The notes under the pieces: generated by a model | Databases searched by the model: none | What the model was told of the DNA's origin: nothing | Seen by the model: only the letters and a program-made list of their open reading frames with translations | Translations under genes and position numbers: made by a program | From: an uncultured Eubacteriales bacterium | Lineage (GTDB): Bacteria; Bacillota; Clostridia; Christensenellales; CAG-917 | Assembly: GCA_900548005.1 (NCBI GenBank) | Contig: URIZ01000001.1 | Location: 93,756 to 157,755 of the forward strand | Length of the DNA stretch: 64,000 nucleotides | Direction: 5' to 3' | Part shown: piece by piece, positions 1 to 64,000 of the stretch | Layout of the letters: each line of letters opens with the position of its first letter | How positions within the stretch are numbered: position 1 is the stretch's first letter

Positions 1-1
1 T

Positions 2-1321
2 ATAAAAGCGTGGTGGGACGAGAACGGAGAACGCATCAAAGCGGCAGTCGTGCAAGCCTTGAAGATGGTTTGGAAATGCGTGAAAGAGGTCTTTTCGAAA
101 GTGCTTGCTATAGCCAAGAAAGTGTGGCCGCTCGTAAAGAAAATCGTACTTGATACAGTCAATGGAATCAAGACGTTTTGGGAAAAATACGGCAAGCAGA
201 TACTCAAAGTCGTCTCGGACGTTTTCACCCGTCTTTGGACGATTATAAAAAGTGCGTTTGACGTTATAAGCAATGCGGTGCTGAAATTCCTAAACTATGT
301 CGAACCGCTATGGGAGAAGATAAAGGCGCTCTTTGCATCGCTTTGGGATACAATAGTTGAACTATATCAACTCCTAAAGCCCGTGTTTGAGTTAATAGGC
401 AAAGTAATCGAAGTGCTGTACGGAGTGGTAGTCGGAGTGGTCAACGGAATCATCGCCGCGCTCGGACCATTTTTGAGCGCTGTCTTGGATGTGGCGAACG
501 CTATCATCGAAGTAATTAAATTCGTGTGTGCGATACTCAAAGGCGATTGGTCGGATGCGTGGACGCATATGCAGAACATTGCTACGAGTATTTGGAGCGC
601 TATTAAGAATATCTTCCTCGGTATTTGGGAGTTTATCAAAGGCTTTGGGCAAGGGTTCGTAGACTTCTTTCAAGGTATCGGTGTGAATGTGCTGGATATC
701 TTCCGCAATATTTGGACGGGTATCAGCGGCTTTTTCACGAATATTTGGAACGGGATCTGCTCGGTATGCGGTTGGATTTGGGATAAGATAACGGGATTGT
801 TTTCAAGTATCGGAGACTACTTTAACAACCTGTTCAAGCAAGCGTTCAACTGGGGTAAAAACCTAATTAATAATATCGGTGACGGCATAAAGAAAGCATG
901 GAGTAAAGTCGTAGATGGAGTAAAATCGGTCGGACAGTCGATAAAAGACTTTCTCGGTTTCGGCTCGCCGACAAAGAAAGGTCCGGGACATACGGCAGAC
1001 GAGTGGATACCGAACCTAATGGATATGATGGCAGACGGAATGTACGACAACACACCGATGTTACAGCAAGCGGCGGCACAGGTCGCGTCTTCACTGAACA
1101 TCACCGCATCGGCAAATCGCGCGGTAGTCGGTAGCGGAAGCAGTCCCTATGGAGATATGGTCAATGGAATGCTCCAAGGGATAGCGGCAATCGGCAATAA
1201 CGGTGGAGAAGAGCAAAAAGACATCGTTTTGGAGATTGACGGACAGCAGTTTGCAAGGCTTATTATGCCGAGACTGAACAAGGAATACAAGCGAAACGGT
1301 ATTGCTTTAAGGGAGGTGTAA
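2..1321 (+). CDS. Phage tail tape measure protein, C-terminal part (5' end outside the window)
   Basis: The frame is open from nt 2, with no stop upstream of the track's Met at 50. The sequence is repetitive and rich in Ala/Gly/Ile/Trp, with recurring I-W-x-x-I/F motifs typical of tape measure proteins. Tail-tip genes follow directly. Confidence 0.75.
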   Translation: MKAWWDENGERIKAAVVQALKMVWKCVKEVFSKVLAIAKKVWPLVKKIVLDTVNGIKTFWEKYGKQILKVVSDVFTRLWTIIKSAFDVISNAVLKFLNYVEPLWEKIKALFASLWDTIVELYQLLKPVFELIGKVIEVLYGVVVGVVNGIIAALGPFLSAVLDVANAIIEVIKFVCAILKGDWSDAWTHMQNIATSIWSAIKNIFLGIWEFIKGFGQGFVDFFQGIGVNVLDIFRNIWTGISGFFTNIWNGICSVCGWIWDKITGLFSSIGDYFNNLFKQAFNWGKNLINNIGDGIKKAWSKVVDGVKSVGQSIKDFLGFGSPTKKGPGHTADEWIPNLMDMMADGMYDNTPMLQQAAAQVASSLNITASANRAVVGSGSSPYGDMVNGMLQGIAAIGNNGGEEQKDIVLEIDGQQFARLIMPRLNKEYKRNGIALREV

Positions 1322-1322
1322 A

Positions 1323-1682
1323 GTGGCGGTTTTCTTTAAAATAAACAGTAAGACGATAAAAGCGCCGACCGAACTCACTTGCTCGACCGAAGTGTTGGAT
1401 AAGACGGAAAGGACAATGGACGGCACAATGGTCGTGGACGTTATAGGGCGAAAGAGAAAGGTCGAGGTCGCGTGGAAATATCTCTCGAAAGAAGATATGG
1501 GACTTTTGACTGCCGAAACGAAAAGCGGCTCGTTCGTAACGATTGACTACAACGATCCCGAAACGGGGAAGTTGACGTCTATGAACGCTCGCCCGCAGGA
1601 CTTATATTGTCAGCCACGATACGATTGGGTAAAAGGCAAGATAATGTGGGCAAGCGTTAGCGTTGCTTTTGTGGAGAGATAA
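1323..1682 (+). CDS. Small phage tail protein (in the distal-tail position, 119 aa)
   Basis: GTG start a few nt after GGGAGG, abutting the tape measure stop. The call rests on position only; no motif was recognised. Confidence 0.5.
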   Translation: MAVFFKINSKTIKAPTELTCSTEVLDKTERTMDGTMVVDVIGRKRKVEVAWKYLSKEDMGLLTAETKSGSFVTIDYNDPETGKLTSMNARPQDLYCQPRYDWVKGKIMWASVSVAFVER

Positions 1683-1685
1683 CCT

Positions 1686-3461
1686 ATGGAATATACGGAT
1701 AATCCACGAAAAATACTCGGCAGAGTAGACGTTATCTACTCGGATACAGAAATCAGTAAAGACATTCAAACAACGGAAAGCGGTAATTCGGCTATCAGCC
1801 ACCCGGACGAAGTGTTCGGCGCGCACCTTGTGCCGACAGTCAAAGGCTGTACGATGGACGGCAATGCGACAATGGACGGCTCCTTTCAGATGATGGACGA
1901 TTCGGTCGTTCTCGGTTGGTGGAGCGGTTCGTTGTCGGGTAGTGACGGTGTGTTTGCAAACGCGCCGTGGATCGAGATATCGTTTGTCAAGCGTCCGATA
2001 ATATCTTGGGTGGTATTGGGCGATGAAAAGCGGAATGAATACCCGGTCGACTTCATTTTGCAGTACAAACGAGACGGGAAGATTGTTCACTCGGATAGTG
2101 TGACCGTCAATAATCAGATACAGGTTCGATTGACTCCGCAGCTTGAAGACATTACATCCATCAGGCTGACGATAACAAAGTGGAGCAAGCCGAATGCCTG
2201 TGCGAAAATATTGAAGTTCTACGACCGAATGATGGAGCGGTACGAGGGCGATGCCATTGAAATGTTCGAAGTGTCCGAAGAGATGGGTGCGGCGGACGGA
2301 AACTACAACATAGTATCCGACACGATGACAGTAAACATCTTTAATAAGGGCAGAAAGTTCGATAAAGGCTATCTCCGTTCGCTCATGATACTCGACCGCA
2401 AACTGTTACCGAGCATAGGCATAGAAACGGACGGAGAAGTAAAATACCAACCGCTCGGCACATTCTATTCGGATGAATGGCAGATAAACCAAGACTCACA
2501 ATGGGTAAAGTGCAGTGCGGTGGACAGGCTGATGCGACTGCAGAAAAAGACCTATGTCGGTTTTCCGCTGACAGAGAATGCGTCGCTATACGATATAGCT
2601 GCCGACATTCTTTTAAATATCGGCGAAACGGCAGATACTTTCGTTATTTCAAACGACTTAAAGTCTGTAATCGTGCCGATGGCATTTCTGCCGAAAGGCA
2701 CGGCTTGGGACGCATTGCAGGAAATCGCCAATGCGGGACTATGCAAAGTGTTTGTAGACCGAGAAGATAAAATCAATGTTCGCTCGGAGAAAGAGCCGAA
2801 GACAACAACGGCGATAAGGATAGATAAAAGCAATATGTTTTCGTACTCATCGAGTGTTTCTCTGACCGAGTTTGCGAACCGTATTTCTGTGGAATACTGT
2901 GATGTATCCTTGTCGAACGATACGGTCGAAGCAGTATCGGTCGAACTCAATATAGAGCCGAACGCATCGCTTGAATTGACGCTCGATTATAATACCGAAG
3001 TTGCGTACCCTGCAATGGAAACGGATAACTTAAACGTGCTATTGACCGACTTCCAAGGTGGTGTCAACGCTTGCTCGGTCGTGGCAAAGAATAAAACGGC
3101 ACAAAAGCAAAAGGCGGTGCTGACGGTTACGGGCAAGGCAATCGAGATAACGACCAAGTCTTTGACGATGCAAGACGATGACAGTGTTAGAAACAACGGA
3201 GTGACCGAGTATTCGCACCCGTCAAGCGATCTTGTACAAAGCCATGCACAGGCGGAGTATATCGCAAGAATTTTGCTTGAAAAGATGCACGCAGGAGAAG
3301 GTGTCATAACTACGACTTGGCGAGGAAACCCGAAACTCAATCTCGGTGAAAAGTACGAGTCGGCAGATAGGTTCGGAGACAGTCAAGAACTCGTGTGCGA
3401 GTATAACAAGTTTACGTTTGACGGCGGATTGAAACAAGAGACGCGCGGAAGAACGATATAA
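1686..3461 (+). CDS. Phage tail-tip/baseplate protein (591 aa), possibly with a galactose-binding-like domain
   Basis: GGAGAG ribosome-binding site. It occupies the position after the tape measure and small tail protein. The segment ISWVVLGDEKRNEYPVDFILQYKRDGKIV...IRLTITKWSKP looks like a discoidin/F5-8 type C beta-sandwich, judged by eye only. Confidence 0.6.
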   Translation: MEYTDNPRKILGRVDVIYSDTEISKDIQTTESGNSAISHPDEVFGAHLVPTVKGCTMDGNATMDGSFQMMDDSVVLGWWSGSLSGSDGVFANAPWIEISFVKRPIISWVVLGDEKRNEYPVDFILQYKRDGKIVHSDSVTVNNQIQVRLTPQLEDITSIRLTITKWSKPNACAKILKFYDRMMERYEGDAIEMFEVSEEMGAADGNYNIVSDTMTVNIFNKGRKFDKGYLRSLMILDRKLLPSIGIETDGEVKYQPLGTFYSDEWQINQDSQWVKCSAVDRLMRLQKKTYVGFPLTENASLYDIAADILLNIGETADTFVISNDLKSVIVPMAFLPKGTAWDALQEIANAGLCKVFVDREDKINVRSEKEPKTTTAIRIDKSNMFSYSSSVSLTEFANRISVEYCDVSLSNDTVEAVSVELNIEPNASLELTLDYNTEVAYPAMETDNLNVLLTDFQGGVNACSVVAKNKTAQKQKAVLTVTGKAIEITTKSLTMQDDDSVRNNGVTEYSHPSSDLVQSHAQAEYIARILLEKMHAGEGVITTTWRGNPKLNLGEKYESADRFGDSQELVCEYNKFTFDGGLKQETRGRTI

Positions 3462-3472
3462 GGAGGGTATGA

Positions 3473-3652
3473 ATGGCAAATTGGAAAGAGCCAAAGAGCG
3501 ATTACAAAGCGGAAGACCAAGTAACGCCGGATATCTTCAATACACTTGCGGAAAACGAAAAACACTTGAAAGAGATTTCTTGCAAGGTAGAAAAGAAAAC
3601 AAAAAGCGGAACTACGACAACGATCTCCTCTATCGTTTTCGTAGAGCAATAG
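3473..3652 (+). CDS. Small phage tail-fibre-associated protein (59 aa), missing from the ORF track
   Basis: ATG at 3473 lies 6 nt after AAGGAGG. It translates to MANWKEPKSDYKAEDQVTPDIFNTLAENEKHLKEI..., a W-x-x-P / D-Y / N-x-L-x-x-N-x-x-x-L pattern common at phage fibre N-termini. The TAG stop at 3650-3652 abuts the next ATG at 3654. At 59 aa it falls below the track's apparent 60-aa cutoff. Confidence 0.6.
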   Translation: MANWKEPKSDYKAEDQVTPDIFNTLAENEKHLKEISCKVEKKTKSGTTTTISSIVFVEQ

Positions 3653-3653
3653 G

Positions 3654-3944
3654 ATGCTGAAAGTAGTCAAAGGCGATGTCTTTGAGTTCGGGTTATCGTT
3701 TGAGAACGTTGCTACGGAACTCATAGAAAAGGTGGTGTTCGCATGCAAAGAACTTGGAATCGAAGAAGAGGCGGATAGAGAAGAGGATGAATTCCGCATT
3801 CGAATACCGGGTGAAGTGACAAAGGACTTCAAAACAGGTTTTTTGAAATACGACATCATCGCCACCTTAATAGACGAGCAAGAGGTAACGCTCGTGCATC
3901 GTCAAAAATTAGAAGTTTTGGAGAGGGTGGGAAATGGCGGATAA
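3654..3944 (+). CDS. Hypothetical phage protein (96 aa)
   Basis: Tightly packed within the tail module and overlaps the next ORF by 11 nt. Acidic; no motif recognised. Confidence 0.5.
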   Translation: MLKVVKGDVFEFGLSFENVATELIEKVVFACKELGIEEEADREEDEFRIRIPGEVTKDFKTGFLKYDIIATLIDEQEVTLVHRQKLEVLERVGNGG

Positions 3945-4287
3945 AAACTACTACGGTAATCAGGAACATATAAAAGTTACGCCCGGTATTACCGTAACCT
4001 ACAACTACAACCGTCTAAAGAACAAACCGTCCATCAACGGGAAACCGCTTGACGGAAAAATGACGGCGAGTGACTTAAACCTATTGTCAAACAACGTAAC
4101 GGAATATGAAGAAATTAAGCTGGGAGTCGATAAACGCGACTCCTTTATTCTTGTCGTGGGAGAAAACGGCGAGACGAATAAAATAAAACTTGGCGAACTC
4201 GTCAAAGGGAAACTGCAGGCGGTTGACAAGATAACCGAAGATATCCCGGACGGCGATTTTGTATTCAAGAAAATGGAGGATAAATAA
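3934..4287 (+). CDS. Phage tail-fibre/baseplate-associated protein (117 aa)
   Basis: GGGTGGG ribosome-binding site. The motif YNRLKNKPSINGKPLDGKMTASDLNL matches the N-K-P-x-I-N-G-x-x-L-x-G repeat seen in Firmicute phage fibre proteins. Confidence 0.55.
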   Translation: MADKNYYGNQEHIKVTPGITVTYNYNRLKNKPSINGKPLDGKMTASDLNLLSNNVTEYEEIKLGVDKRDSFILVVGENGETNKIKLGELVKGKLQAVDKITEDIPDGDFVFKKMEDK

Positions 4288-4288
4288 C

Positions 4289-5398
4289 ATGGCTCAAACT
4301 ACAAACAAGTTCCAGATTATTCAAAAGGTCAGCGCAGAAGATACCGTACTTATCCATCCCGAAACGGAAGCGGAAGTAGTTAAGTATAAAGGTACAACGT
4401 CGGGTATTGCGGCGGAGAACGTACAAGGTGCAATCGATAAGGTCTACGAGCAAGTCAAAAACATTGAGAGTGGCGGTATCGTAACCGGGTTAAAGGGCGA
4501 TAAGGAAACAACTTACAGAAAAGGCGATGTCAACCTTACTCCAGCCAACATCGGCGCTGAACCGAGCGGAGCGGTGAACGCTCACAATACGTCCGGAACG
4601 GCGCACTCGGATATTCGTACCGCCGTAACTAATGCGCAGAACAAAGCAAACAGTGCGTATTCGCTTGCGGAAGGTAGAGCAAAAGCGGTTTCGTTCGATA
4701 CCATGGCTGCGATGACAACCGCATTGAAAGCGGCTACTAAAACCGACTACAAAGTGGGCGATAACATCTTTATCAAGGCTTTGGAGACGCCCGACTACTG
4801 GGTAAGCAAGGTTCTCGATAACAACACGGGTACTTACGGGTACTTTGAAATCAGCGCACTCGAAACACAAAAAGTTGACCTTGCCGCCTATCAGACGAAG
4901 ACGGACAACACGCTTGCAACCACGGCAAAGACAGTAGTCGGTGCTATTGGCGAAGTAAAAACGACTGCGGATGCGGCGAAGAGTCAGGCAAATACCAATG
5001 TCACAGAGATTGCTAACATCAAGAACGGAGCAACCAAAGTTGGCTCAGCGACGAAAGCGGATAATGCAACCAAGGCAGATACGGCAACAAGTGCGACTTC
5101 GGCAGGTAAGTGGACTACGGAGAGAACACTCGGTGTAAGCGTCAATTCGGGTGTCAAGAAAGACGGCTCGACTGCTATCAACGGATCGGGAAGTCAGAGC
5201 GTGGACGGCTCTGCCGATAAGACGATAGCAGTCACTTTGGGTGATAGCGGTGTAGCCGCAGGCACTTATTCTGCCGTTCAGGTCAATGCCAAAGGCATTG
5301 CTGTCGCAGGTGGACAGATGATTGAAATCGGAACGAGCGGTCAGACCACTCCGAGTGCGTCTCTTGCAACGGGCGGACTTTTCTTTAAGGTAGTATAA
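4289..5398 (+). CDS. Phage tail fibre protein
   Basis: ATG at 4289 follows GGAGGA; the track's earlier Met at 4259 lacks a ribosome-binding site. It contains an ATKADNATKADTATSATSA repeat. The C-terminal motif LGDSGVAAGTYSAVQVNAKGIAVAGG matches the widespread fibre repeat S-G-V-x-A-G-T-Y-x-x-V-x-V-x-x-K-G. Confidence 0.8.
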   Translation: MAQTTNKFQIIQKVSAEDTVLIHPETEAEVVKYKGTTSGIAAENVQGAIDKVYEQVKNIESGGIVTGLKGDKETTYRKGDVNLTPANIGAEPSGAVNAHNTSGTAHSDIRTAVTNAQNKANSAYSLAEGRAKAVSFDTMAAMTTALKAATKTDYKVGDNIFIKALETPDYWVSKVLDNNTGTYGYFEISALETQKVDLAAYQTKTDNTLATTAKTVVGAIGEVKTTADAAKSQANTNVTEIANIKNGATKVGSATKADNATKADTATSATSAGKWTTERTLGVSVNSGVKKDGSTAINGSGSQSVDGSADKTIAVTLGDSGVAAGTYSAVQVNAKGIAVAGGQMIEIGTSGQTTPSASLATGGLFFKVV

Positions 5399-5411
5399 GG
5401 GGGTATCGTGA

Positions 5412-5999
5412 ATGGCTTACAGACCGAAAATTAAGAATGCCAACGGCACTCTTACCGATTTGCCGTTGGAAGCCGAAACGTCGGTAAAACTAAAAACCGC
5501 AAGGACAATCGGTTTGTCGGGAGTTACTGCAACGGCTAAAAGTTTTGACGGGAGCGGAAACGTTACGATTCCTGTCACGGAAGTCCCGGTATCGCTTTTG
5601 ACGGGGTTACTTGAAAAAACATATCCCGTCGGAGCAATTTATATGTCCACGGTATATATCAGCCCAGCGTCAATCTTCGGAGGAACTTGGACAAGACTCT
5701 ACGACAGATTCCTCGTGGGCGGAGGTTCTGACTATTCCATAGGAAGTACAGGCGGCGAAAAAGCACATAAATTAACGACTACGGAAATGCCTGCGCATAC
5801 TCACTTTGCGAATAAATATAAAGACGGAATGAACTACATTGTGCATTACAGTTCTAATGAGACAACAGGCTTTAAAACTTCTGCGGGTAGTGGTGGGCAT
5901 GGTGTGTTGCTTGCTGGACTTGAGAATACGGGTGGTGGTAATGAACACAACAATTTGCCTCCGTATTTAGCAGTGTATATGTGGAAAAGAACGGCTTAA
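5412..5999 (+). CDS. Tail fibre protein with a phage tail-collar domain
   Basis: Contains PVGAIYMS...GGTWTRL...GGEKAHKLTTTEMPAHTH...GGGNEHNNLPPYLAVYMWKRTA, the hallmark of the tail-collar (MdpB-like) domain. GGGGG ribosome-binding site. Confidence 0.8.
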   Translation: MAYRPKIKNANGTLTDLPLEAETSVKLKTARTIGLSGVTATAKSFDGSGNVTIPVTEVPVSLLTGLLEKTYPVGAIYMSTVYISPASIFGGTWTRLYDRFLVGGGSDYSIGSTGGEKAHKLTTTEMPAHTHFANKYKDGMNYIVHYSSNETTGFKTSAGSGGHGVLLAGLENTGGGNEHNNLPPYLAVYMWKRTA

Positions 6000-6009
6000 G
6001 GAGGATAAT

Positions 6010-6468
6010 ATGGAAGTTTATAACAAAGAAAAAACACAAATTATATCGGATTATGACCTTTCAAAAGGACGCCTTGAGCGCGATGAACGTACGATTTATC
6101 ATGAGGAAATAAAGGAAGTGGTGGAACAATTTCATTATGAAGTGGTAAAAGAATACGAAAACGGCGGCAAGGACGTGGAAAAAGTGGTGGACGTCAAAGG
6201 AGTGCCGGGACGCGATGCCTACGAAGAAACGGAGGACATCTATGTTTTCATTCCATATACGGATGAAGAATTAAAGAAAAAAGAAGACGAAATTCTTTAT
6301 TCCGAATTAAGCGCTTGGTTCGATTGGTACGATATACAGGTAAGTCAATATGAAAGATCCAAGAGATTGGAAATAACCTTTGATAGAGACATCGCCACAT
6401 TGGACGCAGAGGCGGTTCAAAAAGCGGAGCAGATGAGAGAAGTTAAGGATAGATTGGGAATAGAGTAA
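6010..6468 (+). CDS. Hypothetical phage protein (152 aa, acidic)
   Basis: AAGGAGG ribosome-binding site. Lies between the fibres and the holin. The motif WFDWYDIQVSQYERSKRL recalls XkdW-like proteins of Firmicute phages; this is from memory and only weakly supported. Confidence 0.5.
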   Translation: MEVYNKEKTQIISDYDLSKGRLERDERTIYHEEIKEVVEQFHYEVVKEYENGGKDVEKVVDVKGVPGRDAYEETEDIYVFIPYTDEELKKKEDEILYSELSAWFDWYDIQVSQYERSKRLEITFDRDIATLDAEAVQKAEQMREVKDRLGIE

Positions 6469-6469
6469 T

Positions 6470-6766
6470 ATGATAGCAATAATTATGAGTATATGTGCGA
6501 GCATCATCAGCGGAATGGTGCTCTTTTTCTTGCAAAGATTTTTCAAGAAAAAGCAAAAGGTAGATGAAGAGCGAGACAGAGCTAAAGCCAAAGAGAACTT
6601 GCTGATACTAAAAAGTATAGATGCGGTCGGGAAATTGACGTATGCGGATGCGGTAGCCATTCGAGACGGGAAAACCAACGGCGAGATGAAAGAGGCGATG
6701 AAAGCCTATGCGGAAGTTAAGGATGAACTCTACGAGTATTTGCTCGAACAAAATTCCAAGAAATAA
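6470..6766 (+). CDS. Single-pass membrane protein, putative lysis accessory
   Basis: N-terminal TM helix (IAIIMSICASIISGMVLFFL) followed by a charged coiled segment. It starts 1 nt after the previous stop and lies immediately upstream of the holin. Confidence 0.5.
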   Translation: MIAIIMSICASIISGMVLFFLQRFFKKKQKVDEERDRAKAKENLLILKSIDAVGKLTYADAVAIRDGKTNGEMKEAMKAYAEVKDELYEYLLEQNSKK

Positions 6767-6780
6767 GGAGGGGAAGATAA

Positions 6781-7092
6781 ATGGAACAATACTTGAATTT
6801 AATCAGCGTCCCGGCGATTGCTGCGGTCGTGTACTGGACAATCAACGTCATTAAACATGCAGTCGGAGAGAACGAAAAGTTCAAGCGGTGTATTCCGCTT
6901 ATTGCAACGGCACTCGGAATCGTGTGTGGCATTATTTGTTTTTACGCTTTGCCGAGTATCATCCCCGCACCGAATATCGTGGTGGCAATCGTCATCGGCG
7001 GTGCGAGCGGACTGACGGCTACGGGAACGAACCAAATCATCAAGCAACTTGGCAAAAAGGACGATAAAGACGATGGAAAAACTAATAATTGA
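6781..7092 (+). CDS. Phage holin (resembles the A118/Hol118 type)
   Basis: AAGGAGGGG ribosome-binding site. Three hydrophobic segments, then GGASGLTATGTNQIIKQLGKKDDKDDGK, which resembles the Hol118 C-terminus ([23 protein letters not shown]) as I recall it. Confidence 0.75.
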   Translation: MEQYLNLISVPAIAAVVYWTINVIKHAVGENEKFKRCIPLIATALGIVCGIICFYALPSIIPAPNIVVAIVIGGASGLTATGTNQIIKQLGKKDDKDDGKTNN

Positions 7093-7174
7093 AAGCGTAT
7101 TAAAAAGCCTTTTGAAAAGGGGACTAATCACTTCGGCAGAGAAGGAAAGAATTATCAAAAAAGTTTCAGAATAA
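7073..7174 (+). CDS. Possible 33-aa SHOCT-like peptide
   Basis: Translates to MEKLIIESVLKSLLKRGLITSAEKERIIKKVSE, which fits the SHOCT pattern L-x-x-L-l-x-x-G-x-I-T-x-x-E. It overlaps the holin 3' end and has a weak ribosome-binding site. Confidence 0.3.
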   Translation: MEKLIIESVLKSLLKRGLITSAEKERIIKKVSE

Positions 7175-7216
7175 AGCAGTTTTTGTCTGGACTTTTATAA
7201 GTGAGCACGGTATTGT

Positions 7217-7254
7217 TTGTCCTGCCCGATAAAAAGGGCGGGACAAATTTTTTA
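7217..7254 (+). terminator. Rho-independent terminator ending the phage late/lysis operon
   Basis: TTGTCCTGCCC-GATAAAAA-GGGCGGGACAA (11 bp with one G-U pair), followed by ATTTTTT. Confidence 0.75.
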
Positions 7255-7311
7255 TCGCAGTTCAAGTCCAGTCGGCAGAGCCGAAAAACGAACGAGAAAG
7301 GAGCGTGAGAA

Positions 7312-8790
7312 ATGAATATTCAAGAGATACCTACAACAAGGAAGGAGAAACCACGGGTATGTGCGTATGTTCGTGTCAGCACCGATAGCGAAGCACAAGA
7401 AGATAGTTTCGCGTTCCAGTCCAATTATTGGCAGAAACGATTTGCAAGCGACGAATCCGTAGAGTATGTTGGCTTATTCTCCGATGAGGGCATCGGCGGT
7501 GCGTTTATGAAAAAGCGAGATGGACTTAAAAGGATGTTTCAAAAAGTACGAAATGGCGAAATCGATAGAATATACACGAAGTCGGTTTCGAGATTCGCTC
7601 GGAACAAGGTCGAGTTAATGGAAATAGTTCGAGAGTTCCGAGATATAGGTGTGGAAATCATATTCGAGTCCGAAAACATACACACCCTTGACCCCAAGTG
7701 CGGTTTAATTCTCACGGTTATGGCAAGTCTCGCCGAAGAAGAATTAATATCAATGAGTCAAAACCAAAAGTGGGCGGCACGGAAACGATTCGCAAATGGG
7801 AGTGTGGAACTGGCACGAATACTTGGATATGACATGGTCGATGGAAAGTTAGTGATAAACGAGAAAGAAGCGGTCATAGTGCGAAGAATCTTTGAACTGT
7901 ACCTGCAAGGCAACTCGTTTAGAACTATATGCCATATTCTCGAAAACGAAGGGTACACCCCAATGCATGGGGGACGATGGAGCAAATCGACAATAACGGG
8001 GATGTTACGAAATGAAAAATACTGCGGGGATAGTATTATGCAAAAATCATATAGCGTGATGAAAGTACAAAAATACAACTACGGAGAACTCCCCAAGTAT
8101 TATATCCAAGGCGATCACGAACCGATTGTGTCGCGTGAAGACTACCAAAAAGCACAGGAGATAATGATGGCACGTGGCAATAAATATAGACCAAGGGGGT
8201 CACCTACGGCATTATATCCGCTATCAGGAAAACTGATATGCGGAGAGTGCGGAACGAGTTTCAAAAGAAAAACTTCGGCACACGGAACTCCATATATGTG
8301 TATAAAATGGACATGTCGGAAAAAGGATGTTTATGGGGTAAAGAAATGCGCATCACATGACATCAAAGACGAAGTCGTTACAAGATTGCTGATTGAAGCC
8401 TACAACGAAAGCCTTGACGCGAATAATGATGTGAACGGCATAACGGAGCAAGAAGAGGTCTTGCGAAAACTTATTGCCAACGAGCAAGAACTGCGACAAC
8501 TACGAGCGAAAGGTTATATCTCCGAAAGTAAATGCCGAGAAGAAACCGATAAAATACTTATAAAGATAAAAGAACAAGAAACTCTCATAAAAAATCTACG
8601 AATGAGAGATATGGTAAAAGGGAAATATAAGAAATCGGATGAGCTGACGGAACAAATGGCGGAGTTCCTTGTAAAGGCAACAGTAAAAGACTGGACGATT
8701 ACATTCGAGTTCCAAAATGGATATAAGACAACGAAAGAATATACAAACGGGAGGGCAGGAAATGTCAATGGAAAACTGTGCAAACACTAA
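7312..8790 (+). CDS. Large serine recombinase (492 aa)
   Basis: N-terminal resolvase/invertase catalytic motif VCAYVRVSTDSEAQ and SVSRFARN. Recombinase domain, then a zinc ribbon (GKLICGECGTSFKRK...CIKWTCRKK) and a C-terminal coiled coil. AAAGGAG ribosome-binding site. Confidence 0.9.
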   Translation: MNIQEIPTTRKEKPRVCAYVRVSTDSEAQEDSFAFQSNYWQKRFASDESVEYVGLFSDEGIGGAFMKKRDGLKRMFQKVRNGEIDRIYTKSVSRFARNKVELMEIVREFRDIGVEIIFESENIHTLDPKCGLILTVMASLAEEELISMSQNQKWAARKRFANGSVELARILGYDMVDGKLVINEKEAVIVRRIFELYLQGNSFRTICHILENEGYTPMHGGRWSKSTITGMLRNEKYCGDSIMQKSYSVMKVQKYNYGELPKYYIQGDHEPIVSREDYQKAQEIMMARGNKYRPRGSPTALYPLSGKLICGECGTSFKRKTSAHGTPYMCIKWTCRKKDVYGVKKCASHDIKDEVVTRLLIEAYNESLDANNDVNGITEQEEVLRKLIANEQELRQLRAKGYISESKCREETDKILIKIKEQETLIKNLRMRDMVKGKYKKSDELTEQMAEFLVKATVKDWTITFEFQNGYKTTKEYTNGRAGNVNGKLCKH

Positions 8791-10396
8791 ACCCAAAATT
8801 ACGATTATCCCAGCCAAGACGAGAGTCGAACGACTTGACCCTTTGTCAATAGCGATGGGGCAAAAGCCAAAAATACGAGTGGCTGCATACGCACGCGTGT
8901 CGACCGATCACGAAGAACAGGAGAGCAGTTACGAGGCACAGGTAGACCACTTCACCAAACTCATAGCAAGCCATGATGATTGGACGATGGTTGACATTTA
9001 TGCCGACCCCGGCTTGAGTGGCAAGAATACCAAGCGAGTGCAGTTCAAACGAATGATAAAGGACTGCGAAGACGGAAAGATAGACCTTATAATTACGAAA
9101 TCGGTCAGCCGATTCGCAAGGAACACGCTCGACTGCGTACAGACCGCAAGAAAATTGAAAGCGGATGGTATCGGAATCATATTTGAGAAAGAAAACCTTG
9201 ACACGCTACAAGAGCGGAGCGAGTTCGTTCTTACGATAATGGCAAGCCTTGCGGAAGAAGAAAGTCGGAGCATATCCAATAATATAAGGTGGAGCGTCAA
9301 GAAAAAGTTCCAAGAGGGTAAGGTGATCCTTAACACGAAACACTTCCTTGGATACACGAGAGACAAGAAGGGAACGGTGCTGAAAATCGTGCCAGAAGAG
9401 GCAATAACGGTTAGAAGGATATATGCGGAGTTCCTTGACGGTAAAAGTCTGAAAGAAATCGCTGAAGGACTTGAGCGAGATGGTATAGCATCGCCGTCAG
9501 GCAGAGAAACATGGCATCCTTCCACGGTGAAGTCGATACTGCAAAATGAAAAGTACAAGGGCGATTGCCACCTGCAAAAAACATACCTTCCAGACTTTCT
9601 ATCCCCAAGGCGAATTAAAAACGAAGGATTCGCGCAGAGCTGGTATGTGGAAGATAGCCATGCGGCTATCATATCGAAAGAGACATTCGACATGGTACAG
9701 CAAGAGTTCCAAAACAGGCAGTCGCTACGAAGTACAGGTGAAACGGGATGCGGAAAGTTTTCAGGTAAATATCCGTTCAGCGGAATGATAGTATGCGGCG
9801 AATGCGGGGAAACCTACCGAAGACACCAACAGTACAACAAATATAAGAAGTACTACATATGGGTGTGCAAAAGACACGAAAACACAGGAGCTGAATACTG
9901 CAAGAGTCGACCTATCAAGGAAGAAGCCCTTGAGAAAGCGTTTGTAAGGGCATTGAATGAACTTATAGGAGACAAGGAACGAATACTTGAAAAACTGCAA
10001 AGTGCGACCGTGAGCGAAATAACGGACTCCTGTGCGACAGCGATAAATGAAGTGAATGCCGAGATAGAAAAGCTACAAGAGCAGATGATGGAACTGCTGA
10101 TGAAAAGGAACAACGGAGAGATTACCGATAAAGAATATGAACAGCAAAGTCAGCAGGTCGGAATGCAAATAGACCAACTGCTTATGAGAAAAGAAGAGAT
10201 ACTGTCCGAGCAAGGAAAAGTCCAACTCGCGTCGTACCGAATCGAAGAAGTGACCAAACTACTACAGACAGGAAAGATACTTGAAGAGTTTGATCGAGTG
10301 ATGTTCAAAAGCCTTGTGCGGAAAATCACTGTGCTGTCCAACAAGGAAATCGAAATCGAGTTCGAGTGCGGAATAACGGTAAGAGAAACTTTATAA
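8762..10396 (+). CDS. Large serine recombinase (544 aa), overlapping the upstream recombinase by 29 nt
   Basis: ATG at 8762 lies 7 nt after GGGAGGG; the track's Met at 8717 has no ribosome-binding site. Motifs: RVAAYARVSTDHEEQ, KSVSRFARNTLD, zinc ribbon GMIVCGECGETYRRH...WVCKRH, and a long coiled-coil tail. Confidence 0.9.
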   Translation: MSMENCANTKPKITIIPAKTRVERLDPLSIAMGQKPKIRVAAYARVSTDHEEQESSYEAQVDHFTKLIASHDDWTMVDIYADPGLSGKNTKRVQFKRMIKDCEDGKIDLIITKSVSRFARNTLDCVQTARKLKADGIGIIFEKENLDTLQERSEFVLTIMASLAEEESRSISNNIRWSVKKKFQEGKVILNTKHFLGYTRDKKGTVLKIVPEEAITVRRIYAEFLDGKSLKEIAEGLERDGIASPSGRETWHPSTVKSILQNEKYKGDCHLQKTYLPDFLSPRRIKNEGFAQSWYVEDSHAAIISKETFDMVQQEFQNRQSLRSTGETGCGKFSGKYPFSGMIVCGECGETYRRHQQYNKYKKYYIWVCKRHENTGAEYCKSRPIKEEALEKAFVRALNELIGDKERILEKLQSATVSEITDSCATAINEVNAEIEKLQEQMMELLMKRNNGEITDKEYEQQSQQVGMQIDQLLMRKEEILSEQGKVQLASYRIEEVTKLLQTGKILEEFDRVMFKSLVRKITVLSNKEIEIEFECGITVRETL

Positions 10397-10402
10397 GCAA
10401 AC

Positions 10403-10441
10403 GACCGACTGTGTTCATAAGAGTGTGGTCGGTCATTTTTT
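10403..10441 (+). terminator. Terminator after the recombinase pair
   Basis: GACCGAC...GTCGGTC stem followed by ATTTTTT. The loop is large (18 nt), with possible G-U extensions of the stem. Confidence 0.55.
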
Positions 10442-10620
10442 CGTTGATTAAGACAGAAGAAATCATACGCTCCTTATCGTGCAAAAATCCTTTTTGTGCA
10501 ATCGTTAAAGGCTTGCGACTTTCCAAAGCGAGTGAAGAACAAATCCCCACGGCGATGAGCGAAGAAACAACAAAAAGGGTAAACTACCATAAAAACGGCA
10601 ATTTACCCTTGTTTTACATA

Positions 10621-10670
10621 GAAAAAGACACACGCGTCGGAGTTTTATACGCTCCTTTTGCGTGTGTCTT
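10621..10670 (-). terminator. Terminator downstream of tRNA-Ala (minus strand)
   Basis: AAGACACACGC/GCGTGTGTCTT 11-bp stem with an inner CGGAG/CTCC pairing. The T-run on the minus strand is the complement of GAAAAA at 10621-10626. Confidence 0.7.
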
Positions 10671-10672
10671 GA

Positions 10673-10748
10673 TGGTGGAGACAAGGGGATTCGAACCCCT
10701 GGCCTTTTGAATGCCATTCAAACGCGCTACCAACTGCGCCATGCCCCC
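10673..10748 (-). tRNA. tRNA-Ala (anticodon GGC)
   Basis: The reverse complement folds as a cloverleaf: acceptor GGGGGCA/UGUCUCC with G3-U70, D stem GCGC/GCGC, anticodon stem UUUGA/UCAAA with loop AU-GGC-AU, variable loop AGGCC, T arm AGGGG-UUCGAAU-CCCCU, discriminator A, and encoded CCA. Length 76 nt. Confidence 0.95.
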
Positions 10749-10972
10749 ATGGATTTTGATTGCTTGATTATATTACATCATTTTTGAAAGATATACAAGC
10801 ATTTTTGATGATTTTGGTGGGGCGGGGCTGATTTTTCTACATAAACGTGCAAATTGTATGCTTAAAATATTTTAAGAATTGGGTTTTATGGTTGATTGTT
10901 TAGGAAAATGCTGTTAGAATAGAGACATAGCGTAGTTTTTGCGACGCTAAATAAAAGAAACGTGGTGAAATT

Positions 10973-12880
10973 ATGAGTGGAAATTCCGCACCTGAGAAGG
11001 TCGGAGCAAAGCAAAAGATCAATGGCTTTGTTCACAAACTTTTCGGTTCTACCCCCGGTGACGGCGAATTGCAACCAAAAGAAGGTTTCAGCTATTCGCT
11101 TTGCGGTTTCGGACAGAACCTTATCTGCACTATCATCGGATCGTATTTGACAGTCTTTATGACGGACGCAATCGGCTTCAACGCATTAGCGGTTGCGATT
11201 CTTATGTTGGCCGCGCGCGTATACGACGCACTCAACGACCCGATCATGGGCTCTATCGTTGACAGAACGCGCACGAAGTGGGGCAAATGCCGCCCGTACA
11301 TGAAGTGGATGGCGTTCCCGATTGCCGCGATGACGGCGATATGCTTCCTGCCGTGGTATCCAAACAACGACGGCGGTTTTGCGGCACTTTCCGTTATGTA
11401 CATAATTTGGGGTATGGTTTACACGGTTGCGGACGTTCCGTATTGGGGACTTTCCACCGCAATGAGCAACGACACGTATCGCAGGGGCAACTTGCTCACG
11501 ATTGCGCGTTTGTTCTGCACGGCGGGCGCAGGTCTTATCACCGTTTTCACCCCGATCATCACTCAAGCAGTCACCGCAACGGACAATGCAACCGTCACGG
11601 CAGTGCAAACTCTTATGAACACCATGAACGGCTCGGAAGTCGTTGCAGGCAACGCGGCGTTCTTTGAGATGTTCAGAGGCATTGAAAACGTTGGCGCGCT
11701 CATCCAAACTCAAACGGACAAGTATCAAGACGTGCTTGCTCTCTTCCAAGGCGCAAACATCGACATCAATCAAAGCGGTGCGGCTCTTCTCGAATTGAAG
11801 GCAACGGCAAGCGCAAGCATGATGGGCGATTTGAGATGGACATACTTCATCATCGCACTCGTTTGCTGCGCAGTGGCAGTTCCGCTTTTCTTCCTTGGCT
11901 TCAAGAACACCACCGAGAGAAACATCACAACGGAAAATCCGCCGTCTTTGGGACACAATCTCAAGCTTTTGTTCAAGAACAAACCGCTTATGCTCATCGT
12001 TTTGTCGGGTATCGGTGGCGCGGCGAGAATGTTGTTCACCTACACGGGCGGTCTCTACTTTGCAAAATATATCATGAACAGAGAAGCAATGTACGCTCTC
12101 TTCACTATGGCAATCGTCCCGGGCGGACTTATCGCGTCCTTGCTTGTGCCTTGGTGCACCAAGAAGTTTGGCAAAAAGAACACGTACATTTGGTCGCACG
12201 TGGTCGGCGGCGTGGCAATGCTCGTGGCGTTTATCGTTGGTATTGCGGCGGATAGAGGCAACTACACCAGCACCGCAACGACTGTCGTTCTTCTTATCGC
12301 GCTTGTCATCGCAGGCATTCCGTCCGGATTTGGCAACATCATCACCTACGCAATGATCGGCGACACCGTCGAATATCTCGAACTCAAGACCGGCGAAAGA
12401 GCGGAAGGCATCTGCTTTGCAATGCAAACGCTCATCAACAAAATCGGTATGGCAGTCGGCGCATTCGTGGGCGTGCTTGCATACTACATGGCAGGCGTCG
12501 AAGCGGGCAACGCAAGCGCAGTCACTCCGCAAGGCAAAGACACGATGTGGTTTATGCTTGTCGGCATCGCGGCAATCAGCTTCTTCTTGACGGTCATCCC
12601 GCTCTTCTTCTACAAGTTCAATGAAAAAGAGCAACAAGCGGCTGTTGCAGAGATTAAGAAGAGAAAGATCGCAAACGGAGAGCTCAGCCAAGACGAGATC
12701 GAGCTCGAAGAAGAAGACGGCGCACCGCTACCTTTGTTCCCCAACGAAGACAATCAAGCCGTCGCAGTCGACAACGAGAGCAAACACGGCGCAATCGAAG
12801 ACGACAACAAAGCCCTTGACGTTGCAACAAAAGACGATCCCGAGCAATCGGACGAAAGCGATGAAAAAGACGAAAAATAA
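10973..12880 (+). CDS. GPH-family (MelB/GusB-like) glycoside-pentoside-hexuronide:cation symporter, with a long central loop and an acidic C-terminal tail
   Basis: MFS/GPH hallmarks: LTVFMTDAIGF, RVYDALNDPIMGSIVDRTRTKWGKCRPY, and about 12 TM segments. The last ~85 aa are Asp/Glu-rich. Confidence 0.8.
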   Translation: MSGNSAPEKVGAKQKINGFVHKLFGSTPGDGELQPKEGFSYSLCGFGQNLICTIIGSYLTVFMTDAIGFNALAVAILMLAARVYDALNDPIMGSIVDRTRTKWGKCRPYMKWMAFPIAAMTAICFLPWYPNNDGGFAALSVMYIIWGMVYTVADVPYWGLSTAMSNDTYRRGNLLTIARLFCTAGAGLITVFTPIITQAVTATDNATVTAVQTLMNTMNGSEVVAGNAAFFEMFRGIENVGALIQTQTDKYQDVLALFQGANIDINQSGAALLELKATASASMMGDLRWTYFIIALVCCAVAVPLFFLGFKNTTERNITTENPPSLGHNLKLLFKNKPLMLIVLSGIGGAARMLFTYTGGLYFAKYIMNREAMYALFTMAIVPGGLIASLLVPWCTKKFGKKNTYIWSHVVGGVAMLVAFIVGIAADRGNYTSTATTVVLLIALVIAGIPSGFGNIITYAMIGDTVEYLELKTGERAEGICFAMQTLINKIGMAVGAFVGVLAYYMAGVEAGNASAVTPQGKDTMWFMLVGIAAISFFLTVIPLFFYKFNEKEQQAAVAEIKKRKIANGELSQDEIELEEEDGAPLPLFPNEDNQAVAVDNESKHGAIEDDNKALDVATKDDPEQSDESDEKDEK

Positions 12881-12905
12881 CAAATAATATTTGTTGAAAA
12901 CCGTG

Positions 12906-12936
12906 AAAGCGAGATGCAAAACGCATCTCGCTTTTT
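12906..12936 (+). terminator. Rho-independent terminator
   Basis: GCGAGATGC-AAAAC-GCATCTCGC followed by TTTTT. Confidence 0.8.
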
Positions 12937-13149
12937 CTATGTCGGGCTATAAAATAAGAGATGTAAGGGAGCGGTCGGCATGGCTTTTTTGCGGCGCGGC
13001 GAACACGGTGAAGAATAAGTGAAAAGCATTTTGCATATAAAAATGTGTGATATTGCGTGATTTTGATTAAAGATAGGGGATATTGCAGGCAAAATGCGTG
13101 GATTATCTATACAAATGTGCCGTTTTTGATTGATTTTGTTAACTTGTTA

Positions 13150-13178
13150 TTGAAATTGCGCAACACGTATGGTAAAAT
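13150..13178 (+). promoter_or_regulatory. Sigma-A-type promoter, possibly giving a leaderless marR transcript
   Basis: TTGAAA, a 17-nt spacer, then TAAAAT. The -10 ends 6 nt before the ATG at 13185, and there is no Shine-Dalgarno sequence. GTTAAC and TTGCGCAA palindromes overlap the promoter. Confidence 0.45.
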
Positions 13179-13184
13179 AAATAT

Positions 13185-13619
13185 ATGGATCTTAAAAATA
13201 CAGCAAATTATTTTGTCGCATTCAGAAAACTTCTTCGCTCCTACACAGACTACCAAATGCGTGAATTGAAAGATTATGATTTGTCTCCGAACGAGATTGT
13301 CGTTCTTTCAAGCATAGGAAATGTGGAGCTGGCAAGCGAGATTGCAGAGAATGCGTGCGTATCAAAGGCGCTCGTTTCGCGCAGCGTAAAACAGCTCAAA
13401 GACAAGGGGCTTATTACGGCAACCATTTCCACGGTGGACAAGCGAGAGCAGATGCTCAAACTCACCAAAGAAGGGGAGCAGGTCGCAGAGCGCATCGCCG
13501 ATGCAAATCACAAATTTTATACTGTGGCTTTCAAGCGATTTGAAGACAACGAAAAACGCGTTTTGCAAGCGTTGCTCGGGCTTATGCTTCAAAACCTCGA
13601 GAGCGAGGACGGGGGATGA
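13185..13619 (+). CDS. MarR-family transcriptional regulator
   Basis: Size of 144 aa and a winged-helix pattern (LSPNEIVVLSSIG...EIAENACVSKALVSRSVKQLKDKGLI...DKREQMLKLTKEG). Confidence 0.8.
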   Translation: MDLKNTANYFVAFRKLLRSYTDYQMRELKDYDLSPNEIVVLSSIGNVELASEIAENACVSKALVSRSVKQLKDKGLITATISTVDKREQMLKLTKEGEQVAERIADANHKFYTVAFKRFEDNEKRVLQALLGLMLQNLESEDGG

Positions 13620-14836
13620 AAACACTCATCGATCAAAAACAAAATGTTGCAAGACGTTCGGTTGAGAACATCAGATACGTTGCCGACAACTTCGGCGAAC
13701 GTGACGCGGGGAGCGTTGGGGAGAAACGCACGACTGACTTTTACACTTCGAGACTTCAAGATGCGTGCGATTTGATACAATCCGAAAGTTTCGACGTCTA
13801 TCCCGACGCGTATACGGGCTGGACGTACATCGTGGGTACGCTTTCTATACTTGCTTTGGTTTCTTATTTCTTTTCCGCGATGGTGTCACTGTTGCTGGTC
13901 TTGATTTCGCTCACGGTGTTTATCGTGCAATTCGTGCTGGGCAAAAGATTTCTCGATCCATTGTACAAAAAGGCGCAATCGCAAAACGTCACCGCACTCA
14001 AAAAGAGCGAAAATCAGCCAAAATGCAGGGTTTATTTCATCTCGTCCGTGGACGCGGCAAAAGAATGGACGCTCATAAGGCGATTGGGCGGCACTATGCT
14101 GACCATTCTCACGTGCGCGGTTTTTGCGGGGCTTGTGTACATCCTTGCAATCGACATCGCGCGCTGGGCAATCGTGGGCGAATTGGGCGCAAAGATAGCG
14201 ACGGGTGATATGCTTGTTGCAGGCTACGTCGCAATTGCGTTTGCTCCGTGTTTTCTTGCGCTGTTCTTCTTTGTCAATCCGCGCAAAACCGTTGAAGGTG
14301 CAAACGAGAATCTCAGCGGCTGTGAAACCGCGCTTGCAATCCTTGAAGAGATGAAAGCGCAGGGCAAGACGCTCAAAGACGTGGAAGTGGGCGTGATATT
14401 GACGGGCAGCGAGCAAGCAGGGCTTCGCGGCGCAAAGCATTGGTGCGATATGCATGCAAATGAAAACAAGGATATTCCCACATATTTCGTGCATCTGGGG
14501 GTTCTCAAAGAGCCAAAGTGCATCTGCATCAACACTCACGAGCGTTGCGGCTTGACAAAAGCGGACAAAACGCTTGCCGACATGCTTGTAAGTTGCGCAA
14601 ACGACGCAAACATCAAGTGCAAGAAGTCAAGGCTCGGTTTGTTTGGCACAACGGACGCGTCCGCAATGAGCGAGCGCGGCTTGAAGAGTGTGAGCATCAC
14701 GGGCTTTGACGGCGCAAAATGCCCCGAATATTTGCACACGAGATACGACACTGCCGACAACACGAGCGAATTTTGCATAGCCAACGCGTTTGAGATGTGT
14801 TGCTTGCTTTTGGACAAGTTGGACTGTGGCGAGTGA
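13616..14836 (+). CDS. M28-peptidase-like integral membrane protein with a divergent metal site
   Basis: ATGA overlap with marR. M28-like blocks are present (GERDAGSVGEKRT, GANENLSGCETALAILEEMK, GSEQAGLRGAKHW, EYLHTRYDTADN), interrupted by about 4 TM helices. Confidence 0.6.
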   Translation: MKTLIDQKQNVARRSVENIRYVADNFGERDAGSVGEKRTTDFYTSRLQDACDLIQSESFDVYPDAYTGWTYIVGTLSILALVSYFFSAMVSLLLVLISLTVFIVQFVLGKRFLDPLYKKAQSQNVTALKKSENQPKCRVYFISSVDAAKEWTLIRRLGGTMLTILTCAVFAGLVYILAIDIARWAIVGELGAKIATGDMLVAGYVAIAFAPCFLALFFFVNPRKTVEGANENLSGCETALAILEEMKAQGKTLKDVEVGVILTGSEQAGLRGAKHWCDMHANENKDIPTYFVHLGVLKEPKCICINTHERCGLTKADKTLADMLVSCANDANIKCKKSRLGLFGTTDASAMSERGLKSVSITGFDGAKCPEYLHTRYDTADNTSEFCIANAFEMCCLLLDKLDCGE

Positions 14837-15021
14837 GGCAATTTGCGGCGGCGATAAAGGCTTTAATCGATTTGCGGCTTGACAAAACCGCAATAGGTTG
14901 TAAAGAACGATACGGTGTGCAACAGCCGTAAAGAACGGCAAAAGGACGCAATATTCGGGGCATCGCAATATTCAAAAGAATATTGATTTGTTAGAACTTA
15001 TAAATATATATAATATAAAAG

Positions 15022-15048
15022 AAAAGCGGCGCGCCGCTTTTTCTTTTT
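15022..15048. terminator. Bidirectional terminator
   Basis: Perfect palindrome AAAAGCGGCG/CGCCGCTTTT flanked by A-runs and T-runs. Confidence 0.75.
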
Positions 15049-15169
15049 GTCGTGTTTTTATGAAATCTTTTGCGGTGTGAAAAATAATTCTTTTCATCGG
15101 CTTTTGCGTATGATACAATATATGTGTCGGCAAGATGCCGCGCACTCAACATAAAAGTAGGGCAGAAAA

Positions 15170-16078
15170 ATGAAAGTTTTGAAAGGTGTATTGTTCACGT
15201 TGCTTGCGATTGTGCTGATTTTGGTGATCGCTTTTGTGGTGGTCATCAATCTCACGCCAAGACAACTCGGCGCGCAGAATGTGAAAATCGATGGCAAAAC
15301 CATTGAAGAAATGGGCATTGCCGACACGAAAATCATCAATATTTACAAGAGTATAAAGTCGCTCTCCGCGGCAAAGGAAGACAAGATCGTCACCAACAAG
15401 TTTGACGAAACCGCCGAAAAGGACAAGTCGCAAGACAATTTTTCGGGCAGTTCGCTTGAAAACAAGGACGATTATTCATCCATAATCACCGATCCCGTTA
15501 TTTACGACACGAAAAAGATCGTGGAATACGACGACGTGACAATCGCCTACATCTTCAACAACGTGGTGCAAAACGCATCCGAAAGCAGTTCCGAGGCGAT
15601 CAAGGCTCTCAGAAATGCGAAGATTCAAATCAAGGAACTCACCATTTCTCTTGACGGAGAGAAGGGCAGGATGCGCATAGTGTCGCTTGTGGAGCTTGGT
15701 GAATACAAGGCGGAGATAGAAAACGCACTCGGCGCGGCAAAGGGACTTTTCAAAGTGCCGGACAAGGTGTTTATCGTCAGCGAGATTTCCTTCACGGTGG
15801 ACGGGACAAACGGCAAAATGGTGACAACGGGCGAGAGCGTGTACATCAACGACGGCAAGGACGATCCCGTCACCAAGGCGATTCTCGGCGTTGTAATGAG
15901 CAAGGTTGAAGGCATAAACAGCGTTGACGATCTCAACGACAAGGTGGGTGAAGCGGTGAGCGAAGTCATCTTCAATCTCGGCGGAATCGGCAGCGTTGCG
16001 ATGGACGAGAACATATACGTTTACGGAATGAGCGGAGTGAAAGACCATAAACTCATTCTCGTAACGCACGTAAAATGA
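15170..16078 (+). CDS. Hypothetical membrane-anchored protein (302 aa)
   Basis: N-terminal TM helix (VLFTLLAIVLILVIAFVVVI) followed by a soluble domain. No motif recognised. Confidence 0.6.
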   Translation: MKVLKGVLFTLLAIVLILVIAFVVVINLTPRQLGAQNVKIDGKTIEEMGIADTKIINIYKSIKSLSAAKEDKIVTNKFDETAEKDKSQDNFSGSSLENKDDYSSIITDPVIYDTKKIVEYDDVTIAYIFNNVVQNASESSSEAIKALRNAKIQIKELTISLDGEKGRMRIVSLVELGEYKAEIENALGAAKGLFKVPDKVFIVSEISFTVDGTNGKMVTTGESVYINDGKDDPVTKAILGVVMSKVEGINSVDDLNDKVGEAVSEVIFNLGGIGSVAMDENIYVYGMSGVKDHKLILVTHVK

Positions 16079-16132
16079 GAAAAGCAACAGGGATGTATCT
16101 CGACCGGTGAGATATTTCAAAAGGGGATAATT

Positions 16133-17440
16133 ATGAAAATAGTATTTATCGGCGCAGGGATGGCTTCGCTCGTTGCAAGCGAAAGACTTGCAAGAGCGGG
16201 CTTTGACGTATCGGTTTACGAAAAGCAGACCTACGACACACTCTCGTACGACTGGCACGATGACGTAAATCGCGACGCTTTCGATATGTTCTCTCTTCCG
16301 CTTCCGAAAGAAGGTACGTATTTTACGAAACGCAACTGGACGTTCGTTCCGCCGGCTGAGCGTATAGAAGTCAATCTCAATTTGCCAAAAGAGCAACTTG
16401 ACTGGTCAACGGAAAGAAGATTGCTTGCACAGCAATACGTTGACAGAGCAAAGGACGTCGTCGATTTTCACTTCGATGCAAAGGTTGACGCGCTTATCGT
16501 CGAAAGCGGCAAGGTGAAAGGAATCGTCGTCGGCGGAGAAAAAATATATGCCGACTTGGTGGTTGACAATTCGGGCGCACTGTCTCCGTTCAGAGCAATG
16601 CTTCCCGACGCCGCACATATCACGAAAACGCCGAATGAGAACGAAATATTCGTTGCCTATCGCGCGTTCTACAAAAAAGCGGAAGGCGTTGAAGATCCCA
16701 AAAACACCAACAGGGCGTATCTCAAACATCTCGGAGAAGAAGGCATAAGTTGGAGCATAATCGACCCGGCAGGCACGGTCAACGTGCTTATAGGAAGAGC
16801 AGGCAAATTGCCAAAAGAGACGTTTGATAATGCATTATCTGCACTTAAACGCTCGAATCCGATAATCGGTGACGAAATCGTGCGTGGCGGAATCAACTGC
16901 GTTATCCCCATAAGATACCCGCTCACGAGAATGGTTGCGGACGGATACGTCGCAATCGGTGACGCGGCGTTTATGACGATTCCGATGATTGGAAGCGGAA
17001 TCGAAAACTCTATGAAAGCGGCGTGTATTCTTGCCGATACGATTATAGAAAGCCACTCGGTGGACAAGAAAGACCTTTGGAAATATCAGGTGAAATACTA
17101 TCGTTTGCGCGGTGCGGACCACGTGGGAGTGGACGTGCTCAAACGCTGGCTTCTCGGTGCAAAACCGTCGGACCTTGATTGGTTGTTTGAAAAGGGAGTC
17201 GTTGACGACGGCAATATGGCGGCAGGCGCAACGGGCAGACTTATCGTGCTTTCGCCCAAAGATTTGGTGCAGAAAGTCGTGCGAGGATATACGAGACTTC
17301 CGCTTCTTCTCAAAATGAACTCCATGCTGATGCGCTCCAAAAAAGCCGCAAAAATCGCAAAGCGCATCCCGGAAGAGTATGACGAAAACAAGATTGCGAA
17401 GTGGGAAACGAAAATCGAAAAACTCGTTTATCACAAATGA
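16133..17440 (+). CDS. FAD/NAD(P)-binding oxidoreductase (geranylgeranyl-reductase/CrtI-like fold)
   Basis: N-terminal Rossmann motif KIVFIGAGMASLVASERLARAGFDVSVYEK and a later GDAAFMTIPMIGSGI block. GGGG ribosome-binding site. Confidence 0.7.
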   Translation: MKIVFIGAGMASLVASERLARAGFDVSVYEKQTYDTLSYDWHDDVNRDAFDMFSLPLPKEGTYFTKRNWTFVPPAERIEVNLNLPKEQLDWSTERRLLAQQYVDRAKDVVDFHFDAKVDALIVESGKVKGIVVGGEKIYADLVVDNSGALSPFRAMLPDAAHITKTPNENEIFVAYRAFYKKAEGVEDPKNTNRAYLKHLGEEGISWSIIDPAGTVNVLIGRAGKLPKETFDNALSALKRSNPIIGDEIVRGGINCVIPIRYPLTRMVADGYVAIGDAAFMTIPMIGSGIENSMKAACILADTIIESHSVDKKDLWKYQVKYYRLRGADHVGVDVLKRWLLGAKPSDLDWLFEKGVVDDGNMAAGATGRLIVLSPKDLVQKVVRGYTRLPLLLKMNSMLMRSKKAAKIAKRIPEEYDENKIAKWETKIEKLVYHK

Positions 17441-17665
17441 ATTGACAAAGCGTATCCGCAATCGTCACCTAATTGTAAGACGACGACGGATTTGCGCATA
17501 ATATTATCGGTGGACATTTCAAAAGCCCTTTGCTCGCAAAGGACTTTTGCTTTTGAAAGAGTTATTGCAATATTAAGACTATGGTGCTATAATATTTGCG
17601 AAAAAATGGCGAAAGCCGTACAACGAGATTATAGGACACGGTCAGACCGTGCAAGTGGTGAGAAA

Positions 17666-19423
17666 ATGAAAGAACACATCGAAAAATTGCAAAAATACGT
17701 TGTAGAGCAGGGCATTGACGCATACGTCGTGTTCACAAACGACGATCACGGCAGCGAATACGTTGTGGATCACTTCAAAGCTCGCGCTTTTTTGAGCGGA
17801 TTTACGGGCAGCGCAGGCACGCTTGTCGTCACCAAAGACGGCTCGTATTTGTGGACGGACGGCAGATATTTCCTTCAAGCGTCCACGCAGCTCAAGCTCA
17901 CGGACACAAAACTTATGAAAATGGGCGAGCCCGATTGCCCCGAGATTGCAAAATTCATCGCCGATTTGGCGGACGCGCCCACGGTTGCGTTTGATTTCAA
18001 GACCGCTACGGTTGAATTTGTCGAGTATTTGAAAAACGTATGCCCGAGTGTAAAACTTGTTGACGACGGTGCGATTATAGACGCCGTTTGGACGGACAGA
18101 CCGTCAATCGAATGTACAACCGCATATTATCTTGACGACAAGGTTTCGGGCGAAAGCGTGGCAAGCAAACTTGCCAATTTGCGCGACGACACAAAGCATC
18201 AAGGTTGCAACGTGGCTCTTGTTTCGTCCCTTGACGATTTTGCGTGGCTCTTCAACTTGCGCGGCAACGACATCGAATACAACCCCGTCAACTATGCCTA
18301 CGCAATCGTATCGCAAACGGAAACGGCGGTGTTTATCGACACTAGAAAAATCGATGACAAAATCGCAAAAGTATTCAAACAAAACAACGTGAAAACCTTT
18401 GAATACGATCAAGTGTACGAATATGCAAAGTCAATAAAAGATGTTGTGCTCGTTGACAAGGACAAGACAAACTATGCGTTGTTCTCCTGCATCGAGAGCG
18501 CAAAAGAGACCGCACTTTTCCCCACAACGTCACGCAAAGCGTGCAAAAACCCCGTGGAAATCCGCAATATCCGCAAAGCGCATGTGGAAGACGGTGTGGC
18601 TATGGTCAAATTTATGCGCTATCTCAAAGAGAACGTGGGCAAGGTGCAAATGAGCGAAATCTCGCTTGCCGACACATTGGAGGCGTTTCGCAGAGAAAGC
18701 AAAAACTTTGTGGAATTGAGCTTTGATACCATTTGCGGATATGCGTTAAACGGCGCAATCGTGCACTATTCCGCAACACCCGAAACCAACAAACAAGTGG
18801 GCAAAAAAGGCTTGTTGCTTGTGGACAGCGGCGCACAATATCGCTATGGCACGACAGATATCACAAGAACGTTCGGGCTGGGCAAACTCACCAAGGAAGA
18901 GAAGAGAGCGTTCACTCTCGTTCTCAAATCGCACATCGCGCTTGCTTGCGCGGTGTTCCCTTCGGGCACTCCCGGCGCAAGACTTGACGCTATTGCACGC
19001 GAGCCTATGTACGAATACGGCATGGACTTCAAACACGGCACGGGACACGGCGTAGGCTATCTTCTCAACGTTCACGAAGGTCCGCAAAACATCTCTCCGC
19101 GCGCAACCACATGGAAATACGCGCTCTATCCGGGCATGATCACGTCCAACGAGCCGGGCTATTACAAGGAAGGCGCGTTTGGCATCCGCCACGAAAATCT
19201 CGTGCTGACCGTTGAAAAAGAAAAGACGGAATACGGCACTTTCTGCGCTTTCGAGACAATCACGCTTGTGCCTTTCGACCTTGATTGCATAGACGCAAAA
19301 CTGCTCTCGGACAGCGAAAAAGAGTGGCTCAACAACTATCACAAGAAAGTGCGCGCAAAGCTCTCAAAGCACCTGACGGGCAAAGACTTGCGCTTCCTTG
19401 AAAAAGCAACGAGAGAGATTTGA
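17666..19423 (+). CDS. M24B-family Xaa-Pro aminopeptidase (aminopeptidase P family, long form)
   Basis: ATG at 17666 follows GGTGAG; the track's upstream extension looks non-coding. Creatinase/prolidase N-domains are followed by the pita-bread motifs DSGAQYRYGTTDITRT, HGTGHGVG, NEPGYY and GIRHEN. Confidence 0.85.
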   Translation: MKEHIEKLQKYVVEQGIDAYVVFTNDDHGSEYVVDHFKARAFLSGFTGSAGTLVVTKDGSYLWTDGRYFLQASTQLKLTDTKLMKMGEPDCPEIAKFIADLADAPTVAFDFKTATVEFVEYLKNVCPSVKLVDDGAIIDAVWTDRPSIECTTAYYLDDKVSGESVASKLANLRDDTKHQGCNVALVSSLDDFAWLFNLRGNDIEYNPVNYAYAIVSQTETAVFIDTRKIDDKIAKVFKQNNVKTFEYDQVYEYAKSIKDVVLVDKDKTNYALFSCIESAKETALFPTTSRKACKNPVEIRNIRKAHVEDGVAMVKFMRYLKENVGKVQMSEISLADTLEAFRRESKNFVELSFDTICGYALNGAIVHYSATPETNKQVGKKGLLLVDSGAQYRYGTTDITRTFGLGKLTKEEKRAFTLVLKSHIALACAVFPSGTPGARLDAIAREPMYEYGMDFKHGTGHGVGYLLNVHEGPQNISPRATTWKYALYPGMITSNEPGYYKEGAFGIRHENLVLTVEKEKTEYGTFCAFETITLVPFDLDCIDAKLLSDSEKEWLNNYHKKVRAKLSKHLTGKDLRFLEKATREI

Positions 19424-19495
19424 CAAGCTCAAATTGCGCAAAATCAAAGCATTGATTTTTGCCGAATTTGTCACAAAACCATATTTAATCAAACG

Positions 19496-19522
19496 AAAAG
19501 TAGGGCATAAGCCCTGCTTTTT
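19496..19522 (+). terminator. Rho-independent terminator
   Basis: GTAGGGC-ATAA-GCCCTGC followed by TTTTT. Confidence 0.75.
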
Positions 19523-19670
19523 GACTATTTGTTCGACTTGCAGATTTTTCAAAAGCCGTTGACTATACGCATTTTGTACTGTTACTCACATGTGCACGCA
19601 CGCGTATGGGCGCGTGCCTAAATATACTCACGCACAAACGCATGCGCGTTGCAGGCGTGGCAAAGTTTTA

Positions 19671-19805
19671 TGCTCATACAACGCAACGATCTACGCTCAT
19701 ATAAGCAATACAACAATCTCCGCTCATATAAGCAATATGATGTCGGCAACAAAATACGGCAGTGCATATATGCAAGCAAATTTATATCCGGCTCTATAAG
19801 CAATG
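19671..19805 (+). repeat. Iterated GCTCATATAAGCAAT-type direct repeats (2 exact, 2 degenerate)
   Basis: CGCTCATATAAGCAATA occurs at 19694-19710 and 19721-19737 (27-nt period). Degenerate copies are TGCTCATACAACGCAAC (19671) and GCTCTATAAGCAATG (19791). Confidence 0.7.
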
Positions 19806-20049
19806 AAAAACGCACGGCAATTGCACGTATCGGCAAAATGATAATTTCCATTGACAATTTGAAACGGTATTCAAACCGAGCGATTTTCAGTTGTGTTGCG
19901 TTTGGGAGTTAGGCAACAAGTGCGGAAGATTTTGAGAGCGAATTGTCGGGCAAAACGTATGACAATTTGATGTTTCACACGCATAATCCACGCTGCGTGT
20001 TTTGTGAAAAAAATTTTTTATGAAAATGTCAAATTGTGTCGTTTTTCGT

Positions 20050-20079
20050 TTGACATCGTCCTTCCGATTTGGATATAAT
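20050..20079 (+). promoter_or_regulatory. Sigma-A-type promoter of xpt
   Basis: TTGACA (20050-20055), an 18-nt spacer, then TATAAT (20074-20079), about 95 nt upstream of the xpt ATG. Confidence 0.65.
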
Positions 20080-20175
20080 GCCCATATCATTTAGAAGCAA
20101 CCAAAACAGCAACGCACAACCGACGGGGGAAAAATACCGTATACTCCACAAAATATTGTGGTAAAGGAGCGCGCT

Positions 20176-20751
20176 ATGAAGATTTTGGAGGAGCGTATCT
20201 TGAGAGATGGCAAGGTTAGACCCGGAAACATTCTCAAGGTGGGCGGATTTCTTAATCATCTTATTGACCATCAATTGTTGGACGAGATCGGGAAGGAAAT
20301 TTCTGCGCTCTTTTGCGGGGAAAATATCACTAAAATTCTAACCATAGAAGCATCGGGCATAGCCATAGCTTGTGCAGCCGCACAGCATGTGAATGCGCCG
20401 GTGCTTTTTGCTAAGAAAAGTAAGACGATAAATATCTCCAACGACTGTTATCACGCAGAAGTTTATTCCTACACTCATCAAGTTTCAAAGACCATCATGG
20501 TTGAAAAGGACTTCATCTCAAAAGACGACAGAGTCCTTATCGTTGACGACTTTCTTGCCAACGGCGCGGCGATTGCCGGGCTTATGAGCATTGTCGAGCA
20601 AGCGGGCGCAACGCTCGTGGGATGCGCGGTGGCGATCGAAAAGGGATTCCAAGGCGGCGGCGACGAGCTTCGTCAAAAGGGAGTCAAGGTTGAAAGCCTT
20701 GCGATCATCGACTCTATGGACGACGGCAAGATCGTGTTCAGACAACAATGA
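20176..20751 (+). CDS. xpt: Xanthine phosphoribosyltransferase
   Basis: Starts MKILEERILRDGKVRPGNILKVGGFLNH, with the PRPP-binding loop RVLIVDDFLANGAA. AAGGAG lies 7 nt upstream of the ATG at 20176. Confidence 0.9.
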   Translation: MKILEERILRDGKVRPGNILKVGGFLNHLIDHQLLDEIGKEISALFCGENITKILTIEASGIAIACAAAQHVNAPVLFAKKSKTINISNDCYHAEVYSYTHQVSKTIMVEKDFISKDDRVLIVDDFLANGAAIAGLMSIVEQAGATLVGCAVAIEKGFQGGGDELRQKGVKVESLAIIDSMDDGKIVFRQQ

Positions 20752-20825
20752 CGTTCCCGTCGCAAGACGTGAATATATCAAAAAAACAAAAATAATATGC
20801 CCAACGGCAAAATAAGGAGAAACGC

Positions 20826-22079
20826 ATGAAAAAGAAAGTATTGGCACTTGTGCTTTGCTTGGCTCTCGTAACCGCATTGGTTATCGGATTGGTTGCTTGC
20901 AACAATGATGCAGACGCAAAAGAGCTCGAATTGCCCGCATTCGAAGGAATCGCTAATCCGGACTATTCAAAAGTCGAAATCAAAAAGGATTTCAAGATTG
21001 GTATCATCTGCTTGCACGATGACTCTTCCACTTATGACAAGAACTTCATCGACGCTGCAAAAAAAGCTGTTGATGAGCTTGGTCTCAGCACCAAAACGAA
21101 CCTTATCTTCAAAACCAACATCAAAGAAAATGCAGAATGCACGACCGCAGCACAAGAACTCGTTGAAGCAGGTTGCGACGTTATCTTTGCAGACTCCTTT
21201 GGCCATGAGCAATTCTTGAAAGAAGTTGCAAAAGACAATCCGAATATCCAATTCTGCCACGCAACAGGCGTCAGCGCAGAAGAAAGCAAACTTGCAAACT
21301 TCCACAACGCATTTGCATCCATCTATGAAGGCAGATACCTTGCAGGCGTTGCAGCAGGTCTCAAACTCAACGAAATGATTGCAAACGGCACCATCACCGC
21401 AGAACAAGCAAAAATGGGTTATGTCGGTGCATTCACTTATGCAGAAGTTATCTCCGGTTACACTGCATTCTATCTCGGTGCAAAATCCGTTTGCCCCACT
21501 GTGACGATGGATGTCAAGTTCACGGGTTCTTGGTATGATCTTACTGCAGAAAAAGAAACCGCAGAAGCACTCATCCAAGGCGGTTGCAAAGTCATCAGCC
21601 AACACGCAGACTCCATGGGCGCACCGTCCGCATGCGAAAGAGCAGGCGTCCCCAACGTGTCCTACAACGGCAGCACCTTTGAGGCTTGCCCCGAAACCTT
21701 CATCGTTTCTTCCAGAATCGATTGGGCACCTTACTTCAAATACATCATCACTCAAACCGCACAAGGCAAAGAAATTGACACCAACTGGACCGGCACTTTG
21801 ACAACCGGCAGCGTCGTGCTCACCAACGTCGGCAGCAAAGCGGCAGCAGAAGGCACCGTTGATAAAATCGTCGAAGTGAGAACGAAACTTGCAAAGGGCG
21901 AAATCAACGTTTTCGACACCAAAAACTTCACCGTTAACGGTGAAAAAGTCTCCACCAAGGTTATCGAAGGACACGAAGTTATCGTCAACGGAATCTTCAA
22001 AGAATCCGATTTCCGTTCTGCTCCGTACTTCGATCTCAGAATTGACGGAATCAAACTTCTTAACGAAAAACTTGGCTAA
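20826..22079 (+). CDS. BMP-family (PnrA/TmpC-like) nucleoside-binding lipoprotein of an ABC transporter
   Basis: Lipoprotein signal with lipobox LVAC. BMP-family blocks (GYVGAFTYAEVISG, SWYD, ISQHADS) and the adjacent cognate ABC genes. Confidence 0.8.
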   Translation: MKKKVLALVLCLALVTALVIGLVACNNDADAKELELPAFEGIANPDYSKVEIKKDFKIGIICLHDDSSTYDKNFIDAAKKAVDELGLSTKTNLIFKTNIKENAECTTAAQELVEAGCDVIFADSFGHEQFLKEVAKDNPNIQFCHATGVSAEESKLANFHNAFASIYEGRYLAGVAAGLKLNEMIANGTITAEQAKMGYVGAFTYAEVISGYTAFYLGAKSVCPTVTMDVKFTGSWYDLTAEKETAEALIQGGCKVISQHADSMGAPSACERAGVPNVSYNGSTFEACPETFIVSSRIDWAPYFKYIITQTAQGKEIDTNWTGTLTTGSVVLTNVGSKAAAEGTVDKIVEVRTKLAKGEINVFDTKNFTVNGEKVSTKVIEGHEVIVNGIFKESDFRSAPYFDLRIDGIKLLNEKLG

Positions 22080-22094
22080 TTCTTAAAAAAACAA

Positions 22095-22133
22095 GGCATA
22101 GCGGAGCGAAAACTCCGCTATGCCGATTTTTTT
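22095..22133 (+). terminator. Intra-operon terminator/attenuator after the binding-protein gene
   Basis: GGCATAGCGGAG-CGAAAA-CTCCGCTATGCC (12 bp) followed by GATTTTTTT. Confidence 0.8.
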
Positions 22134-22176
22134 GCAAAAGCGCGCAAAGCGCATATTTTTATTTATGGAGATCGGC

Positions 22177-23946
22177 ATGGAATATACTTGTGCTGTAGAA
22201 ATGAAGGGGATTACAAAACGCTTCGGTGACGTTGTTGCAAACAGCAATGTCAATCTTGACTTGCGCAAAGGCGAAATCTTGTCCTTGCTTGGCGAGAACG
22301 GAAGCGGCAAAACAACCCTTATGAATATGCTTGCAGGCATATATTTCCCCGACGAAGGTCAAATCTTCGTCAACGGAAATGAAGTGGTCATTCGTTCACC
22401 GAAAGACGCTTTTGAAAACCATATCGGCATGGTGCATCAGCATTTCAAGCTCGTGGACGTGTTCTCGGCGGCGGACAACATCATTCTCGGCGAAAAAGAA
22501 GAGAAGTTGCCATATAAGGAAGAAAAACAACGTCTCATCGAAAACGCGCTTGAAAACAACGCAGAGTGCGACGAGTATGACAAGCAAGAACATAACGGCG
22601 TTCTTTCCTATCTCACCGCGCCCAAAAGAATAACGGATAAAGAACTCAAAAGGCAAATCTCGCTCTTGCCTTGGACAAGATTTGCAAGAAGTGCGCAATT
22701 CAACTGGCTCAGAAAGGATCGCGCAAAAGAATTGCAAAAGATTGCCGACAAATACGGGTTCGATATCGACTTAAACAAGAAAATATACGACATGTCTGTC
22801 AGTGAAAAGCAGACTGTCGAAATCATAAAAGTATTGTACAGGAAGGCGGATATTCTCATTCTTGACGAGCCGACCGCCGTTCTCACTCCGCAAGAGATCA
22901 CAAAACTGTTTTCCGTCATGCGCAAGATGAGAGAAGACGGCAAGTCAATCATCATCATCACGCACAAGCTCAACGAAGTTATGGAAATCAGCGACAGAGT
23001 GGCGGTGCTTCGCAAAGGCGAGCATATCGCAACCGTCGAAACCAACGACACCAACGAAAAACAACTCACCGAAATGATGGTGGGCAAGAAGGTGGATCTC
23101 AACATCGAAAGAGCAACTCCGCACGACGTGGAAGACAGATTGGTTGTCGAGCATCTCTCTGCTGTCAACCACGAAGGCGTCAAAGTGCTTGACGACGTGT
23201 CGTTTGCGGCTCGCTCGGGCGAGATTCTCGGCATCGCAGGCATCGCAGGAAGCGGTCAAAAAGAATTGCTCGAAGCAATCGCCGGACTTCAAAAACTCAA
23301 CAGCGGCGACATCATTTATTTCGATCCGTCAAAAAACAACGAAAAAGTGGACTTACGCTCCAAGACTCCCGTTCAAATCAGAGAGCTTGGCGTTAGACTC
23401 TCGTTCGTTCCCGAAGACAGACTTGGCATGGGACTTGTCGGCAACATGGACATCACCGACAACATTATGCTCCGTTCGTACAGAAAGGGCATCCCGTTCT
23501 TCCTTGACAGAAAGAATCCAAAAAAACTTGCAGAACAAATCGTTGACGAGCTTCAAGTCGCAACGCCCAACACGCAAACTCCCGTCAGACGTTTGTCGGG
23601 CGGCAATGTGCAAAAAATCCTTGTCGGACGTGAAATTGCGGCAGCCCCTACGGTGTTTATGGCGGCATATCCCGTTCGCGGACTCGACATCAACTCGTCT
23701 TACACCATATACCATCTTCTCAACGAGCAAAAAGAGAAGGGCGTGGCAGTCATTTTTGTCGGTGAAGACCTTGACGTGCTTATCGACCTTTGCGACAGAA
23801 TCATGGTCATTTGCGGCGGCAAAATCACCGGCGTCATCGATGGCAGACGCGCAATAAAAGAGCAAATCGGCTCGCTTATGCTCGGCAGAGAAATCGCCGA
23901 AAACGATGAAAACAACAAGGAGACAGCGCAAAATGAAGCAGAATAG
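22177..23946 (+). CDS. Nucleoside/sugar-type ABC transporter ATP-binding protein (two fused ATPase domains) with a ~60-aa insertion
   Basis: ATG at 22177 follows GGAG. Walker A GENGSGKTT, Walker B ILILDEPT, and a second domain with GIAGIAGSGQKEL, LSGGNVQK and a degenerate Walker B. Confidence 0.85.
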   Translation: MEYTCAVEMKGITKRFGDVVANSNVNLDLRKGEILSLLGENGSGKTTLMNMLAGIYFPDEGQIFVNGNEVVIRSPKDAFENHIGMVHQHFKLVDVFSAADNIILGEKEEKLPYKEEKQRLIENALENNAECDEYDKQEHNGVLSYLTAPKRITDKELKRQISLLPWTRFARSAQFNWLRKDRAKELQKIADKYGFDIDLNKKIYDMSVSEKQTVEIIKVLYRKADILILDEPTAVLTPQEITKLFSVMRKMREDGKSIIIITHKLNEVMEISDRVAVLRKGEHIATVETNDTNEKQLTEMMVGKKVDLNIERATPHDVEDRLVVEHLSAVNHEGVKVLDDVSFAARSGEILGIAGIAGSGQKELLEAIAGLQKLNSGDIIYFDPSKNNEKVDLRSKTPVQIRELGVRLSFVPEDRLGMGLVGNMDITDNIMLRSYRKGIPFFLDRKNPKKLAEQIVDELQVATPNTQTPVRRLSGGNVQKILVGREIAAAPTVFMAAYPVRGLDINSSYTIYHLLNEQKEKGVAVIFVGEDLDVLIDLCDRIMVICGGKITGVIDGRRAIKEQIGSLMLGREIAENDENNKETAQNEAE

Positions 23947-25171
23947 AGAGCCTTTGGTTCACCTTGTAAAAAGAGACAACATTGCGCCGTGGAAACCGTG
24001 GGTTATCAGAGCGGCAACCATTGTCGGCGGCTTGATTTTCGTTTGCTTGCTTTGCTTTGCGGAGTTGAAAATATCTCCTTTCAAAGTGCTCAAGTATATG
24101 TTTGTCGGCTCGTTCGGCTCAGAGTATAACGTGCTTGTTTTGTTCAGACAAATGTCATTTTTGCTCATCATCGCGCTTGCGATAACACCTGCCTTTAAGA
24201 TGCGATTTTGGAACATCGGCGCAGAAGGTCAAGTGCTTATCGGCGCGTTCGGTGCATGCGCGTGTATGTTCTATTGCGGCGGCAAAATGTCGGATGCGGG
24301 GCTTATCGTGCTTATGTTCTTCGTGTCCATTGCGGCAGGCATCGTTTGGGCGGTTATTCCTGCTCTGTTCAAAGCCAAGTGGAACACAAACGAGACGCTT
24401 TTCACGCTTATGATGAACTATATCGCAATGCAAATCGTGTTGTATTTCATCAAAGTTTGGGTGCCGGGCGGCACGGGTTCGCTCGATCCCATCAAATACG
24501 GCAACCTTCCGCCAATCGCAGGCGGCGACTACTATTTCACAATCATTTTCGCCGCAATCATAACTGTTGCAATGTTCTGCTATTTGCGTTTCAGCAAGCA
24601 CGGATACGAGATTACGGTTGTGGGCGAGAGCGTGAACACCGCAAAATATATCGGCATCAACGTCAAAAAGGTCATCATCAGAACGCTCATTCTTTCGGGC
24701 GCGATTTGCGGCATTGCAGGTTTCTTGATTGTTGCGGGCGTTGACCACATGATCAGCAAAAGCACCGTCGGCGGACAAGGTTTCACGGCGGTTTTGGTCA
24801 GTTGGCTTGCGCAGTTCAACCCGATTGGAATGATTTTCACGTCTTTCCTTGTCGCATTTCTCACTCGCGGAACGCAGGAAGTCATGACAAGCGCGGGCAT
24901 AACCAACAACTTCTTTGCGCAAGTGGTCACGGGCATCATGTTTATCATCATCTTGGCGAGCGAGTTTTTGATCAGATACAAAGTCGTGTTCAAGAAGAAA
25001 AACAAAGACGCAACTTCATCGACAGATGCTCCAAAAGATGAGTGCGTAGAGCAAATAGAAACCGAAATATTGACGGAACCCGTCGATATAGAACAAGTTG
25101 CCGACCAAACGCAACTGGCGGACAACTCCGCAGAAAATCCCGAGACGGCTTTAGACAAGGGGGTAAACTGA
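23933..25171 (+). CDS. ABC transporter permease (BMP-system, first subunit)
   Basis: ATG at 23933 lies 8 nt after AAGGAG and overlaps the ATPase 3' end by 14 nt. It is polytopic, with a branched-chain/sugar-type permease pattern and an acidic C-terminal tail. Confidence 0.8.
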   Translation: MKQNREPLVHLVKRDNIAPWKPWVIRAATIVGGLIFVCLLCFAELKISPFKVLKYMFVGSFGSEYNVLVLFRQMSFLLIIALAITPAFKMRFWNIGAEGQVLIGAFGACACMFYCGGKMSDAGLIVLMFFVSIAAGIVWAVIPALFKAKWNTNETLFTLMMNYIAMQIVLYFIKVWVPGGTGSLDPIKYGNLPPIAGGDYYFTIIFAAIITVAMFCYLRFSKHGYEITVVGESVNTAKYIGINVKKVIIRTLILSGAICGIAGFLIVAGVDHMISKSTVGGQGFTAVLVSWLAQFNPIGMIFTSFLVAFLTRGTQEVMTSAGITNNFFAQVVTGIMFIIILASEFLIRYKVVFKKKNKDATSSTDAPKDECVEQIETEILTEPVDIEQVADQTQLADNSAENPETALDKGVN

Positions 25172-25172
25172 T

Positions 25173-26126
25173 ATGTTTGTAAAATTCTTGACAAGCGCAA
25201 TCGCGTTGAGCTCCGTGTTCCTTTACGGCTCAACGGGTGAAATCATCGTCGAAAAAGGCGGACACCTCAACCTCGGTATCCCCGGCATCATGAGCGTCAG
25301 CGCGGCAGTCAGCGCGCTTGTTGAATACGCGCTCATAAAAGGCATGGGTACAAGCGCACCGGCTTTGCTTGTGATTATACCAATCATCGTAGCATTTCTC
25401 GTGGGCGGACTTATGGGTTTGCTATACAGCTTTCTCACCGTCACGCTCAGATGCAATCAAAACGTCGTCGGTCTTGCAATGACCACTCTCGGCGTAGGAC
25501 TTGCGGGCTACTACATGACAGGCGCAGGCTCAAAGATCATGATCGTCGCAAGAGCAAGCAAATATTTCGCCACGCTTTTCGATGTGTCGGGTGGCGGCGC
25601 ATTTGCCAAAATATTCTTCTCGCACGGCATCATGGTGTATCTTGCAATCATCATCGCCGTCATCGCGCAAATCGTGCTCAGCAAGACAAGAACAGGTCTC
25701 AATCTCCGTGCCGTCGGTGAAAACCCCGCAACCGCGGATGCTGCAGGCATCAACGTTTCAAAATATAAATATGTCTCAACCGTTATCGGTTGCGGTATAT
25801 CCGGTTTGGGCGGTCTCACTTGCGTTATGGACTATATGGGCGGCAACTGGGAATACGTTCTCGAAGGCTTTGGCTGGCTCTCCATTGCACTTGTCATTTT
25901 CACGCTTTGGAAACCCGCATTGTCAATTCTCGGCTCAATCATTTTCGCCGGTTTGTACATCGCATCCTTCTACGTTGAAGGCATCTCGTTTGCGCAAATC
26001 GAACTCATCAAACTCTTGCCTTACGTTGTCACCGTTCTTGTGCTTATCATCACCAGCATGATCAACAAGCGTGAAACGCAAGCACCGGCGGCGCTGGGGC
26101 AGTCGTATTATCGCGAAGACAGATAA
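25173..26126 (+). CDS. ABC transporter permease (BMP-system, second subunit)
   Basis: Starts 2 nt after the previous stop, following AAGGGGG. Polytopic, with the motif TRTGLNLRAVGENPATADAAGINV typical of this permease family. Confidence 0.85.
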   Translation: MFVKFLTSAIALSSVFLYGSTGEIIVEKGGHLNLGIPGIMSVSAAVSALVEYALIKGMGTSAPALLVIIPIIVAFLVGGLMGLLYSFLTVTLRCNQNVVGLAMTTLGVGLAGYYMTGAGSKIMIVARASKYFATLFDVSGGGAFAKIFFSHGIMVYLAIIIAVIAQIVLSKTRTGLNLRAVGENPATADAAGINVSKYKYVSTVIGCGISGLGGLTCVMDYMGGNWEYVLEGFGWLSIALVIFTLWKPALSILGSIIFAGLYIASFYVEGISFAQIELIKLLPYVVTVLVLIITSMINKRETQAPAALGQSYYREDR

Positions 26127-26251
26127 AAACGCGCTATTGAGCGAACAACTTCGGCAGAGCCATGCTCCCGTCAACTCATGTACTAAATGTACATTAGGGT
26201 TGCCGTTAGCGTGGCTCTTTCTTGTTCTTCATCTCAATATCGCGTTTTTAT
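26123..26251 (+). repeat. Long-hairpin element, copy A (129 nt)
   Basis: Near-complete palindrome centred at 26186. Outer stem ATAAAAACGCG/CGCGTTTTTAT, then TATTGAG/CTCAATA, GAACAA/TTGTTC, AGAGCCATGCT/AGCGTGGCTCT, and apical ATGTAC-TAAAT-GTACAT. Confidence 0.85.
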
Positions 26252-26362
26252 AGTTTTGATTTGTTAGATTTTTATCTCACTAACCGCGCCGAAAATCTTT
26301 GACAGTTCTATCACGGGCAAAAACTCCAGCCGCAATTTCGCAAGATTGTCGGCTTGGTGATT

Positions 26363-26455
26363 GTAGGGTGGGACACCCACACCCGATTTAGAATAATCGA
26401 CAATTATCAAATTATCCGTGTCATTCTGAGCGTAGTCGAAGAATCTAGCGTAGCG
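26363..26455 (+). repeat. Modular intergenic repeat unit (GGGTGGGACACCCACACCC ... GTCATTCTGAGCGTAGTCGAAGAATC)
   Basis: About 93% identical to the reverse complement of 53712-53806. A second same-strand copy lies at 26618-26720. Confidence 0.85.
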
Positions 26456-26617
26456 AAAATGCGCCTGACGGCTAGATGTTTCGACAGGCTACTCGCAACT
26501 GCTATGCTTGCGCATAGAACCTGCGGTTTCGCCTTTTTCAAAGGCGTTGCTACGTGAATACATACGCTACGCAACCCTTGCAAGCAAGTTGCTCCGCTTT
26601 GCATTGACAACATGGTG

Positions 26618-26720
26618 GTAAGTGTGGGACACCCACACCTGATTGAAAATATTCTGTAGGGTGGTATAAATTATCCTTGTCATTCAGAGCGTAAGCGAAG
26701 AATCTCGTGGAAACGAAACG
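26618..26720 (+). repeat. Modular intergenic repeat unit, second copy
   Basis: GTGTGGG-ACA-CCCACAC perfect hairpin, then GTCATTCAGAGCGTAAGCGAAGAATCTCGTGGAAACGAAAC. The tail matches the reverse complement of 53712-53730. Confidence 0.8.
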
Positions 26721-26767
26721 ACAAACTTTTTCTGCGCTCGTGTCACAATTATTCATTATTAATTAAC

Positions 26768-26790
26768 AAAAAAAAGCACCGAAGTGCGTT
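26768..26790 (-). terminator. Terminator of the 62-aa gene (minus strand)
   Basis: The minus strand reads GCAC-TTCG-GTGC followed by TTTTTTTT. The stem is short but GC-rich, with a UUCG loop. Confidence 0.5.
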
Positions 26791-26797
26791 TTGGTCA

Positions 26798-26986
26798 TCA
26801 CCAGTCTTCTCGGTGATTGATTTTGACATCGTCATAATACTCAAAATACTTTTGCTTGTATCTTTGAGTTTCGTTGCGGTGACGTTTCAGTTCTTCACGA
26901 GCGTGTTTTTGCGCTTCGGTGAGTTCGGATTCGTCTTTTTCCGCTTTTTCATTGAGCGGTGTAAGTCTTGCTTTTTCGTAGTCCAT
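26798..26986 (-). CDS. Hypothetical Lys/Glu-rich 62-aa protein
   Basis: The ORF is followed by a hairpin plus U8 on its own strand. No Shine-Dalgarno sequence or motif was recognised. Confidence 0.4.
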   Translation of the reverse strand: MDYEKARLTPLNEKAEKDESELTEAQKHAREELKRHRNETQRYKQKYFEYYDDVKINHREDW

Positions 26987-27129
26987 TATTATGCCGTTAT
27001 ATTCGCGTTTCGACTGATTTTTCTTGCAAAACGCCTTATTGTTCGTTTGCCTTGAAAAACGCTTTATTGTTGTTTTGTCGTGACAACGCGCTGTCGCTTA
27101 TCGAAAAGGGATAATGCGATGCGAGATTG

Positions 27130-27423
27130 TCAGAATACGATATGTTCCACGTCGTCGCGCGACGAGCGTCTGTATATAACAACTTTGTTCCCGATTGCCG
27201 TGACAGGTTCTGCACCGGTGAGTGCGCAAATTGCGTTCAAAACGGTTTTTGCGTCCGTTTCTGCGTTGCGAAGCACGGATATTTTGATAAGTTCGTGCAA
27301 ATCGAGAGCGGTGGAGATGTCGATAATCTGATTGTCACCGATGCCGTTTTTGCCGATTTGGAATATGGGGGTTATGTTTTGCGCCATACTGCGAAGATGC
27401 GCGCGTTGTGTTGATGTAAGCAT
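27130..27423 (-). CDS. yhbY: Ribosome-assembly RNA-binding protein YhbY (CRM domain)
   Basis: MLTSTQRAHLRSMAQNITPIFQIGKNGIGDNQIIDISTALDLHELIKISV aligns with E. coli YhbY (KQKQHLKGLAH...GSNGLTEGV...ALEHHELIKVKI). AAGGAG lies 8 nt upstream of the ATG at 27423. Confidence 0.85.
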   Translation of the reverse strand: MLTSTQRAHLRSMAQNITPIFQIGKNGIGDNQIIDISTALDLHELIKISVLRNAETDAKTVLNAICALTGAEPVTAIGNKVVIYRRSSRDDVEHIVF

Positions 27424-27478
27424 ATATTTCTCCTTGTGTGTATACGATGATAGCATTTTTGCGTGCGGAATGCAACCG

Positions 27479-28660
27479 CTATGCCATTTTTCTGTCCATA
27501 TCTATGACGAAATAGTATTTTGTTTCGTCGTTTTCAAACTCTTTTTCGCAAGCGGAATGAATGTCGTTGAGCGTGATTTTGCTGTCGTATGGCACAACGA
27601 CGTCGAAGACGAGATTGACGTGCGTATCGCCGTTGACCATTCTGAAATCGTGGATGCTGAGATCGGGCTCGAGCTTTGCGATGACGTTGCCAACGCGCTC
27701 TTTCAGGGCGGCGAGTTGCTTGTTTTTGGTGTCTATGGGGTCCATGTGGATGTTGAGCCTGACGTGCATCTCGTCCCACATATCGTGCTCGATGTTGTCG
27801 ATGATGTCGTGGCTTTTTACGATATCGACGTCTGCGGGCACTTCCACGTGCGCCACCACAAAACAATGGCTTGCGCCGTAGCTGTGCACGACAAGATCGT
27901 GCACGCCGATCACTCCGTTGTATGAGAGAATCTTTGCCGTGATCTTGTCCACGAGTTCCTTGGGCGGTTTTTCGCCGAGCAGGGGAGATATCGCGTCTTT
28001 GAGCAAAAGTATGCTTGACACGATGATAAACAGCGACACCGCTATACCCATGATGCCGTCAACGCTGACTTTGGGGCTTATTCTGTCGCCGCACACGTCA
28101 ATGATTATGGTGGAGATAAGCACGGCGAGCGTCGTGAGCGAGTCGTTGCGGCTGTCTTGTGCGCTGGCTTTGAGCGCATTGGACGAGATCGCTTTTGAAA
28201 AGTCCTTGTACACGAGCATTTGCACGAGTTTCATCACAATGCTGATTGAAAGCACGACATAGGTGAAGACGCTCACGTCAACTGGCGTGGGAGCGACAAC
28301 CTTTTCTATGGACGATTTCATCAGCGTGATGCCCAAAAACAGCACCATCATAGACACGAGAAGTCCCGTGACGTATTCGTACCTTGCGTGTCCGAACGGG
28401 TGGTCTTTGTCGGGCGGAATGCTTGAAAGCTTGAATCCGACAAGTGTCACAATGCTGCTGCCCGCGTCCGACAAGTTGTTGATTGCGTCCGCGATGATGG
28501 TTATGCTGCCGCCGATGATACCGGCAACGATTTTTATCACGAACAAAATCGCGTTGCTGACAATGCCGATGATGCCGGCACATATACCGTAGCGATTGCG
28601 CACCTTTGGATCGGACACGTTCTCGTAGTCCTTTATAAACGCTTTGCGAAACAGTTTCAT
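27479..28660 (-). CDS. Cation diffusion facilitator (CDF) family metal efflux transporter
   Basis: Six TM helices with IIADAINNLSDAGSS and HARYEY-type motifs. The C-terminal cytoplasmic domain contains HDLVVHSYG...HVEV. Confidence 0.8.
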   Translation of the reverse strand: MKLFRKAFIKDYENVSDPKVRNRYGICAGIIGIVSNAILFVIKIVAGIIGGSITIIADAINNLSDAGSSIVTLVGFKLSSIPPDKDHPFGHARYEYVTGLLVSMMVLFLGITLMKSSIEKVVAPTPVDVSVFTYVVLSISIVMKLVQMLVYKDFSKAISSNALKASAQDSRNDSLTTLAVLISTIIIDVCGDRISPKVSVDGIMGIAVSLFIIVSSILLLKDAISPLLGEKPPKELVDKITAKILSYNGVIGVHDLVVHSYGASHCFVVAHVEVPADVDIVKSHDIIDNIEHDMWDEMHVRLNIHMDPIDTKNKQLAALKERVGNVIAKLEPDLSIHDFRMVNGDTHVNLVFDVVVPYDSKITLNDIHSACEKEFENDETKYYFVIDMDRKMA

Positions 28661-28731
28661 AGCTTTCTCTCTCAAAATTGTTTATAAATAAGATACTATT
28701 ATATATACTTTAAGTCAACAAAAATCGTGCA

Positions 28732-28759
28732 AGAAAAAAGGACGGCAAGCCGTCCTTTT
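28732..28759 (-). terminator. Terminator of the pot operon (minus strand)
   Basis: The minus strand reads AGGACGG-CTTG-CCGTCCT followed by TTTTTTCT. Confidence 0.75.
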
Positions 28760-28774
28760 GTGTGGAGTGTGTGG

Positions 28775-30247
28775 TTATTTAATTTTGCGGGGGCGGAGTT
28801 TCAGAGCTTCTACTGAGAAGTAGAGTGCAACGCAAACGCCCACTGCAAGCACGATTGCAAGGATGACAAACCAAAGGTTTGAATCCACGTGCGCGCCCGA
28901 TTTGGCTCTTTGCCACATATTGACCACAACGTCGTTGCGATCGCCGAAGTCGCGCATGACGCCGAGAGTGTCGTCAATGACGGGGTAGCGACCTTCGTTG
29001 TCGAAGTATTCGTCCACGTCATACTCGTTGTCCTTGATGTATTCCACAACGTCGGCGTTCGCTCTGAGCACTTCTTTTGCGGCGGCAGACGTATAGCCGA
29101 TTGCCATGGAGTTGCGTATCGAGCTCGTTGGATTTGCCATGTAGTCGATAAACATCATTGCGGCGAGCTTGTTGTTGACGCTTGTGGGGATGCACCAGCC
29201 GTCATACCAGATATTGCTTGCTTTTTTGGGCACGTAATAGCCGAGTTGGTAAGTGTCGGTCTCCTCGTCATAGTCGCCTTCTTCGATCGCCCAAAGCGCG
29301 TCGCCGCTCCAAGCAAAGTCGGCATACACGATCTCGTTGATCATATCGTCCTTGCCGAAGTCCACTTCATAGCCCGAGATATGTTCGCGCTGATCGGTGA
29401 GTACTTTTTCTGCGGCGTTGACCATTTCGTCATCGGTGCAGTTGATGAGTTGTTGCACGGTGTAGTCTTTGTATTTTTCGGGCAACTTGCCGTACTCGTA
29501 CATATAGAAGATAGCCGCCGCATAGGTGTCGCGCACGCTGTCTTTCATGAGAGTTTTGTTTTCGAGACGTTCGTTTTTCTGCTCGTTCCAAAGCACGCCC
29601 CAGCCGTATTGTTCGAGTTCTTCAATGCTGACGACTTTCGTGTTGTAGAGAATGCCGAGCGTTCCGTACATATACGGCACCATATATTCGGTCATGTCGT
29701 GCACCTTGCCGTCCTTGGTCTTGATTGCGCCGAACATGGACTTGATCGTGTCCATAACGCTCGGTTCGATGCTGCCCCAATTGGTGTTCGTAATCGCATT
29801 ATACGGGGTTAAACTGCTCATATTGTCAAGTGAAATGCCGTATTTGTCAAGTTGGGGTTGCAATTCTTCTTTCAAAGTCTTGTGGTTGAGAAGGCAACCT
29901 GCGGTGAGCAATTTTTCGATTGCGTATTCGCTCGGGCAAATCAAATCGACGTTGGCGTCGCCTTTTAGCACCTTGGTCATCATCGTTTCGTTGGTGTCGA
30001 AAGTTGTGTAGGTGATAGACAGCGTGCGCCCCGTCATCGCTTTGTAGTAGTCGGCAAATTCGTCAAGAAGGCGTTTGCCGCTTTCTTCGTCTTTTGATGT
30101 GTCGATATAGTCTTCCCAGTTGTAGATCACAAGTTTGTCGCCACCCGATTGCGTCACGCCGCCTTGCGAGTTGCACGCAGACAGGACGGGGAGCAAAACG
30201 CAGATTGCAACCAAAGATAAAACTATGAGATATGCAAATCTTTTCAT
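28775..30247 (-). CDS. potD: Spermidine/putrescine-type ABC substrate-binding lipoprotein (PotD/PotF-like, enlarged to 490 aa)
   Basis: Lipobox LSAC. Shows the solute-binding family 1 pattern (VIYNWEDYID, ...PSEYAIEKL, WCIP) and operon context with potABC. Confidence 0.7.
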   Translation of the reverse strand: MKRFAYLIVLSLVAICVLLPVLSACNSQGGVTQSGGDKLVIYNWEDYIDTSKDEESGKRLLDEFADYYKAMTGRTLSITYTTFDTNETMMTKVLKGDANVDLICPSEYAIEKLLTAGCLLNHKTLKEELQPQLDKYGISLDNMSSLTPYNAITNTNWGSIEPSVMDTIKSMFGAIKTKDGKVHDMTEYMVPYMYGTLGILYNTKVVSIEELEQYGWGVLWNEQKNERLENKTLMKDSVRDTYAAAIFYMYEYGKLPEKYKDYTVQQLINCTDDEMVNAAEKVLTDQREHISGYEVDFGKDDMINEIVYADFAWSGDALWAIEEGDYDEETDTYQLGYYVPKKASNIWYDGWCIPTSVNNKLAAMMFIDYMANPTSSIRNSMAIGYTSAAAKEVLRANADVVEYIKDNEYDVDEYFDNEGRYPVIDDTLGVMRDFGDRNDVVVNMWQRAKSGAHVDSNLWFVILAIVLAVGVCVALYFSVEALKLRPRKIK

Positions 30248-31071
30248 GCGTTTTTCTCCTTTGCTTTTTTCTTTTCGCGGGAAATCTTGACGAGATTGAT
30301 TGAGAGCACGGCGGCAAGAACAACGACGAAGATGATTGAGAAGATAGCATACCAGAACGGTTCGAGACCTTGCACTCTCGCGTCGGAGTAGATGAAAGTG
30401 GACAGCGTGTTGATGCCCGTTGCCGCGCCCTTGTTGATTTGGGTGATGATAAAGTCGTCCATAGACATGATAAACGCCATCACAAAGCCGCTGACGATGC
30501 CCGGGGTGATGATGGGGATCATAACCTTTGTCAAAGCCTTGAAGGGATTTGCGCCAAGGTCGAGAGCCGCCTCGTAGATGTTGGGATCCATGGATTCGAG
30601 CTTTGGCAAGACGCTGAGCACGACGTAGGGGGTGCAGAAAGCGATGTGCGCGATGATAAGGCGCAGGTAGCCTTCGGGGAAGGAGAACGTCACAAAGAAC
30701 ACCATCATGGAAACCGCCATGACGATCTCGCTGTTGATAATCGGAAACTGATTGACGTTTTCAACCACGCGTCTTGCACGCTTGCCGAGGTGGAAGATGC
30801 CGATTGACGCAAAAGTGCCCATGATTGTCGCAATAACGCTTGATATGCTTGCGATGATGAGCGTGTTGGCAATCGCGCTCCAAAGTTCGGGCGATTTGTC
30901 CGACTTGAATATGGAGATATATGCCTCAAAGCTGAAACCGTTTTCAAAGTTGAAGTTGGAGCTGTTTGAGAACGAATAGATGATGAGCAGAATTATCGGC
31001 GCATACAAGATGGCAAGGACGATGAGCAGATAAAACTTTTCAAAAAAGCTCTTGATTTTTTCTTTTACCAT
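30244..31071 (-). CDS. potC: Spermidine/putrescine ABC transporter permease PotC
   Basis: The true start is [10 protein letters not shown] at 31071, overlapping the potB stop. It has the EAA loop motif YEAALDLGANPFKALTKVMIPIITPG. The track's 462-aa ORF is an upstream read-through of non-coding frame. Confidence 0.85.
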   Translation of the reverse strand: MVKEKIKSFFEKFYLLIVLAILYAPIILLIIYSFSNSSNFNFENGFSFEAYISIFKSDKSPELWSAIANTLIIASISSVIATIMGTFASIGIFHLGKRARRVVENVNQFPIINSEIVMAVSMMVFFVTFSFPEGYLRLIIAHIAFCTPYVVLSVLPKLESMDPNIYEAALDLGANPFKALTKVMIPIITPGIVSGFVMAFIMSMDDFIITQINKGAATGINTLSTFIYSDARVQGLEPFWYAIFSIIFVVVLAAVLSINLVKISREKKKAKEKNA

Positions 31072-31865
31072 AGCGATCTCCTTACCGCATTGTTGTTGCG
31101 ATTGAATTTGTTCATCACAAAGTTGGACAAAAGCACGAATACGAGCATGACCAAACTCATGATTGATCCGACGCCATACATGCCTTGCTCGAAGCTGAGC
31201 TGTATGGAATCGCCGAAAAGGAATATCTTGCCGTTTGAGAGCAGTTGTGATATTGCATAGGTTGAGATTGTGGGGATAAACACCATTGTGATGCCGCTCA
31301 GTATTCCGCTCACGGACAAGGGGAGCGTCGTCTTCAAAAACACGGTGGTTTTGTCTGCTCCAAGATCCTGCGCTGCCTCGGCATAACTCTTGTCGATGCC
31401 AGACAGCGTCGTGTGCAAGGGCAGTATCATAAAGGGCAGATAGTTGTACACCATGCCGAAAATCACCGTGCCCATGCCAAGCTCTATGCCAAGAGCGATG
31501 AAGATCGCTTTGGTTGCGAGCGTGCGGATAAGGAAGTTTACGCCCATAGGAATGATGTAGAGAAGCACAAGAATTCTGCCGCTGGACATCTTGGACAAGA
31601 AGTATGCCACCGGATATCCGATGAGAAGGCAAAACGCGGTGGTGATAAGCCCCACAAGCAGCGAGTTGCCAAGCACGACAAGGCTTGACTTTGACGTGAA
31701 GAACGTCTTGAAGTTGTCAAGCGTCAGGTTGTTTCCGTTGTCGAGAAACGCGTTCACGAGAATGAGAACGAGCGGTATCACGACAAAGAGCAGAAGAAAA
31801 ATGATGTACGGAATGGAAAACACCTTTTTCGTCAGCCTCAGTTTTTTGACAGCAACTTTTTTCAT
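31065..31865 (-). CDS. potB: Spermidine/putrescine ABC transporter permease PotB
   Basis: Six TM helices and the EAA motif [31 protein letters not shown]-type overlap with potA. Confidence 0.85.
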
Positions 31866-33496
31866 TCCGCTTTGTTCTCCTTGGCATCGTCAACGTCTTC
31901 GAGCACAAATTCGTCTTGCTCGTGGGATTCGATGATTTCTTCCACGGCGTCGAATTTTTCGGGTTCTTCAAGACGCGCTTTTTCGACGGCCTCTTGTTCT
32001 TCTTTGGTGAGAGTCTCGTCTTTTACGACTTTTTGCACGGGTTCTTCTTCCACGTCGCGCTTTTCGATGAGAATCTTTTCGGGCGCGATCTTGATGCCTA
32101 CGCGGTCGCCTTTGAGCCAATCGTCGTCGGTGTCGGCAAAGAAGTTGTAGTGATCGTCGGTGGAAAGGATGGCTTGATAATAGCTGCCTTTGTAGATGGA
32201 CGAAAGCACGTTTGCGCCGATGACGCCGTCTTCTTCGTCGTCGGTGATTTCAACGTCGTCAAAGTCAACAAGCACTTTGACGGGCGTGCCGACGGGAAGA
32301 TCGGTCTTGCACTCGAAGTCCGCTCCGCAGATCTCCACGAGATTTTCGCCCGTGATGAAGGTGTCGATCTCGTTGATGATGCGAGTCTTGTGCATGATGT
32401 GAAGGTCAAACGGCTTGATGTAGATGCCCACGGTTTCGCCCACGTCATAGGTGTCGGTGTCGTGCGCAACGATTTCGTTGCCGTTTGCCATAAGCGTGAT
32501 TTGATAGTGGTCGCCCTTGAACACGGACGAGAGCACTTCTGCGGTGAGAATGGTGCGCTTGTCGTCCACTTTCTTGATTTTCACGTCTTCTGGGCGGATG
32601 ATGACGTCGATAGGCTCGTTGTGTTTGAAGCCCTTGTCCACGCAGTCGAAAACGGTGTCGCAAAACTCAACCTTGAAGTCTTCAAGCATCGTGCCCGAAA
32701 GAATGGTGCTCTCGCCGATGAAGTCCGCAACAAAAGCGTTGGCAGGCTCGTCATAGATCTTTTCGGGGGACGCGATTTGTTGGATTTCGCCCATACGCAT
32801 AACCACGATTTTGTCTGACATGGTGAGTGCTTCTTCTTGGTCGTGAGTGACGTAGATGAAAGTGATGCCCAAACGAGAGTGCATATCCATAAGCTCGAGC
32901 TGCATATCTTTGCGCATTTTAAGGTCGAGCGCGCCTAGCGGCTCGTCAAGGAGCAACACTTCCGGCTCGTTGACAAGAGCGCGAGCGATTGCCACTCTTT
33001 GTTGTTGACCGCCGCTGAGCGAAGACACGTTTCTGTGACCGTAGTCTTCAAGGTCAACCATTTTGAGCGCGTTGTTGACTTTTTCTTTTATCTCGGCTTT
33101 GGTGTACTTTCTGAAAAGTTGCACGGTATCGCCATTCCTATTGACCTTCGTGCCGTTGGGGATAACTTTGAGTTTCAAGCCGAAAGCGATGTTGTTGAAA
33201 ACGTTCAGATGCGGAAAGAGCGCGTACTTTTGGAACACGGTGTTCACGGGGCGCAAGTGGGGCGGAGTGTCGGTGATGTCTTTTCCGTTGAAGATGATTT
33301 TTCCGCTCGTGGGCATTTCAAAGCCGGCAATCATACGCAAAGTGGTGGTTTTTCCGCAACCGCTAGGACCTAACAGGGTGACGAATTCGCCGCGTTTTAT
33401 CGTTAGACTTGCGTTCTTGACGACTTGCTTTCCGTCATACTCTTTGTAGACGTTGCGAAGCTCGATGATGTTGTCAACTGGTGTCTTGTTTGTCAT
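31862..33496 (-). CDS. potA: Spermidine/putrescine ABC ATPase PotA with a duplicated TOBE-like domain and an acidic tail
   Basis: ATG at 33496 follows AAAGGAA. Walker [10 protein letters not shown], signature LSGGQQQRV, Walker [12 protein letters not shown]. Two similar C-terminal segments follow ([15 protein letters not shown]... and [15 protein letters not shown]...). Confidence 0.85.
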
Positions 33497-33667
33497 TTTA
33501 GCATTCCTTTCGGAGTCGCGCTCCGAGTTGTTGTTTTTTATATAGATAAACAAATGTTATTATATTTTATATATTCTTTTTTTGTTGTGCCGTTTGCGTG
33601 TCGCCGCTCAAATCGGCGTTTTATACCGTCAAAACGAGCTTGTAAACGCTCAATCTTGCCATTTGCA

Positions 33668-34201
33668 TCAAAAAGTGGGCGGGGACGCTATCCACAGCAC
33701 CACGGCTTTTTCACCCGTGCGATTTTCAAGGTGATGCACCTTTGAAGACGAGAAATAAAACACTTCCCCCTTCTTGACGCAGTAGGCTGCCTGACCTATG
33801 TTTAGCCACACTCTGCCCGAGAGAACGTAGCCGAATTCTTCGCCTTCGTGGGGCACGTCTTCTTCAAGCGCGGTGTGCGGCTCGAGCGTAACGCGGATGG
33901 GCTCCATCTCGTTCTTTTGCGCGTTGGGCACAAGCCATTCTATCTTGTGCCTTGCGTCGATTTTCTCAATGAACTCCGCCTCGGTGAACACCACTTTTTC
34001 TTCTTTCTCGTCCTTGAAGAAGTCCGCAAAAGTCGTGCCGAGCGCATTGAGAATGTCTTCGAGCGTCGTGATAGAGGGGGACGTCAACTCGTTTTCAAGC
34101 TGCGAGATATAACCTTTTGTAAGTTCGCAACGGTCGGCGAGTTCTTCTTGCGTGAGATTTTTTTGCAATCTCAACCTTTTGATTTTCGTGCCAAGTTCCA
34201 T
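33668..34201 (-). CDS. XRE-family HTH regulator with a C-terminal cupin domain (PuuR-like)
   Basis: ATG at 34201 follows AAGGAG. HTH region LGTKIKRLRLQKNLTQEELADRCELTKGYISQLEN. Cupin region GEEFGYVLSGRVWLNIG...GEVFYFSSSKVHHLEN. Lies upstream of potABCD on the same strand. Confidence 0.8.
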   Translation of the reverse strand: MELGTKIKRLRLQKNLTQEELADRCELTKGYISQLENELTSPSITTLEDILNALGTTFADFFKDEKEEKVVFTEAEFIEKIDARHKIEWLVPNAQKNEMEPIRVTLEPHTALEEDVPHEGEEFGYVLSGRVWLNIGQAAYCVKKGEVFYFSSSKVHHLENRTGEKAVVLWIASPPTF

Positions 34202-34515
34202 ACAAACTCCTTGCTGCAAAAAATGCACGAATCGTGCGTTCCGTTTAGGCTGACTAAACTTTCGGTACAGTTTAGGCAAAAACAACCGCGAGTTTAGCAA
34301 GTTTTGCAATTTCTAACAAAAAGTTTAGCACTGCTAAACATAATTGTCAAAAAAGATTATATATATTTGCATGCGCCGTGTCAATTAAAATGCAATAGTT
34401 TTCGACAAAATTTTACGTTTTGCAAGAAAAAATAAAAAATGAAAGAAGTCCTGCTTTTTGGCAAGACTTCCAAGGGGGAGCAACGAGTCGTTCGTTGCAA
34501 GATTTTTGAAAAAAT

Positions 34516-35769
34516 TTAGTCGGATTTTCGCTTTGAAACGCTTTTTGCACGCTTTGCGTGGCGCAGGCGAGAGTGGCGATAGCTCTTTGCAAGTCCGCCG
34601 CCCGACGTTTCGCGATAGCGCACGTTGATGTCTTTGCCCGTCTGATACATCGTTTCCACAACCGCGTCAAAGGAGATTTGTCTTGACGTTGTGAGAAAAC
34701 TTGCAAGGGATACGGCGTTTATCGCGCGCATTGCGGCAACCGCGTTTCTTTCTATGCAAGGGATTTGCACGAGCCCGTCCACGGGATCGCAAGTGAGCCC
34801 GAGATGATGCTCCATGGCAACTTCCGCGGAGTATTCGATCTGATCGAAGTCCATGCCGAACAGTTGCGCAAGAGCCGCCGCCGCCATAGAACATGCCGTG
34901 CCGCATTCCGCCTGACAGCCGCACTCTGCGCCCGATATGGACGCATTGGTCTTGACGATGTTGCCGATGATTCCCGCCGTGCAAAGAGCGTCTATGATGT
35001 CGTCCGTTGTCAAGCGGTGCACTTCTTGTTCATAGCGAAGGACAGCGGGCACAATTCCGCATGCGCCGCAAGTGGGGGCTGTGACAATCACCTCTCCCGC
35101 CGCGTTTTGCTCGCTGACGGCAAAAGCATAGGCGCACACAAGGCGATTTTCTTTGGTTTGCGGGGTTTCGTCTATATGGCGTTGTTGGTACAGCACTTTG
35201 GCGCGCCTTTCGGTGTTTAGACCGCCGGGCAGAACGCCGCTTGCCTTCAAGCCTTGTTTGATTGCGTTTTTCATCGCGTCCCACATAGTCGAGAGATATT
35301 CGCGGATTTGACTGCCTTCAAAACGCTCCACGTATTGCGGAATGGAGATTTCTTCCTTGTCGCAGTATTCGCGGATTTGCTCGAAAGTGTGGTGGGGGTA
35401 GACGTCTTTTGGCTCTATGGCTTTTTCGCCTTCCACTTCGATTGCTCCGCCGCCAACGCTGTACACTCTCCACGAGTCGATCACTTTGCCGTTGATGTCG
35501 ATGGCAAACAGATCCATAGTGTTTGGGTGTTTCAGGTGAGTGTTTTCAAAGTCGAAAACAACGTCCACGGGTTTTGTGAACGTCTTTTGCAACACGACGT
35601 CCGTGCCGTGACCTTTGCCGGTCTTTGCGAGCGAGCCGTACAGCACCACTTTGAAAGAAGTGGCGGTTTTGTTGCGCTCGGAGAAGAGCTTTGCGGCTTT
35701 TTCGGGTCCCATCGTGTGAGATGAAGACGGGCCGCGTCCAATTTTGTACAATTCGGTCAGGCTTTTCAT
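34516..35769 (-). CDS. sdaA: L-serine ammonia-lyase (iron-sulfur dependent, single-chain form)
   Basis: N-terminus MKSLTELYKIGRGPSSSHTMGPEKAA matches the SdaA signature (FKVGIGPSSSHTVGPM). Cys-containing blocks CGACG and SGAECGCQAECG are present. Confidence 0.85.
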   Translation of the reverse strand: MKSLTELYKIGRGPSSSHTMGPEKAAKLFSERNKTATSFKVVLYGSLAKTGKGHGTDVVLQKTFTKPVDVVFDFENTHLKHPNTMDLFAIDINGKVIDSWRVYSVGGGAIEVEGEKAIEPKDVYPHHTFEQIREYCDKEEISIPQYVERFEGSQIREYLSTMWDAMKNAIKQGLKASGVLPGGLNTERRAKVLYQQRHIDETPQTKENRLVCAYAFAVSEQNAAGEVIVTAPTCGACGIVPAVLRYEQEVHRLTTDDIIDALCTAGIIGNIVKTNASISGAECGCQAECGTACSMAAAALAQLFGMDFDQIEYSAEVAMEHHLGLTCDPVDGLVQIPCIERNAVAAMRAINAVSLASFLTTSRQISFDAVVETMYQTGKDINVRYRETSGGGLAKSYRHSRLRHAKRAKSVSKRKSD

Positions 35770-36067
35770 AAAGACTCCTTATTGACGGTATTATACCATA
35801 ATCGCGATTTTTATCAATAGTTTGTTGGATTTATTGCTCAAAAAATGTAGAAATTTTGCGATATTCCACTCAACGATTTGCCAAGCGTATAAAAAGTGTG
35901 TTAATATATCAAAAGTTTTATAGAAACAATAAGAAATATATATAGCAACTATACAAAAATAAGAAACAACAAAAACAAAATAGGCAACAATAAACAGACA
36001 ACAAACAGAAGATATATTCATACATCGGCGACATGGACATGCGCTCGCCGAAAAAGAAGGCTCAGTT

Positions 36068-37897
36068 ATGGTTAGAAACGATTTGAGAAACATTGCAATC
36101 ATCGCTCACGTCGACCACGGCAAAACAACGCTCGTGGACGGCATGCTCAAACAATCGGGTACGTTCAGAGAAAATCAACAGGTGGCAACTTGCGTCATGG
36201 ACTCGGGCGATATAGAAAGGGAAAGGGGCATCACCATTCTCGCAAAAAACACGTCCATACACTACAACGGCACGAAGATAAACATCATCGACACCCCCGG
36301 ACACGCCGATTTCTCGGGCGAAGTGGAGCGCGTGCTCAAGATGGTCAACGGCGTCGTGCTTTTGGTTGACGCACAGGAAGGCCCTATGCCGCAAACTCGT
36401 TTCGTCGTTGAAAAAGCACTTGCTTTGGGACTTAAAATCATCATCGTCGTCAACAAGATCGACAAGCCGGACGCGCGTCTTGACGAAGTGGGCGACGAAG
36501 TGCTTGAACTTCTTCTCGACCTTGACGCAAGCGACGAACAGCTCCAAAGCCCCATCTTGTATTGCAGCGGCAAGCAAGCGACGGCAACCCGTGATTATCA
36601 CGTGCCCGGCACCGATCTCAAACCGCTTTTTGACACCATAATCGACTATATCCCCGCTCCCGAAGGCGACGAAAACGGCGATCTTCAATTGCTTGTGAGC
36701 GCAATCGACTACAACGAGTACGTCGGACGTATCGGCATCGGCCGTATCGAGCGCGGCAAAGTGGATATGGCAAAAGAAGTTGTCGTGTGCGACTATCACA
36801 GCGGCATCTCTCCATACAAGAGCAAGATCGTCAACCTGTTCCAAATCGAAGGTCTCAAAAGAGTGCCTGTCGAGAGCGCAATGGTGGGCGACATCGTGTG
36901 TTTCAGCGGCATCGAGAATATAACGATCGGCAACACCATTTGCTCTCCGCAAAAGATAGATCCCGTGCCTTTCGTCAAGATCGGCGAACCTACGATTGAA
37001 ATGAACTTCTCGGTCAACGACAGTCCGTTTGCAGGCAAGGAAGGCAAGTACGTCACATCTCGCCACCTTCGCGAAAGGCTCTTCAAAGAGCTTCTCAAAG
37101 ACGTGTCGCTCAGAGTGTATCAGACAGAGAGCGCAGACACCTTCAAAGTGTGCGGCAGAGGCGAAATGCACCTTTCCATTCTCATCGAAACAATGCGCAG
37201 AGAAGGATACGAGTTTGGCGTAAGCACCCCCAAGGTCATCTTCAAGGAGATTGACGGCGTAAAGTGCGAGCCTATGGAGAAACTTTTCGTTGACGTGCCA
37301 AGCGAGTGCGTCGGCTCTGTTATGGAGCGTATGGGCACAAGAAAAGGCGAGCTTGTCACAATGACACCATCGGGTAGCCGTATTCGTATGGAATTCAAGA
37401 TCCCCGCTCGCGGACTTTTCGGATTCAAGAACGAGTTCTTGACAGACACCAAGGGCGAAGGCGTCATGAACCAACTTTTTGACGGATATGCGCCGTACAA
37501 AGGGCCGATTCCGCGCAGATTTACAGGCTCTCTCGTTGCATACGAAACAGGCGAGGCGGCGGCATACGGTCTTTTCAACGCCCAAGACCGCGGACAACTT
37601 TTCATCGAGCCGCAAACCATGGTGTACGAAGGCATGGTGGTGGGTATGTCCCCCAAGAACGAAGACATCCGCGTCAACGTCTGCAAGCGCAAACACGTCA
37701 CCAATATGCGTGCGGCAGGCTCTGACGAGGCACTTAGACTCAACACTCCGCGCAAATTCTCTCTCGAAGAGGCAATCGAGTTTCTCAACGACGACGAAAT
37801 GCTCGAAGTCACGCCCAAGAATATCCGTATCAGAAAGAATATTCTCTCCGGTGCAGAACGTTTGAAACTTGCATTCGGCTCAAAATCCAACAACTAA
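36068..37897 (+). CDS. typA: Translational GTPase TypA/BipA
   Basis: IRNIAIIAHVDHGKTTLVDGMLKQSGTF, DTPGHADF, NKIDK, and full-length EF-G-like architecture (609 aa). Confidence 0.95.
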   Translation: MVRNDLRNIAIIAHVDHGKTTLVDGMLKQSGTFRENQQVATCVMDSGDIERERGITILAKNTSIHYNGTKINIIDTPGHADFSGEVERVLKMVNGVVLLVDAQEGPMPQTRFVVEKALALGLKIIIVVNKIDKPDARLDEVGDEVLELLLDLDASDEQLQSPILYCSGKQATATRDYHVPGTDLKPLFDTIIDYIPAPEGDENGDLQLLVSAIDYNEYVGRIGIGRIERGKVDMAKEVVVCDYHSGISPYKSKIVNLFQIEGLKRVPVESAMVGDIVCFSGIENITIGNTICSPQKIDPVPFVKIGEPTIEMNFSVNDSPFAGKEGKYVTSRHLRERLFKELLKDVSLRVYQTESADTFKVCGRGEMHLSILIETMRREGYEFGVSTPKVIFKEIDGVKCEPMEKLFVDVPSECVGSVMERMGTRKGELVTMTPSGSRIRMEFKIPARGLFGFKNEFLTDTKGEGVMNQLFDGYAPYKGPIPRRFTGSLVAYETGEAAAYGLFNAQDRGQLFIEPQTMVYEGMVVGMSPKNEDIRVNVCKRKHVTNMRAAGSDEALRLNTPRKFSLEEAIEFLNDDEMLEVTPKNIRIRKNILSGAERLKLAFGSKSNN

Positions 37898-37978
37898 TCG
37901 CAATTTTCACAGGTGTTACGCTTATTTGCGTGTCGCACTTGCTAGTGTGTCGCACCTGAAAACATAATTGCCAATATA

Positions 37979-38009
37979 CAAAAAACGCACGAAACATCGT
38001 GCGTTTTTC
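37979..38009. terminator. Bidirectional terminator between typA and the convergent gene
   Basis: AAAAAACGCACG-AAACAT-CGTGCGTTTTT, with A-runs and T-runs on both sides. Confidence 0.8.
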
Positions 38010-38071
38010 TTTGTATCGACCTTTGTATCGAGAAGTGTTTTAGTTTTTTGGTTTAGATGCGATTTTGGCAA

Positions 38072-38602
38072 TCACTTGTTGTTCTTGTCGTCAAGGTTGA
38101 TCATGCGGCCGCAAAAGTCGCATCTGACTTCTGTCGGGTTGTCCGATTCCGTCACGCCGCCGCAAAACGGGCATTGTATGGAGAATTTTTGGTCGGCTTT
38201 GGGCGCATAAAATTGCTTGATTTGCGTGCCGTCCACCGTAAAGCCTTTCAGATAGCGTTTGTTTATGCAGAAGTTGACCGCTTCGAGTGCTTCTTCGGGC
38301 TTGATTGCAAGGTGGCGAGCAACGTCGTTTATATCTCTAAATCCTTCTTCGGTCACGGCAAGGATGATGCGTTGATATTTCTTTTGTTGCCCGTATTGAA
38401 TCCACGAAATGGGTGCGCCGTAAAAGCCGAGCACCACGCCTACGATGCCGATTCCGAGCAACACTTTGAACAGTGCGCCTTCTTCCATTCTCGTGCCGCC
38501 CACAACCGCAAGCGCAATGCCCACGGGGAAGCCGATTGTGAGAATTATGCTGACAATCAATTTTGCAGTCAATGTTTTTTTGAGAGAATCTTTCTGTTTC
38601 AT
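38072..38602 (-). CDS. Hypothetical membrane protein with a C-terminal zinc ribbon (176 aa)
   Basis: Three predicted TM helices, a soluble middle segment, and CPFCGG...CDFCG four-Cys pairs. Confidence 0.6.
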   Translation of the reverse strand: MKQKDSLKKTLTAKLIVSIILTIGFPVGIALAVVGGTRMEEGALFKVLLGIGIVGVVLGFYGAPISWIQYGQQKKYQRIILAVTEEGFRDINDVARHLAIKPEEALEAVNFCINKRYLKGFTVDGTQIKQFYAPKADQKFSIQCPFCGGVTESDNPTEVRCDFCGRMINLDDKNNK

Positions 38603-38811
38603 ATCTCAATTTTATGCCAAAATCTCGCCATAGTCAACGATTGAAACGTACAAACATATATGGACGGAAAATTTTTTCGTGTGATTTATCATACACAATG
38701 CACGATATTTGATGTTTTTGCTACAAACGTTAAATTCGGTATTGAAATGAGAACTTTTTTAATGTACTATAATATTATATTTTGATGCGCAAAAGCGCGA
38801 AAGGGAAAATT

Positions 38812-40488
38812 ATGGCAGACTTAACCAAGCAGAAAAAGAAAGGCGCACTTACCGCAAATATGTGGATTTACGCGCTCGGTCTTATGGGCATCAATCTCGG
38901 CATCGGGCTCATAAACAGCTATCAGGCGGAGTTTTTCAACAAAATTCTTCAAGCCGATTTGATGGCGGTTGCGGGCATCATTCTCGCGGCGAAATTCATC
39001 TCGATTGTTGCGGACTTCGTTATCGGCAATCTCATCGACAGAGCCAACTTCAAGGCGGGCAAAATGCGCCCGTGGATACTCTTCTCGGCGTTTCCGCTTG
39101 CGATTCTGACGATGATTTCTTTCGTGTTTATTCCCTTCACGAGCACGGCGGGCAAGTATGTGTACATAATCTTTGTCGTTGTGCTTTGGAACATAAGCAT
39201 GACAATGGCGGACATTCCGTCGCAGGGCATGCTTTCGCTCATCTCAAAGAGCAGTGAAGAAGTCAACAATGCGGCAGGGCTTGGCAATACGCTCAAATCC
39301 ATTGCTCTTGCAGCACCCGGCGTGTTTGTCAGCTTTGTGTGTATTCTCACGGGCAGCGGCGGCGCGGTGGGACAAAAGGAATATCTCATCACAGCAGGCA
39401 TAATGGCGGGACTCGGGCTTATCTTCCAGCTCCTTATGTATTTCAAGTGCAAGGAAGTGGTCAAGTCCAACTCGTCGGCAGGCATGAGTTTCAAGGAGAT
39501 GTTCAGAGAGCTGAAAAACAACAAGATGCTTCTCATCGTTTTCGGCACGTACCTTCTCGGCTTTGGCAGAAACATCGGTCTGGGCATAGCGGTGCAAGCA
39601 ACATGTATTCTCGTGCGTGACGGCATAGACCTTTCCCTCATCGGCATGGGTACGCTCTACGGCGACGCGTGCAGCTGGGCAATCGGCATAACAAGCGCGA
39701 TTTCAAGCATGGTTACGATCGTTCTCAACCCCGTCATCAACAAGAAAATCGGCGAAAAGAAATATTTTATCATCGCAGGCTTCTACGGCTTTATCGTCAC
39801 GCTCGTATCCACGCTTGCGTACGTGTTCTCGCCCGACGGCGGATTTGGCAGGAGCATTTGGGCGATTTGGATCTATCAATTCTTCCTTGGTTTTGCATAC
39901 GGTCCGAACGGATATTTGCCTATGGTTATGACCGCCGACATCGTGGACTATCAGGAGTGGAAGACGGGCAAACGCACCGAAGGCACGCAGTTTGCAATCC
40001 TTTCTATGTCCAACAAGCTCTCAAACGCGCTCTCGGTGTCGCTTGGCATCATGTTTATCGGCGTCATCGGCTACAATGCGGCAACTTATGCCCAAGTTTC
40101 GTCAGTCGGCGTGCAGGGCAGTGCGGAAAATCTTGCGTCCATTGCAAGTTATATCACGCGCGGCATGCAAAACAAAGCGTGGATTATCTATTTCTTGTTG
40201 CCCGGTCTTTGTATGCTTGCAAGCTCGTTGCTTATGTTCTTCTACAAGATTGACGGCAAGACCAAGAAGTTGATGAGAGAAGAGCTTGCCGCAAGACGAG
40301 AAGCGGACAATCCCGCAACGGATACCGCACTCGGCGAAGACGGCGGTGAAAGCGGCGATGAGCAACATGCAAGCGAAGACGATGTTTGCAACGCTCAAAT
40401 CGAGCAAGGGGAAACGCTTGACGAAATCACCGCCGAAAAACTCGACAGAGATCTCGAAACACCGAGCGACAGCGGCAGGGAGAAATAA
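38812..40488 (+). CDS. GPH-family glycoside/cation symporter (second copy) with an acidic C-terminal tail
   Basis: ATG at 38812 follows AAAGGGAAAA. GPH blocks: IVADFVIGNLIDRANFKAGKMRPW and DIVDYQEWKTGKRTEG. Confidence 0.8.
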   Translation: MADLTKQKKKGALTANMWIYALGLMGINLGIGLINSYQAEFFNKILQADLMAVAGIILAAKFISIVADFVIGNLIDRANFKAGKMRPWILFSAFPLAILTMISFVFIPFTSTAGKYVYIIFVVVLWNISMTMADIPSQGMLSLISKSSEEVNNAAGLGNTLKSIALAAPGVFVSFVCILTGSGGAVGQKEYLITAGIMAGLGLIFQLLMYFKCKEVVKSNSSAGMSFKEMFRELKNNKMLLIVFGTYLLGFGRNIGLGIAVQATCILVRDGIDLSLIGMGTLYGDACSWAIGITSAISSMVTIVLNPVINKKIGEKKYFIIAGFYGFIVTLVSTLAYVFSPDGGFGRSIWAIWIYQFFLGFAYGPNGYLPMVMTADIVDYQEWKTGKRTEGTQFAILSMSNKLSNALSVSLGIMFIGVIGYNAATYAQVSSVGVQGSAENLASIASYITRGMQNKAWIIYFLLPGLCMLASSLLMFFYKIDGKTKKLMREELAARREADNPATDTALGEDGGESGDEQHASEDDVCNAQIEQGETLDEITAEKLDRDLETPSDSGREK

Positions 40489-40555
40489 GCGATAAGAACA
40501 ATAAATCTATAATAAAATAGAATAAAACACAATAAAAAACAATAAAAGCACAATC

Positions 40556-40585
40556 AAAAAGACGCTCGTTTTGAGCGTCTTTTTC
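40556..40585. terminator. Bidirectional terminator
   Basis: AAAAAGACGCTC-GTTTT-GAGCGTCTTTTT. Confidence 0.8.
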
Positions 40586-40653
40586 GTTGCATTTTTGTTA
40601 CATCTTTCGTTGCATTTTTCCTTGCTTATCATTCATTTGTGTCACGGCGAAAA

Positions 40654-41571
40654 TCAGTTGATGCGCAAATCTTTGCCGTTCATTTCGATGATTTTTGAGC
40701 GTTGCTTGTGGCTTAGGCGAGAGTAGATGCGCTCGCCGTAGCGCAAGAGTATGCCGTCCGTGTCGAGATTGGTGGTGACAAGCGTTGCGCGCCCTTTTGT
40801 CTGTCTTTCTTCGATGACGAGAAGAAGATATTCCACCGTCACGTTTTTCAGCATCGGCTCTGTGCCGAGATCGTCGATCAGCAGCAAATCGGCGGTGATG
40901 ACGTCGTGGATCAAAGCGTTGCGCTCGGCAATGGGGGACGTGTGTATTTTGAGCATAAGAGCGTTAAACTCATACGCGCTCATGATTTTTGCCGCATATC
41001 CTTTTTCCACAACGGCGCGAGAGATTGCGCTTGCAAGGCAGGTTTTGCCCGTTCCCACGCCGCCCGAAAGCACAATGGTAGAGCAGTCGGATTTGGGAAA
41101 CTTCGCAACGTACTTTTTCATCGCCGCATACAGCGTTGCAAGGTTTGCCTTTTGCGCCTCGTCTTTGACTTTGTCAAGGTCGCAGTCGTCAAACGAGAAC
41201 TTGGCAAGAGAGTCCACGTTGCACTCTTTTTTGAGATTTGCGATATACTCGTCTTTTATGCATTTGCACATCTTGCCTTTCACCACGCCCATGTCGTTGC
41301 ACAGCGGGCAAATGGTATGATATTCAAAGTCGTTTTGATCAAATCCGTACTTTTTCAATGCGTTTTGATATGCTAAACGTGCTTTTTCGACAATTTTGTC
41401 ATGCTCGGCATCATCGCTCGGCGCAAAAGCCAAGCGCGCGTATTCGCTTTGCGCACGCGAAATTTCGTCAATGGAAAGCGCAGCTTGCGCGCGTTGCAAC
41501 GCCGCCTGTTTCGCCCTGTCGATCTTGATCGAACGCTCTTTTTTCGTCTTGTTGAAAACTCTTTTTCTCAT
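40654..41571 (-). CDS. dnaI: Replicative helicase loader (DnaI/DnaC-type AAA+ protein)
   Basis: N-terminal Cys cluster CPLCNDMGVV...CKC, Walker A GGVGTGKTCLA, and Walker B LLIDDLGTE. Directly downstream of a DnaD-domain gene, as in the Bacillus dnaB-dnaI arrangement. Confidence 0.8.
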   Translation of the reverse strand: MRKRVFNKTKKERSIKIDRAKQAALQRAQAALSIDEISRAQSEYARLAFAPSDDAEHDKIVEKARLAYQNALKKYGFDQNDFEYHTICPLCNDMGVVKGKMCKCIKDEYIANLKKECNVDSLAKFSFDDCDLDKVKDEAQKANLATLYAAMKKYVAKFPKSDCSTIVLSGGVGTGKTCLASAISRAVVEKGYAAKIMSAYEFNALMLKIHTSPIAERNALIHDVITADLLLIDDLGTEPMLKNVTVEYLLLVIEERQTKGRATLVTTNLDTDGILLRYGERIYSRLSHKQRSKIIEMNGKDLRIN

Positions 41572-41572
41572 A

Positions 41573-43015
41573 TTACCACTCGATGTCTTTTAGGCTGTCG
41601 ATGCTTGTTATCACCGACTGCAATTCTTCGTGAGAATACTCTCTTTCTTCAAATGTTTTTTCGTGCGATTTGTTGTCGCTCTTTGGCGCAAACTTCTTTG
41701 CTTGTTCAACGCTCGTGACGTTTTGCGACTTAAATTGCGACAACAGTTGATTGATGTAAGGGGTGGGGTAGGTTTTTCCGACCGCTTGCTCTGCCGCATA
41801 CAAAATCACGTCGTCGTCAAAGCCCCAGGTTACGCTCCAGGTGTGGTAGTACTCTCTATCCGTGCCTGTCACCGAGCGAGAGCGTCCTGTCTTTTCGATG
41901 ATCTTCTTAATCTTGCCGTCAAGCGCGATTTGCGTTGAGATATACTCGTCTATGCTGTCCGAGGTCAGCAAGCCTTGTTTGTAGAATTTTTCAACCACGT
42001 TGTTCATGCCCTCAAGCGTTCTTACGTTGCTGACAAAGCAGTTGTGCGCAATCTTTTTGAGTGCGTCGTCTTCAAAACCTTTCGCCGTCCACGGCACGAT
42101 GTACACTTCGATCTCATGTTCAAAGGATTCGTAGTACACGCCCAAGTTTTTGTTGACGGCAATCGCAAGGTCTTTGAGATGCTCGCGATGCGCCTGATAG
42201 TCAAGCATTTCTTCTGACGTGAAGATGGAAAGGCGATAGAAATCATCGAGTTTTTGATCGAGTTTCTTGAAAGTTTTCGTGCCTTTGAGCGTTTTTGCCG
42301 CCGTGAGAACGGCATCAAGCTCGTATCCCCACGATCTTGTCCATTTGAGCAGCATTTGCTTTTCTTCAAGCTCCGCTCCGCCTTTTCTTGCAAGGGCGGC
42401 AAGCACCTTTTGCATATCGCCGGATTGCTTGTCGTATTCGCTAAGTTTGTCTTCAACGTCGCTTGCCGTGCGCACTCCGTCCGCCACCCAGTTGCGAGCA
42501 ACGGTCAGCACGTAGGGGTATCTCACGCTCATGCCTTTGAGATTGATGCAGTATTGCACGATCATAAGCATTGCGTCCTGCTCGATCTTGCTCTCGTCTA
42601 TGAACATGTAGTATTCGTTGTATTCGTTGGGAGTGAGCATGCGCTCGGGGAAGAGCTGTTGCAGATGCACGTTGAAATCGTTCCACTTCTCGCTCTTGTA
42701 TTTTTTCGGAGTTTGCATGGAGCGTTTAAGGCTGAGATATTTCACTTCCAGCGGCTGCTTTGACACGATTTGCACAAGCCCCATATCTTCAAAATAGCCG
42801 TATGCGGACACAATCTCGCTCTCGGTCATATCCAGCCTTGCGCACAGCTCGGCAATCGAGTTGTCGTTTGCGGGATTGGAGCAAAGATACAGCCCGTACA
42901 GATAGACCTTGATCTGCTTTTCGTCACAATAGGGCAGATGCTCGTTGATGAACAGATTGTCCACGAGCGTAAACGTTTCCATAAGAAAGTCGCTTGAAAA
43001 TTTTGCAAAACTCAC
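41573..43015 (-). CDS. DnaD-domain replication initiation/membrane attachment protein (Bacillus DnaB-like)
   Basis: 480 aa with repeated DnaD-like segments (NEYNEYYMFIDE..., LLKWTRSWGYELDAV, YHTWSVTWGFDDDVILYAAE). Operon partner of dnaI. Confidence 0.7.
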   Translation of the reverse strand: MSFAKFSSDFLMETFTLVDNLFINEHLPYCDEKQIKVYLYGLYLCSNPANDNSIAELCARLDMTESEIVSAYGYFEDMGLVQIVSKQPLEVKYLSLKRSMQTPKKYKSEKWNDFNVHLQQLFPERMLTPNEYNEYYMFIDESKIEQDAMLMIVQYCINLKGMSVRYPYVLTVARNWVADGVRTASDVEDKLSEYDKQSGDMQKVLAALARKGGAELEEKQMLLKWTRSWGYELDAVLTAAKTLKGTKTFKKLDQKLDDFYRLSIFTSEEMLDYQAHREHLKDLAIAVNKNLGVYYESFEHEIEVYIVPWTAKGFEDDALKKIAHNCFVSNVRTLEGMNNVVEKFYKQGLLTSDSIDEYISTQIALDGKIKKIIEKTGRSRSVTGTDREYYHTWSVTWGFDDDVILYAAEQAVGKTYPTPYINQLLSQFKSQNVTSVEQAKKFAPKSDNKSHEKTFEEREYSHEELQSVITSIDSLKDIEW

Positions 43016-43200
43016 GATACAAACACTCCTTTATATGTGGAGTTTAATGATAACATACAATTTGAAAAAACATAACCGAAAAAAGCAACAAATTTGTCAA
43101 GGGCAATATATAGTGTGTCATAAAAAATAGAAAACTATTTTAAAAACTCGCCGCGCGCGTGCGATTTGTCCCAAAGATGTGAAAAATCGCATATTTGCCG

Positions 43201-43230
43201 TTGACTTAAAGGACAAAATCCGCATATAAT
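43201..43230 (+). promoter_or_regulatory. Sigma-A-type promoter
   Basis: TTGACT, an 18-nt spacer, then TATAAT, 34 nt upstream of the ATG at 43264. Confidence 0.55.
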
Positions 43231-43263
43231 ATAAGCGAAAATATCACATTTTAGGAGTCAATT

Positions 43264-43734
43264 ATGCATAGATTTGAAGATTTGTCATGCCTTGACACCG
43301 CGCTCAACAGCGGCGCGTTTCTTTGCTCGGGCGACAACATAATGGTTGCAAGCTGGGGTATGATCGGCGTCATGTGGGGTAAGCGTGTGTTTGTCGTGCC
43401 GGTCAGAGAGTCGAGATACACAAAAGAGTTTCTCGACAAGACGGGCGAGTTTACAATCAGCGTGCCCTATCCGCACGAGATGAAGGACGCAATCAAGTTT
43501 TGCGGCACAAAGAGCGGGCGCGAATACGACAAGTGGGCGGAGTGTATGCTTGACAAGGTCAAGGCAAAACACGTGGATTCCTTTGTCGTCGGCGGTTGCC
43601 AAAAATATTTTGAGTGCAAGGTCATAGGCGTCGTGCCTATGGGCGAAGACTTTGACGTGTCAAAGGTTGCCGAGTGGTATCCGCAAGGGGATTTGCACAC
43701 CTTCTATTTTGGAGAGATTGTTGGAGAGTACTGA
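43264..43734 (+). CDS. Flavin reductase-like (FMN-binding split-barrel) family protein
   Basis: SGAFLCSGDNIMVASWGMIGVMWGKRVFVVPVRESRYTKEFLDKTGEFTISVP fits the flavin-reductase-like domain pattern. AGGAG ribosome-binding site. Confidence 0.6.
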   Translation: MHRFEDLSCLDTALNSGAFLCSGDNIMVASWGMIGVMWGKRVFVVPVRESRYTKEFLDKTGEFTISVPYPHEMKDAIKFCGTKSGREYDKWAECMLDKVKAKHVDSFVVGGCQKYFECKVIGVVPMGEDFDVSKVAEWYPQGDLHTFYFGEIVGEY

Positions 43735-44018
43735 TGAAAATTTGGGCAAAAGTCATGGTGGGGGACAAGATCAAAAAGGACGTTATCTATGAAAATGACC
43801 TATCTCTCACACCGAGCAATTTTCAAAAAATGTTGCAGGAGATATCCTACCAAGTGGACGTTGCAACGCCCATAACCTTGCCGTCGCACTTCAAGCATTT
43901 TGAAAAGTTCAATCGAGTCAAATACATTCCGCGCGACTTCATAGAAGAGTGCGACTTCACGTCTTTCGTGCTCGAAAGAGTGATAGAAAACAAAAAGCCG
44001 AAGCAGTACTATATCTGA
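43734..44018 (+). CDS. Hypothetical protein (94 aa)
   Basis: ATGA overlap with the upstream gene, and a terminator follows. No motif recognised. Confidence 0.5.
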   Translation: MKIWAKVMVGDKIKKDVIYENDLSLTPSNFQKMLQEISYQVDVATPITLPSHFKHFEKFNRVKYIPRDFIEECDFTSFVLERVIENKKPKQYYI

Positions 44019-44062
44019 AGTATTACACTGATATTTTACCGCAACAGACAGTTTATGTTGTC

Positions 44063-44091
44063 AAAAAAACGCGTTTCAAACGCGTTTTTTG
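44063..44091 (+). terminator. Rho-independent terminator
   Basis: AAAAAACGCG-TTTCAA-ACGCGTTTTTT. Confidence 0.8.
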
Positions 44092-44162
44092 TCATTTACG
44101 GACAAAATTGACAAATCCCGCGATTTGAGAATACAAGCACGTTTTTGAAAGATACTATCACT

Positions 44163-44687
44163 ATGCAATTAGGAATCGTGAGAAGAATCGACGAGCTCGG
44201 ACGTATCGTCATCCCAAAAGAAATGCGCCGCACTATGCGATTGCAAGTTGGCGACGAGATGGAAATTTGCGCGGATGACGAGTGCATTGTTTTGAAAAGG
44301 CGCAGCGGTTTTCAAAGCGTATTGCCCGTTGTCAAAGGCGTTGCAAAAACGCTTTGTCAATACACCGAGGCGGACGTGTTGTTTGTCGCTTGCTCAAAAG
44401 TGGTCGTGTGCGAGGGCGTCAACAAAAAGCACTATCAGGGCGCGAGCGTAAGCGACAAATTTGTCAAAATCGCAAATGAAAGAAAGACGGTGATTTTGCA
44501 CGGCGGCGTGCTTGACGGCTTGTTTGACGACAGGTCTATGCTTTGCAACTATTGCGTTGTCGAGCCCATCGTTGCGTGCGGTGACGTTGTGGGAGTCGCC
44601 GCGCTTTTGATTGACGGATTGCCAAGCGACGTTGCAAGGGCATACCTGCATTTTTGCGTGGAACTTGTGTCAAAGAGCCTTGAATGA
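44163..44687 (+). CDS. spoVT: Stage V sporulation protein T (AbrB-type N-domain plus GAF-like C-domain)
   Basis: MQLGIVRRIDELGRIVIPKEMRRTMRLQVGDEMEI aligns with B. subtilis SpoVT (MKATGIVRRIDDLGRVVIPKEIRRTLRIREGDPLEI). Length is about 175 aa. yabM and mazG homologues follow, as in Bacillus. Confidence 0.9.
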   Translation: MQLGIVRRIDELGRIVIPKEMRRTMRLQVGDEMEICADDECIVLKRRSGFQSVLPVVKGVAKTLCQYTEADVLFVACSKVVVCEGVNKKHYQGASVSDKFVKIANERKTVILHGGVLDGLFDDRSMLCNYCVVEPIVACGDVVGVAALLIDGLPSDVARAYLHFCVELVSKSLE

Positions 44688-44688
44688 T

Positions 44689-46344
44689 ATGCCCCAAAAG
44701 AAGAAAAATTTGACAGTTTCTGCGGCTTGCAACGCTTGTGACGTCAAAAGCGAGCAAAAAGCCGAGCGAAGAAGAAAAATCGCTTCCGGCGCAGGCGTGC
44801 TTGCCGTTGGCAGCGTCGTTGCAAAGATGCTCGGCGCGCTCTATCGTATACCGCTCACCAACGTGTTGGGCGCGCAAGGAATGGGCATGTATCAGCTCGT
44901 TTTTCCCGTGTACGCATTGTTTATGGTGCTCTCAACCATGGGTATTCCGACTGCGCTTAGCAGAATAGTGGCGGAAAAGCGTGCGCTTTGCGAGCCGAGC
45001 AAGAAATATTTTGCCGCCGCGATGCTCACGCTTGCCGTGCTTGGCGGCATTTGCTCGATTTTGACGGCTGCGCTTGCAAGAGTTTTTGCCGTGTGGCAGG
45101 GCAATCCCGACACGTATCTCGGCTTTCTCGTCATATCGCCCGCCATATTTTTCGTGGGGCTGATTTCGGGTTTTCGCGGCTATTTTCAAGGCGAAATGTA
45201 TATGTTGCCCACAGCCGTTTCCAACGTGGTTGAGCAAGTTTTCAAGCTTGCAATCGGCATATCGCTTGCCGTTTTGCTTAAAGGCAAAGGCTTGATATAC
45301 GCAGTGTGCGGCGCGCTTTTTGGCGTGGTATGCTCCGAGCTTGTCACGCTTTTATATATGTTGACAACCTATTTCGTGCGCGCGGCAAAAGCAGAAAAAC
45401 ACGGCGAAAAGGAGCTGAGAGCGCGGCTTACACGGCAGGAGAGCAAAAGTGCCATTCGCATTGCTTTTCCCATTGCGGTGGTTGCAATCCTTATGCCGCT
45501 TTCGGGCTTTTTTGACAGTATGATTATTGTCAATATGCTACGTCTTCACGGTGAGAGCTCGGCGGTTGCGACGGCATGGTACGGCTTGTTGTCGGGGCCC
45601 GTGCAGTCGCTTGTCAACATGCCCGTTGTAGCAATCATATCGCTCGGCGTTGCAATCGTGCCCTCCGTTTCGTATTCAAGAGCAACGCACGATGCAGACG
45701 CAATTATGCTAAAAAGCAGGCTTTGCGTCAAACTGTGCTATCTTTTGGGCATACCGTTTGCATTTTTCTTTGCGGTTTTTGCAGACGACATATTGCATCT
45801 CGTATATCCGTCTTTGAGCGCGTCGAGCCTTTTGATTGCCACGAATTTGTTGAGAATTTCCGCTTTCAACGTTGTCACTTTTTCGGCAATGCAAATCTAT
45901 GTTTCGCTCTTACAGGCACTTGACAAGACCAAATGGGCGGTATTAAGTCTTGTTTGTGCGATTATAGTCAAAACGGTGCTGTCTTTGACGCTTGTGAGAT
46001 TTATAGGCATTTTGGGCGGCGCAATTGCGTCTTTGGCAATGGGGGCGGTGGCTCTTTTTGCGGCAAACTTTGCGTATTTCAGAATATGCGGTCTACATCT
46101 TGAAAAAAACGTTGGCACAAATCTCGTTGTTGGTGTTATAATGGCTCTGACAGGCGTTGGCGTCAAGTCGCTTTTGCATGGCCACTTATCCGCATTTTTG
46201 GTGGGCGGCGCGGTGTGCGTTGTGGTGTACGTGTGGTTCTCATTCCTTTTCGGACTTGTCGGAAAAGACGAGATCCCGCACCTTCCGATGCAGCGACTTT
46301 TGTGGACGCTCCATAGGCTCATACGTTTTTGGGACTATGGTTGA
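44689..46344 (+). CDS. MOP-superfamily flippase (YabM/SpoVB/MurJ-like polysaccharide biosynthesis protein)
   Basis: Polytopic (about 14 TM helices). N-terminal block VAKMLGALYRIPLTNVLGAQGMGMYQLVFPVY is typical of the family. Synteny with spoVT. Confidence 0.8.
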   Translation: MPQKKKNLTVSAACNACDVKSEQKAERRRKIASGAGVLAVGSVVAKMLGALYRIPLTNVLGAQGMGMYQLVFPVYALFMVLSTMGIPTALSRIVAEKRALCEPSKKYFAAAMLTLAVLGGICSILTAALARVFAVWQGNPDTYLGFLVISPAIFFVGLISGFRGYFQGEMYMLPTAVSNVVEQVFKLAIGISLAVLLKGKGLIYAVCGALFGVVCSELVTLLYMLTTYFVRAAKAEKHGEKELRARLTRQESKSAIRIAFPIAVVAILMPLSGFFDSMIIVNMLRLHGESSAVATAWYGLLSGPVQSLVNMPVVAIISLGVAIVPSVSYSRATHDADAIMLKSRLCVKLCYLLGIPFAFFFAVFADDILHLVYPSLSASSLLIATNLLRISAFNVVTFSAMQIYVSLLQALDKTKWAVLSLVCAIIVKTVLSLTLVRFIGILGGAIASLAMGAVALFAANFAYFRICGLHLEKNVGTNLVVGVIMALTGVGVKSLLHGHLSAFLVGGAVCVVVYVWFSFLFGLVGKDEIPHLPMQRLLWTLHRLIRFWDYG

Positions 46345-46399
46345 GTGCTTGCAAATATGTCAAATCACCGCCGACAATTCGGCAATATCGGAGATACAA

Positions 46400-47455
46400 A
46401 TGAAACTCGATCAAATTCTCAAAGGCTCGTATCAGCGTTATAGGGCAGCCGATTTTTTGGCAACGAAATTTTTTAACAAGCGTATCGCGCTCGTCGTTGA
46501 CGGCGCAAGCGAAGACGATATCCCCAAGATAAAGGACAGACTTCTTGACGCATACGGCGACGTTGAAGTCACGCTTGAAAAGGACGGCGAAGACAAGCTC
46601 GCAAAGGTGAGCGACATCGACTCGGCTTTTGACACGCTCGTGATCGATCCTATCGCGCTTGTGGATTGCAAGCGTTTTGATTTTTCCGACCTTGAACAAA
46701 TCATGCATCGCTTGCGTGCGGACGACGGTTGCGAGTGGGACAGAGCGCAAACGCACGAGAGCATCCGCATCAATCTCATCGAAGAAGCCTACGAACTTGT
46801 CGAGGCGATAGATATGAACAATGCCTCCATGATGCTCGAAGAAACGGGCGATATTCTCATGCAAGCCGTTTTCCACGCCGAGATTGCGCAAAAAAACGGT
46901 GAATTCAATTATACGGACATGGTGAGCGGTCTTTGCAGAAAACTTATCGACCGCCACACGCACATATTCGGCATCAACCACGCCGCCGATGCAGACGAGG
47001 CTCTCGTGTTTTGGGAAGAGGCAAAGAAGAAGGAGAAAAAGTACACTTCCGCATCCGACGAGATGAGCCGTATTCCCAAGAATTTGCCGAGCCTTCTTTA
47101 TGCCGAAAAATTGCAAAAGAAAGCGAAAAAAGTGGGCTTTGATTGGGATTGCGTGGACGATGCTTTTGCAAAAGTGGTTGAAGAAAGCGAGGAGCTCAAA
47201 TCCGCAGACGATGCTCACAGACAAGAAGAGGCAGGCGATTTGCTCTTTGCGGTGGTCAACGTCTTGCGCTTCTACAAGATAGATCCCGAGATGGCGTTGC
47301 ACGAGGCAAATCTCAAGTTCTACCGCCGTTTTTGCGCCGTGGAAAAGGCAGTCAAGGACAGTGGCAGAGAGATGAAAGATTGCACGCTCGAAGAGCTTGA
47401 CAGCGTGTGGAACGAAGTCAAACTCAAAGAAAAATTATCAAATAAGGATAAATAA
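46400..47455 (+). CDS. mazG: MazG-family nucleoside triphosphate pyrophosphohydrolase (YabN-like)
   Basis: ATG at 46400 follows GGAGA. CEWDRAQTHESIRINLIEEAYELVEAID and a second MazG repeat EEAGDLLFAVVNVLRF. Confidence 0.85.
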   Translation: MKLDQILKGSYQRYRAADFLATKFFNKRIALVVDGASEDDIPKIKDRLLDAYGDVEVTLEKDGEDKLAKVSDIDSAFDTLVIDPIALVDCKRFDFSDLEQIMHRLRADDGCEWDRAQTHESIRINLIEEAYELVEAIDMNNASMMLEETGDILMQAVFHAEIAQKNGEFNYTDMVSGLCRKLIDRHTHIFGINHAADADEALVFWEEAKKKEKKYTSASDEMSRIPKNLPSLLYAEKLQKKAKKVGFDWDCVDDAFAKVVEESEELKSADDAHRQEEAGDLLFAVVNVLRFYKIDPEMALHEANLKFYRRFCAVEKAVKDSGREMKDCTLEELDSVWNEVKLKEKLSNKDK

Positions 47456-47470
47456 TATAATACATAGCGC

Positions 47471-48400
47471 ATGCTCACCATAGGCGACGTACAACTGAAA
47501 AACAATTTGGTCTTTGCGCCAATTGCCGGCTTCTCCGAAGTCGGTTTTCGTCATCTATGCGCAAAATACGGCGCAGGGCTGACGTACACCGAGCTTGTCA
47601 GCGCAAAAGGTCTTGTCTACGGCAACAAAGGCACGGAAGAATTGCTCGCCACCACGGATATAGAAACTCCGTGCGCCGTGCAGATTTTCGGCAGCGATCC
47701 CGAGTTTATGTACAAAGCCGCAAAAGACGACAGACTTGCCAAATTTGACATCATCGACATCAATATGGGCTGTCCCGTCAAGAAAGTTTTCGGCAACGGC
47801 GACGGCAGCGCGCTTATGAAAGATCCTATGCTCATCACCGAAATCGTGCAGGCGGTCAAGGAAGGCGGCCGCCGTTCCGTAACCGTGAAAATGCGCGCAG
47901 GCATCGAAATCGGAAAACCGCTCGCAGTCGAATGTACGCTTGCCGCTCAAAAAGGCGGAGCGAGCGCAGTCACGGTTCATGCAAGGTATCGCGAACAATA
48001 TTACAGCGGCGAATGTGACCACACGATAACAAAAGCCGTCAAGGACGCGCTTGACATTCCCGTCATCGCCAACGGCGACATCGTGGATAGGCAATCGCTT
48101 GACAAGGTTGCGGCAATTACGGGTGCGGACGGATTTATGATCGGGCGCGGCGCGCTCGGAAAGCCGTGGATTTTTGCCGAGCTTCAAGGCAAGGACGATT
48201 CGCATGATATAAAGTCGCTCATATTGGAGCATATCGAAGTGCTAAGAAGATTTATGCCCGACTTCACGGTGGCAAACGTCATGAAACTACAACTTTGCTA
48301 TTACGCTCGCGGCGGTCGCAACGCAAAAGCCGTGCGAGTTGAGATTGGCAAAGCAAAATCTCTTGACGACACGTTTAGGATAATTGACGAGTTGTTTTGA
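47471..48400 (+). CDS. tRNA-dihydrouridine synthase
   Basis: LVFAPIAGFSEVGFRHLC, DINMGCPVKKV, KMRAG and HARYREQYYSG are Dus-family blocks. Confidence 0.85.
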   Translation: MLTIGDVQLKNNLVFAPIAGFSEVGFRHLCAKYGAGLTYTELVSAKGLVYGNKGTEELLATTDIETPCAVQIFGSDPEFMYKAAKDDRLAKFDIIDINMGCPVKKVFGNGDGSALMKDPMLITEIVQAVKEGGRRSVTVKMRAGIEIGKPLAVECTLAAQKGGASAVTVHARYREQYYSGECDHTITKAVKDALDIPVIANGDIVDRQSLDKVAAITGADGFMIGRGALGKPWIFAELQGKDDSHDIKSLILEHIEVLRRFMPDFTVANVMKLQLCYYARGGRNAKAVRVEIGKAKSLDDTFRIIDELF

Positions 48401-48500
48401 TACTATGCAAAAAAACGTGCGATTTGTCGCAGACAACATCGGCGCGTTCATCGTTTGAAAAACACGTGAGCAAATAGAAAGTAGGACAAAAGGAAAGAAA

Positions 48501-49055
48501 ATGGCATTCAACATAGTTTTGGTAGAACCGGAAATTCCGCAAAACACGGGCAACATCGTGCGAACAGCCGCCGCAACAGGCTGCAAGGTGCATATCGTAA
48601 AACCCATCGGCTTTGACATCAGCGACAAAGCGTTGAAACGCGCGGGGCTTGACTATTGGCATTTGACGGATTTTATAGTTTATGAAAATCTCGAAGAGTT
48701 CTTTGAAAAGAACGCGCAAGGGCGAGTGCATAAGGACGAGAGTGGCAATTGGCATTTAGACGGTAACGCAATGGACGGACAAACACCGCATTTCTATTTT
48801 TGCTCCACAAAAGCGAGCGTAAGATACGATCAGGCTCATTTTTCGCCAAACGACTTCTTGTTTTTCGGCAGAGAATCCAAAGGGCTTAGAGAAGATTTGT
48901 TGCACGATAATTACGATATGACAATCCGTATTCCGATGGTCAAAGAGGCAAGATCGCTCAATTTGTCCAATTCGGTTGCAATCGTCGTGTATGAAGGGAT
49001 GCGTCAACTCGGCTTTGACAACTTGCTTGAACAAGGTCATTTGACTCAATTTTAA
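48501..49055 (+). CDS. trmL: tRNA (cytidine/uridine(34)-2'-O)-methyltransferase TrmL (SpoU family) with a ~22-aa insertion
   Basis: NIVLVEPEIPQNTGNIVRTAAATG, KRAGLDYW and IPMVKEARSLNLSNSVAIVVYEGMRQLG align with E. coli TrmL. Confidence 0.85.
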   Translation: MAFNIVLVEPEIPQNTGNIVRTAAATGCKVHIVKPIGFDISDKALKRAGLDYWHLTDFIVYENLEEFFEKNAQGRVHKDESGNWHLDGNAMDGQTPHFYFCSTKASVRYDQAHFSPNDFLFFGRESKGLREDLLHDNYDMTIRIPMVKEARSLNLSNSVAIVVYEGMRQLGFDNLLEQGHLTQF

Positions 49056-49114
49056 GTGCACTGCAAAATTTGAATAAAACACGATAGGTGTTGCAAAATA
49101 TAGCATTTTGACGG

Positions 49115-49140
49115 AAAACGGCGAGAAATCGCCGTTTTTC
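49115..49140 (+). terminator. Rho-independent terminator
   Basis: ACGGCGA-GAAA-TCGCCGT followed by TTTT. Confidence 0.8.
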
Positions 49141-49311
49141 ATATATTTCTAGCATATATAAAACACGATACATATTTTGTATTCTGCAATAATAACACAT
49201 ATCGTGTTTTATCTTTTTGCGCTTTTGCCGATTTTGAAAATCCGCTCAAAAATCCGCCTTGCAAAAATTGCAACAATGCAACGGAGAAATGCGGCAGTTT
49301 GGCAAATTCTA

Positions 49312-49340
49312 TTGTAATTTTTGCGCGCGTGTGATATACT
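49312..49340 (+). promoter_or_regulatory. Sigma-A-type promoter of pgk with an extended -10
   Basis: TTGTAA, a 17-nt spacer, then TGATATACT (TGn plus TATACT), about 75 nt upstream of the pgk ATG. Confidence 0.6.
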
Positions 49341-49416
49341 ACTATCGCTAAAAATGTATTGATATAATACCTTTTGGCTCAAAATCGTAATTTTATTTTC
49401 TTAAAGGAGAATATCT

Positions 49417-50733
49417 ATGGCAAAAATGACAATCCGCGACGTAGACGTCAAAGGCAAAAAGTGTTTGGTGCGTTGTGACTTCAACGTGCCGATGGTTGAC
49501 GGTGTTATCACCGACGAGAACCGCATCAACGGCGCTCTTCCCACCATCCAATATCTCGTTGATCACGGCGCAAAAGTGATCCTTTGCTCGCACATGGGCA
49601 AGCCTCACAACATCTTCACGGAAGGTTTCGGCCTCAACAAGAAGGAAAAGAAGGCTGTTGAAGCTCTTCCCGAATCCGAGCAAGCGGCTGCAAAAGCAGA
49701 ATATATTGCAAAAGCTCTCAAAAACGATCAAAAGAAATTCACTCTCAAGCCCGTTGCGGACAAACTCGCCGAGCATTTCCCCGGCAAAGTCACATTTGCA
49801 ACCGATTTGGTTGGCGAAGACGCTCACAACAAAGTTGCCGCTCTCAAAGACGGCGAGATTGTTTTGCTTGAAAACACTCGTTTCTATGCAGGCGAAGAGA
49901 AGAACAGTGAAGACCTTTGCAGACAACTTGCAGACTTCTGCGACATCTATGTCAACGACGCATTCGGCACGGCTCACCGCGCTCACGCAACCACCGCAGG
50001 TATCGTTCAATACGGTTTCGCGCCCGTGGCTGTGAGCGGTTTCCTTATCGAAAAAGAGCTCAAATTCCTTGGCAATGCAATCGAACACCCCGTTCGTCCG
50101 TTCGTTGCGATTCTCGGCGGCGCAAAAGTTGCCGACAAGCTCAACGTCATCGACAATCTTCTCAACAAATGCGACACGCTCATCATCGGCGGTGGCATGG
50201 CATACACCTTCATCAAGGCTCAAGGCGGCAGCGTCGGTCTTTCTCTCGTTGACGATGAAAAGATCGATTATTGCAACACCATGCTCGCAAAGGCAAAAGA
50301 GCTCGGTAAGACCATTTATCTTCCCGTTGACACCGCAACTTGCGCAGGTTTCCCCGATCCTATCGACGCACACGTTGACATCGAATATTGCCCCAGCGAC
50401 GCAATCCCCGCCGACCGCGAAGGTCTTGACATCGGCCCCAAGACGCAAGAGCTCTTTGCTCAAGCCGTCAAGTCCGCAAAGACTGTCGTTTGGAACGGTC
50501 CTATGGGCGTTTTTGAAAATCCGCAACTCGCAGCCGGCACGAACGCCGTTGCAAAAGCCATGGCAGAAACCGACGCAACCACGATCATCGGCGGTGGCGA
50601 CTCCGCAGCAGCCGTTGCTCAACTCGGCTATGCCGACAAGATGACTCACATCTCAACCGGTGGCGGCGCATCCTTGGAATTCCTTGAAGGTAAGGTTCTG
50701 CCCGGCATCGCCTGCCTCAACGACAAGCACTAA
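49417..50733 (+). CDS. pgk: Phosphoglycerate kinase (with a ~37-aa insertion after the GKP motif)
   Basis: [28 protein letters not shown] and [14 protein letters not shown] are present. AAAGGAG ribosome-binding site. Confidence 0.95.
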
Positions 50734-50846
50734 TCGGCGAACAACTGCGTCAAATCGTTTTTTTCGCCCGTCACGTACGCAAAGTACGTTGGGCGGGTGA
50801 AAAAAACACTTTTCCTTGTTCTTCATCCGATTATCGCTGTCGTTGA
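50717..50846 (+). repeat. Long-hairpin element, copy B (130 nt), overlapping the last 5 codons of pgk
   Basis: Palindrome centred at 50781: TCAACGACA/TGTCGTTGA, TAATCGG/CCGATTA, GAACAA/TTGTTC, TTTTTTTCGCCCG/CGGGTGAAAAAAA, and ACGTAC-GCAAA-GTACGT. Confidence 0.85.
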
Positions 50847-50898
50847 CACGTGACAATATGAAGGGACAGAACATTCAATTTTCGCAATCGTTCGACAA

Positions 50899-51010
50899 GC
50901 ACTAATCGGCGAACAACTGTGTTAAATCAGTTTTTTCACTCGTCACGTACGACAAGTACGTTGGGCGAGTGAAAAAAGCAGCTTTTCCTTGTTCTTCATC
51001 AGATTAGCGC
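50899..51010 (+). repeat. Long-hairpin element, copy C (tandem to B)
   Basis: Centred at 50953: GCACTAATC/GATTAGCGC, GAACAA/TTGTTC, TTTTTTCACTCG/CGAGTGAAAAAA (12 bp perfect), and ACGTAC-GACAA-GTACGT. It is preceded by a 17-nt copy of the pgk 3' end. Confidence 0.85.
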
Positions 51011-51084
51011 GTGCGTTTTATACCTAGCGGAATAGGACGGAACAAAGGAAAAAACATATTGAAAATAAATTTTTGGAGTATATT

Positions 51085-51834
51085 ATGAGAAAACCCATTA
51101 TTGCAGGCAACTGGAAAATGAACAACACCATCGCTGACACAAAAGCACTTATCACCGATCTTGCTCCGCTCGTCAAAGACGCGGCTTGTGACGTGGTTAT
51201 CTGCACTCCGTACACCGATTTGGCAACTGCGGTTGAAATGACCAAAGGCACAAACATCCATGTCGGCGCAGAAAACGTGCACTGGGCAGAAAAAGGTGCT
51301 TTCACCGGTGAAATCTCCGCAAAAATGCTTGTGGAACTCGGTGTCGAATACGTCATCATCGGTCACTCCGAGCGTCGTCAATACTTTGGCGAAACCGATC
51401 AAACCGTCAATGCTCGCGCAAAGGCTGCTTTGGCTGCAGGGCTCAAACCCATCATCTGTGTGGGTGAAACTCTCGAAGAGAGAGAAGGCGGCAAGGTTGA
51501 AGAAGTGCTTGTCCGTCAAACCAAGGGCGCATTCGAAGGCATCGACAAAGACGATCTCGACAACGTTGTCATCGCATACGAACCCGTTTGGGCAATCGGC
51601 ACCGGCAAGACTGCAACCGCAGAAGTTGCAAACGAAACCATCGCAATCATCCGCAACACCATGGCAGAGCTTTATTGCCCCAAGTGCGCAGAAAACCGCG
51701 TCCGCATCCAATACGGCGGCAGCATGAACCCCAAGAACGTTAAAGAACTCATGGCTATGCCTGAAATCGACGGCGGTCTTATCGGCGGCGCATCGTTGAA
51801 AGCAGTTGACTTCTCACAAGTCGTAAACTACTAA
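51085..51834 (+). CDS. tpiA: Triosephosphate isomerase
   Basis: MRKPIIAGNWKMN, IIGHSERR, AYEPVWAIGTGKTAT and YGGS are present. GGAG lies 8 nt upstream of the ATG at 51085. Confidence 0.95.
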   Translation: MRKPIIAGNWKMNNTIADTKALITDLAPLVKDAACDVVICTPYTDLATAVEMTKGTNIHVGAENVHWAEKGAFTGEISAKMLVELGVEYVIIGHSERRQYFGETDQTVNARAKAALAAGLKPIICVGETLEEREGGKVEEVLVRQTKGAFEGIDKDDLDNVVIAYEPVWAIGTGKTATAEVANETIAIIRNTMAELYCPKCAENRVRIQYGGSMNPKNVKELMAMPEIDGGLIGGASLKAVDFSQVVNY

Positions 51835-51843
51835 AAATCAATC

Positions 51844-51881
51844 ATCTAACCGCCCAAATTTTACGGACGGTTAGATTTTTC
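51844..51881 (+). terminator. Rho-independent terminator after tpiA
   Basis: ATCTAACCG...CGGTTAGAT (9 bp) followed by TTTT. Confidence 0.7.
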
Positions 51882-51895
51882 AAAAGGAAAATAAT

Positions 51896-53461
51896 ATGAA
51901 AAAACTTGTTTTAGTCGTTATGGACGGCGTTGGCAAGTCCAAGACGGGACTCGGCGATGCCGTAACTTTGGCAAACACTCCGACGCTTGACGCTCTTCTC
52001 AAAGAATGCCCCAACACCTACATCAAGGCGCACGGCACGGCGGTCGGTCTTCCCAGCGACGACGATATGGGCAACAGTGAAGTCGGTCACAACGCGCTCG
52101 GTTGCGGTCAAGTCTATTCGCAAGGCGCAAAACTCGTTGAAGAAGCAATCGAAAGCGGCGATATTTTCAATTCTGCCGCATGGAAAGAGCTCAAAGACAA
52201 CTGCGTTGCCAACTCGTCCACGATGCACTTCATCGGCTTGCTCTCGGACGGCAACGTGCACAGCAACATCGGTCACCTTATCGCTCTTGTCAAGGGCGCA
52301 AAGGAAAGCGGCGTAAAGCACGTTCGCATCCACGTTTTGCTTGACGGCAGAGATGTCCCCGCAACAAGTGCGCTCGTGTATGTCGATATGCTCGAATCCG
52401 CTCTCAAACAGCTCAACGACGACAACTTTGACGCATGCATCGCAAGCGGCGGTGGCAGAATGGTCATCACTATGGACAGATATTTCGCAAACTGGGATAT
52501 GGTCAAACAAGGCTTCTACACCCACGTTTACGGACATGGTAGAGGCTTTGCATCCGCAACGGACGCAATCGAAACCTACCGCGCGGAAAATCCCGGCGTC
52601 ATCGACCAAGATTTGCCCGCATTTGTCATCGTCAAGGACGGCAAGCCCGTCGGCGCAATGCACGACAACGACAGCGTCATCCTTTTCAACTTCCGCGGCG
52701 ACCGCGCAATCGAAATCTCTATGGCGTTTGACAATGACGATTTCAGCGGCTTTGATCGCGGAAATATGCCCAAAGTGCTTTACGCAGGTATGCTTCAATA
52801 CGACGGCGATTTGCATCTCCCCAAGAGATTCCTTGTCGAGCCGCCGCAAATCAAATATACGCTCAGCGAATTTCTCGTCAACCATGGCGTGAAGTCCTAC
52901 GCTGTGTCCGAAACGCAAAAGTACGGCCACGTCACGTATTTCTGGAACGGCAACCGCTCCGAAAAATTCAGTGACGCTCTCGAAGTGTGGGAAGAAGTCC
53001 CCTCCGACAAAGTGTCCTTCGATCAACGTCCGTGGATGAAGTCCGCAGAAGTCACCGACAAGGTCATCGACGCGATCGAATCCGATGAGTACGGATTTAT
53101 CCGCTGCAACTATCCAAACGGTGATATGGTCGGTCACACCGGCAATCTCGATGCCACAATCATCGGTGTCGAGGCAGTGGATCTCGCTCTTGCAAGACTC
53201 CTTCCCGTCATCAAGAAAAACGACTATGCTCTCATCGTCACCGCCGATCACGGCAACGCCGACGAGATGCTCGAAAAGAACAAAAAAGGTCAAGTTGCCG
53301 TGCGTACCGCGCACTCGCTCAACCCCGTTCCTTTCATCGTCTACAACTATGATTGCACCATCGCCGACGGCTCTTTCGGACTTTCCGATGTAGCCGCAAC
53401 GGCAGTGAAGATTATGGGGTTTGAGCCGGATGCTCACTGGGACCCGTCCATAATCCGCTAA
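51896..53461 (+). CDS. gpmI: 2,3-bisphosphoglycerate-independent phosphoglycerate mutase
   Basis: LVVMDGVG, GNSEVGHNALG, LSDGNVHS and TADHGNAD are iPGM hallmarks. Length 521 aa. Confidence 0.95.
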   Translation: MKKLVLVVMDGVGKSKTGLGDAVTLANTPTLDALLKECPNTYIKAHGTAVGLPSDDDMGNSEVGHNALGCGQVYSQGAKLVEEAIESGDIFNSAAWKELKDNCVANSSTMHFIGLLSDGNVHSNIGHLIALVKGAKESGVKHVRIHVLLDGRDVPATSALVYVDMLESALKQLNDDNFDACIASGGGRMVITMDRYFANWDMVKQGFYTHVYGHGRGFASATDAIETYRAENPGVIDQDLPAFVIVKDGKPVGAMHDNDSVILFNFRGDRAIEISMAFDNDDFSGFDRGNMPKVLYAGMLQYDGDLHLPKRFLVEPPQIKYTLSEFLVNHGVKSYAVSETQKYGHVTYFWNGNRSEKFSDALEVWEEVPSDKVSFDQRPWMKSAEVTDKVIDAIESDEYGFIRCNYPNGDMVGHTGNLDATIIGVEAVDLALARLLPVIKKNDYALIVTADHGNADEMLEKNKKGQVAVRTAHSLNPVPFIVYNYDCTIADGSFGLSDVAATAVKIMGFEPDAHWDPSIIR

Positions 53462-53574
53462 ATCGCGAATAGCATCGGCAAAGCCCCTTGCCCATCAACT
53501 CATGTACGATTTGTACATTAGGGTTGCTGTTCAAGGGGCTTTTTCTTGCTCTTCATCGATTTATCGGATTATGG
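53448..53574 (+). repeat. Long-hairpin element, copy D (127 nt), overlapping the last 4 codons of gpmI
   Basis: Palindrome centred at 53510: CCATAATCCG/CGGATTATGG, TAAATCG/CGATTTA, AAGCCCCTTG/CAAGGGGCTT, and ATGTAC-GATTT-GTACAT. Confidence 0.85.
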
Positions 53575-53635
53575 CGTATATATAATTTTTGCGTTATTTT
53601 TCTGATTGCGGATTATGGGGGCTTAAAACAATTTT

Positions 53636-53669
53636 GTCATTGCGAGCCGACTTGTTCGGCGTGGCAATC
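53636..53669 (+). repeat. GTCATTGCGAG...GCAATC hairpin module (variant of the GTCATTCTGAGCG module)
   Basis: ATTGC/GCAAT stem enclosing an inner GCCGA-CTTGT-TCGGC hairpin. The frame (GTCAT..GAGC....ATC) matches the ATTCT/AGAAT modules. Confidence 0.6.
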
Positions 53670-53711
53670 TCGCGGTAGCGGAATGATGTGAAATGACATA
53701 TATATAGTGCT

Positions 53712-53806
53712 GTTTCGTTTCCACGAGATTCTTCGACTACGCTCAGAATGACACGGAAAATTTGATAATTGTCGATTTTTCCAAATCGGGTGTGGGTGTC
53801 CCACCC
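53712..53806 (-). repeat. Modular intergenic repeat unit (inverted copy of 26363-26455)
   Basis: GTTTCGTTTCCACGAGATTCTTCGACTACGCTCAGAATGACACGG...CGGGTGTGGGTGTCCCACCC is the reverse complement of the 26.4-kb unit, at about 93% identity. Confidence 0.85.
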
Positions 53807-53810
53807 AACT

Positions 53811-53915
53811 GTCATGTTGAGCATAGTCGAAACATCCAGCCGCAAGGCGCATATCTTGTTTTTTCTTTTCGCTACGCTAGATTCTTCGATGCTCTCAGAA
53901 TGACACGGAATATTG
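53811..53915 (-). repeat. Second modular block (inverted counterpart of 26420-26502)
   Basis: GTCATGTTGAGCATAGTCGAAACATCCAGCCGCAAGGCGCAT...CGCTACGCTAGATTCTTCGATGCTCTCAGAATGACACGG aligns at about 80% with the reverse complement of 26420-26502. Confidence 0.75.
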
Positions 53916-53997
53916 GAATTTTACCGCTTAAAGCAAGCGATGCCGTTGCCGCGATGACGGCTTTTGTTCATTATTCATTATTTATTACTAATTAAGT

Positions 53998-54028
53998 AAA
54001 AAAACACACTCAGTTAAGTGTGTTTTTT
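53998..54028. terminator. Bidirectional terminator (serves the convergent antiporter gene)
   Basis: AAAAAAACACACT-CAGTT-AAGTGTGTTTTTT. Confidence 0.75.
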
Positions 54029-54052
54029 GTGTGTTTAGAATATCCCAAAAAC

Positions 54053-55453
54053 TTATTTTTCGTCGTTTTTGAGCGTTGAATCGTCTTGCGATTGATTGGA
54101 TAAATCGGAAGTGGCTGACGTGGTGTTGTCGGTGGGAGTTCCGTTCGGGCTGTCCGAAATAGTGGGGGCTTGCGAGCCGTTTGAGCCGTCCGACAGGGCG
54201 GGGGTGAGCGGTTGATTGAGCACGGTGTCCGGTAGTTCCTTGCGATAGGAAAGCTTCAAGAGCAAGGGGGTGAGCAAGGACGATACGATGATGAGAATAA
54301 GCACGAAGGGCATAATCGAGTCGTCCACGATGCCGCTGTCCACGCCTTTCTGGGTGCAAACGAGCACGACTTCCGCTCTTGCCATCATACCGATGCCGAC
54401 TCTGAGGCTGTCCTTGAAAGAGTATTTGCACGATAGTGCGCCAAGACCGCAACCGAGCACTTTGCCCACAAGACCTGCTGCTATGAAAGCAAAGCCGAAG
54501 CCTACGATGTGGGGGCTGATGCCTGTGAAGTTGGCGTTGATGCCGATGTTGGCAAAGAACACGGGGGCGAAAATCATGTAGTTGCTCACTTCGACTTTTC
54601 TGTCGATATAGCCCGATTCCGTGAGAGTGGAGAGCATGATACCCGCAACGTATGCGCCCGTGATATCCGCAACGCCGAACCATTCTTCTGCCGCATAGGC
54701 GAAAAGGAAGCACATTGCAAAGCCGATGATGGGGATACGTCTGTGGTGTTCGGGGTGGCGTTTGAGATAGTGTTTCAAGCAAAAGTGCGCCACGACGCCC
54801 ACAGCGATAGCCGCCGCAAAGAAACCGATCATTTTACCGATTGCGATACCCACGCCGCTCAAATCTTCGCCCTTGTCAAGACTTATGAAAAGGGAGAGAA
54901 GAATGACGCCGATGATGTCGTCAAGGATAGCAGCGGCGATGATTGAAGTGCCGACTTTGGAGTTGATTTTGCCGAGTTCTTTGAGCACTGCGACGGTTAT
55001 GCTGACGCTGGTTGCGGCAAGGATTGCGCCGTAGAACAGGTTGGTGATGACTTGGTGCTGGCTCATATTGACGAAACCGCCGTTGAAAGCCGCCGACACG
55101 ATGAAACCGAGTCCCACGGGGAAGATGACGCCCAAAGACGTGATGATGACGGACGGCAAGCCGCAAGTTTTGAATTGTTTGAGATCTGTTTCAAGACCTG
55201 CCGAGAACATGATCAATATCACGCCGATTTTGGCAAGGAAGGAAAGACCTTCTATCGTATCCTCGGTGAAGATGGTTTGGTTTGGGATGTATTTGATAAA
55301 TCCGAGCAAAATGCCTGCAATGAGCATGCCCACCACTTGCGGAAGTCCCAACTTTTTGCCGAGCAAGGCGAAAAACTTGGTTGCGAGCAAGATGAGAGCG
55401 AGCGGCAGCAAGATCTCGAAATAGTTTATTTGCGATAGCGATTGAGCAAACAT
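54053..55453 (-). CDS. Cation:proton antiporter (CPA2/Kef-NapA type)
   Basis: About 12 TM helices. N-terminal LGLPQVVGMLIAGILLG, a SAGLETDL block and AAAILDDIIGVILLS are typical of the Na_H_Exchanger family. Polar C-terminal tail. Confidence 0.8.
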   Translation of the reverse strand: MFAQSLSQINYFEILLPLALILLATKFFALLGKKLGLPQVVGMLIAGILLGFIKYIPNQTIFTEDTIEGLSFLAKIGVILIMFSAGLETDLKQFKTCGLPSVIITSLGVIFPVGLGFIVSAAFNGGFVNMSQHQVITNLFYGAILAATSVSITVAVLKELGKINSKVGTSIIAAAILDDIIGVILLSLFISLDKGEDLSGVGIAIGKMIGFFAAAIAVGVVAHFCLKHYLKRHPEHHRRIPIIGFAMCFLFAYAAEEWFGVADITGAYVAGIMLSTLTESGYIDRKVEVSNYMIFAPVFFANIGINANFTGISPHIVGFGFAFIAAGLVGKVLGCGLGALSCKYSFKDSLRVGIGMMARAEVVLVCTQKGVDSGIVDDSIMPFVLILIIVSSLLTPLLLKLSYRKELPDTVLNQPLTPALSDGSNGSQAPTISDSPNGTPTDNTTSATSDLSNQSQDDSTLKNDEK

Positions 55454-55753
55454 AGTATCATCTCTTTTGCATTTTTCAATGCCGTACTTTTAATATTTTT
55501 TTAACTACAATGTTATACGCTCTTTGCGACGATTTCGTCAAGCGGTTGATGAAAAGTTGACAGCGAAAATACACACTTCGTCGAATAATTATGCCGATAA
55601 TGTACGTTTGTAGCGCAAAAACGCGCTTATAAACCCTCGCAAATCGCAATATTTGGTTTTTATTTGACAAGATTATATATAATTGATAAAATTATAAAGT
55701 AAATGCGCAAATCGTATTGACAACACAACACTTGTTTTGCGCAAGGAGAAGAA

Positions 55754-56179
55754 TTGGATTTTCTATCGTTCCTGACACAAGTGATAGGCTATCTCGTCGG
55801 TTTTGCAAAGACGATAGCGGGGCTTGTGGCAATAGCGTTGATATTTATGCTGATAAGATGTTTGCCAAGTCGAATGCGCGCCTTTGTGTCTACGTGCGCG
55901 ACTGTGGTGATCACTTTCGCATTGTTCAAAACTTCTGTTGAAAACTTCGGATTGTTCGTCGTCAAGACGGCTATCATACATTTGGCAATAGCGGGTATCG
56001 TGACGATCACGGTGCTTCGCGTGCTTATAGCAATCGTGGCGTTTTTGCCGCGCAGATTCGTCCAAGGGCAGACCGTGGCTATCCCAATAGAGATACGGCA
56101 TCGGCGTCTTGCGTCTTCGAGGCGAAGCATCATCGCGTCCAACGCGTATTTGCAAACTTCCCCAATCATCATTCAATGA
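55754..56179 (+). CDS. Hypothetical small membrane protein (141 aa, TTG start)
   Basis: AAGGAG lies 5 nt upstream of the TTG. Four hydrophobic segments are followed by an Arg-rich tail. It is overlapped by antisense ORFs of similar length, so it is uncertain. Confidence 0.4.
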   Translation: MDFLSFLTQVIGYLVGFAKTIAGLVAIALIFMLIRCLPSRMRAFVSTCATVVITFALFKTSVENFGLFVVKTAIIHLAIAGIVTITVLRVLIAIVAFLPRRFVQGQTVAIPIEIRHRRLASSRRSIIASNAYLQTSPIIIQ

Positions 56180-56284
56180 GAACTTTTTGACACTCGTGCA
56201 AACGGGTGATTTTGACGTGTTGCGCGCGTATGTGCGCACGCGTATAAGCATGCTTTACCATGCAAAAATACAACAGGAGATAAT

Positions 56285-57142
56285 TTGATTATGTTAAAAG
56301 TTGAAAACCTTGTAAAAAAATATCCAAAGAGCGACAGACTTGCAGTCGACAACATTTCTTTTGAATTGAGACCGGGCGAAATCTTCGGATTTCTCGGACA
56401 AAACGGCGCGGGTAAATCCACGACCATAAAGTGCTTGACGGGCATTTTGCCTTTTGACAGCGGCACGATCACCATTTGCGGACACGACATCGTCAAAGAG
56501 CCTATCAAGGCAAAAATGGAGATGGGCTACGTCCCCGACAACCACTCCGTCTACGAAAGACTCACGGGCAGAGAATACGTCAACTATGTTGCCGACCTTT
56601 ACAAAGTGCCCGCGCTTGTGAGAACGGAGCGTATCGACCGTTATGCCAAGCTCTTCAAGCTTGAAAACGCAATCGACAGACAAATCAAGTCCTACTCGCA
56701 CGGCATGAAACAAAAGATTTGTATCATCGCCGCTCTCATCCACGATCCGAAACTTTGGGTGCTTGACGAGCCTATGATGGGACTCGATCCGCAATCCACG
56801 GCGGAAATCATCTCGTATATGAGAGAGCATTGCGCAAAGGGCAACACCGTATTCTTCTCAAGCCACAACCTTGACCTTGTCAAGAAACTTTGCCACAGAG
56901 CCGCAATCGTCAACGACGGACATCTCATTGACGTCATCGACCTTGCAGGCAACGAAGCGAACAAGGCAAACCTTGAAGAGACCTTCTTCAAAGTCACCGG
57001 CACGTACGAACAAAGATTGTTTGAAGACTACATTGCCCAAGAGAGCGCGGATATGCGCCCCGAGATGCCGAGCGAAAATAACGAAGCGCAAAGCATCGAA
57101 GAATTTGTGGAATCAACCGAAAACAAGGGGGACGAGCAATAA
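56285..57142 (+). CDS. ABC transporter ATP-binding protein (ABC-2/DrrA-like)
   Basis: Walker A GQNGAGKST, signature YSHGMKQK, Walker B LWVLDEPMMGLD, and an acidic C-terminal tail. The start is either TTG at 56285 or ATG at 56291, after AGGAG. Confidence 0.9.
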   Translation: MIMLKVENLVKKYPKSDRLAVDNISFELRPGEIFGFLGQNGAGKSTTIKCLTGILPFDSGTITICGHDIVKEPIKAKMEMGYVPDNHSVYERLTGREYVNYVADLYKVPALVRTERIDRYAKLFKLENAIDRQIKSYSHGMKQKICIIAALIHDPKLWVLDEPMMGLDPQSTAEIISYMREHCAKGNTVFFSSHNLDLVKKLCHRAAIVNDGHLIDVIDLAGNEANKANLEETFFKVTGTYEQRLFEDYIAQESADMRPEMPSENNEAQSIEEFVESTENKGDEQ

Positions 57143-58848
57143 TGAAAGGCGAATTCTCCATGCAGAGTGTGAGAACGCTCTTCCGTCTCGATCTCAAATC
57201 GAGATACGGCGTGACAAACACCGACAAGAAGGCTTGGAAACAAAAGCTCGGACAAGTGGGCAATGCGTTTTTCTTCCTTCTCGTGTATGCGGTTCTTATC
57301 GTTGGCATTTATTATCTTACAAACTTGTTCGTGACTCGCTCGGGGCTTAGAATCGAATTTTTGGTCATCGTTGCGACGTTTACGATCTGCCTTGCGACGA
57401 TAATCGCAACGGGCAGCGTTATAAAGAACCTATACCAGAACGGCGACAACGAGATGCTGCTGCGATTCCCCGTCAGCGGAAAGGAAATTCTCGTTGCAAA
57501 ATCCATCTACTGCTATTTGCACAACCTTGTGGTGTGCTTGCTCTTGATGTTGCCTTTCTACATATCCTTCGGCGTGATCACCAACGCGTCGGTGGGCGAC
57601 TACTTTGCGTATATCGGGATTGTGTTGTTCTCAACGCTCTTCCCGTTCTTTATCGCAAACATACTCGCAGTGCCCGTCATGAAGGTCATGAACGCGGTGA
57701 AGAACCAATTCCTTCTCGTGCTCATCTTCACGATCATCATCGTGTGCGCGGTGTTCATCTTGTATCTCGTGTCCCTGTCCAACGTTTTGAACTATCTCAA
57801 AAACAGCAAGCAGAACATTTTCTCTGCGGACATGATTGAAAGATACCGCAAATTTGCCGAATTTGCCTATCCGTTCAAGTGGTATGCCGAGATTCTCAAC
57901 GGCATGAAGTACGGCGGACTTTCGGGCGGACAATACGCGCTCCGTTTCTTGTATCTCATTCTCATCAACGTAGTGTTGGGAGTGGGGGCGTACTTTGTTT
58001 CGACAAGAGAGTATTACAAGACGATCCTTTATGGCATCGAAACGCAAAAAGCGTCTTTCAAAAAGAAAATCAAAGACAAACGCCGTCCCGTCGGTTATGC
58101 GCTTTTCAGACGGGAGTTCTATCTCATTTTGAGAAGTTTCAACTATTCCTTCCAATATTTCGCAATGGCATGCGCCGCGCCTGTCATGGTGTTCTTCTGC
58201 AACCGCCTTGCCGCAACTATGGGAACGGAAAGCATCGGCGCTGGCATTATGCCGGGACTTACGCTGATGGTCATTGTCATCTTCATCACGATCATCGTGT
58301 CGTTTGCCTCAACGTGTATCTCAAGAGAAGGCTCGAGTTTCTATCACACAAAGGTCATTCCCGTCAGCTACACCAATCAAATTCTCGTCAAATTCATCCT
58401 GTATTCGCTCACGGGCACGATCTCGGTTGCGCTGTGCTGCGCGATTTCGGGCGGCTACTATACGAGCGATATGGGCAAACATCTGCTCACTCCGCTTGAC
58501 GTAGGCGCAATATTCGGTATTGCGGAAATGCTTGTCATCAGCTTGACTTGTCTTAGTATGGTGGCGGACATCAAGTCTCCGACGTTCAACGTGTCGGGTG
58601 ACGGCGAGCTTGTCGCGGCAAACAAAAACGTTGCTCTTGCAATGATCGTGGGCATCGTGGTTGCCATCGCATACGGTTTGTTTGCAATGGTGTTCAGCTT
58701 CCTTCCGCTTCCGTTCGGCTACATCGGCGGCAGCAAGATGGGCACAATCTATCTTGTGCTTGCAATAGTGTCGATCGTGTTGCTCGCTTGCTCGATTACG
58801 GCTCTTTTCGTAAACTTGAACAAGCGTTATCAAAAGATCATCCCGTAA
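57142..58848 (+). CDS. Large polytopic ABC-exporter permease (putative ABC exporter family, 568 aa)
   Basis: One-nt overlap with the ATPase stop. At least 10 TM segments in two halves. No canonical EAA loop, which is consistent with ABC-2/exporter-type permeases. Confidence 0.7.
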   Translation: MKGEFSMQSVRTLFRLDLKSRYGVTNTDKKAWKQKLGQVGNAFFFLLVYAVLIVGIYYLTNLFVTRSGLRIEFLVIVATFTICLATIIATGSVIKNLYQNGDNEMLLRFPVSGKEILVAKSIYCYLHNLVVCLLLMLPFYISFGVITNASVGDYFAYIGIVLFSTLFPFFIANILAVPVMKVMNAVKNQFLLVLIFTIIIVCAVFILYLVSLSNVLNYLKNSKQNIFSADMIERYRKFAEFAYPFKWYAEILNGMKYGGLSGGQYALRFLYLILINVVLGVGAYFVSTREYYKTILYGIETQKASFKKKIKDKRRPVGYALFRREFYLILRSFNYSFQYFAMACAAPVMVFFCNRLAATMGTESIGAGIMPGLTLMVIVIFITIIVSFASTCISREGSSFYHTKVIPVSYTNQILVKFILYSLTGTISVALCCAISGGYYTSDMGKHLLTPLDVGAIFGIAEMLVISLTCLSMVADIKSPTFNVSGDGELVAANKNVALAMIVGIVVAIAYGLFAMVFSFLPLPFGYIGGSKMGTIYLVLAIVSIVLLACSITALFVNLNKRYQKIIP

Positions 58849-58860
58849 GGAGAGAACCAC

Positions 58861-61800
58861 ATGAAAAAAGCTATGGTCGGTATTCTCATCCTTATCCCGA
58901 TCCTGATCCTTGTCATTGTCGCAATGGTGTCCAACATCGTGTCCATGCAAGCGTGGATAAGCGTCGAAGACTTGCTCATCACGGAGAAGGGGACGGAGCG
59001 TGCCGCAGACACTATCACTTTGTCGCTTGACGCAATCAGGGGCAAGACCGTCAGCGTTTTCGATTACGTGGACGTCAAAGTGCTTCCCGAGAAGGCGAAC
59101 AAGTATACGATAGAGTGGAAAGTGGACAGCAACGTCACCTATACGGATGAAGACTACCAAGAAAGATACGCCGCGTATCTTGTCGAGTACAATCGCGTAA
59201 GGGCGGAGATCGAAGGGGAATATCCCACCTTCTCAACCCCCGAAAAACAAAACGCGTACAACTTGGCAAAACTCAAATACGCGTCCGACTCGACAAAGAT
59301 CATCGACGAGATGACTCGCTCGCTTGTTGGAAGGATGTCACCGGCGGTTGCTTTTGTGGGGGATGACGGCTTCACGGTCGATTCCAACTCCACGGGCAAG
59401 TTTGTCGCCTCGTCCTATTGCAATTTCACCGTCAAGGTGGTTGCAGAAAACGTTTCAAAAACTTTGTCCGTTTCCGTTGTCGGTGACAACGTAGAAAGAG
59501 TCACTCTCGGCAATTTGAACGGCGAAGACAACAATATCAAGGTTGGTCAATCAAGACGTCTTGTACCGACCTACACTCCGATTGACAGCATAGTCAATCA
59601 CACCGTGTGGCAAAGCGACAAGCAAGACGTTGCGACAGTCGATCAAAACGGCGTTGTCAAGGCTCTCAAAGCCGGCAGCGCAAACATCACCGTCAAGGCA
59701 AGCGTTCACTCCACCGAGAAAGGTGAAATCGCATACGTTGAGAGCGGCAAGTACACAATCAACGTCACGGCGGACGGCGCAAGCAGCGTGTACGGAGATA
59801 CGCTTTATACGGCGGCTCGCAGCCGCAGCTTGACGCTCGCTCAATTGGGACTTTCAAGCGGCGCAACGGCTGTTGAAGGTTGCGAGATTTCGGGCAATGA
59901 AGTCAAAATAACGGCGGAAAAAGCCGTCATTCGCACGGCAAACGGCGATTTTGTCGTATATGCAGTGGAAGACGGCGCAATCTCGATCGAAAACGCAAGT
60001 TTCTTTGAAAACAAGGAAAACGGCTATGTTTTGGCAGTGGGCGATCACACGCTCAAGCTCTCGGCTGTATTTGCGGATCAACTTGCAACTTCCGCCGTTG
60101 GCAACGTGAATTGGACGTCTTCGGACACCGACGTGGCAACCGTTTCGGCAAACGGTGAAGTCAAGGGCGTCAAAAACGGATACGTCACCGTCACCGCAAC
60201 CGCGGACAACGGCAAGAGCACGTCCATAACTCTCAATGTGCGCAACAAACTTGCATCCCTTCAACTTCGCACTTCCGACTCGTCACTTGCGGTCGGTATG
60301 GCAAAAGAAACCGTGTTTGCAAGCGAAAGATACAAAAACGGCGCATTTGAAAAAGAAGCCAACTTCATGAACGTGGTCGTTCAAGGCGAGCCGAGAGATG
60401 CAACCGAGGCTCAACTTGCCGATTTCTACGAATCATACAAGTTCGAGATCGTGTCGGGCGGCGAATATGCGCATTTCGATACTACTGTGGCAAACAAGCT
60501 CGTGTTTGACTCCGCTCTCGAAGGCAAGATGAAACAGAATATTGTCGTGCGCGTGAGCGCGCGCTATCCAAAGCATGAAGGCATGAGCAAGTTCACCACC
60601 GAAGACGTGACAATCACTGCCGTTTACGGTGTGAGCGTATCCGACATCGATCAGCTGCTCAAAGCCGTGCAAGAGCAAAAGGCGTATGCGTACAAAGAAG
60701 GCAACTTCGTCCCCGCAGTCACCCGCTTTCAACATCAGAACGGCGATGACAAATACATCGTGCAAGAAAACGAGAGTTCTCTCAACACCTATGCGGTGTG
60801 TCTCACTCAAAACTGTGCCTACAAAGTCGTGTATGACGAAAACGGCAAGGTCGTGGGCATCGGCGACAGAGAGGGCAGAGCTCAGTTCTACGGCGATTTG
60901 TATGGCAACAACCACATGATCTCGGCAATCACGGGGCAGGTGGATCACCAACTAATCCGCATATCTTGGAGCAATTTGACCGTGTCCAACGTCATCTTGC
61001 GCGGAAACTCTTCTCCCGAAGACAAGGAGATAAACAACGCGCAGGACACAAAGTCGTTCAAGGGCGATTTGGTCATTCTCGGCAGCGACGTGCATTGGGA
61101 CTATTATAGATTGGTCAACGTCAAGTTCGAGTACTGCATTTTGGAAAACGGCGTCAACGGTTTCTCCTGTCGTAACAACGATTTGCAACTTAACGGCTGC
61201 GTCATCCGCAACTTGCTCGCATCGGGCATAACCACGCCGCAACGCGTGTGTTACAGGGATGAAGACAAAGCAAATCACCCGTATTATTCGCACGTGAAAT
61301 TGCACAATCTCGTGTTTTCCAACACGCTCGGCTCGCTGCTTGTCATCACCAATGAGAAGTTTGCCGTCAAACCGACTGCGGACGGAAAAGGCGAATATCG
61401 TTTCGTCCCCGGCGACGAAGAGGCAAACTACAAATACGCCATAGAACATTTCTACAGCAAAGGCATCAACTGCGAAGTGGAGCAAACGGGATTCTTGGAA
61501 GCGTACAACTGGCAAGACGTGTCCAACGCCAAATTGTTCTTCACGGGTGACGACTACTACGATTTGCTCATTCAACAGGCAAGCGAGGCGGTGCTCAGAT
61601 TCAACAGCGCGTTTGAAAACTATCGCTACGTAGACTCAAACAACACTTGCTGGTTGCACGTTGCGATCGTGGCGGCGGGACTTTCGTTTGACGGCACGGG
61701 TATGTACACCGAAGTGCCTATGCCCAAGATCTCTCTTGCCAACATGGAAGACTACTACACGCTCGACACTCGCACAATGAAGGTGGAAAGCAAAGAATTC

Positions 61801-61932
61801 CTCGGCATTGCCGCCGAAAAACTTCTCATGGGTATGCCGTTCTTTGTTTACGGCTATCCCAACAATGCAAAAATCATGCCGTATTCGACCTACACGTTGA
61901 ATGCCGCATTTATCGACAGAATGCACAACTAA
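58861..61932 (+). CDS. Membrane-anchored surface protein with Big_2 (bacterial Ig-like) domains and a possible C-terminal beta-helix (1023 aa)
   Basis: AAGGAG ribosome-binding site and an N-terminal TM anchor (VGILILIPILILVIVAMV). Big_2 signatures: VATVDQNGVVKALKAGSANITVKA and VATVSANGEVKGVKNGYVTVTATA. The C-terminal part has beta-helix-like repeats (NLTVSNVILRGN...), judged by eye only. Confidence 0.75.
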   Translation: MKKAMVGILILIPILILVIVAMVSNIVSMQAWISVEDLLITEKGTERAADTITLSLDAIRGKTVSVFDYVDVKVLPEKANKYTIEWKVDSNVTYTDEDYQERYAAYLVEYNRVRAEIEGEYPTFSTPEKQNAYNLAKLKYASDSTKIIDEMTRSLVGRMSPAVAFVGDDGFTVDSNSTGKFVASSYCNFTVKVVAENVSKTLSVSVVGDNVERVTLGNLNGEDNNIKVGQSRRLVPTYTPIDSIVNHTVWQSDKQDVATVDQNGVVKALKAGSANITVKASVHSTEKGEIAYVESGKYTINVTADGASSVYGDTLYTAARSRSLTLAQLGLSSGATAVEGCEISGNEVKITAEKAVIRTANGDFVVYAVEDGAISIENASFFENKENGYVLAVGDHTLKLSAVFADQLATSAVGNVNWTSSDTDVATVSANGEVKGVKNGYVTVTATADNGKSTSITLNVRNKLASLQLRTSDSSLAVGMAKETVFASERYKNGAFEKEANFMNVVVQGEPRDATEAQLADFYESYKFEIVSGGEYAHFDTTVANKLVFDSALEGKMKQNIVVRVSARYPKHEGMSKFTTEDVTITAVYGVSVSDIDQLLKAVQEQKAYAYKEGNFVPAVTRFQHQNGDDKYIVQENESSLNTYAVCLTQNCAYKVVYDENGKVVGIGDREGRAQFYGDLYGNNHMISAITGQVDHQLIRISWSNLTVSNVILRGNSSPEDKEINNAQDTKSFKGDLVILGSDVHWDYYRLVNVKFEYCILENGVNGFSCRNNDLQLNGCVIRNLLASGITTPQRVCYRDEDKANHPYYSHVKLHNLVFSNTLGSLLVITNEKFAVKPTADGKGEYRFVPGDEEANYKYAIEHFYSKGINCEVEQTGFLEAYNWQDVSNAKLFFTGDDYYDLLIQQASEAVLRFNSAFENYRYVDSNNTCWLHVAIVAAGLSFDGTGMYTEVPMPKISLANMEDYYTLDTRTMKVESKEFLGIAAEKLLMGMPFFVYGYPNNAKIMPYSTYTLNAAFIDRMHN

Positions 61933-61943
61933 GGAGCGACACG

Positions 61944-64000
61944 ATGAAAAAAGTAATGATAGGAATGCTCATCTTGATACCGATTCTCATCCTTGTGATA
62001 GTTGCGCTCGTTTCAAGCATCATATCCATTCAGGCATGGATAAGCGTTGAAGACATAATTCTCAAACACAAGGGCACGGAAAACGTTGCCGAAGATATAT
62101 CTTTCAACTTTGCAAACGTTGCCAACAAGACGATAAATCTCTACGATTATATCGACGTCAAGGTGCTGCCAGACAAGGCGAACAAGTACACTGTTGAGTG
62201 GCACATCACAGGTGACGTCATCTGCACCGATGACGAGTATCAAGCAAAATACGAAAAGTACAAACAAGATCTTTCCGCTCTCAAATCAGAGCTTGAAAGC
62301 GAATATCCCAATTTCACCGATCCCGAACGCAAGAACGCGTACAAGACGGCAAAATCCCAATACGGCGACGACTCTGTCAAGATCATCAACGCAATGGCGG
62401 ACACGCTCTTGACAAGGGTTTATCCTGCCGCAAGTATGGTTGACGGAGAAGGCAATGACGTTGCGTCCAACACAACTGCGAAAATGGTGATCGGCTCATA
62501 CTGCAACTTCACGATCAAGGTCGTTGCAGAGACCGTTTCCAAGACGCTCAACGTGTCGGTTGTGGGCGACAATGTCGAGAGAGTCACTCTTGGCAATTTG
62601 GCAGGTGAAGACTCCAACGTCGCAGTGGGCGACAGCAAGCGTCTTGTGCCAAGCTACACGCCCATTGACAGCATCGTCAACTACACGATCTGGCACAGCG
62701 ACAACGAAGAAGTGGCAACAGTCGATCAAAACGGCGTTGTCAGCGCGCGCAAGGCAGGCACGGCAAACATCACCATGCAAGCAAGCGTGCACTCAACAGA
62801 AAAAGGCGCGTCACAATACGTCACGTCCGCTCCGTACACAATCACCGTCACGGCAAACGGCGCAAGCAGCGTGTTCGGCAAGGCTCTTTATACGTCCCGA
62901 AAGTCCTTCACGTTTGAAGAACTCGGAATTGACGCAAGCTCCACCGAAAAAGAAGGTTGCACCATTTCGGGAGATAACGTCACGATAACGGGCGATAAAG
63001 CCGTGATTCGCACGGCAAACGGCGATTTTGAGATTTTCTCGGTCGGCGCGGATTCTATCGTGATAGAAAACGTGGACTTCTATTCCAAGCAATCGGGATT
63101 TGTTCACGCCGTGGGCGAGCATACGCTCAAACTCAAAGCGATTTTTGCCGATGAACTTGCCACCGACACTCTCGGCGCAATCGAATGGTCTTCATCGGAT
63201 ACGGACGTTGCCACCGTCAACGACAATGGCGAAGTCACGGGATTGAAGAACGGCACGACAATCATAACCGCAAAGAGCGCGACCGCCACCACGAGCATCG
63301 AGATTCACGTGCAAAGCAAGATTGCGTCCATGCAACTGCGCACGTCCAATGCGCGCCTTGCAATCGGTCTTGCAAGAGAAGCGGTGTTTGCAAGCGAAAG
63401 ATACGTCAACGACGCTTTTGAAAAAGAGCCCAACTTTGTTGACATCGCAGTGCAGGGCGAGCCGAAAGACGCAACCGCGGAAGAGCTTGCGCTCTTCTAT
63501 TCCGCATACAAGTTCGAGATTGTGTCTGGCGGAGAATACGCGCACTTTGACGAAACAGTCGCAAACAGACTTGTGTTCGATTCTGCTCTGGAAGGCAAGG
63601 GCAAACAAAACATCGTTGTCCGCGTGAGCGCGCGCTATCCCAAATATGAAGGATTGAGCAGATTTACAACCGAAGAAGTGACAATCACTGCCGTCTACGG
63701 CGTTGCCGTCAAGAACATTGCCGAGCTTCGCAATGCTGCCAATTTCCAACAATCATACGCTCGTGCCGAAGGCAACTTCATCGGGCCCGAAATGACGTTG
63801 GATCTCAATCCCGAAGGCGGAAGATACTTTGTGTACACTCAACACGGATCGCACAAAACCTATGCGATTTGCCTTGAAAACAACATCGAGTTTGACAAAA
63901 ATTCGGACGGCACTCCCGTGCCTATCACTGGTGACAATAATATTAGACTGTATGGCAATTTGTACGGCAACAACCACATGATCTCATCGCTCAAAGGGCA
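61944..64000 (+). CDS. Paralogue of the preceding surface protein (3' end outside the window, absent from the ORF track)
   Basis: ATG at 61944 lies 8 nt after AAGGAG. The frame is open to the window end. Its translation, MKKVMIGMLILIPILILVIVALVSSIISIQAWISVEDI...VATVDQNGVVSARKAGTANITMQA..., is about 60-65% identical to 58861-61932 throughout. Confidence 0.85.
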   Translation, partial: MKKVMIGMLILIPILILVIVALVSSIISIQAWISVEDIILKHKGTENVAEDISFNFANVANKTINLYDYIDVKVLPDKANKYTVEWHITGDVICTDDEYQAKYEKYKQDLSALKSELESEYPNFTDPERKNAYKTAKSQYGDDSVKIINAMADTLLTRVYPAASMVDGEGNDVASNTTAKMVIGSYCNFTIKVVAETVSKTLNVSVVGDNVERVTLGNLAGEDSNVAVGDSKRLVPSYTPIDSIVNYTIWHSDNEEVATVDQNGVVSARKAGTANITMQASVHSTEKGASQYVTSAPYTITVTANGASSVFGKALYTSRKSFTFEELGIDASSTEKEGCTISGDNVTITGDKAVIRTANGDFEIFSVGADSIVIENVDFYSKQSGFVHAVGEHTLKLKAIFADELATDTLGAIEWSSSDTDVATVNDNGEVTGLKNGTTIITAKSATATTSIEIHVQSKIASMQLRTSNARLAIGLAREAVFASERYVNDAFEKEPNFVDIAVQGEPKDATAEELALFYSAYKFEIVSGGEYAHFDETVANRLVFDSALEGKGKQNIVVRVSARYPKYEGLSRFTTEEVTITAVYGVAVKNIAELRNAANFQQSYARAEGNFIGPEMTLDLNPEGGRYFVYTQHGSHKTYAICLENNIEFDKNSDGTPVPITGDNNIRLYGNLYGNNHMISSLKG

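Follow-up and report, generated by a model that had tools for sequence, protein, structure and literature searches.

Palindromic MITEs, such as the Correia elements of Neisseria, the enterobacterial ERIC/IRU elements and bcr1 of Bacillus cereus, are 100- to 160-bp, near end-to-end inverted repeats whose presence or absence varies between relatives. They occupy transcribed intergenic regions near stop codons, fold in the mRNA and can affect its stability; they are flanked by direct target-site duplications (TA, TTTAT) and insert in both orientations. Mycobacterial MIRUs are operon-oriented intergenic repeats that overlap the upstream stop codon, and they consist of 40- to 100-bp direct tandem units carrying small ORFs, not of long hairpins. 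In quasipalindrome template-switch correction and in parvovirus-type terminal resolution, one arm of a hairpin is copied from the other and the palindrome may extend into its flank; in terminal resolution, the boundary of the palindrome lies at a nick made a set distance away from the protein-binding site. To our knowledge, neither process has been described for a dispersed chromosomal repeat family. REPINs possess conserved ends and a variable hairpin spacer in which compensatory changes are frequent (PMC3116915).

The window (the whole 64-kb stretch of DNA that was analyzed) contains four copies of a palindromic element, A to D, and relics of earlier ones:

26123-26251, + strand: copy A, the whole palindrome, over the stop codon (TAA, 26124-26126) of an ABC permease gene
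26123-26128, + strand: distal 5' stem of copy A, ATAAAA, host stop codon and flank, as read from the sequence
26129-26140, + strand: conserved 5' arm of copy A, ACGCGCTATTGA, from the flank profile of 84 copies
26141-26233, + strand: core of copy A, from the GCGAACAAC block to the CTTGTTCTTCATC block
50718-50845, + strand (50717-50846 in the earlier note): copy B, over the pgk stop codon (TAA, 50731-50733), from the covariance model
~50889-51020, + strand: copy C, a tandem second copy after B and upstream of tpiA, with its core at 50909-51000, from the covariance model
53448-53574, + strand: copy D, over the gpmI stop codon (TAA, 53459-53461), with its core at 53465-53557, from its inverted arms and the covariance model
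53593-53618, + strand: remnants of the 3' arms of former elements, GTTATTTTTCTGATTGCG (E-type) and then GATTATGG (D-type)

The host genes are the ABC permease gene (25173-26126) for A, pgk (49417-50733) for B and gpmI (51896-53461) for D. An earlier note on this DNA had described four near-perfect, ~130-nt hairpins on the + strand, located on stop codons. Inverted-repeat and covariance-model searches bear this out for A, B and D, each of which covers the TAA of its gene; copy C also exists, as the tandem second copy, but is longer than the 50899-51010 assigned to it. The covariance-model scan, proposed in that note as a check, recovered the four copies and no others within the 64 kb. CTTGYTCTTCATC occurs exactly four times in the window and the apex motif GTAC-N5-GTACRTTRGG has exactly four + strand matches. 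When two mismatches are allowed, the apex motif matches eight times, compared to 0.33 expected by chance, and the other four of these relaxed matches are minus-strand shadows of the same palindromic apices. Copies A, B, C and D each form one long hairpin, with RNA minimum free energies of -63, -57, -42 and -65 kcal/mol and z-scores against dinucleotide shuffles of -8.5, -7.2, -3.9 and -8.7, respectively. Copy A scores 131.7 bits with the covariance model, and its inverted arms (26123-26141 and 26233-26251) are 95% complementary. Its distal stem ATAAAA is mirrored as TTTTAT (26246-26251), and its conserved 5' arm pairs with TCAATATCGCGT (26234-26245), with a conserved C/T mismatch between the arms. 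Its core runs from the GCGAACAAC block through an internal loop, a variable helix, an inner helix and the GTAC-N5-GTAC apex to the CTTGTTCTTCATC block, which has an AT bulge.

The family extends far beyond the window. A genome scan returned at least 118 loci, of which at least about 93 are true copies, in at least 40 species-level assemblies. The hosts are mostly uncultured gut Clostridia, with some Verrucomicrobiota among the matches listed. Several assemblies contributed 3 to 5 loci each among the matches listed, the 64-kb window alone holds 4 copies, and tandem clusters were seen; the copy number per genome is probably high. In the sub-family of L091 and L096, the upstream proteins at these two loci are 96.7% identical, and the three loci of the sub-family are labelled Flexilinea, Barnesiella and Treponemataceae. 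Such identity under discordant labels indicates that these MAG labels are unreliable, and spread across phyla is therefore partly discounted. The variants from Opitutales/Verrucomicrobia, and one from a deltaproteobacterium, seem to be genuine. Contigs break off inside the element at three loci (L127, L134 and L135). As the earlier note anticipated, no Rfam family reaches its threshold: at gathering thresholds, the sole match in the whole window is a tRNA, and at E values up to 10 the best matches to A and D score 10 to 25 bits against thresholds of 35 to 211. Plasmids and phages yielded no matching sequence, and viral contigs yielded no convincing copy, two off-length pattern matches being taken as chance. 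The conserved 13-mer retrieved only unrelated eukaryotic papers from the literature, and keyword searches found no description of stop-codon-overlapping palindromic repeats in Firmicutes.

Each unit has a core of ~92 nt (91 to 95 nt) bounded by the blocks GCGAAYARC and YCTTGYTCTTCATC, which pair imperfectly, so that an asymmetric internal loop, a Y·C mismatch and an AT bulge remain. The core further comprises two variable helices and a CAYGTAC-N5-GTACRT apex; it is flanked on each side by a conserved arm of ~10 to 12 bp (GCGCTATTGA / TCAATATCGC), with a C/T mismatch. Approximately 40 nt of primary sequence are conserved across at least 93 copies, and the conserved bulges and mismatches persist within an otherwise perfect palindrome. 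The terminal inverted repeat typical of a MITE is present, as the whole element is an inverted repeat with sharp ends at ±17. In the flank profile of 84 copies, the consensus T at +13 to +16 has frequencies of 90, 69, 61 and 54%; this T4-5 run adjoins a GC-rich stem segment and is paired with an upstream A-tract. The 3' block resembles the 1492 region of 16S rRNA, which we take to be a coincidence. A coding function was considered and rejected: the reverse strand starts ATGAAGAACAAG (MKNK...), but stops and indels interrupt this frame within the elements. The same start explains ~25 false matches at Pseudomonas gene starts.

The outer stem, beyond the core, is constant at 17 to 18 bp, with lengths falling sharply within 16 to 19 bp across copies and flank information ceasing at ±17 in the profile of 84 copies. 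Its 3' side mirrors the stop codon and last coding bases of the host gene itself. The bases 5' of the arm recur 3' of the element as their reverse complement, and the flank duplication is thus inverted, not direct. The mirrored coding bases offset the position of the stop, keeping the total at 17.3 to 18.3 bp, and all 14 copies that have the stop at -15 and are fully mirrored include at least two mirrored coding bases. In copy B (core 50737-50827), the host codons CAACGACA (50718-50725) are mirrored as GTCGTTG (50839-50845), and in copy D the distal CCATA (53448-53452) is mirrored as TATGG (53570-53574). The mirrored pgk codons are native host sequence, the pgk end AACGACAAATAA being present in element-free relatives (L128 and L130), and the mirrored Ala codon of fba is shared by 118 of 120 homologues. 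The distal arm TAAAAAC-NN of the largest sub-family comes after 11 or more different genes, so that in those copies the element itself brings part of the "mirrored flank". No direct target-site duplication is present around the copies. Duplication of TA or TAA was rejected as a general rule, as no consistent base follows the mirrored stop; a TA duplication is indistinguishable from extension of the palindrome and fails in L131 and L050.

Position and orientation relative to genes are equally regular. In 69 of 93 copies, an ORF of 80 codons or more on the same strand ends in the 5' arm, with a mode at -15 to -18 from the core start, and none of the 93 is attached to a gene by its 3' arm only. 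The upstream genes include pgk, gpmI, fba, thrS, ABC transporter genes and ribosomal-protein genes, all in conserved gene order. That replication and not the gene dictates the orientation seems unlikely: assuming the usual minority of head-on genes, zero 3'-only attachments among ~70 anchored copies were judged hard to reconcile with it. Opposite-strand copies occur only in L080 and L105 and are uninformative in this respect.

Some relatives lack the element at a given gene end, and others hold different variants there. The pgk and gpmI ends are empty in five loci (L128, L129, L130, L137 and L139), an independent insertion occupies the pgk end in L131, and an ortholog of copy B is found in a species at 86% nucleotide identity (L058). 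Copy A is present in all five strains examined, with only 3 SNPs, and comparison of strains revealed no recent insertion paired with an empty site. Strains at 98% identity differ by replacement (D versus E), by tandem gain or loss (B/C) and by relics. A different element, E, occupies the copy D site in L004 and L006, and the relic 3' arms in the window were assigned by comparison with L004, whose intact E ends ...GTTATTTTTTTGATTGCG. L003 has a single B/C-recombinant copy at the B/C site; in the window, the core of copy C follows a repeated pgk end (CGACAAGCACTAATCG, 50893-50908). Long-term retention of copies could reflect a host function.

The earlier note interpreted the exchange of helices between copies as compensatory change, implying selection on a folded RNA or single-stranded DNA form. 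The substitutions that it quoted for A, B and D are correct, and the family of covarying helices is genuine: across 93 copies, double (compensatory) changes are found at 37 of 43 pairs, and paired cells amount to 92.4%, compared to 66% in shuffles and ~41% with slid partners. The importance of single-strand folding is upheld by the retention of bulges and mismatches, but selection on a folded RNA is not. Among 3,996 cells, 3,628 are Watson-Crick pairs, 64 are G·T and 96 are A·C, so that the frequency of wobble pairs does not exceed that of A·C mismatches. Double changes account for 1,025 cells and one-sided changes, which are 16 times rarer, for 64; the AAC/GTT triplet alternates with AGC/GCT in covarying fashion. 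With RNA parameters, the antisense strand folds more stably in 72 of 93 copies, and with DNA parameters it does so in 86 of 93. Further, the inner sequence is unlinked to the locus: inner sequences that are 90 to 100% identical follow non-homologous genes (100% for L042 and L082), while those at orthologous sites are only 0.56 to 0.79 identical. The rarity of wobble pairs and of one-sided changes, the stability of the antisense strand and the non-descent of the inner sequence indicate that much of the covariation lies between sub-lineages of a DNA palindrome. These observations fit a palindrome that moves or is converted and whose arms are kept complementary at the DNA level, and an RNA inherited with its locus does not fit. 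The size of the family and the mirroring of host sequence in the outer stem had escaped the earlier note.

The copies are probably a non-autonomous palindromic DNA repeat resembling REP/REPIN elements or palindromic MITEs. Palindromic DNA alone leaves the strict sense orientation unexplained, which requires either selection at the RNA level or targeting that reads gene direction. Together with the stop codon within the 5' arm, this orientation favors an alternative in which the selected entity is a cis-acting 3'-UTR RNA module (an exonuclease barrier or stabilizer, an RNase III site or a terminator), the spread of the repeat is secondary, and the stop at the stem base couples translation termination to stem opening. 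The very stable folds, the retention of copies at orthologous housekeeping gene ends in different species (pgk, gpmI, fba, thrS and ribosomal-protein operons) and the consensus T4-5 run (+13 to +16) beside a GC-rich stem segment are consistent with such a module, but the pairing census and antisense stability given above are not, nor is the wholesale replacement of inner helices at orthologous sites. The same gene ends are, moreover, element-free in close relatives, a U-tract is missing from B, C and D, and canonical gpmI terminators lie ~400 to 450 nt downstream of D. We consider an RNA module as the selected entity possible but rather unlikely. Ordinary intrinsic terminators or chance palindromes, arisen independently at each gene end, would account for positions at the ends of genes and operons and for the T-run after A; this run is, as the earlier note stated, confined to A, and B, C and D have none. 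That note held that the elements are not ordinary terminators, in agreement with a simple terminator scan, by which no copy in the window qualifies as a whole-element terminator. Motifs far more frequent than in shuffled sequence and the ~40 nt of primary sequence common to at least 93 copies in at least 40 assemblies leave this explanation a negligible probability, and the family alignment rules it out.

A site at which a tyrosine recombinase acts on a folded single strand, as at integron attC or at the attP(+) hairpin of CTX phage, would offer another reason for retaining structure without sequence. The 7-bp GAAYARC/GYTCTTC duplex with its unpaired spacer would then be the putative binding box and the bottom strand the substrate. 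attC sites are imperfect palindromes of 57 to 141 nt that are recognized as folded single strands, and the elements share with them a comparable size (core, 91 to 95 nt), a position and orientation directly after the stop of a co-oriented ORF, conserved extrahelical bases, an unpaired internal loop or spacer and a better-folding bottom strand; the inner segment is also swapped between copies while the arms stay. Nevertheless, the attC core sites RYYYAAC and GTTRRRY are absent: the blocks GAAYARC and GYTCTTC are internal and flanked by an additional 17 to 18 bp of stem, and AAC/GTT is not fixed, given the covarying AGC/GCT variants. The neighbors are core housekeeping genes in conserved synteny rather than a promoterless cassette array, and the sampled loci contain no integrase gene. 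We judge a recombination site of this kind to be very improbable.

If the copies are a palindromic DNA repeat, the element may spread and be homogenized as a folded single DNA strand, with its 3' arm made or corrected on the template of the 5' arm and upstream flank. Candidate routes are fold-back priming, quasipalindrome template switching and nicking a set distance away from the core, in the manner of hairpin terminal resolution; each of the three would account for the apparent covariation as well as for the inverted duplication of the flank. Bulges and mismatches that are conserved may be recognition features of a putative mobilizing protein. Once settled, the hairpin is predicted to serve as an mRNA 3' hairpin, probably a barrier or stabilizer and, where a T-tract follows, a terminator; this role could account for the persistence of the sense orientation only. 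We tentatively suggest, as a scheme that is doubtful in its entirety, that a hairpin-form single strand integrates a few bases past the stop, always in sense, and that the stem is then finished by synthesis on the folded-back strand or by nicking at a constant 17 to 18 bp from a protein-bound core. Completion would generate the inverted duplication of ~5 to 8 bp of upstream flank, copies would be able to exchange the inner hairpin at the conserved blocks, and the process would represent an undescribed form of DNA mobility. Clustering of ORFs from 82 loci revealed no transposase or recombinase near the copies and no recurrent enzyme cluster, and no parent insertion sequence with matching ends was seen in the sampled loci. 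IS200 and IS608 TnpA queries gave no tblastn match to a Y1 transposase in ~1.3 Mb of sampled loci, a weak test, as the queries were approximate.

The element alters the last codons of housekeeping proteins, and the family interrupts assemblies. A DNA palindrome family that yields spectacular "covariation" can also pass for a structured RNA, which is a concrete warning for RNA motif discovery pipelines. REPIN-like persistent repeats would extend beyond Proteobacteria to uncultured gut Clostridia, where their insertion would seem to follow another logic. Two features are unusual among such repeats, the strict sense orientation over stop codons and the ruler-like 17- to 18-bp stem that mirrors the host flank. 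If both stem from insertion chemistry, they point to a mechanism new to bacterial mobile DNA; if both stem from selection, they point to a widespread module at mRNA 3' ends.

Comparison with described systems places the family near several of them. The elements resemble MIRUs in operon orientation and in overlapping the upstream stop, but only the elements described here are long hairpins. Palindromic MITEs are similar in size, near end-to-end inverted repetition, placement in transcribed intergenic sequence near stop codons, capacity to fold in mRNA and patchy presence among relatives. In Correia, ERIC and bcr1 elements, however, the flank is duplicated directly, whereas here the duplication is inverted; the sense orientation is also exclusive here, and no parent insertion sequence with matching ends was seen in the loci sampled. 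A link between stem completion and template-switch correction or hairpin terminal resolution may be drawn by inference only. REP/REPIN elements of Pseudomonas and enterobacteria, which are mobilized by RAYTs (IS200/IS605-type Y1 HUH transposases) whose single-copy gene the repeats flank, are likewise ~100-nt palindromic extragenic repeats of high copy number, as inferred here, with two conserved end regions around a variable hairpin that undergoes compensatory changes (PMC3116915). Further similarities are long vertical persistence at fixed sites downstream of genes, tandem clusters and master-sequence behavior, with identical copies at unrelated loci. Unlike REP/REPIN elements, the present family showed no RAYT near its copies in the sampled loci, shares no sequence similarity with them and inhabits uncultured Clostridia and some Verrucomicrobiota. 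It is further distinguished by strict sense orientation, a stop codon in the stem and a constant 17- to 18-bp outer stem carrying an inverted copy of the host flank.

All four copies of the element lie on the + strand, as the earlier note had placed them, and its claim that the hairpins sit on stop codons holds for A, B and D:

Copy A, 26123-26251, + strand: long hairpin, with the TAA of an ABC-transporter permease gene (25173-26126) within the 5′ arm.
Copy B, 50717-50846, + strand: long hairpin, with the TAA of the phosphoglycerate kinase gene (pgk, 49417-50733) within the 5′ arm.
Copy C, about 50889-51020 by its extent here, + strand: tandem second copy, upstream of tpiA.
Copy D, 53448-53574, + strand: the TAA of the 2,3-bisphosphoglycerate-independent phosphoglycerate mutase gene (gpmI, 51896-53461) lies within the 5′ arm.

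Each forms one long hairpin, with RNA energies for A, B, C and D of -63, -57, -42 and -65 kcal/mol and fold z-scores against dinucleotide shuffles of -8.5, -7.2, -3.9 and -8.7, respectively. The 3′ block CTTGYTCTTCATC and, on the + strand, the apex motif GTAC-N5-GTACRTTRGG each occur exactly four times in the window; with ≤2 mismatches, the apex motif gave eight matches versus 0.33 expected, four of them minus-strand shadows of the + strand apices, and a covariance model found no further copies within the 64 kb. Relic 3′ arms are present at 53593-53618. The PGK encoded in the window has 438 aa, of which residues 6 to 426 span the 379-position Pfam model, and it therefore carries ∼40 residues extra compared to the model.

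The window elements are not canonical terminators, in agreement with the earlier note: U-tracts are missing from B, C and D, and gpmI terminators lie downstream at 53942-54028. In the family consensus, the stem does end in a short T-tract. A run of TTCATTA-type heptamers (53966-53987) lies upstream of a bidirectional terminator and is longer in strain L006 (14740-14790; ATTCATTATTCATTATTCATTATT...).

The family consists of abundant palindromic repeats that are absent from the catalogues searched. Scanning one genome per species with the pattern GCGAAYARC-N55-85-CTTGYTCTTCATC, which partly forces the invariance of the two conserved blocks, returned at least 118 loci; among the matches listed, at least 93 are true copies, from at least 40 assemblies. 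About 25 matches were rejected as 81-nt stretches at Pseudomonas-type gene starts (e.g., L007, L010 and L014), which are found because the reverse strand of the pattern reads ATGAAGAACAAG (MKNK...), the start of a conserved opposite-strand gene. The covariance model also recovers relatives with changed blocks (CTCGTTCTTCATC and TTTCGCGYTRTKCATC) and other 5′ halves. A sister family retains the inner hairpin with a different 5′ half (GCGTAACAATCGCTATTCCGTCACTKCGTTCCTTAY) and 3′ block (TTTCGCGTYRTKCATC), at L017:1781-1846, L108:3807-3872 and L002:14273-14399.

Hosts, among the matches listed, are mostly uncultured gut Clostridia, with labels including Christensenella sp. UBA..., Clostridiales bacterium UMGS..., Firmicutes bacterium CAG:475 and Candidatus Limadaptatus (classed in Clostridia); separate variants occur in Opitutales/Verrucomicrobia MAGs and one deltaproteobacterial MAG. 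The upstream proteins of L091 and L096 are 96.7% identical, and L021 carries the same element subfamily; these subfamily loci are labeled Flexilinea, Barnesiella and Treponemataceae, and these “cleanbin” MAGs plainly have unreliable taxonomic labels. Rfam contains nothing similar, as the earlier note had supposed, nor do plasmids or phages; a viral-contig scan gave two pattern matches, both off-length, and the literature searched contains no description of a similar element.

Sense attachment to stop codons is strict. A same-strand open reading frame (ORF) of ≥80 codons ends within the 5′ arm in 69 of the 93 copies (TAA in 48, TGA in 15 and TAG in 6), most often with the stop 15 to 18 nt upstream of the core (the central ∼92 nt) and in minor groups at -2, -3, -6 and -10, within the conserved arm; the other copies are mostly second members of tandems. 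Convergent ORFs of ≥80 codons accompany 10 copies. Where the convergent genes are clear (L021, L091 and L105), their stops lie beyond the palindrome and the copies are attached through the 5′ arm as well, and none of the 93 copies is attached by the 3′ arm alone. Recurrent upstream genes are housekeeping genes (pgk, gpmI, fba, thrS and ribosomal-protein operons), and a ∼990-aa ABC protein recurs upstream in 12 loci. In same-synteny relatives (L128, L129, L130, L137 and L139), pgk or gpmI ends carry no element, only short hairpins, and at the pgk end of L131 there is an insertion of independent origin whose arms differ (AACGAC TAA AAAGCGCGCTATTTT...); the element was therefore gained at gene ends and is not ancestral there.

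The outer stem is constant in length, and part of it is host flank copied in inverted orientation. Beyond the core it extends sharply for 16 to 19 bp (mode, 17), and positional information drops to background at -17 and +17. Conservation covers the inner 10 bp of the arms (GCGCTATTGA / TCAATATCGC), where most copies have a C/T mismatch. The distal portion contains the stop codon, whose exact reverse complement (TTA or TCA) is present in the 3′ arm of 38 of 55 canonical copies; no direct repeat follows the mirrored stop codon. The closer the stop is to the core, the more upstream coding bases are mirrored (means of 3.67, 2.64, 1.3, 0.86 and 0.25 for stops at -14, -15, -16, -17 and -18, respectively), and the total stem stays at 17.3 to 18.3 bp. 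All 14 fully mirrored copies with the stop at -15 have at least two coding bases copied, for which chance is 1/16 per copy. The mirrored bases are native host sequence: the pgk codons at B (CAACGACA) are found in element-free orthologues, and their complement GTCGTTG is confined to element-bearing sites. At the end of fba, the mirrored copy in each of two species matches that species' own variant (GCC TAA to TTAGG and GCA TAA to TTATGC), the alanine concerned being the conserved C terminus in 118 of 120 homologues. In the largest subfamily, however, the distal arm TAAAAAC-NN recurs behind 11 or more different genes, which means that part of this arm travels with the element.

The earlier note read the compensatory changes as selection on a folded RNA or single-stranded DNA. 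The covariation is real yet not of RNA type. In the 93-copy alignment, 37 of 43 pairs predicted by RNAalifold show double changes; 92.4% of cells are paired, versus 66% after column shuffles and ∼41% with partners slid, and both sides have changed in 1,025 cells, one-sided changes being 16 times rarer than double ones. The census comprises 3,628 Watson-Crick pairs, 64 G·T and 96 A·C, such that wobble is rarer than the nonpairing transition mismatch, and complementarity is thus maintained at the DNA level. With RNA parameters the antisense fold is more stable than the sense fold in 72 of 93 copies, and with DNA parameters in 86 of 93, the difference being 4 to 5 kcal/mol. Further, inner sequence is not inherited with the locus: the closest matches between genomes (90 to 100% identical) mostly follow nonhomologous genes, and copies behind orthologous genes (proteins 94 to 99% identical) show only 56 to 79% identity in their inner parts. 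Between B and its UMGS1331 orthologue, flanks are 86% identical and outer arms conserved, with inner parts just 56% identical. The few wobbles and one-sided changes, stabler antisense fold and locus-independent inner sequence argue against selection on sense RNA. Tandem arrays are frequent, some with identical cores, and the family behaves as a DNA palindrome population that has master sequences and undergoes conversion or replacement.

Strain comparison was based on six loci at ∼98% nucleotide identity; the identical pgk protein is encoded by many human-gut metagenome contigs and one MAG (GCA_964315185.1), near genes including SpoVT and a DnaB_2/DnaI-type helicase loader, which point to a Firmicute. 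Inner modules are exchangeable. The pgk-tpiA gap has a single B/C-recombinant copy in one strain and, in two, a B/C chimera with a different spacer behind it. In two strains the element behind gpmI is a different one, E, which comes with an altered C terminus (AIIK* versus SIIR*); behind E in L004 lies a D copy that has lost its core. Copy A is fixed in five strains, with 3 single-nucleotide polymorphisms. Strains with an entirely different pgk-tpiA spacer (L002/L005:11433-11690) have a diverged hairpin bounded by AATCGGCGAAC and TTTCATCCGATT, and this region resembles a hot spot of recombination. Several metagenome contigs (L127, L134 and L135) terminate within copy A, and the repeat breaks short-read assemblies.

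Other repeats adjoin or resemble these elements. A second, unrelated intergenic family of ∼85 to 95 nt adjoins A and D (53726-53809 [+], 26363-26446 [-], 26624-26719 [-] and 53879-53917), with two copies 95% identical, a palindrome GGGTGTGGGTGTCCCACCC and the motif ...GAATGACACGG. At 49074-49212, 19-nt inverted arms (ATAAAACACGATAGGTGTT / AACACATATCGTGTTTTAT, 95% complementary) surround the SpoU-methylase terminator hairpin (49113-49140), with a direct copy of the arm at 49158-49170. In another species (L138:2018-2580), a different long palindrome, GGGCGAGGGCACA...TGTGCCCTCGC, follows the pgk stop, with ∼100-nt tandem repeats (...GTGCCCTCGCTTTCAAG...) behind it; only its apex, GTCACGTACG-TTTT-AGTACGCTC, is in common with the hairpin family, which suggests that the apex is a shared module.

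We propose that the element propagates and is homogenized as a folded single strand, in which the 5′ arm and flank would serve as the source for making or correcting the 3′ arm. This could occur by fold-back priming, by quasipalindrome template switching or by nicking at a set distance from a putative protein on the bulged conserved core, which may recognize the retained bulges and mismatches. The sense-only orientation most plausibly reflects a putative mRNA role of the hairpin or a putative targeting step that reads gene direction. That inverted flank duplication and stop-codon targeting reflect an undescribed insertion mechanism is a tentative and rather unlikely proposition.

Among known systems, integron attC sites are distinguished by core sites and a cassette context, both of which this family lacks, and MITEs by a hallmark direct target duplication, also lacking here. 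Membership in the REPIN-RAYT system cannot be claimed, because no RAYT gene was found in the sampled loci around the copies. REP/REPIN elements and palindromic MITEs are nevertheless the most similar in their working, and REPINs are described as having conserved ends around a variable hairpin in which compensatory changes are common (PMC3116915).

Follow-up and report, generated by a model that had tools for sequence, protein, structure and literature searches.

Several classes of short bacterial repeat are the closest described systems for the locus analysed here. BIMEs of E. coli bind IHF, gyrase or Pol I, miniature derivatives of IS200/IS605 elements carry subterminal hairpins and produce no target duplication, and the dRS3 repeat is a landing site for other elements, including integrating phages. 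A further class, the CGTC/TGTC-tagged REPs, was described by Di Nocera, De Gregorio and Rocco (2013; PMC3733652). In that report, TGTC and CCTC are given as variants of the CGTC tag, the stem has 8-9 positions starting with A-T and T-A, the loop has 4-5 nt, and the tail is mostly CCA. The paper reports these repeats from five phyla, never mentions the Firmicutes, and states that no dedicated transposase is known. It also describes the NIMEs of Neisseria, RS units flanked by dRS3 (CGTC-1), in which CGTC hairpins are interleaved with other repeats (PMC3733652). In the literature after 2013, only a 2018 HUH survey was found to follow up the CGTC REPs. Finally, the mini-hairpins of DNA, with the consensus GCGNAGC or GCGNNAGC, were described at priming sites and hairpin promoters in phages and plasmids, not in genomic repeats (Hirao, review, 2026; PMC13037366).

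We analysed a gene-free locus of 0.55 kb (locus 1) and a second locus at 53.6-54.0 kb (locus 2) in a 64-kb stretch of bacterial DNA, the whole of which is called the window. Six or more dispersed families, namely P, M2, M1, the E1/E2 dimers, X110 and an AT-rich tail, make up the mosaic of locus 1. Each of these modules is repeated and dispersed, none is coding, and strains are polymorphic for them. The locus is probably best understood as a non-coding palindromic-repeat mosaic, the Christensenella-lineage counterpart of REP/BIME clusters and dRS3/NIME arrays.

Organisation of the two loci

Convergent genes flank both loci, as the preliminary description had stated, and both loci are edged by the terminator-like hairpins of these genes, the mosaic being placed between the two terminators. 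On the left, LH element A (26123-26251, + strand; recognised from inverted repeats I1 and I2 and from a 23-copy survey of core and arms) is context and lies outside the finding. It has a conserved 92-nt core between copy-specific complementary arms, which start at the stop codon of the ABC permease gene, and its inner hairpin with a T-rich tail was flagged as terminator-like. On the right, the tail module (26725-26766, +) closes with an AT-rich run, (ATTATTNATT)n, whose end TTATTCATTATTAATTAA was located at 26749-26766. The repeat number of the run differs among strains, and the tail was also matched in L168 and L237. Next to the tail the convergent 62-aa gene has its intrinsic terminator (26768-26795, − strand), read from the sequence as A8-GCAC-CGAA-GTGC-GTTTT. 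On the minus strand this is a hairpin followed by T8, and it is conserved in all sister loci.

Two same-strand units, each an M2 hairpin followed by an M1 hairpin, had been noted earlier and were confirmed at 26365-26446 and 26621-26705. The unit had been described as ~95 nt long with an AT-rich linker. Both of its halves are repeated, but conservation does not extend through the middle of the linker, since the spacings of the two unit halves differ (256 vs 259 nt). The repeat search split the unit into two families, 26365-26398/26621-26654 (85%) and 26409-26446/26668-26705 (89%). The absence of a convincing ORF was upheld: ORFs reach 68 aa at most and lack credible matches in Pfam. When the ORFs in the locus were compared with Pfam up to E = 1, the only match was RICTOR_V, which scored 17.1 bits where the cut-off is 27.

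Locus 2 carries the same kit inverted, as had been proposed. A third M2+linker+M1 unit (53726-53814, −; pair I1) is complementary to 26358-26446 at 93% over 89 nt, and other arms, 52 nt (90%) and 24 nt (100%) long, join the two loci. In an E2 dimer (53636-53752, +; inverted-repeat pairs I4 and I7), a spacer of 57 nt separates an M1 variant with a TGC stem and a long loop (53636-53669, +) from an inverted M1 (53727-53752, −). A reversed E1 dimer (53811-53905, −) comprises a GTT-stem M1 (53811-53836, +) and an inverted degenerate M1 (53880-53904, −), and its spacer holds the 24-nt exact inverted match to locus 1 (pair I5). A fragment of a further module, Q (GAACAAAAGCCGTCATCGCGGCAACGGCATCGCTTGCTT; 53930-53969, −), is also present; in relatives, Q lies directly upstream of P. 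The two loci had been thought to share a start, a long-hairpin element on a stop codon. At locus 2 this proved incidental, as the hairpin arm is intergenic in sister strains and the overlap in the window results from a deletion.

The M1 hairpin and its dimers

M1 (GTCATTCTGAGCGTAGTCGAAGAATC) was matched at 26420-26445 (+, exact), 26679-26704 (+, three mismatches) and 53727-53752 (−, exact), with 0.00 matches expected by chance from shuffles. The window holds seven M1-type hairpins, all within the two loci. Copy 1, with a TGTC tag (26419-26446, +), reads TGTC ATTCT GA GCGTAGTC GA AGAAT CT and is the left half of dimer E1. Copy 2 (GTCATTCAGAGCGTAAGCGAAGAATC, core GCGTAAGC), identified by pattern match and repeat search, corresponds together with TCGTGGAAACGAAACGACAA to the left-hand half of the E2 family of dimers (26678-26724, +). 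The stem layout is ATTCT-GA-GC / GC-GA-AGAAT, that is, five Watson-Crick pairs, a tandem G.A and two G-C pairs, with G.A, not Watson-Crick, at two of nine positions. The loop is GNA or GNNA (3-4 nt), and the 5' tag in the window copies is GTGTC or TTGTC. Written as one DNA strand, the GTCAT strand, the hairpin is d(TGTCATTCTGAGCGAAGCGAAGAATCTC).

In the E1 head-to-head heterodimer (26420-26614, +), a spacer of 29 nt, TAGCGTAGCGAAAATGCGCCTGACGGCTA, separates M1 with a TCT stem from an inverted M1 variant with a GTT stem; the dimer is intact in L002, L006, L010, L011, L149 and L203. In the window its inverted half is interrupted. A degenerate inverted M1 had been reported at 26475-26502; an inverted M1 does begin there, but only the first 16 nt (26475-26490) belong to it, as the variant GTCATGTTGAGCCTGTCGAAACATC, intact in sister strains, is split in the window by a 117-nt insert. 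This insert, X110 (26491-26607, +), is absent from intact E1 copies, and the remainder of the split hairpin, CAACATG, follows at 26608-26614. The junctions, GGCT/ACTCGCAAC...GCATTGA/CAACATG, are the only clean ones among the modules and show neither a target duplication nor a terminal inverted repeat. X110 has subterminal hairpins and is nested at the identical CTG^AGC hairpin position in three M1 variants (L168, L207 and L152/L229). Full E2 dimers were found at 53636-53752 and in L225 and L140.

The exact 22-base M1 pattern was found in at least 120 stretches of genomes, which belong to more than 15 phyla, and in 106 IMG/VR viral stretches. The M1 hairpin is thus nearly unchanged across more than 15 bacterial phyla and phages. 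Searches of the full-text literature for the M1 sequence and its translations returned primer coincidences only. A T precedes GTC in 121 of the 145 cross-phylum matches. The 3' tail is C-T/C, the bases after the final C being TC in 66 of 145, and CCA is not the rule. A strict inverted partner lies 12-109 nt downstream in 55 of 145 matches. M1 is biased towards extragenic DNA, with 27% of the matches inside long open stretches versus 82% of random positions.

Among non-query copies, the arms are fully complementary but different in 50 of 69, where shuffled pairing gives 14.4. The outer stem covaries around a constant core, GAGCG-N-AGCGAAG, and in 128 of 128 3-nt loops the free positions read xAG, giving the sequence GCGNAGC/GCGNNAGC. 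At the duplex level the middle of M1 is non-palindromic. By nearest-neighbour thermodynamics M1 as DNA reaches only −1.9 kcal/mol, no better than shuffles, so the argument for a hairpin draws on the covariation and on published work according to which mini-hairpins are under-predicted. The covariation of this hairpin and of the P helix described below shows that single-stranded folds are in all likelihood under selection. A hammerhead-like core in M1 was considered and rejected on reading, as CTGAGCG lacks the CUGANGA core.

The P element and the M2 hairpin

The P element (26268-26360, +) is non-coding and palindromic, and 25 copies of it were aligned. With ~93 nt it is the largest conserved piece of locus 1, and it had been missed in the preliminary description. 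The imperfect 17-nt arms, ACCGCGCCGAAAATCTT and AAGATTGTCGGCTTGGT, enclose a variable interior, and the 25-mer CAATTTCGCAAGATTGTCGGCTTGG is near-invariant in the 25 copies. Sizes across the family are ~80-93 nt, with one copy only in the window. A long-range helix of 15 pairs includes two pairs that are compensatory in divergent copies; in the inner P hairpin, the left arm varies without compensation. Three different stems, unrelated in sequence, occur at one position in the hairpin 5' of GAGAGCC. A coding remnant, for example the C-terminus of TnpB over a guide-RNA scaffold, was rejected, as no frame is open through all 25 copies and indels shift the frames.

M2 (GGGTGGGACACCCACACC), a G+C-rich hairpin, was matched at 26366-26383 (+), 26622-26639 (+, one mismatch) and 53789-53806 (−), with a chance expectation of 0.01 matches from shuffles. 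Copy 1 (GGGTGGGACACCCACACCC; 26366-26384, +) and copy 2 (26622-26638, +) were both located by pattern match and repeat search, and reading of the sequence bore out that the second is the perfect hairpin GTGTGGG-ACA-CCCACAC. A small hairpin, CGATT-TAGAAT-AATCG (26384-26399), lies directly 3' of copy 1, and a compensatory change from T-A to C-G was found in the copies of L006. TGTAGGGTGG (26655-26664, +) repeats the 5' side of copy 1 over 10 nt (26362-26371, family D3) and, as a short two-copy match, weakly resembles the stump of a further M2. M2 was rejected as a GTAG REP, the tag not being conserved: a GTAG-type tag is present in one of three window copies (TGTAGGG in copy 1, GTAAGTG and AGTTGGG in the others), and sister copies read ATAGG, GTGGGG, AACGGG and GAGCGGG at this position. 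A universal M2+M1 unit was rejected as well, G+C hairpins near M1 being only ~2-fold enriched and on both sides. The M2+linker+M1 unit is clade-specific, and of its parts only M1 is widespread.

These folds bear on the earlier suggestion of a structured non-coding RNA locus. The region might encode one or more structured RNAs, for example a P-M2 small RNA with a 3' hairpin, or the whole array might serve as a 3' UTR and lend stability to the mRNA of the ABC operon; the repeats would then be paralogous RNA genes and not selfish DNA. The compensatory changes in P and M2, the alternative stems 5' of GAGAGCC and the strand-asymmetric features of M1 would suit such RNAs, as would the arrays of L203 and L006, in which P-M2 recurs in tandem every ~190 nt. 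The locus 1 region also folds better than shuffles (z = −3.9), but the opposite strand gives z = −3.7, as palindromic DNA would. The uncompensated arm of the inner P hairpin, the lack of a convincing promoter and of a proper U-tract at M2, and the absence, truncation or inversion of modules in strains whose flanking genes are the same all argue against this reading. The Rfam scan that had been proposed gave nothing relevant: at gathering thresholds, the window, six sister loci and 18 diverse M1 loci yielded only tRNAs elsewhere, and a permissive search of the locus and of the loci of four relatives gave chance-level matches. Non-coding RNA was therefore set aside as the principal reading and is considered unlikely, though the selected folds make some role at the RNA level conceivable.

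Variation among sister strains

The identical 62-aa protein is encoded in 10 sister loci, with the ABC permease on the other side in nine of them. In these nine, the nearby flanking DNA has 91-99.8% identity to the window, and the spacer measures 342-894 bp. Module maps of 10 sister loci for locus 1 and seven for locus 2 showed the presence/absence polymorphism that the preliminary description had proposed to look for. In the sister spacers, LH, P, M2, E1, X110 and a ~400-nt piece are, module by module, variously present, absent, inverted or re-inserted. The kit also extends beyond the two loci, as at least 25 related metagenome contigs carry it at other sites. Three contigs stop 110-150 nt beyond the flanking genes, and the repeat mosaic explains such assembly breaks at the locus. 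Two contigs with a Na/H exchanger were seen to end within the repeat locus.

The permease allele has only 68% identity in L004 and L007, with the other flank at 99.8% and 91%; an allele breakpoint lies inside locus 1. Single hairpins are replaced in a patchy manner. At the orthologous site of M1 copy 2, the stem is swapped to ATTGC/GCAAT in L003, L007 and L009, and other strains have an ATTCA/AGAAT stem with identical flanks. Locus 2 of the sister strains is near-identical to that of the window besides an extra upstream LH copy, a variable poly-G run and a ~60-nt patch of M1 and linker, in which the window matches locus 1 at 93%. The patchy replacement occurs at orthologous sites and so suggests that copies exchange sequence; recombination and deletion alone could account for much of the polymorphism. 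The earlier notion of a recombination array is supported as far as the replaced hairpins and the breakpoint go; no sign of a dedicated recombination system was seen.

Over the ~400-nt piece, assemblers annotated ORFs of 154 and 244 aa in two sister loci. Such calls could indicate that the modules are decayed fragments of a gene, an insertion sequence, a prophage or a plasmid, and the subterminal hairpins of X110 and its insertion without target duplication would be as in miniature IS200/IS605 derivatives. The called ORFs, however, match no Pfam entry and are Arg/Cys-rich, with a junk-like composition. Blastn of the locus against 72,556 plasmids and 50,697 phage records gave no match, and no longer, protein-coding and hence autonomous version of X110 was present in any locus fetched. 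Fragments of a recognisable gene or IS, which had been named as the contrary case, were thus found neither by Pfam nor by blastn against plasmids and phages, and we regard decay as highly improbable. Explaining the gene-free region as repeat DNA guards against mis-annotation of the kind represented by these two called genes.

Search for a mobilising enzyme

The neighbourhood of M1 was searched for a candidate enzyme. All-against-all clustering of the ORFs at 120 of the genome loci gave generic families only, such as ABC transporters. Among ORFs within 600 nt of M1 at genome and viral loci, the recurrent ones were phage-like, unannotated and shared by related viral contigs, and the recurrent neighbours at the 106 viral loci did not match Y1 transposase queries. 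A tblastn search with IS608 TnpA and E. coli RAYT as queries yielded a single weak match, on an unrelated contig, in 2.65 Mb, and no transposase domain was found by Pfam in 20 mid-size ORFs of the window. None of the modules showed a target-site duplication, no clean pair of empty and filled sites with such a duplication was recovered in the loci compared, and no transposase-bearing parent element was found.

The locus might instead be mainly a platform for protein binding or recombination, on which a nucleoid protein, gyrase, primase or site-specific recombinase would act and whose binding would keep it conserved. The near-invariant 25-mer of P would fit a binding site as well as an RNA. The constant core of M1 within a covarying outer stem, the single position at which X110 enters M1, the breakpoint and conversion patches in the locus, and the occurrence of mini-hairpins at phage and plasmid priming sites and in hairpin promoters (PMC13037366) could be read in the same way. 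Against this stand the dispensability of the modules among close strains, the failure of the searches above to link a gene for a recombinase, integrase or transposase to them, and the non-palindromic middle of M1, which argues against a simple dimeric double-stranded site. We judge such a platform to be quite unlikely.

Proposed origin of the mosaic

The palindromic-repeat mosaic, by comparison, agrees well with the earlier idea of a nest of miniature mobile elements, given the dispersed repeat families, the module-wise strain differences and the nesting of one element in another. We propose that the elements are non-autonomous and would act, and be recognised, as single-stranded DNA hairpins, M1 keeping strand-asymmetric features: the 5' TGTC tag, the covarying stem, the tandem G.A and the GCG-N-AGC loop. 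Some enzyme would copy them in trans to new extragenic sites. They would build up between the terminators of convergent genes, where insertions presumably cost nothing; some effect on mRNA 3' ends or termination is conceivable. Later, recombination or gene conversion may transfer sequence between copies, and deletions may occur, which would lead to the module-by-module strain differences and make the locus a breakpoint for allele replacement.

A more far-reaching proposal is offered tentatively, as we think it possible and not probable. M1 could be a near-universal single-stranded hairpin module, kept across phyla and phages by a mechanism other than RAYT, which also serves as a landing pad and gene-conversion module, and P could be a new functional RNA or binding site of the Christensenellales. 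What keeps M1 could be an enzyme that many hosts share, or else an as yet undescribed system for mobilisation in trans. The spread of REPs without RAYT has been a question since 2013, and the strain-level gains, losses and conversions in this lineage make it suitable for testing it.

Comparison with known repeat systems

The modules resemble MITEs and PATEs in being short and non-autonomous, with terminal or subterminal hairpins. P is MITE-like in that its TIR-like arms are more conserved than its interior, and X110 resembles the IS200/IS605-derived miniatures in its fixed-sequence insertion without target duplication. P, E1 and E2 also have inverted arms; unlike in MITEs, target-site duplications were not seen. 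The cross-phylum core of M1 fits the mini-hairpin consensus exactly, all 128 of the 128 3-nt loops conforming, and the window copy at 26679 has GCGTAAGC; the copies at 26420 and 53727 deviate from it, their GCGTAGTC having one extra T.

Locus 1 shows the arrangement of BIMEs and NIMEs, with alternating palindromic units interleaved with recurring motifs downstream of genes. It is similar to the BIMEs and REPINs of E. coli (RAYT/TnpA-REP) in its short alternating palindromes, recurring linker motifs and position at the 3' ends of transcription units, in the inverted doublet as the likely unit, and in its high variation between strains. It differs from them in that M1 lacks a GTAG tag, no RAYT gene was found in the 2.65 Mb searched, and at least six unrelated families with nested inserts are involved. 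With NIMEs, as portrayed in the 2013 report, it shares a large mosaic intergenic cluster in which REP-type hairpins are mixed with other families, and the landing of X110 in M1 is analogous to that of other elements in dRS3. It differs from NIMEs in sequence and in host phylum, and no phage or IS110-type recombinase was found linked to the locus.

M1 itself was compared with the CGTC REPs by the features described in the text of that report, and its supplements hold no matching sequence. On those descriptions, M1 departs from them in its stem, which is not a plain 8-9 bp helix, in its 3-4-nt loop (not 4-5) and in its C-T/C tail (not CCA), and its host, a Clostridia-class gut bacterium, lies outside the phyla covered there. 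It is like them in the unpaired 5' tag, the covarying stem started by A-T, and the short loop with a 3' tail. The head-to-head dimers, often heterodimers, with conserved structured spacers are likewise common to both, as is the extragenic position downstream of genes in clustered mosaic regions, and for neither is a dedicated transposase known. As far as these descriptions reach, the TGTC/CGTC-tagged REP type would thereby be extended to a gut Clostridia lineage.

Organization of the Repeat Locus

The gene-free spacer at 26252-26795 (locus 1) is best read as a mosaic of REP-type (short palindromic repeat) and miniature palindromic elements, similar to the BIME and NIME repeat clusters of E. 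coli and Neisseria. It fills the dead zone that the terminators of two convergent genes enclose, and it is actively reshuffled among strains of a gut Christensenella-like species. Reading of 25700-27300 showed that the ABC permease gene ends at 26126 and that the convergent 62-aa gene lies at 26798-26986 on the minus strand.

Sequence matching located M1, a TGTC-tagged hairpin, at 26420-26445 and 26679-26704, and M2, a G+C-rich hairpin, at 26366-26383 and 26622-26639, all on the plus strand. Inverted copies were found on the minus strand of locus 2 (∼53.6-54.0 kb), at 53727-53752 (M1) and 53789-53806 (M2). No M1 match is expected by chance. The M2+M1 unit was recovered by a repeat finder as two blocks of 85% and 89% identity, spaced 256 and 259 nt, and a scan of the whole window paired the two loci through an 89-nt inverted match (93%), with further matches of 52 nt and 24 nt. 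These matches confirm the two units at locus 1 and the inverted kit at locus 2 that the preliminary description had reported. The region was also correctly called gene-free, as the longest ORF of the spacer is 68 aa and a Pfam search of the ORFs gave no credible match. The modules in its inventory were all present, but a ∼93-nt palindromic element, P (26268-26360), had been overlooked. What had been described as a degenerate inverted M1 represents one half of an M1 variant, into which an insert has been placed. The locus had no match in plasmid and phage databases, and no Rfam family matched it.

The insert, X110 (117 nt, 26491-26607), is nested inside the inverted M1 of E1, a head-to-head M1 dimer with a spacer, between GGCT and CAACATG. 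Read in the direction of M1, X110 enters at CTG^AGC, and it was found at the equivalent hairpin position in M1 variants with other stems (L168, L207 and L152/L229, with an X110 of only 80% identity in the last pair). Neither a target duplication nor a terminal inverted repeat was seen, and no longer version was present in the fetched DNA.

Long-hairpin (LH) elements were located at 26123-26251, 50721-50850, 50893-51020 and 53448-53574, with other copies in L168, L177, L200, L213 and L250. Their core of 90-92 nt (GCGAAYARC...CTTGYTCTTCAT) is conserved, and the arms are wholly different between copies, yet complementary over 14-20 bp, many being bounded by an A-run and a T-run in the style of an intrinsic terminator stem. 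Given such terminator-like, copy-specific arms around a conserved core, the LH core may enter the loops of terminator hairpins that already existed. At a given site, strains differ in the core variant they carry.

Variation Among Sister Strains

The permease falls in a 90%-identity cluster with UKI21168.1 ('MAG: ABC transporter permease [Christensenella sp.]'), and the names of related contigs include 'human-gut-metagenome'. An exact-protein look-up found the identical 62-aa protein on ten long contigs, nine of which carried the ABC permease on the opposite side. In these nine, the 62-aa/YhbY flank was 91-99.8% identical to the window, and the spacer measured 342-894 bp (window, 671 bp). At its 3' end, the permease showed 93-97% identity in seven of the nine and 68% in L004 and L007. 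When the spacers were compared by reading, modules were seen to be present, absent, inverted, truncated or re-inserted; the varying modules were LH (three interior variants), P, M2, E1, the 117-nt X110, a ∼400-nt G+C-rich piece (both orientations) and the last M1 with its tail.

L004 shares its right flank and the greater part of its spacer with the window, while its LH and ABC operon are of the 68% allele, which places a recombination breakpoint within locus 1. In L004 and L007 the entire ABC operon appears to have been swapped for a divergent allele, the exchange breaking off inside the repeat locus. The non-permease flank is 99.8% (L004) and 91% (L007) identical to the window, despite the 68% permease identity.

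The ∼400-nt non-coding piece (CGGAGCGTACTTATAAACGG...GGGGAAACTTGCATTTAGGG) fills the same spacer in L003, L005, L006, L007, L009 and L010, and occurs at L139 2760-3240, where additional pieces are nested within it, and in L150. It was found in either orientation, with its start always immediately after the CCCGA of M2. Assemblers annotated it as 154-aa and 244-aa genes, which are Arg/Cys-rich, junk-like and without a Pfam entry; Rfam gave no match. The metagenome contig L001 stops 116 nt past the permease, and the contigs L358 and L359 stop 110-150 nt past a Na/H exchanger gene; these ends just inside repeat loci are consistent with repeats breaking short-read assemblies.

Within identical flanks, the last M1 of locus 1 reads ATTCA...AGAAT in some strains and ATTGC...GCAAT in others, the latter with the loop either unchanged or different. 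At locus 2, seven sister loci represented four distinct spacer sequences, nearly identical to the window apart from an additional upstream LH copy, a poly-G run (5 G at 53617-53621 in the window, 7 to 9 G in L360-L364) and one ∼60-nt patch (M1 and linker), whose window version is a 93% match to locus 1. Such clustered differences in otherwise identical DNA would be best explained by conversion between copies. The iPGM gene of the window ends (…SIIR, stop) in the left arm of the LH element at locus 2, at 53440-53465, and a look-up returned no record of this exact protein. In L360-L366 the sequence of this gene end is intergenic, downstream of the extra LH copy. The state seen in the window thus resembles the outcome of a deletion by which the gene was joined to repeat DNA and acquired an altered C-terminus.

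Hairpin Structure of M1

Among the M1 matches listed, a T preceded GTC in 121 of 145; the free positions of three-base loops were xAG in all 128 cases, and four-base loops were mostly NNAG. The M1 core is therefore GCG-N-AGC or GCG-NN-AGC, the 'mini-hairpin DNA' consensus reviewed by Hirao (PMC13037366). Fully complementary outer arms were present in 50 of 69 neighbouring copies that kept the core with other arms (including ATCCT/AGGAT, ACCCT/AGGGT, ATTCC/GGAAT, ATGCT/AGCAT and ATGTT/AACAT), against 14.4, and at most 22, under shuffled pairing. Arm covariation and the loop core together give a fold of TGTC, five covarying pairs, tandem G.A/A.G, G-C and C-G pairs, and a GNA loop. At the duplex level the middle of M1 is asymmetric, which points to one strand acting single-stranded. 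Counting against the hairpin, standard energy parameters rated it a weak structure, at -1.9 kcal/mol as DNA, which did not improve on shuffled sequences; according to the review, these parameters miss mini-hairpins (PMC13037366).

Distribution of the Modules

An exact M1 pattern in which 22 bases are fixed, GTCATTCTGAGCG-N(3-4)-CGAAGAATC, matched at least 120 genome stretches and 106 stretches in IMG/VR. By record title, the matches listed included Nitrospirota, Acidobacteriota, Chloroflexota, Bacteroidota, Verrucomicrobiota, Planctomycetota and Omnitrophota, as well as Ignavibacteria, Fibrobacter, candidate phyla radiation lineages, several Proteobacteria and Firmicutes families. Of the 145 listed, 55 were followed by a strict inverted partner at a distance of 12-109 nt, and only 27% of those listed lay inside stretches open for 150 codons or more, compared with 82% of random positions. 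Across phyla, G+C-rich hairpins flanked M1 on either side at 23-24% against 12.8%; as this enrichment is only about two-fold, the M2+M1 unit is clade-specific.

In related viral contigs (L266, L289, L293, L299, L354, L357 and others), M1 lies 0-50 nt from the ends of the same shared, unannotated genes, so that M1 occupies conserved positions between genes in phage-like genomes too. Three unrelated genomes (L092, L107, L127) carry tandem 5' halves of M1 (e.g., TGTCATTCTGAGATCCCTCCGG) ahead of a complete M1, with the boundary close to CTGAG, the X110 insertion position. In a Fibrobacter sp. MAG (L046 7160-7350), two M1 copies lie inside a lipoprotein-like ORF or shortly before it, with one frame reading MKNSFPSVILSVAKNLAMLSIAAVMFVACGG, an example of hairpins translated into database 'proteins'.

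One metagenome scan with the M2 pattern, followed by blastn for each module, identified at least 25 contigs of relatives with P, the M2+M1 unit, E1, X110, LH and tail pieces at other sites. Confinement of the modules to the two loci, which the preliminary description had named among its refuting outcomes, is thereby removed. A larger composite recurred in the order Q (a module 5' of P), P, M2, small hairpin, linker and M1; complete dimers of a second kind (E2) and tandem P-M2 arrays of ∼190-nt period (three copies in L203, two in L006) were also observed.

An alignment of 25 P copies displayed strong conservation in two blocks and variation in the interior, with no reading frame open in all copies, the frames being shifted by indels. 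RNAalifold paired ACCGCGCCGAAAATCTT with AAGATTGTCGGCTTGGT, and in L174 and L200, both divergent, two pairs of this helix are preserved by two-sided changes. The M2 stem, too, has a compensatory change in L006. P is thus a palindromic element in its own right, with arms that vary less than the interior, a pattern shared with miniature transposons; it may also be an RNA or a binding site. For locus 1 as a whole, both strands folded better than shuffles to about the same degree (z = -3.9 and -3.7), as expected for palindromic DNA, which singles out no RNA strand.

No recurrent neighbouring gene was found at the genome loci with M1 among the matches listed. At the viral loci, the recurrent neighbours were unannotated, phage-like proteins common to related contigs, with M1 a few bases from their ends. 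A tblastn search over 2.65 Mb found no Y1 transposase, which is a weak negative, and 20 window ORFs contained no transposase domain. A prophage or phage remnant is suggested at the window's left end by a protein with a baseplate Gp10_C domain (5412-5999), by several neighbouring ORFs that lack annotation and by a tRNA gene (10676-10748).

Comparison With Known Repeat Systems

CGTC-tagged REPs, whose tag is frequently TGTC, have stems of 8-9 positions beginning with A-T and T-A pairs, short loops and a short tail; they form head-to-head dimers, often heterodimers, with structured spacers, and have no dedicated transposase (Di Nocera et al., 2013, PMC3733652). Five host phyla are given and Firmicutes are never mentioned; in Neisseria, these repeats build large mosaic intergenic clusters, interleaved with other repeats (PMC3733652). 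A literature search found no later work on their spread. M2 was considered as a GTAG REP and rejected, the tag being present in only one window copy. M1 agrees with the CGTC REPs in tag, stem, dimer and location, and differs in loop length and in the CCA tail. Structures of this kind are already known; the additions are these particular repeat families, the host lineage, an insert nested at one constant place in a hairpin and an M1 that is nearly identical in different phyla.

Follow-up and report, generated by a model that had tools for sequence, protein, structure and literature searches.

Neisserial Correia elements and enterobacterial ERIC/IRU sequences are interspersed imperfect palindromes of 100–170 nt that are co-transcribed and form long RNA hairpins, and miniature inverted-repeat elements (MITEs) of the Correia/ERIC type carry conserved terminal inverted repeats and duplicate a TA target. 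The attC sites of integrons are also imperfect palindromes, located at the 3′ ends of open reading frames (ORFs) in one orientation, with structure conserved above sequence. REP units carry a GTAG or CGTC tag and have 5–13-bp stems closed by 2–20-nt loops, and REP dimers may form large hairpins when single-stranded (PMC3733652). Imperfect inverted repeats are corrected by template switching (PMC5941160), and this process is reported to homogenize and expand inverted repeats (PMC13100816, PMC8604942).

The window (the whole 64-kb stretch of DNA analyzed here) contains four sense-strand hairpins that are copies of one ~130-nt, rod-like palindromic repeat family. Two of them are arranged in tandem behind pgk, and the second of these (50890–51018) had been overlooked in the original prediction. 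The features discussed below are as follows (window coordinates; L numbers designate other loci).

25173–26126: ABC permease ORF (BPD_transp_2)
26122–26252, + strand: permease repeat copy, canonical and consensus-like (CM R1, 131 bits on the + strand and 51 on the − strand; minimum free energy [MFE], −61.3 kcal/mol; z = −9.6)
26124–26126, + strand: TAA ending the permease gene and at the same time opening the TAAAA end of the element
49417–50733: pgk ORF (PGK)
50717–50846, + strand: pgk repeat copy 1 (CM R1, 107.5 bits; MFE, −57.3 kcal/mol; z = −6.9)
50717–50725, + strand: native pgk codons (L-N-D-K region, TCAACGACA) forming the outermost 5′ arm, at positions −21 to −13, beyond the family consensus
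50728–50733, + strand: CAC TAA, last codon and stop of pgk, within the GC(A)CTA(A) motif of the element (GAC TAA here in element-free relatives)
50838–50846, + strand: TGTCGTTGA, the pgk codons in inverted form (perfect 9-nt complement), non-coding and in place of the family T-tract
50871–50892, + strand: ACATTCAATTTTCGCAATCGTT, 3′-end relic of an additional copy (copy 0), homologous to the 3′ end of a copy inserted within the pgk codons in L110, L111, and L144
50893–50905, + strand: CGACAAGCACTAA, duplicate of the former pgk end (D-K-H-stop) that is no longer coding, a direct repeat of 50721–50733
50890–51018, + strand: tandem repeat copy 2 (CM R1, 90 bits; fold z = −3.9)
51896–53461: gpmI ORF (iPGM)
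53446–53576, + strand: gpmI repeat copy (CM R1, 130 bits; MFE, −65.2 kcal/mol; z = −10.4)
53448–53461, + strand: gpmI codons S-I-I-R and TAA forming the 5′ outer arm, with CGC TAA inside the GCGCTAA motif of the element
53565–53574, + strand: CGGATTATGG, outer arm on the 3′ side, which pairs with the gpmI codons
53591–53618, + strand: relic of the 3′ arm of another copy, GCGTTATTTT-TCTGATTGCG, recognized by comparison with L057, L109, L144, and L157

The window copies each fold into one long hairpin (−57 to −65 kcal/mol; z-scores, −6.9 to −10.4), apart from the weaker fold of copy 2, whose poor outer stem results from its 5′ arm being the duplicated pgk end. The host genes are housekeeping genes, including members of the conserved gap-pgk-tpi-gpmI operon. 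The repeat was abundant in metagenome-assembled genomes of uncultured gut Clostridia (>108 loci). A search against Rfam 15 assigned it to no family, with only tRNA reaching the gathering score within the window, and a permissive scan of the copies and five related loci returned unrelated miRNA/snoRNA models with best E-values of 1.2–7 on the copies. The full-text literature search found no published description of the family, and viral contigs scanned with the element pattern gave no matches. The repeat apparently represents an uncatalogued family in a widespread, uncultured gut Clostridia lineage. A weak CM match at 40511–40630 was rejected as a further copy, being an ordinary terminator. Assemblies are broken by the repeat, with contigs terminating inside copies; an exact-protein look-up for the permease returned only one contig, which terminates inside the element.

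The repeat is built as one rod of 47 pairs (~130 nt) with two invariant asymmetric loops (GCGAAYARC and CTTGYTCTTCATC) and an invariant apical hairpin (TCAYGTAC-N5-GTACRTTRGG) bearing a fixed T.G juxtaposition, and the stems between the loops and the apex co-vary. Across 54 diverse copies, paired cells accounted for 95.7% (71.8% in shuffles), double-change cells numbered 574 (169 in shuffles), and compensatory change was observed at 33 of the 47 pairs. The consensus outer stem reads (T)AAAA-CGCGCTA-TTGA…TCAA-TATCGCG-TTTT(A), with the alternative spelling (T)AAAA.CGCGCTA....GCGAA / CATC....TATCGCG.TTTT. The information content of the family alignment reached zero only beyond −18/+17, and the ends were the least conserved part (~0.2–1.4 bits at −18 to −12 versus 2 bits in the internal loops).

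These properties can be compared with those of the families described above. It resembles the Correia/ERIC MITEs in size, in being a repeated hairpin near gene ends, and in its tandem and nested copies, but its termini are least conserved whereas its internal loops and apex are conserved, it shares no sequence similarity with them, and it has a strong orientation bias (sense in 68 copies, antisense-only in 5). The conserved terminal inverted repeats expected of a TA-duplicating (IS630/Tc1-like) MITE were not found in the repeat, whose outer stems are only ~64% identical between copies with 93% identical interiors. Many copies are bounded by TA...TA, but this TA belongs to the palindromic TAAAA/TTTTA ends, and two before/after comparisons gave direct repeats of ACGAC or ~31 nt, not TA. 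Like the RAYT-mobilized REP/REPIN sequences, it is a repeated extragenic palindrome; unlike them, it forms one rod of ~60 bp whose invariant motifs differ from theirs, and membership of the REP/CGTC class was rejected on this architecture. The 5′ loop contains CGTC, although in variable form (CGTC, CGGC, TGTC). The similarity to attC sites lies in size, in the conservation of structure above sequence, in the single orientation at ORF 3′ ends, and in the possible overlap with the stop codon; however, no RYYYAAC/GTTRRRY core sites were seen, by eye only, in the aligned copies, which stand head-to-tail in tandem without cassettes, and the hosts are PGK, iPGM, and ABC permease genes. Intrinsic terminators of Firmicutes that overlap gene ends likewise form a hairpin that begins at the stop codon or within it, preceded by an A-tract and followed by a T-tract as in canonical copies of the repeat, but the stem of the latter is ~60 bp with large internal loops, and the pgk and gpmI copies have no T-tract.

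The 5′ arm holds stop codons in different frames, and the element sits in sense orientation directly on the upstream stop, so that genes end inside the element and some draw their last residues from it. Of 95 copies, 68 had an upstream sense ORF terminating within the 5′ arm (at −18, −7, −4, or +4), most commonly at −18 (23 of the 68), indicating that the element often supplies the stop codon. This possibility had been raised from pgk and gpmI, whose TAA stops indeed share an alignment column in a CTA(A) motif, and it now extends to the whole family. Pgk proteins encoded with the element end in ...NDKH or ...NDRAN in place of the native ...NDK(D), and the tails of UvrA-like proteins are also encoded by the element.

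The original prediction also held that the outermost stem of each hairpin mirrors the end of the local gene. Pairing was exact at all three sites: TCAACGACA (50717–50725) with TGTCGTTGA (50838–50846) at pgk, CCATAATCCG (53448–53457) with CGGATTATGG (53565–53574) at gpmI, and ATAAAAACGCG (26123–26133) with CGCGTTTTTAT (26241–26251) at the permease gene. The description of these as three unrelated flanks did not hold to the same extent, because the permease arms equal the family consensus, and are thus not locus-specific, and the gpmI arm is a diverged form of this consensus (ATAATCCG, which also serves as a non-coding arm in L057 and L144). The pgk arm was the only one lying clearly outside the family consensus, together with the CC in the gpmI arm. 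No permease orthologues were present among the 8-kb loci analyzed.

Over 95 copies from many genomes, the mean arm pairing score was 10.4 for the two arms of the same copy and 1.7 when arms were swapped between copies, placing the complementarity beyond chance. Stems ran beyond the stop codon by at least 2 further pairs in 21 copies (4.3 expected from swapped flanks) and by at least 4 in 6 copies (0.24 expected), with a maximum of 11. Complementarity beyond the consensus was not universal, as most copies showed none or just 1–2 extra pairs (median stem end, −18). In several other lineages, the 3′ flank mirrored the local codon spelling over 8–24 nt (L116, 24 nt with 1 mismatch; L117, 11 nt; L144, 8+ nt; L054/L003, 11 nt), the local spelling being CCATTATAAAA in L117, CGCAATCA in L144, and CCATAATCCG at gpmI in the window. 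The mirror in L003 retains a mismatch (TAT codon versus ATG), suggesting that arm correction is not continuous. A-rich gene ends and T-rich 3′ flanks would be expected to pair occasionally by composition, yet coincidence of this kind is extremely improbable as the source of the mirrors: it is refuted by the composition-preserving swapped-flank controls, which gave far fewer pairs, the mirrored pgk tract contains G+C, and mirrors of 24 and 11 nt are impossible by chance pairing.

Comparison with loci lacking the element identified which arm had changed. The 46 distinct element-free relatives end pgk in ...CLNDK, ...CLNDKD, or ...CLNNK (DNA example, AACGACAAGGACTAA), in agreement with the earlier view that the pgk 5′ arm is native sequence, and the 13 element-free gpmI genes end in ...PIIK or ...SIVK at equal length. 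The coding C-termini were kept at these 46 pgk and 13 gpmI empty sites, none of which had an inverted repeat beyond chance, identifying the non-coding arm as the derived one. The pgk 3′ arm TGTCGTTGA was common to L057, L110, L112, L115, and L117 and missing at all 46 empty sites. The derived arm is the exact complement of the other arm plus its flank, extends past the earlier repeat boundary, and is missing in outgroups, as expected for a product of template switching. The correspondence includes a synonymous site: the pgk Asp codon co-varies with its 3′-arm partner (GAT/ATC in L110, L144, and L111; GAC/GTC in L117 and L185), and the arms of copy 0 follow the local spelling in the same manner (AACGAT/ATCGTT versus AACGAC/GTCGTT). 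The relic behind gpmI (53591–53618) mirrors the alternative gpmI end of relatives (CGCAATCA..AAAATAAC) and is followed by a second GGATTATGG; a classical terminator lies 3′ of the gpmI array (53999–54028). The junction of the duplicated pgk end recurs in L110, L111, L117, and L144. The mirrored pgk tracts are old, being common to all relatives with a TpiA identity of at least 94%, and hence their origin relative to insertion cannot be dated.

Judging from these sequence comparisons, the best-fitting explanation, and one slightly more likely than not, is that the palindrome grew outward through intrastrand template switching in which the constrained coding arm was copied. A long, stable palindrome would repeatedly undergo intrastrand template switching during replication (quasi-palindrome correction), in which the nascent strand may fold back onto the first arm and copy both the arm and its flank, homogenizing the arms and extending the palindrome outward. 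Events overwriting the coding side would be purged by selection, leaving change visible only in the non-coding arm, which would thereby track the gene end, synonymous sites included. At pgk and gpmI, where the element abuts or overlaps the native last codons, the 3′ arm holds these codons in inverted form in place of the consensus. As in the Ripley model of quasi-palindrome template switching (PMC5941160, PMC13100816, PMC8604942, PMC7202029), the arms become identical and the repeat can enlarge; the process is likewise DNA-level and multi-nucleotide, yields perfectly complementary tracts, and favors longer, more stable hairpins. Here, by contrast, an essential gene supplies one arm with its end, so that the process in effect runs in one direction, an interspersed repeat serves as the seed palindrome, and the events are deduced from comparative data only. 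The strong sense-orientation bias points to some transcript-level or strand-specific constraint and argues against template switching as the full account. Similarly, interiors that are 93–100% identical between copies whose outer stems are only ~64% identical would also be expected from the swapping of cores into resident stems.

The latter observation relates to the possibility, also raised in the original prediction for the element as a whole, that the element, or its conserved interior alone, entered or was converted within the loop of a pre-existing gene-end hairpin, whose stem would now be the outer stem. Decoupling of interior and stem was seen in 71 non-orthologous pairs with interiors at least 90% identical and outer stems ~64% identical, for example between the permease copy of the window and L108, or between L077 and L102 within one genome. 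Moreover, L021 reads ATTAAAGCGTT-TA-[copy]-TA-AACGCTTTAAT, copy 0 sits in an AACGAC/GTCGTT stem in some relatives, and the element-free L119 has AACGAC-AAATAA-GTCGTT at its pgk end. The 6-bp hairpin of L119 was rejected as an ancestral hairpin, since 6-nt matches were equally frequent in shuffled sequence. At none of the 46 distinct empty pgk sites and none of the 13 empty gpmI sites did inverted repetition of the last codons exceed 6 nt, the distribution of shorter repeats (up to 6 nt) resembled that in shuffled sequence, and the nearest outgroups (L149, L146, and L135) had no inverted flank. Insertion into a resident hairpin is thus not supported by the empty sites; furthermore, the mirrored stems consist of AT-rich coding sequence and do not resemble terminators, and such insertion could account for replacement inside a stem already present, whereas it does not explain how a mirror first arose. 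We consider it unlikely.

Pairing could alternatively have been improved at the RNA level, if the repeat were a functional 3′-UTR hairpin (terminator, stabilizer, or protein-binding site) for which favorable point mutations were fixed in the free non-coding arm. The 68 sense versus 5 antisense-only copies, the CM score of 131 bits on the + strand versus 51 on the − strand, the invariant asymmetric loops with the fixed U.G, the massive covariation, and the A-tract, stem, and T-tract layout in about half of the copies are all consistent with this reading. However, sporadic mismatches showed no G.U bias (83 G.U-type versus 101 A.C-type, with the invariant U.G position excluded), as expected for DNA-level copying rather than RNA-level selection; an apparent excess in single-sequence folds (107 versus 45) was produced by that one invariant position. 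Perfect mirrored tracts of 9–24 nt are also implausible as the sum of single substitutions, the T-tract is lost in the pgk and gpmI copies, and there is no Rfam family, so that selection on the RNA appears a doubtful origin of the mirrors. TTTT followed the stem in 54 of the 95 copies (consensus end, CGCG-TTTT(T/A)), and it was missing in pgk copy 1 and the gpmI copy. A simple terminator scanner called none of the copies, being blind to hairpins whose apex lies far from the T-tract. A very stable hairpin at the transcript 3′ end is a likely consequence for the cell, and copies that keep the T-tract may act as a terminator or 3′-end stabilizer. The repeat as such may function as a 3′-end hairpin or terminator.

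The inverted flank could also be a product of insertion chemistry, in which case the process of insertion itself would duplicate the 5′ target flank in inverted form at the 3′ junction, together with a short direct repeat. The copy 0 junction at pgk, CTTAACGAC[copy]GTCGTT-CC-ACGACAAGCACTAA, contains AACGAC in inverted form and then ACGAC repeated directly, L054 reads ...TGTCAAATTGCATTAA[copy]TTAATGCAATTTGA-TGTCA, and the mirror was present at several independent insertions. Nevertheless, it is not an obligatory signature, given the copies with none or 1–2 extra pairs, and the copy 0 junction fits equally well a tandem duplication of the pgk end, copy 1, and the mirrored flank, followed by conversion of the interior. 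In addition, L144 compared with L109, the one further before/after pair, shows a ~31-nt direct duplication and a carried-over donor flank, which speaks for recombination or for template switching during replication and against a fixed cut. Flank BLAST found no clean empty/filled pair among 189 loci, almost all candidates being tandem arrays or recombinants, so a target-site duplication could not be defined. An origin of the mirrors in the insertion reaction is therefore quite improbable. There is a slim chance, a little greater than for such a reaction, that the repeat is an undescribed genomic element that spreads or is maintained via fold-back (hairpin-templated) DNA synthesis, in which insertion would write the inverted upstream flank or a resident hairpin would grow into the gene. 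If so, gene-end hairpins would be built from coding sequence, and synonymous sites of essential genes would be coupled to non-coding DNA.

In practical terms, gene callers and terminator predictors should expect stop codons and 3′ ends within such repeats. The loci offer a natural, replicated case of inverted-repeat expansion capturing coding sequence, in which the final codons of essential glycolytic genes and a non-coding arm evolve together, even at a synonymous site. If template switching is the cause, the family would allow comparative study of a mutational process that has mainly been characterized in reporter assays, and it would show how stable hairpins overlapping gene ends can arise de novo.

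The mirrored arms were real in the window: the three pairings proposed in the original prediction, in which the outermost hairpin stem is an inverted copy of the last codons of pgk, gpmI and an ABC permease gene, were exact, coordinate for coordinate. Each 5' arm falls within the final codons or the stop of a + strand gene, and at each of the three sites a single long imperfect hairpin of ~130 nt folds with a free energy of -57 to -65 kcal/mol (z, -6.9 to -10.4 against dinucleotide shuffles). A covariance model with 54 diverse copies as input, searched without filters, recovered exactly four copies in 64 kb, all on the + strand, with 90-131 bits in the sense orientation versus 19-51 bits in the antisense orientation.

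Features of the window
25173..26126, + strand: permease ORF (BPD_transp_2)
49417..50733, + strand: pgk ORF (Pfam PGK)
50890-51018, + strand: fourth element copy (copy 2), in tandem after the pgk copy
51896..53461, + strand: gpmI ORF (iPGM)

A strict search pattern, consisting of the conserved apex and the 3' loop, was run against GTDB species representatives and matched more than 108 stretches among the matches listed. The carriers among these were all MAGs of uncultured gut or rumen Clostridia, with labels including 'Christensenella sp.' UBA7588, UBA767, UBA6880, and UBA7571, the complete 1.65-Mb chromosome CP091723.1, CAG:238, CAG:475, and several UMGS bins; CAVKIG01 was the listed genome closest to the window. 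A few carrier bins bore obviously wrong names. The window and the pattern-matched loci yielded 95 full, non-identical copies, which share, from outside to inside, an outer stem (P1), an invariant asymmetric loop (5' side GCGAAYARC, 3' side CTTGYTCTTCATC, with GAA/CAA and TTG/TTC pairing within it), a second loop, a variable stem, and an invariant apical hairpin (TCAYGTAC-N5-GTACRTTRGG) with a fixed T.G juxtaposition. Covariation was strong across the 54 diverse copies: paired cells reached 95.7% versus 71.8% in shuffles and dropped to 35-44% in slid registers used as a control, double-change cells numbered 574 versus 169 in shuffles, and compensatory changes occurred in 33 of 47 pairs. The element had no Rfam match at gathering or permissive thresholds, its pattern was absent from all viral contigs searched, and a full-text literature search found no description of the family, which thus far appears undescribed.

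Several other repeats accompany the family in loci from related gut Clostridia (numbered L003, L110, and so on). A second, related subfamily (core GCG[CAT]CTAACTTTGTCAG ... CTTTCGCGTTAT[GAT]CATC), found at L157:6380-6490, the L117/L118 gpmI end (about 6440-6575), L185:6440-6660, and L144:6530-6690, has the architecture and stop-codon position of the main family and also mirrors gene ends. Several copies (L144:6560-6600, L035, L092, L066) carry, in their 5' internal loop, an insert of ~60 nt (GGACGCGATTGACGC..AACAATCGCTATTCCGTCACTTCGTTCCTTACA), which is therefore a repeat within a repeat. A block of 300-500 nt, with TTCCCC(T/C)TTCCTCA..GTGTTT and GGGAACCCACGG..GCACTCGCATAGATA and without an Rfam match, occurs in or beside element copies in either orientation (L113 pgk-tpiA spacer; L112, L114, L116; L157:6700-7100; L109/L144 downstream of gpmI). 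Window 53632-53672 and 53930-53965 hold fragments of a further repeat (GTCATTGCGAGC... and ...GCGATGCCGTTGCCGCGATGACGGCTTTTGTTC); in L010, L042, L080, and L014, this repeat adjoins the element right after CTTCATC and takes the place of the 3' arm. Contigs often stop within copies (L189, ERZ28595906 scaffold_122; several L0xx contig ends), so the family breaks short-read assemblies; the sole other contig found for the identical permease ends 116 nt past the gene. The gpmI downstream spacer also carries a 24-nt direct repeat, CTCAGAATGACACGGAA(A/T)ATT(T/G)GA, at 53742-53765 and 53894-53917, 152 nt apart, and at window 58861-64000 a large coding region is duplicated in tandem (~3.08 kb, 73-85% identity); its products are probably paralogous surface or large proteins that contain repeats.

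Anchored profiles showed that much of P1 is shared by the family, with the consensus (T)AAAA-n-CGCGCTA-TTnA-GCGAA on the 5' side and CATC-TnAA-TATCGCG-n-TTTT(T/A) on the 3' side and an information content of zero only past -18 and +17. The idea of three unrelated, locus-specific flanks was thus narrowed: the permease arms (ATAAAAACGCG and CGCGTTTTTAT) are the family consensus, their stop being the first TAA of TAAAA, the commonest arrangement in the family, and the gpmI arm is a diverged form of it. Only the pgk arm (TCAACGAC, -21..-14) lies outside it, lacking the A-tract and, on the opposite side, the T-tract. Complementarity itself was copy-specific throughout (mean score 10.4 for a copy's own arms versus 1.7 for arms swapped between copies), with the stem reaching at least -14 in 79 of 95 copies and ending at a median of -18; the refutation proposed, other genomic copies without flank complementarity, was therefore not borne out. 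What was observed is real and extends further than a reading of one sequence could show, with the permease example being plain consensus. In canonical copies, the stem lies between an A-tract and a T-tract, and 54 of 95 copies have TTTT after the stem; the T-tract is missing from pgk copy 1 and the gpmI copies, and a simple terminator scanner made no call on any element copy. A classical bidirectional terminator (AAAAAACACACTCAGTTAAGTGTGTTTTTT, 53999-54028) separates the repeat array after gpmI from the next gene downstream, which is convergent.

In 68 of 95 copies, the 5' arm contains the end of a co-oriented ORF at least 80 codons long; that the element can supply the stop, as had been suggested, therefore holds for the family. 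The pgk and gpmI stops do share one column, at -7.

Position of the first base of the stop codon
-19..-22: 10 copies
-18: 23 copies, context TAAAA
-15..-17: 22 copies
-7: 5 copies, GC-TAA-AT, the column of window pgk and gpmI
-6: 1 copy (L069), TAG in GCATAGCC
-4: 4 copies, TGA of TTGAGCGAA
+4: 3 copies, TAA of GCGAATAAC

For 28 of the 95 copies, the stretch -20..+7 has stops in all three frames. UvrA-like ORFs in L055, L070, and L067, ending ..TGQFLK(N/S)VL(F/L)SE*, traverse the entire 5' arm to the TAA of the invariant GCGAATAAC, so that the repeat encodes their final seven residues. An antisense ORF ending in the 3' arm without a sense ORF was found in only 5 copies (some such ORFs being spurious), against the 68 in sense; the remaining copies mostly lie behind another copy in head-to-tail arrays. 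Because both arms read TAAAA from outside, neither template switching nor stop supply explains this bias, which implies a constraint at the level of the transcript or else a strand-specific mode of insertion that is confounded with gene strand.

Metagenomes were scanned with the window TpiA, giving 80 loci (98-65% identity), most covering both the pgk and gpmI ends. In 46 distinct element-free relatives, Pgk ended ...PGIACLNDK*, ...LNDKD*, ...LNNK*, or ...LNEK* (DNA example, AACGACAAGGACTAA), with pgk-tpiA spacers of 16-100 nt. These matching C-termini bear out the claim that the pgk arm is native coding sequence; the window CTCAACGACAAG-CAC-TAA thus departs from the native end by a single change, GAC to CAC, which coincides with the element motif GCACTA, and the length of the protein stays the same. 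Element-free GpmI ended ...HWDAPIIK* or ...NPSIVK*, followed by ordinary terminators without coding bases, and the window GpmI (...PSIIR*) has the same length. When the last 15 nt plus stop were compared with the next 60 nt, no inverted repeat longer than 6 nt was found in any of 46 pgk or 13 gpmI empty sites, and the distribution equaled that of shuffled downstream sequence; insertion into the loops of pre-existing hairpins, the first mechanism proposed, is therefore not supported. A 6-bp AACGAC/GTCGTT hairpin in L119, considered as an ancestral hairpin, was within shuffle noise and was lacking in the nearest outgroups.

The 3' flank of the copy adjoining gpmI always mirrors that lineage's own codons.

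Mirrored gpmI ends
Window: coding sequence CCATAATCCG
L144/L109/L057 (copy A): CGCAATCA-t-AAAATAAC... versus ...GTTATTTTT-c-TGATTGCG
L117/L118 (second subfamily): CCATTATAAAATAATCGCACC
L116 (decayed copy): 24 nt, GGGATCCATCTATAATTCGCTAAA, one mismatch

Close relatives (TpiA 94-98%) carry an extra copy, copy 0, within the pgk codons; their Pgk ends NDRAN*, and the old pgk end (CGACAAGCACTAA) has been pushed downstream, which explains the pgk codons on window copy 2 and the copy 0 relic before it (50871-50892). The Asp codon and the copy 0 3' arm vary together: with GAT (L110, L144, L111) the arm mirrors AACGAT, and with GAC (L117, L185) it mirrors AACGAC, a compensatory change that links a synonymous site in the gene to non-coding DNA. 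L054 and L003, its orthologue in another species, have in common an 11-nt mirror of the codons preceding the stop, in which L003 later acquired one mismatch. Among 45 copies with a paired stop codon, at least two further Watson-Crick pairs extend into the last sense codon in 21 (4.3 expected from swapped flanks) and at least four in 6 (0.24 expected).

Step-wise building of the mirror by selection on an RNA stem is argued against by tracts that are long and perfect (9-24 nt), confined to the non-coding side, and absent in outgroups, and by sporadic mismatches without G.U preference (G.U 83 versus A.C 101 at otherwise Watson-Crick positions, the single invariant U.G set aside). These features fit a DNA-level copying process. 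Template switching between imperfect inverted-repeat arms is established and corrects imperfect to perfect repeats; longer repeats stray further from expectation, ascribed to a stronger tendency for switching-promoting secondary structures (PMC5941160). Passages in PMC13100816, and also in PMC8604942 and PMC7202029, describe switching that makes arms alike and enlarges inverted repeats. The 60-bp palindrome of the element could seed fold-back synthesis in which the first arm and its flank are copied, and selection on the C-terminus would spare only events overwriting the non-coding side. From the comparisons, we infer that the second mechanism proposed, growth by template switching in which the coding arm serves as template, is the best-supported reading and most likely makes the mirror.

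Interiors 93-100% identical within outer stems ~64% identical (random pairs, 51%) reflect either interior exchange between resident stems or far faster outer-stem change; a modified loop-insertion model thereby stays viable for replacement events, though not for how the mirror first arose. Duplications, between-copy deletions, and conversions have made mosaics of the pgk and gpmI spacers. Two before/after comparisons gave no demonstrable fixed target duplication: copy 0 showed an inverted AACGAC and then a direct ACGAC, and the B' copy (L144 versus L109) a direct duplication of ~31 nt together with 22 nt of flank from the donor locus, changes that look like recombination or replicative template switching. 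The element is best classed as a MITE/REPIN-type hairpin repeat combined with quasi-palindrome expansion. A new principle would emerge only if the fold-back step proves part of element insertion; the value of the finding lies in a new family of repeats in gut Clostridia and in a clean, naturally occurring system in which to study how inverted repeats expand into coding DNA.
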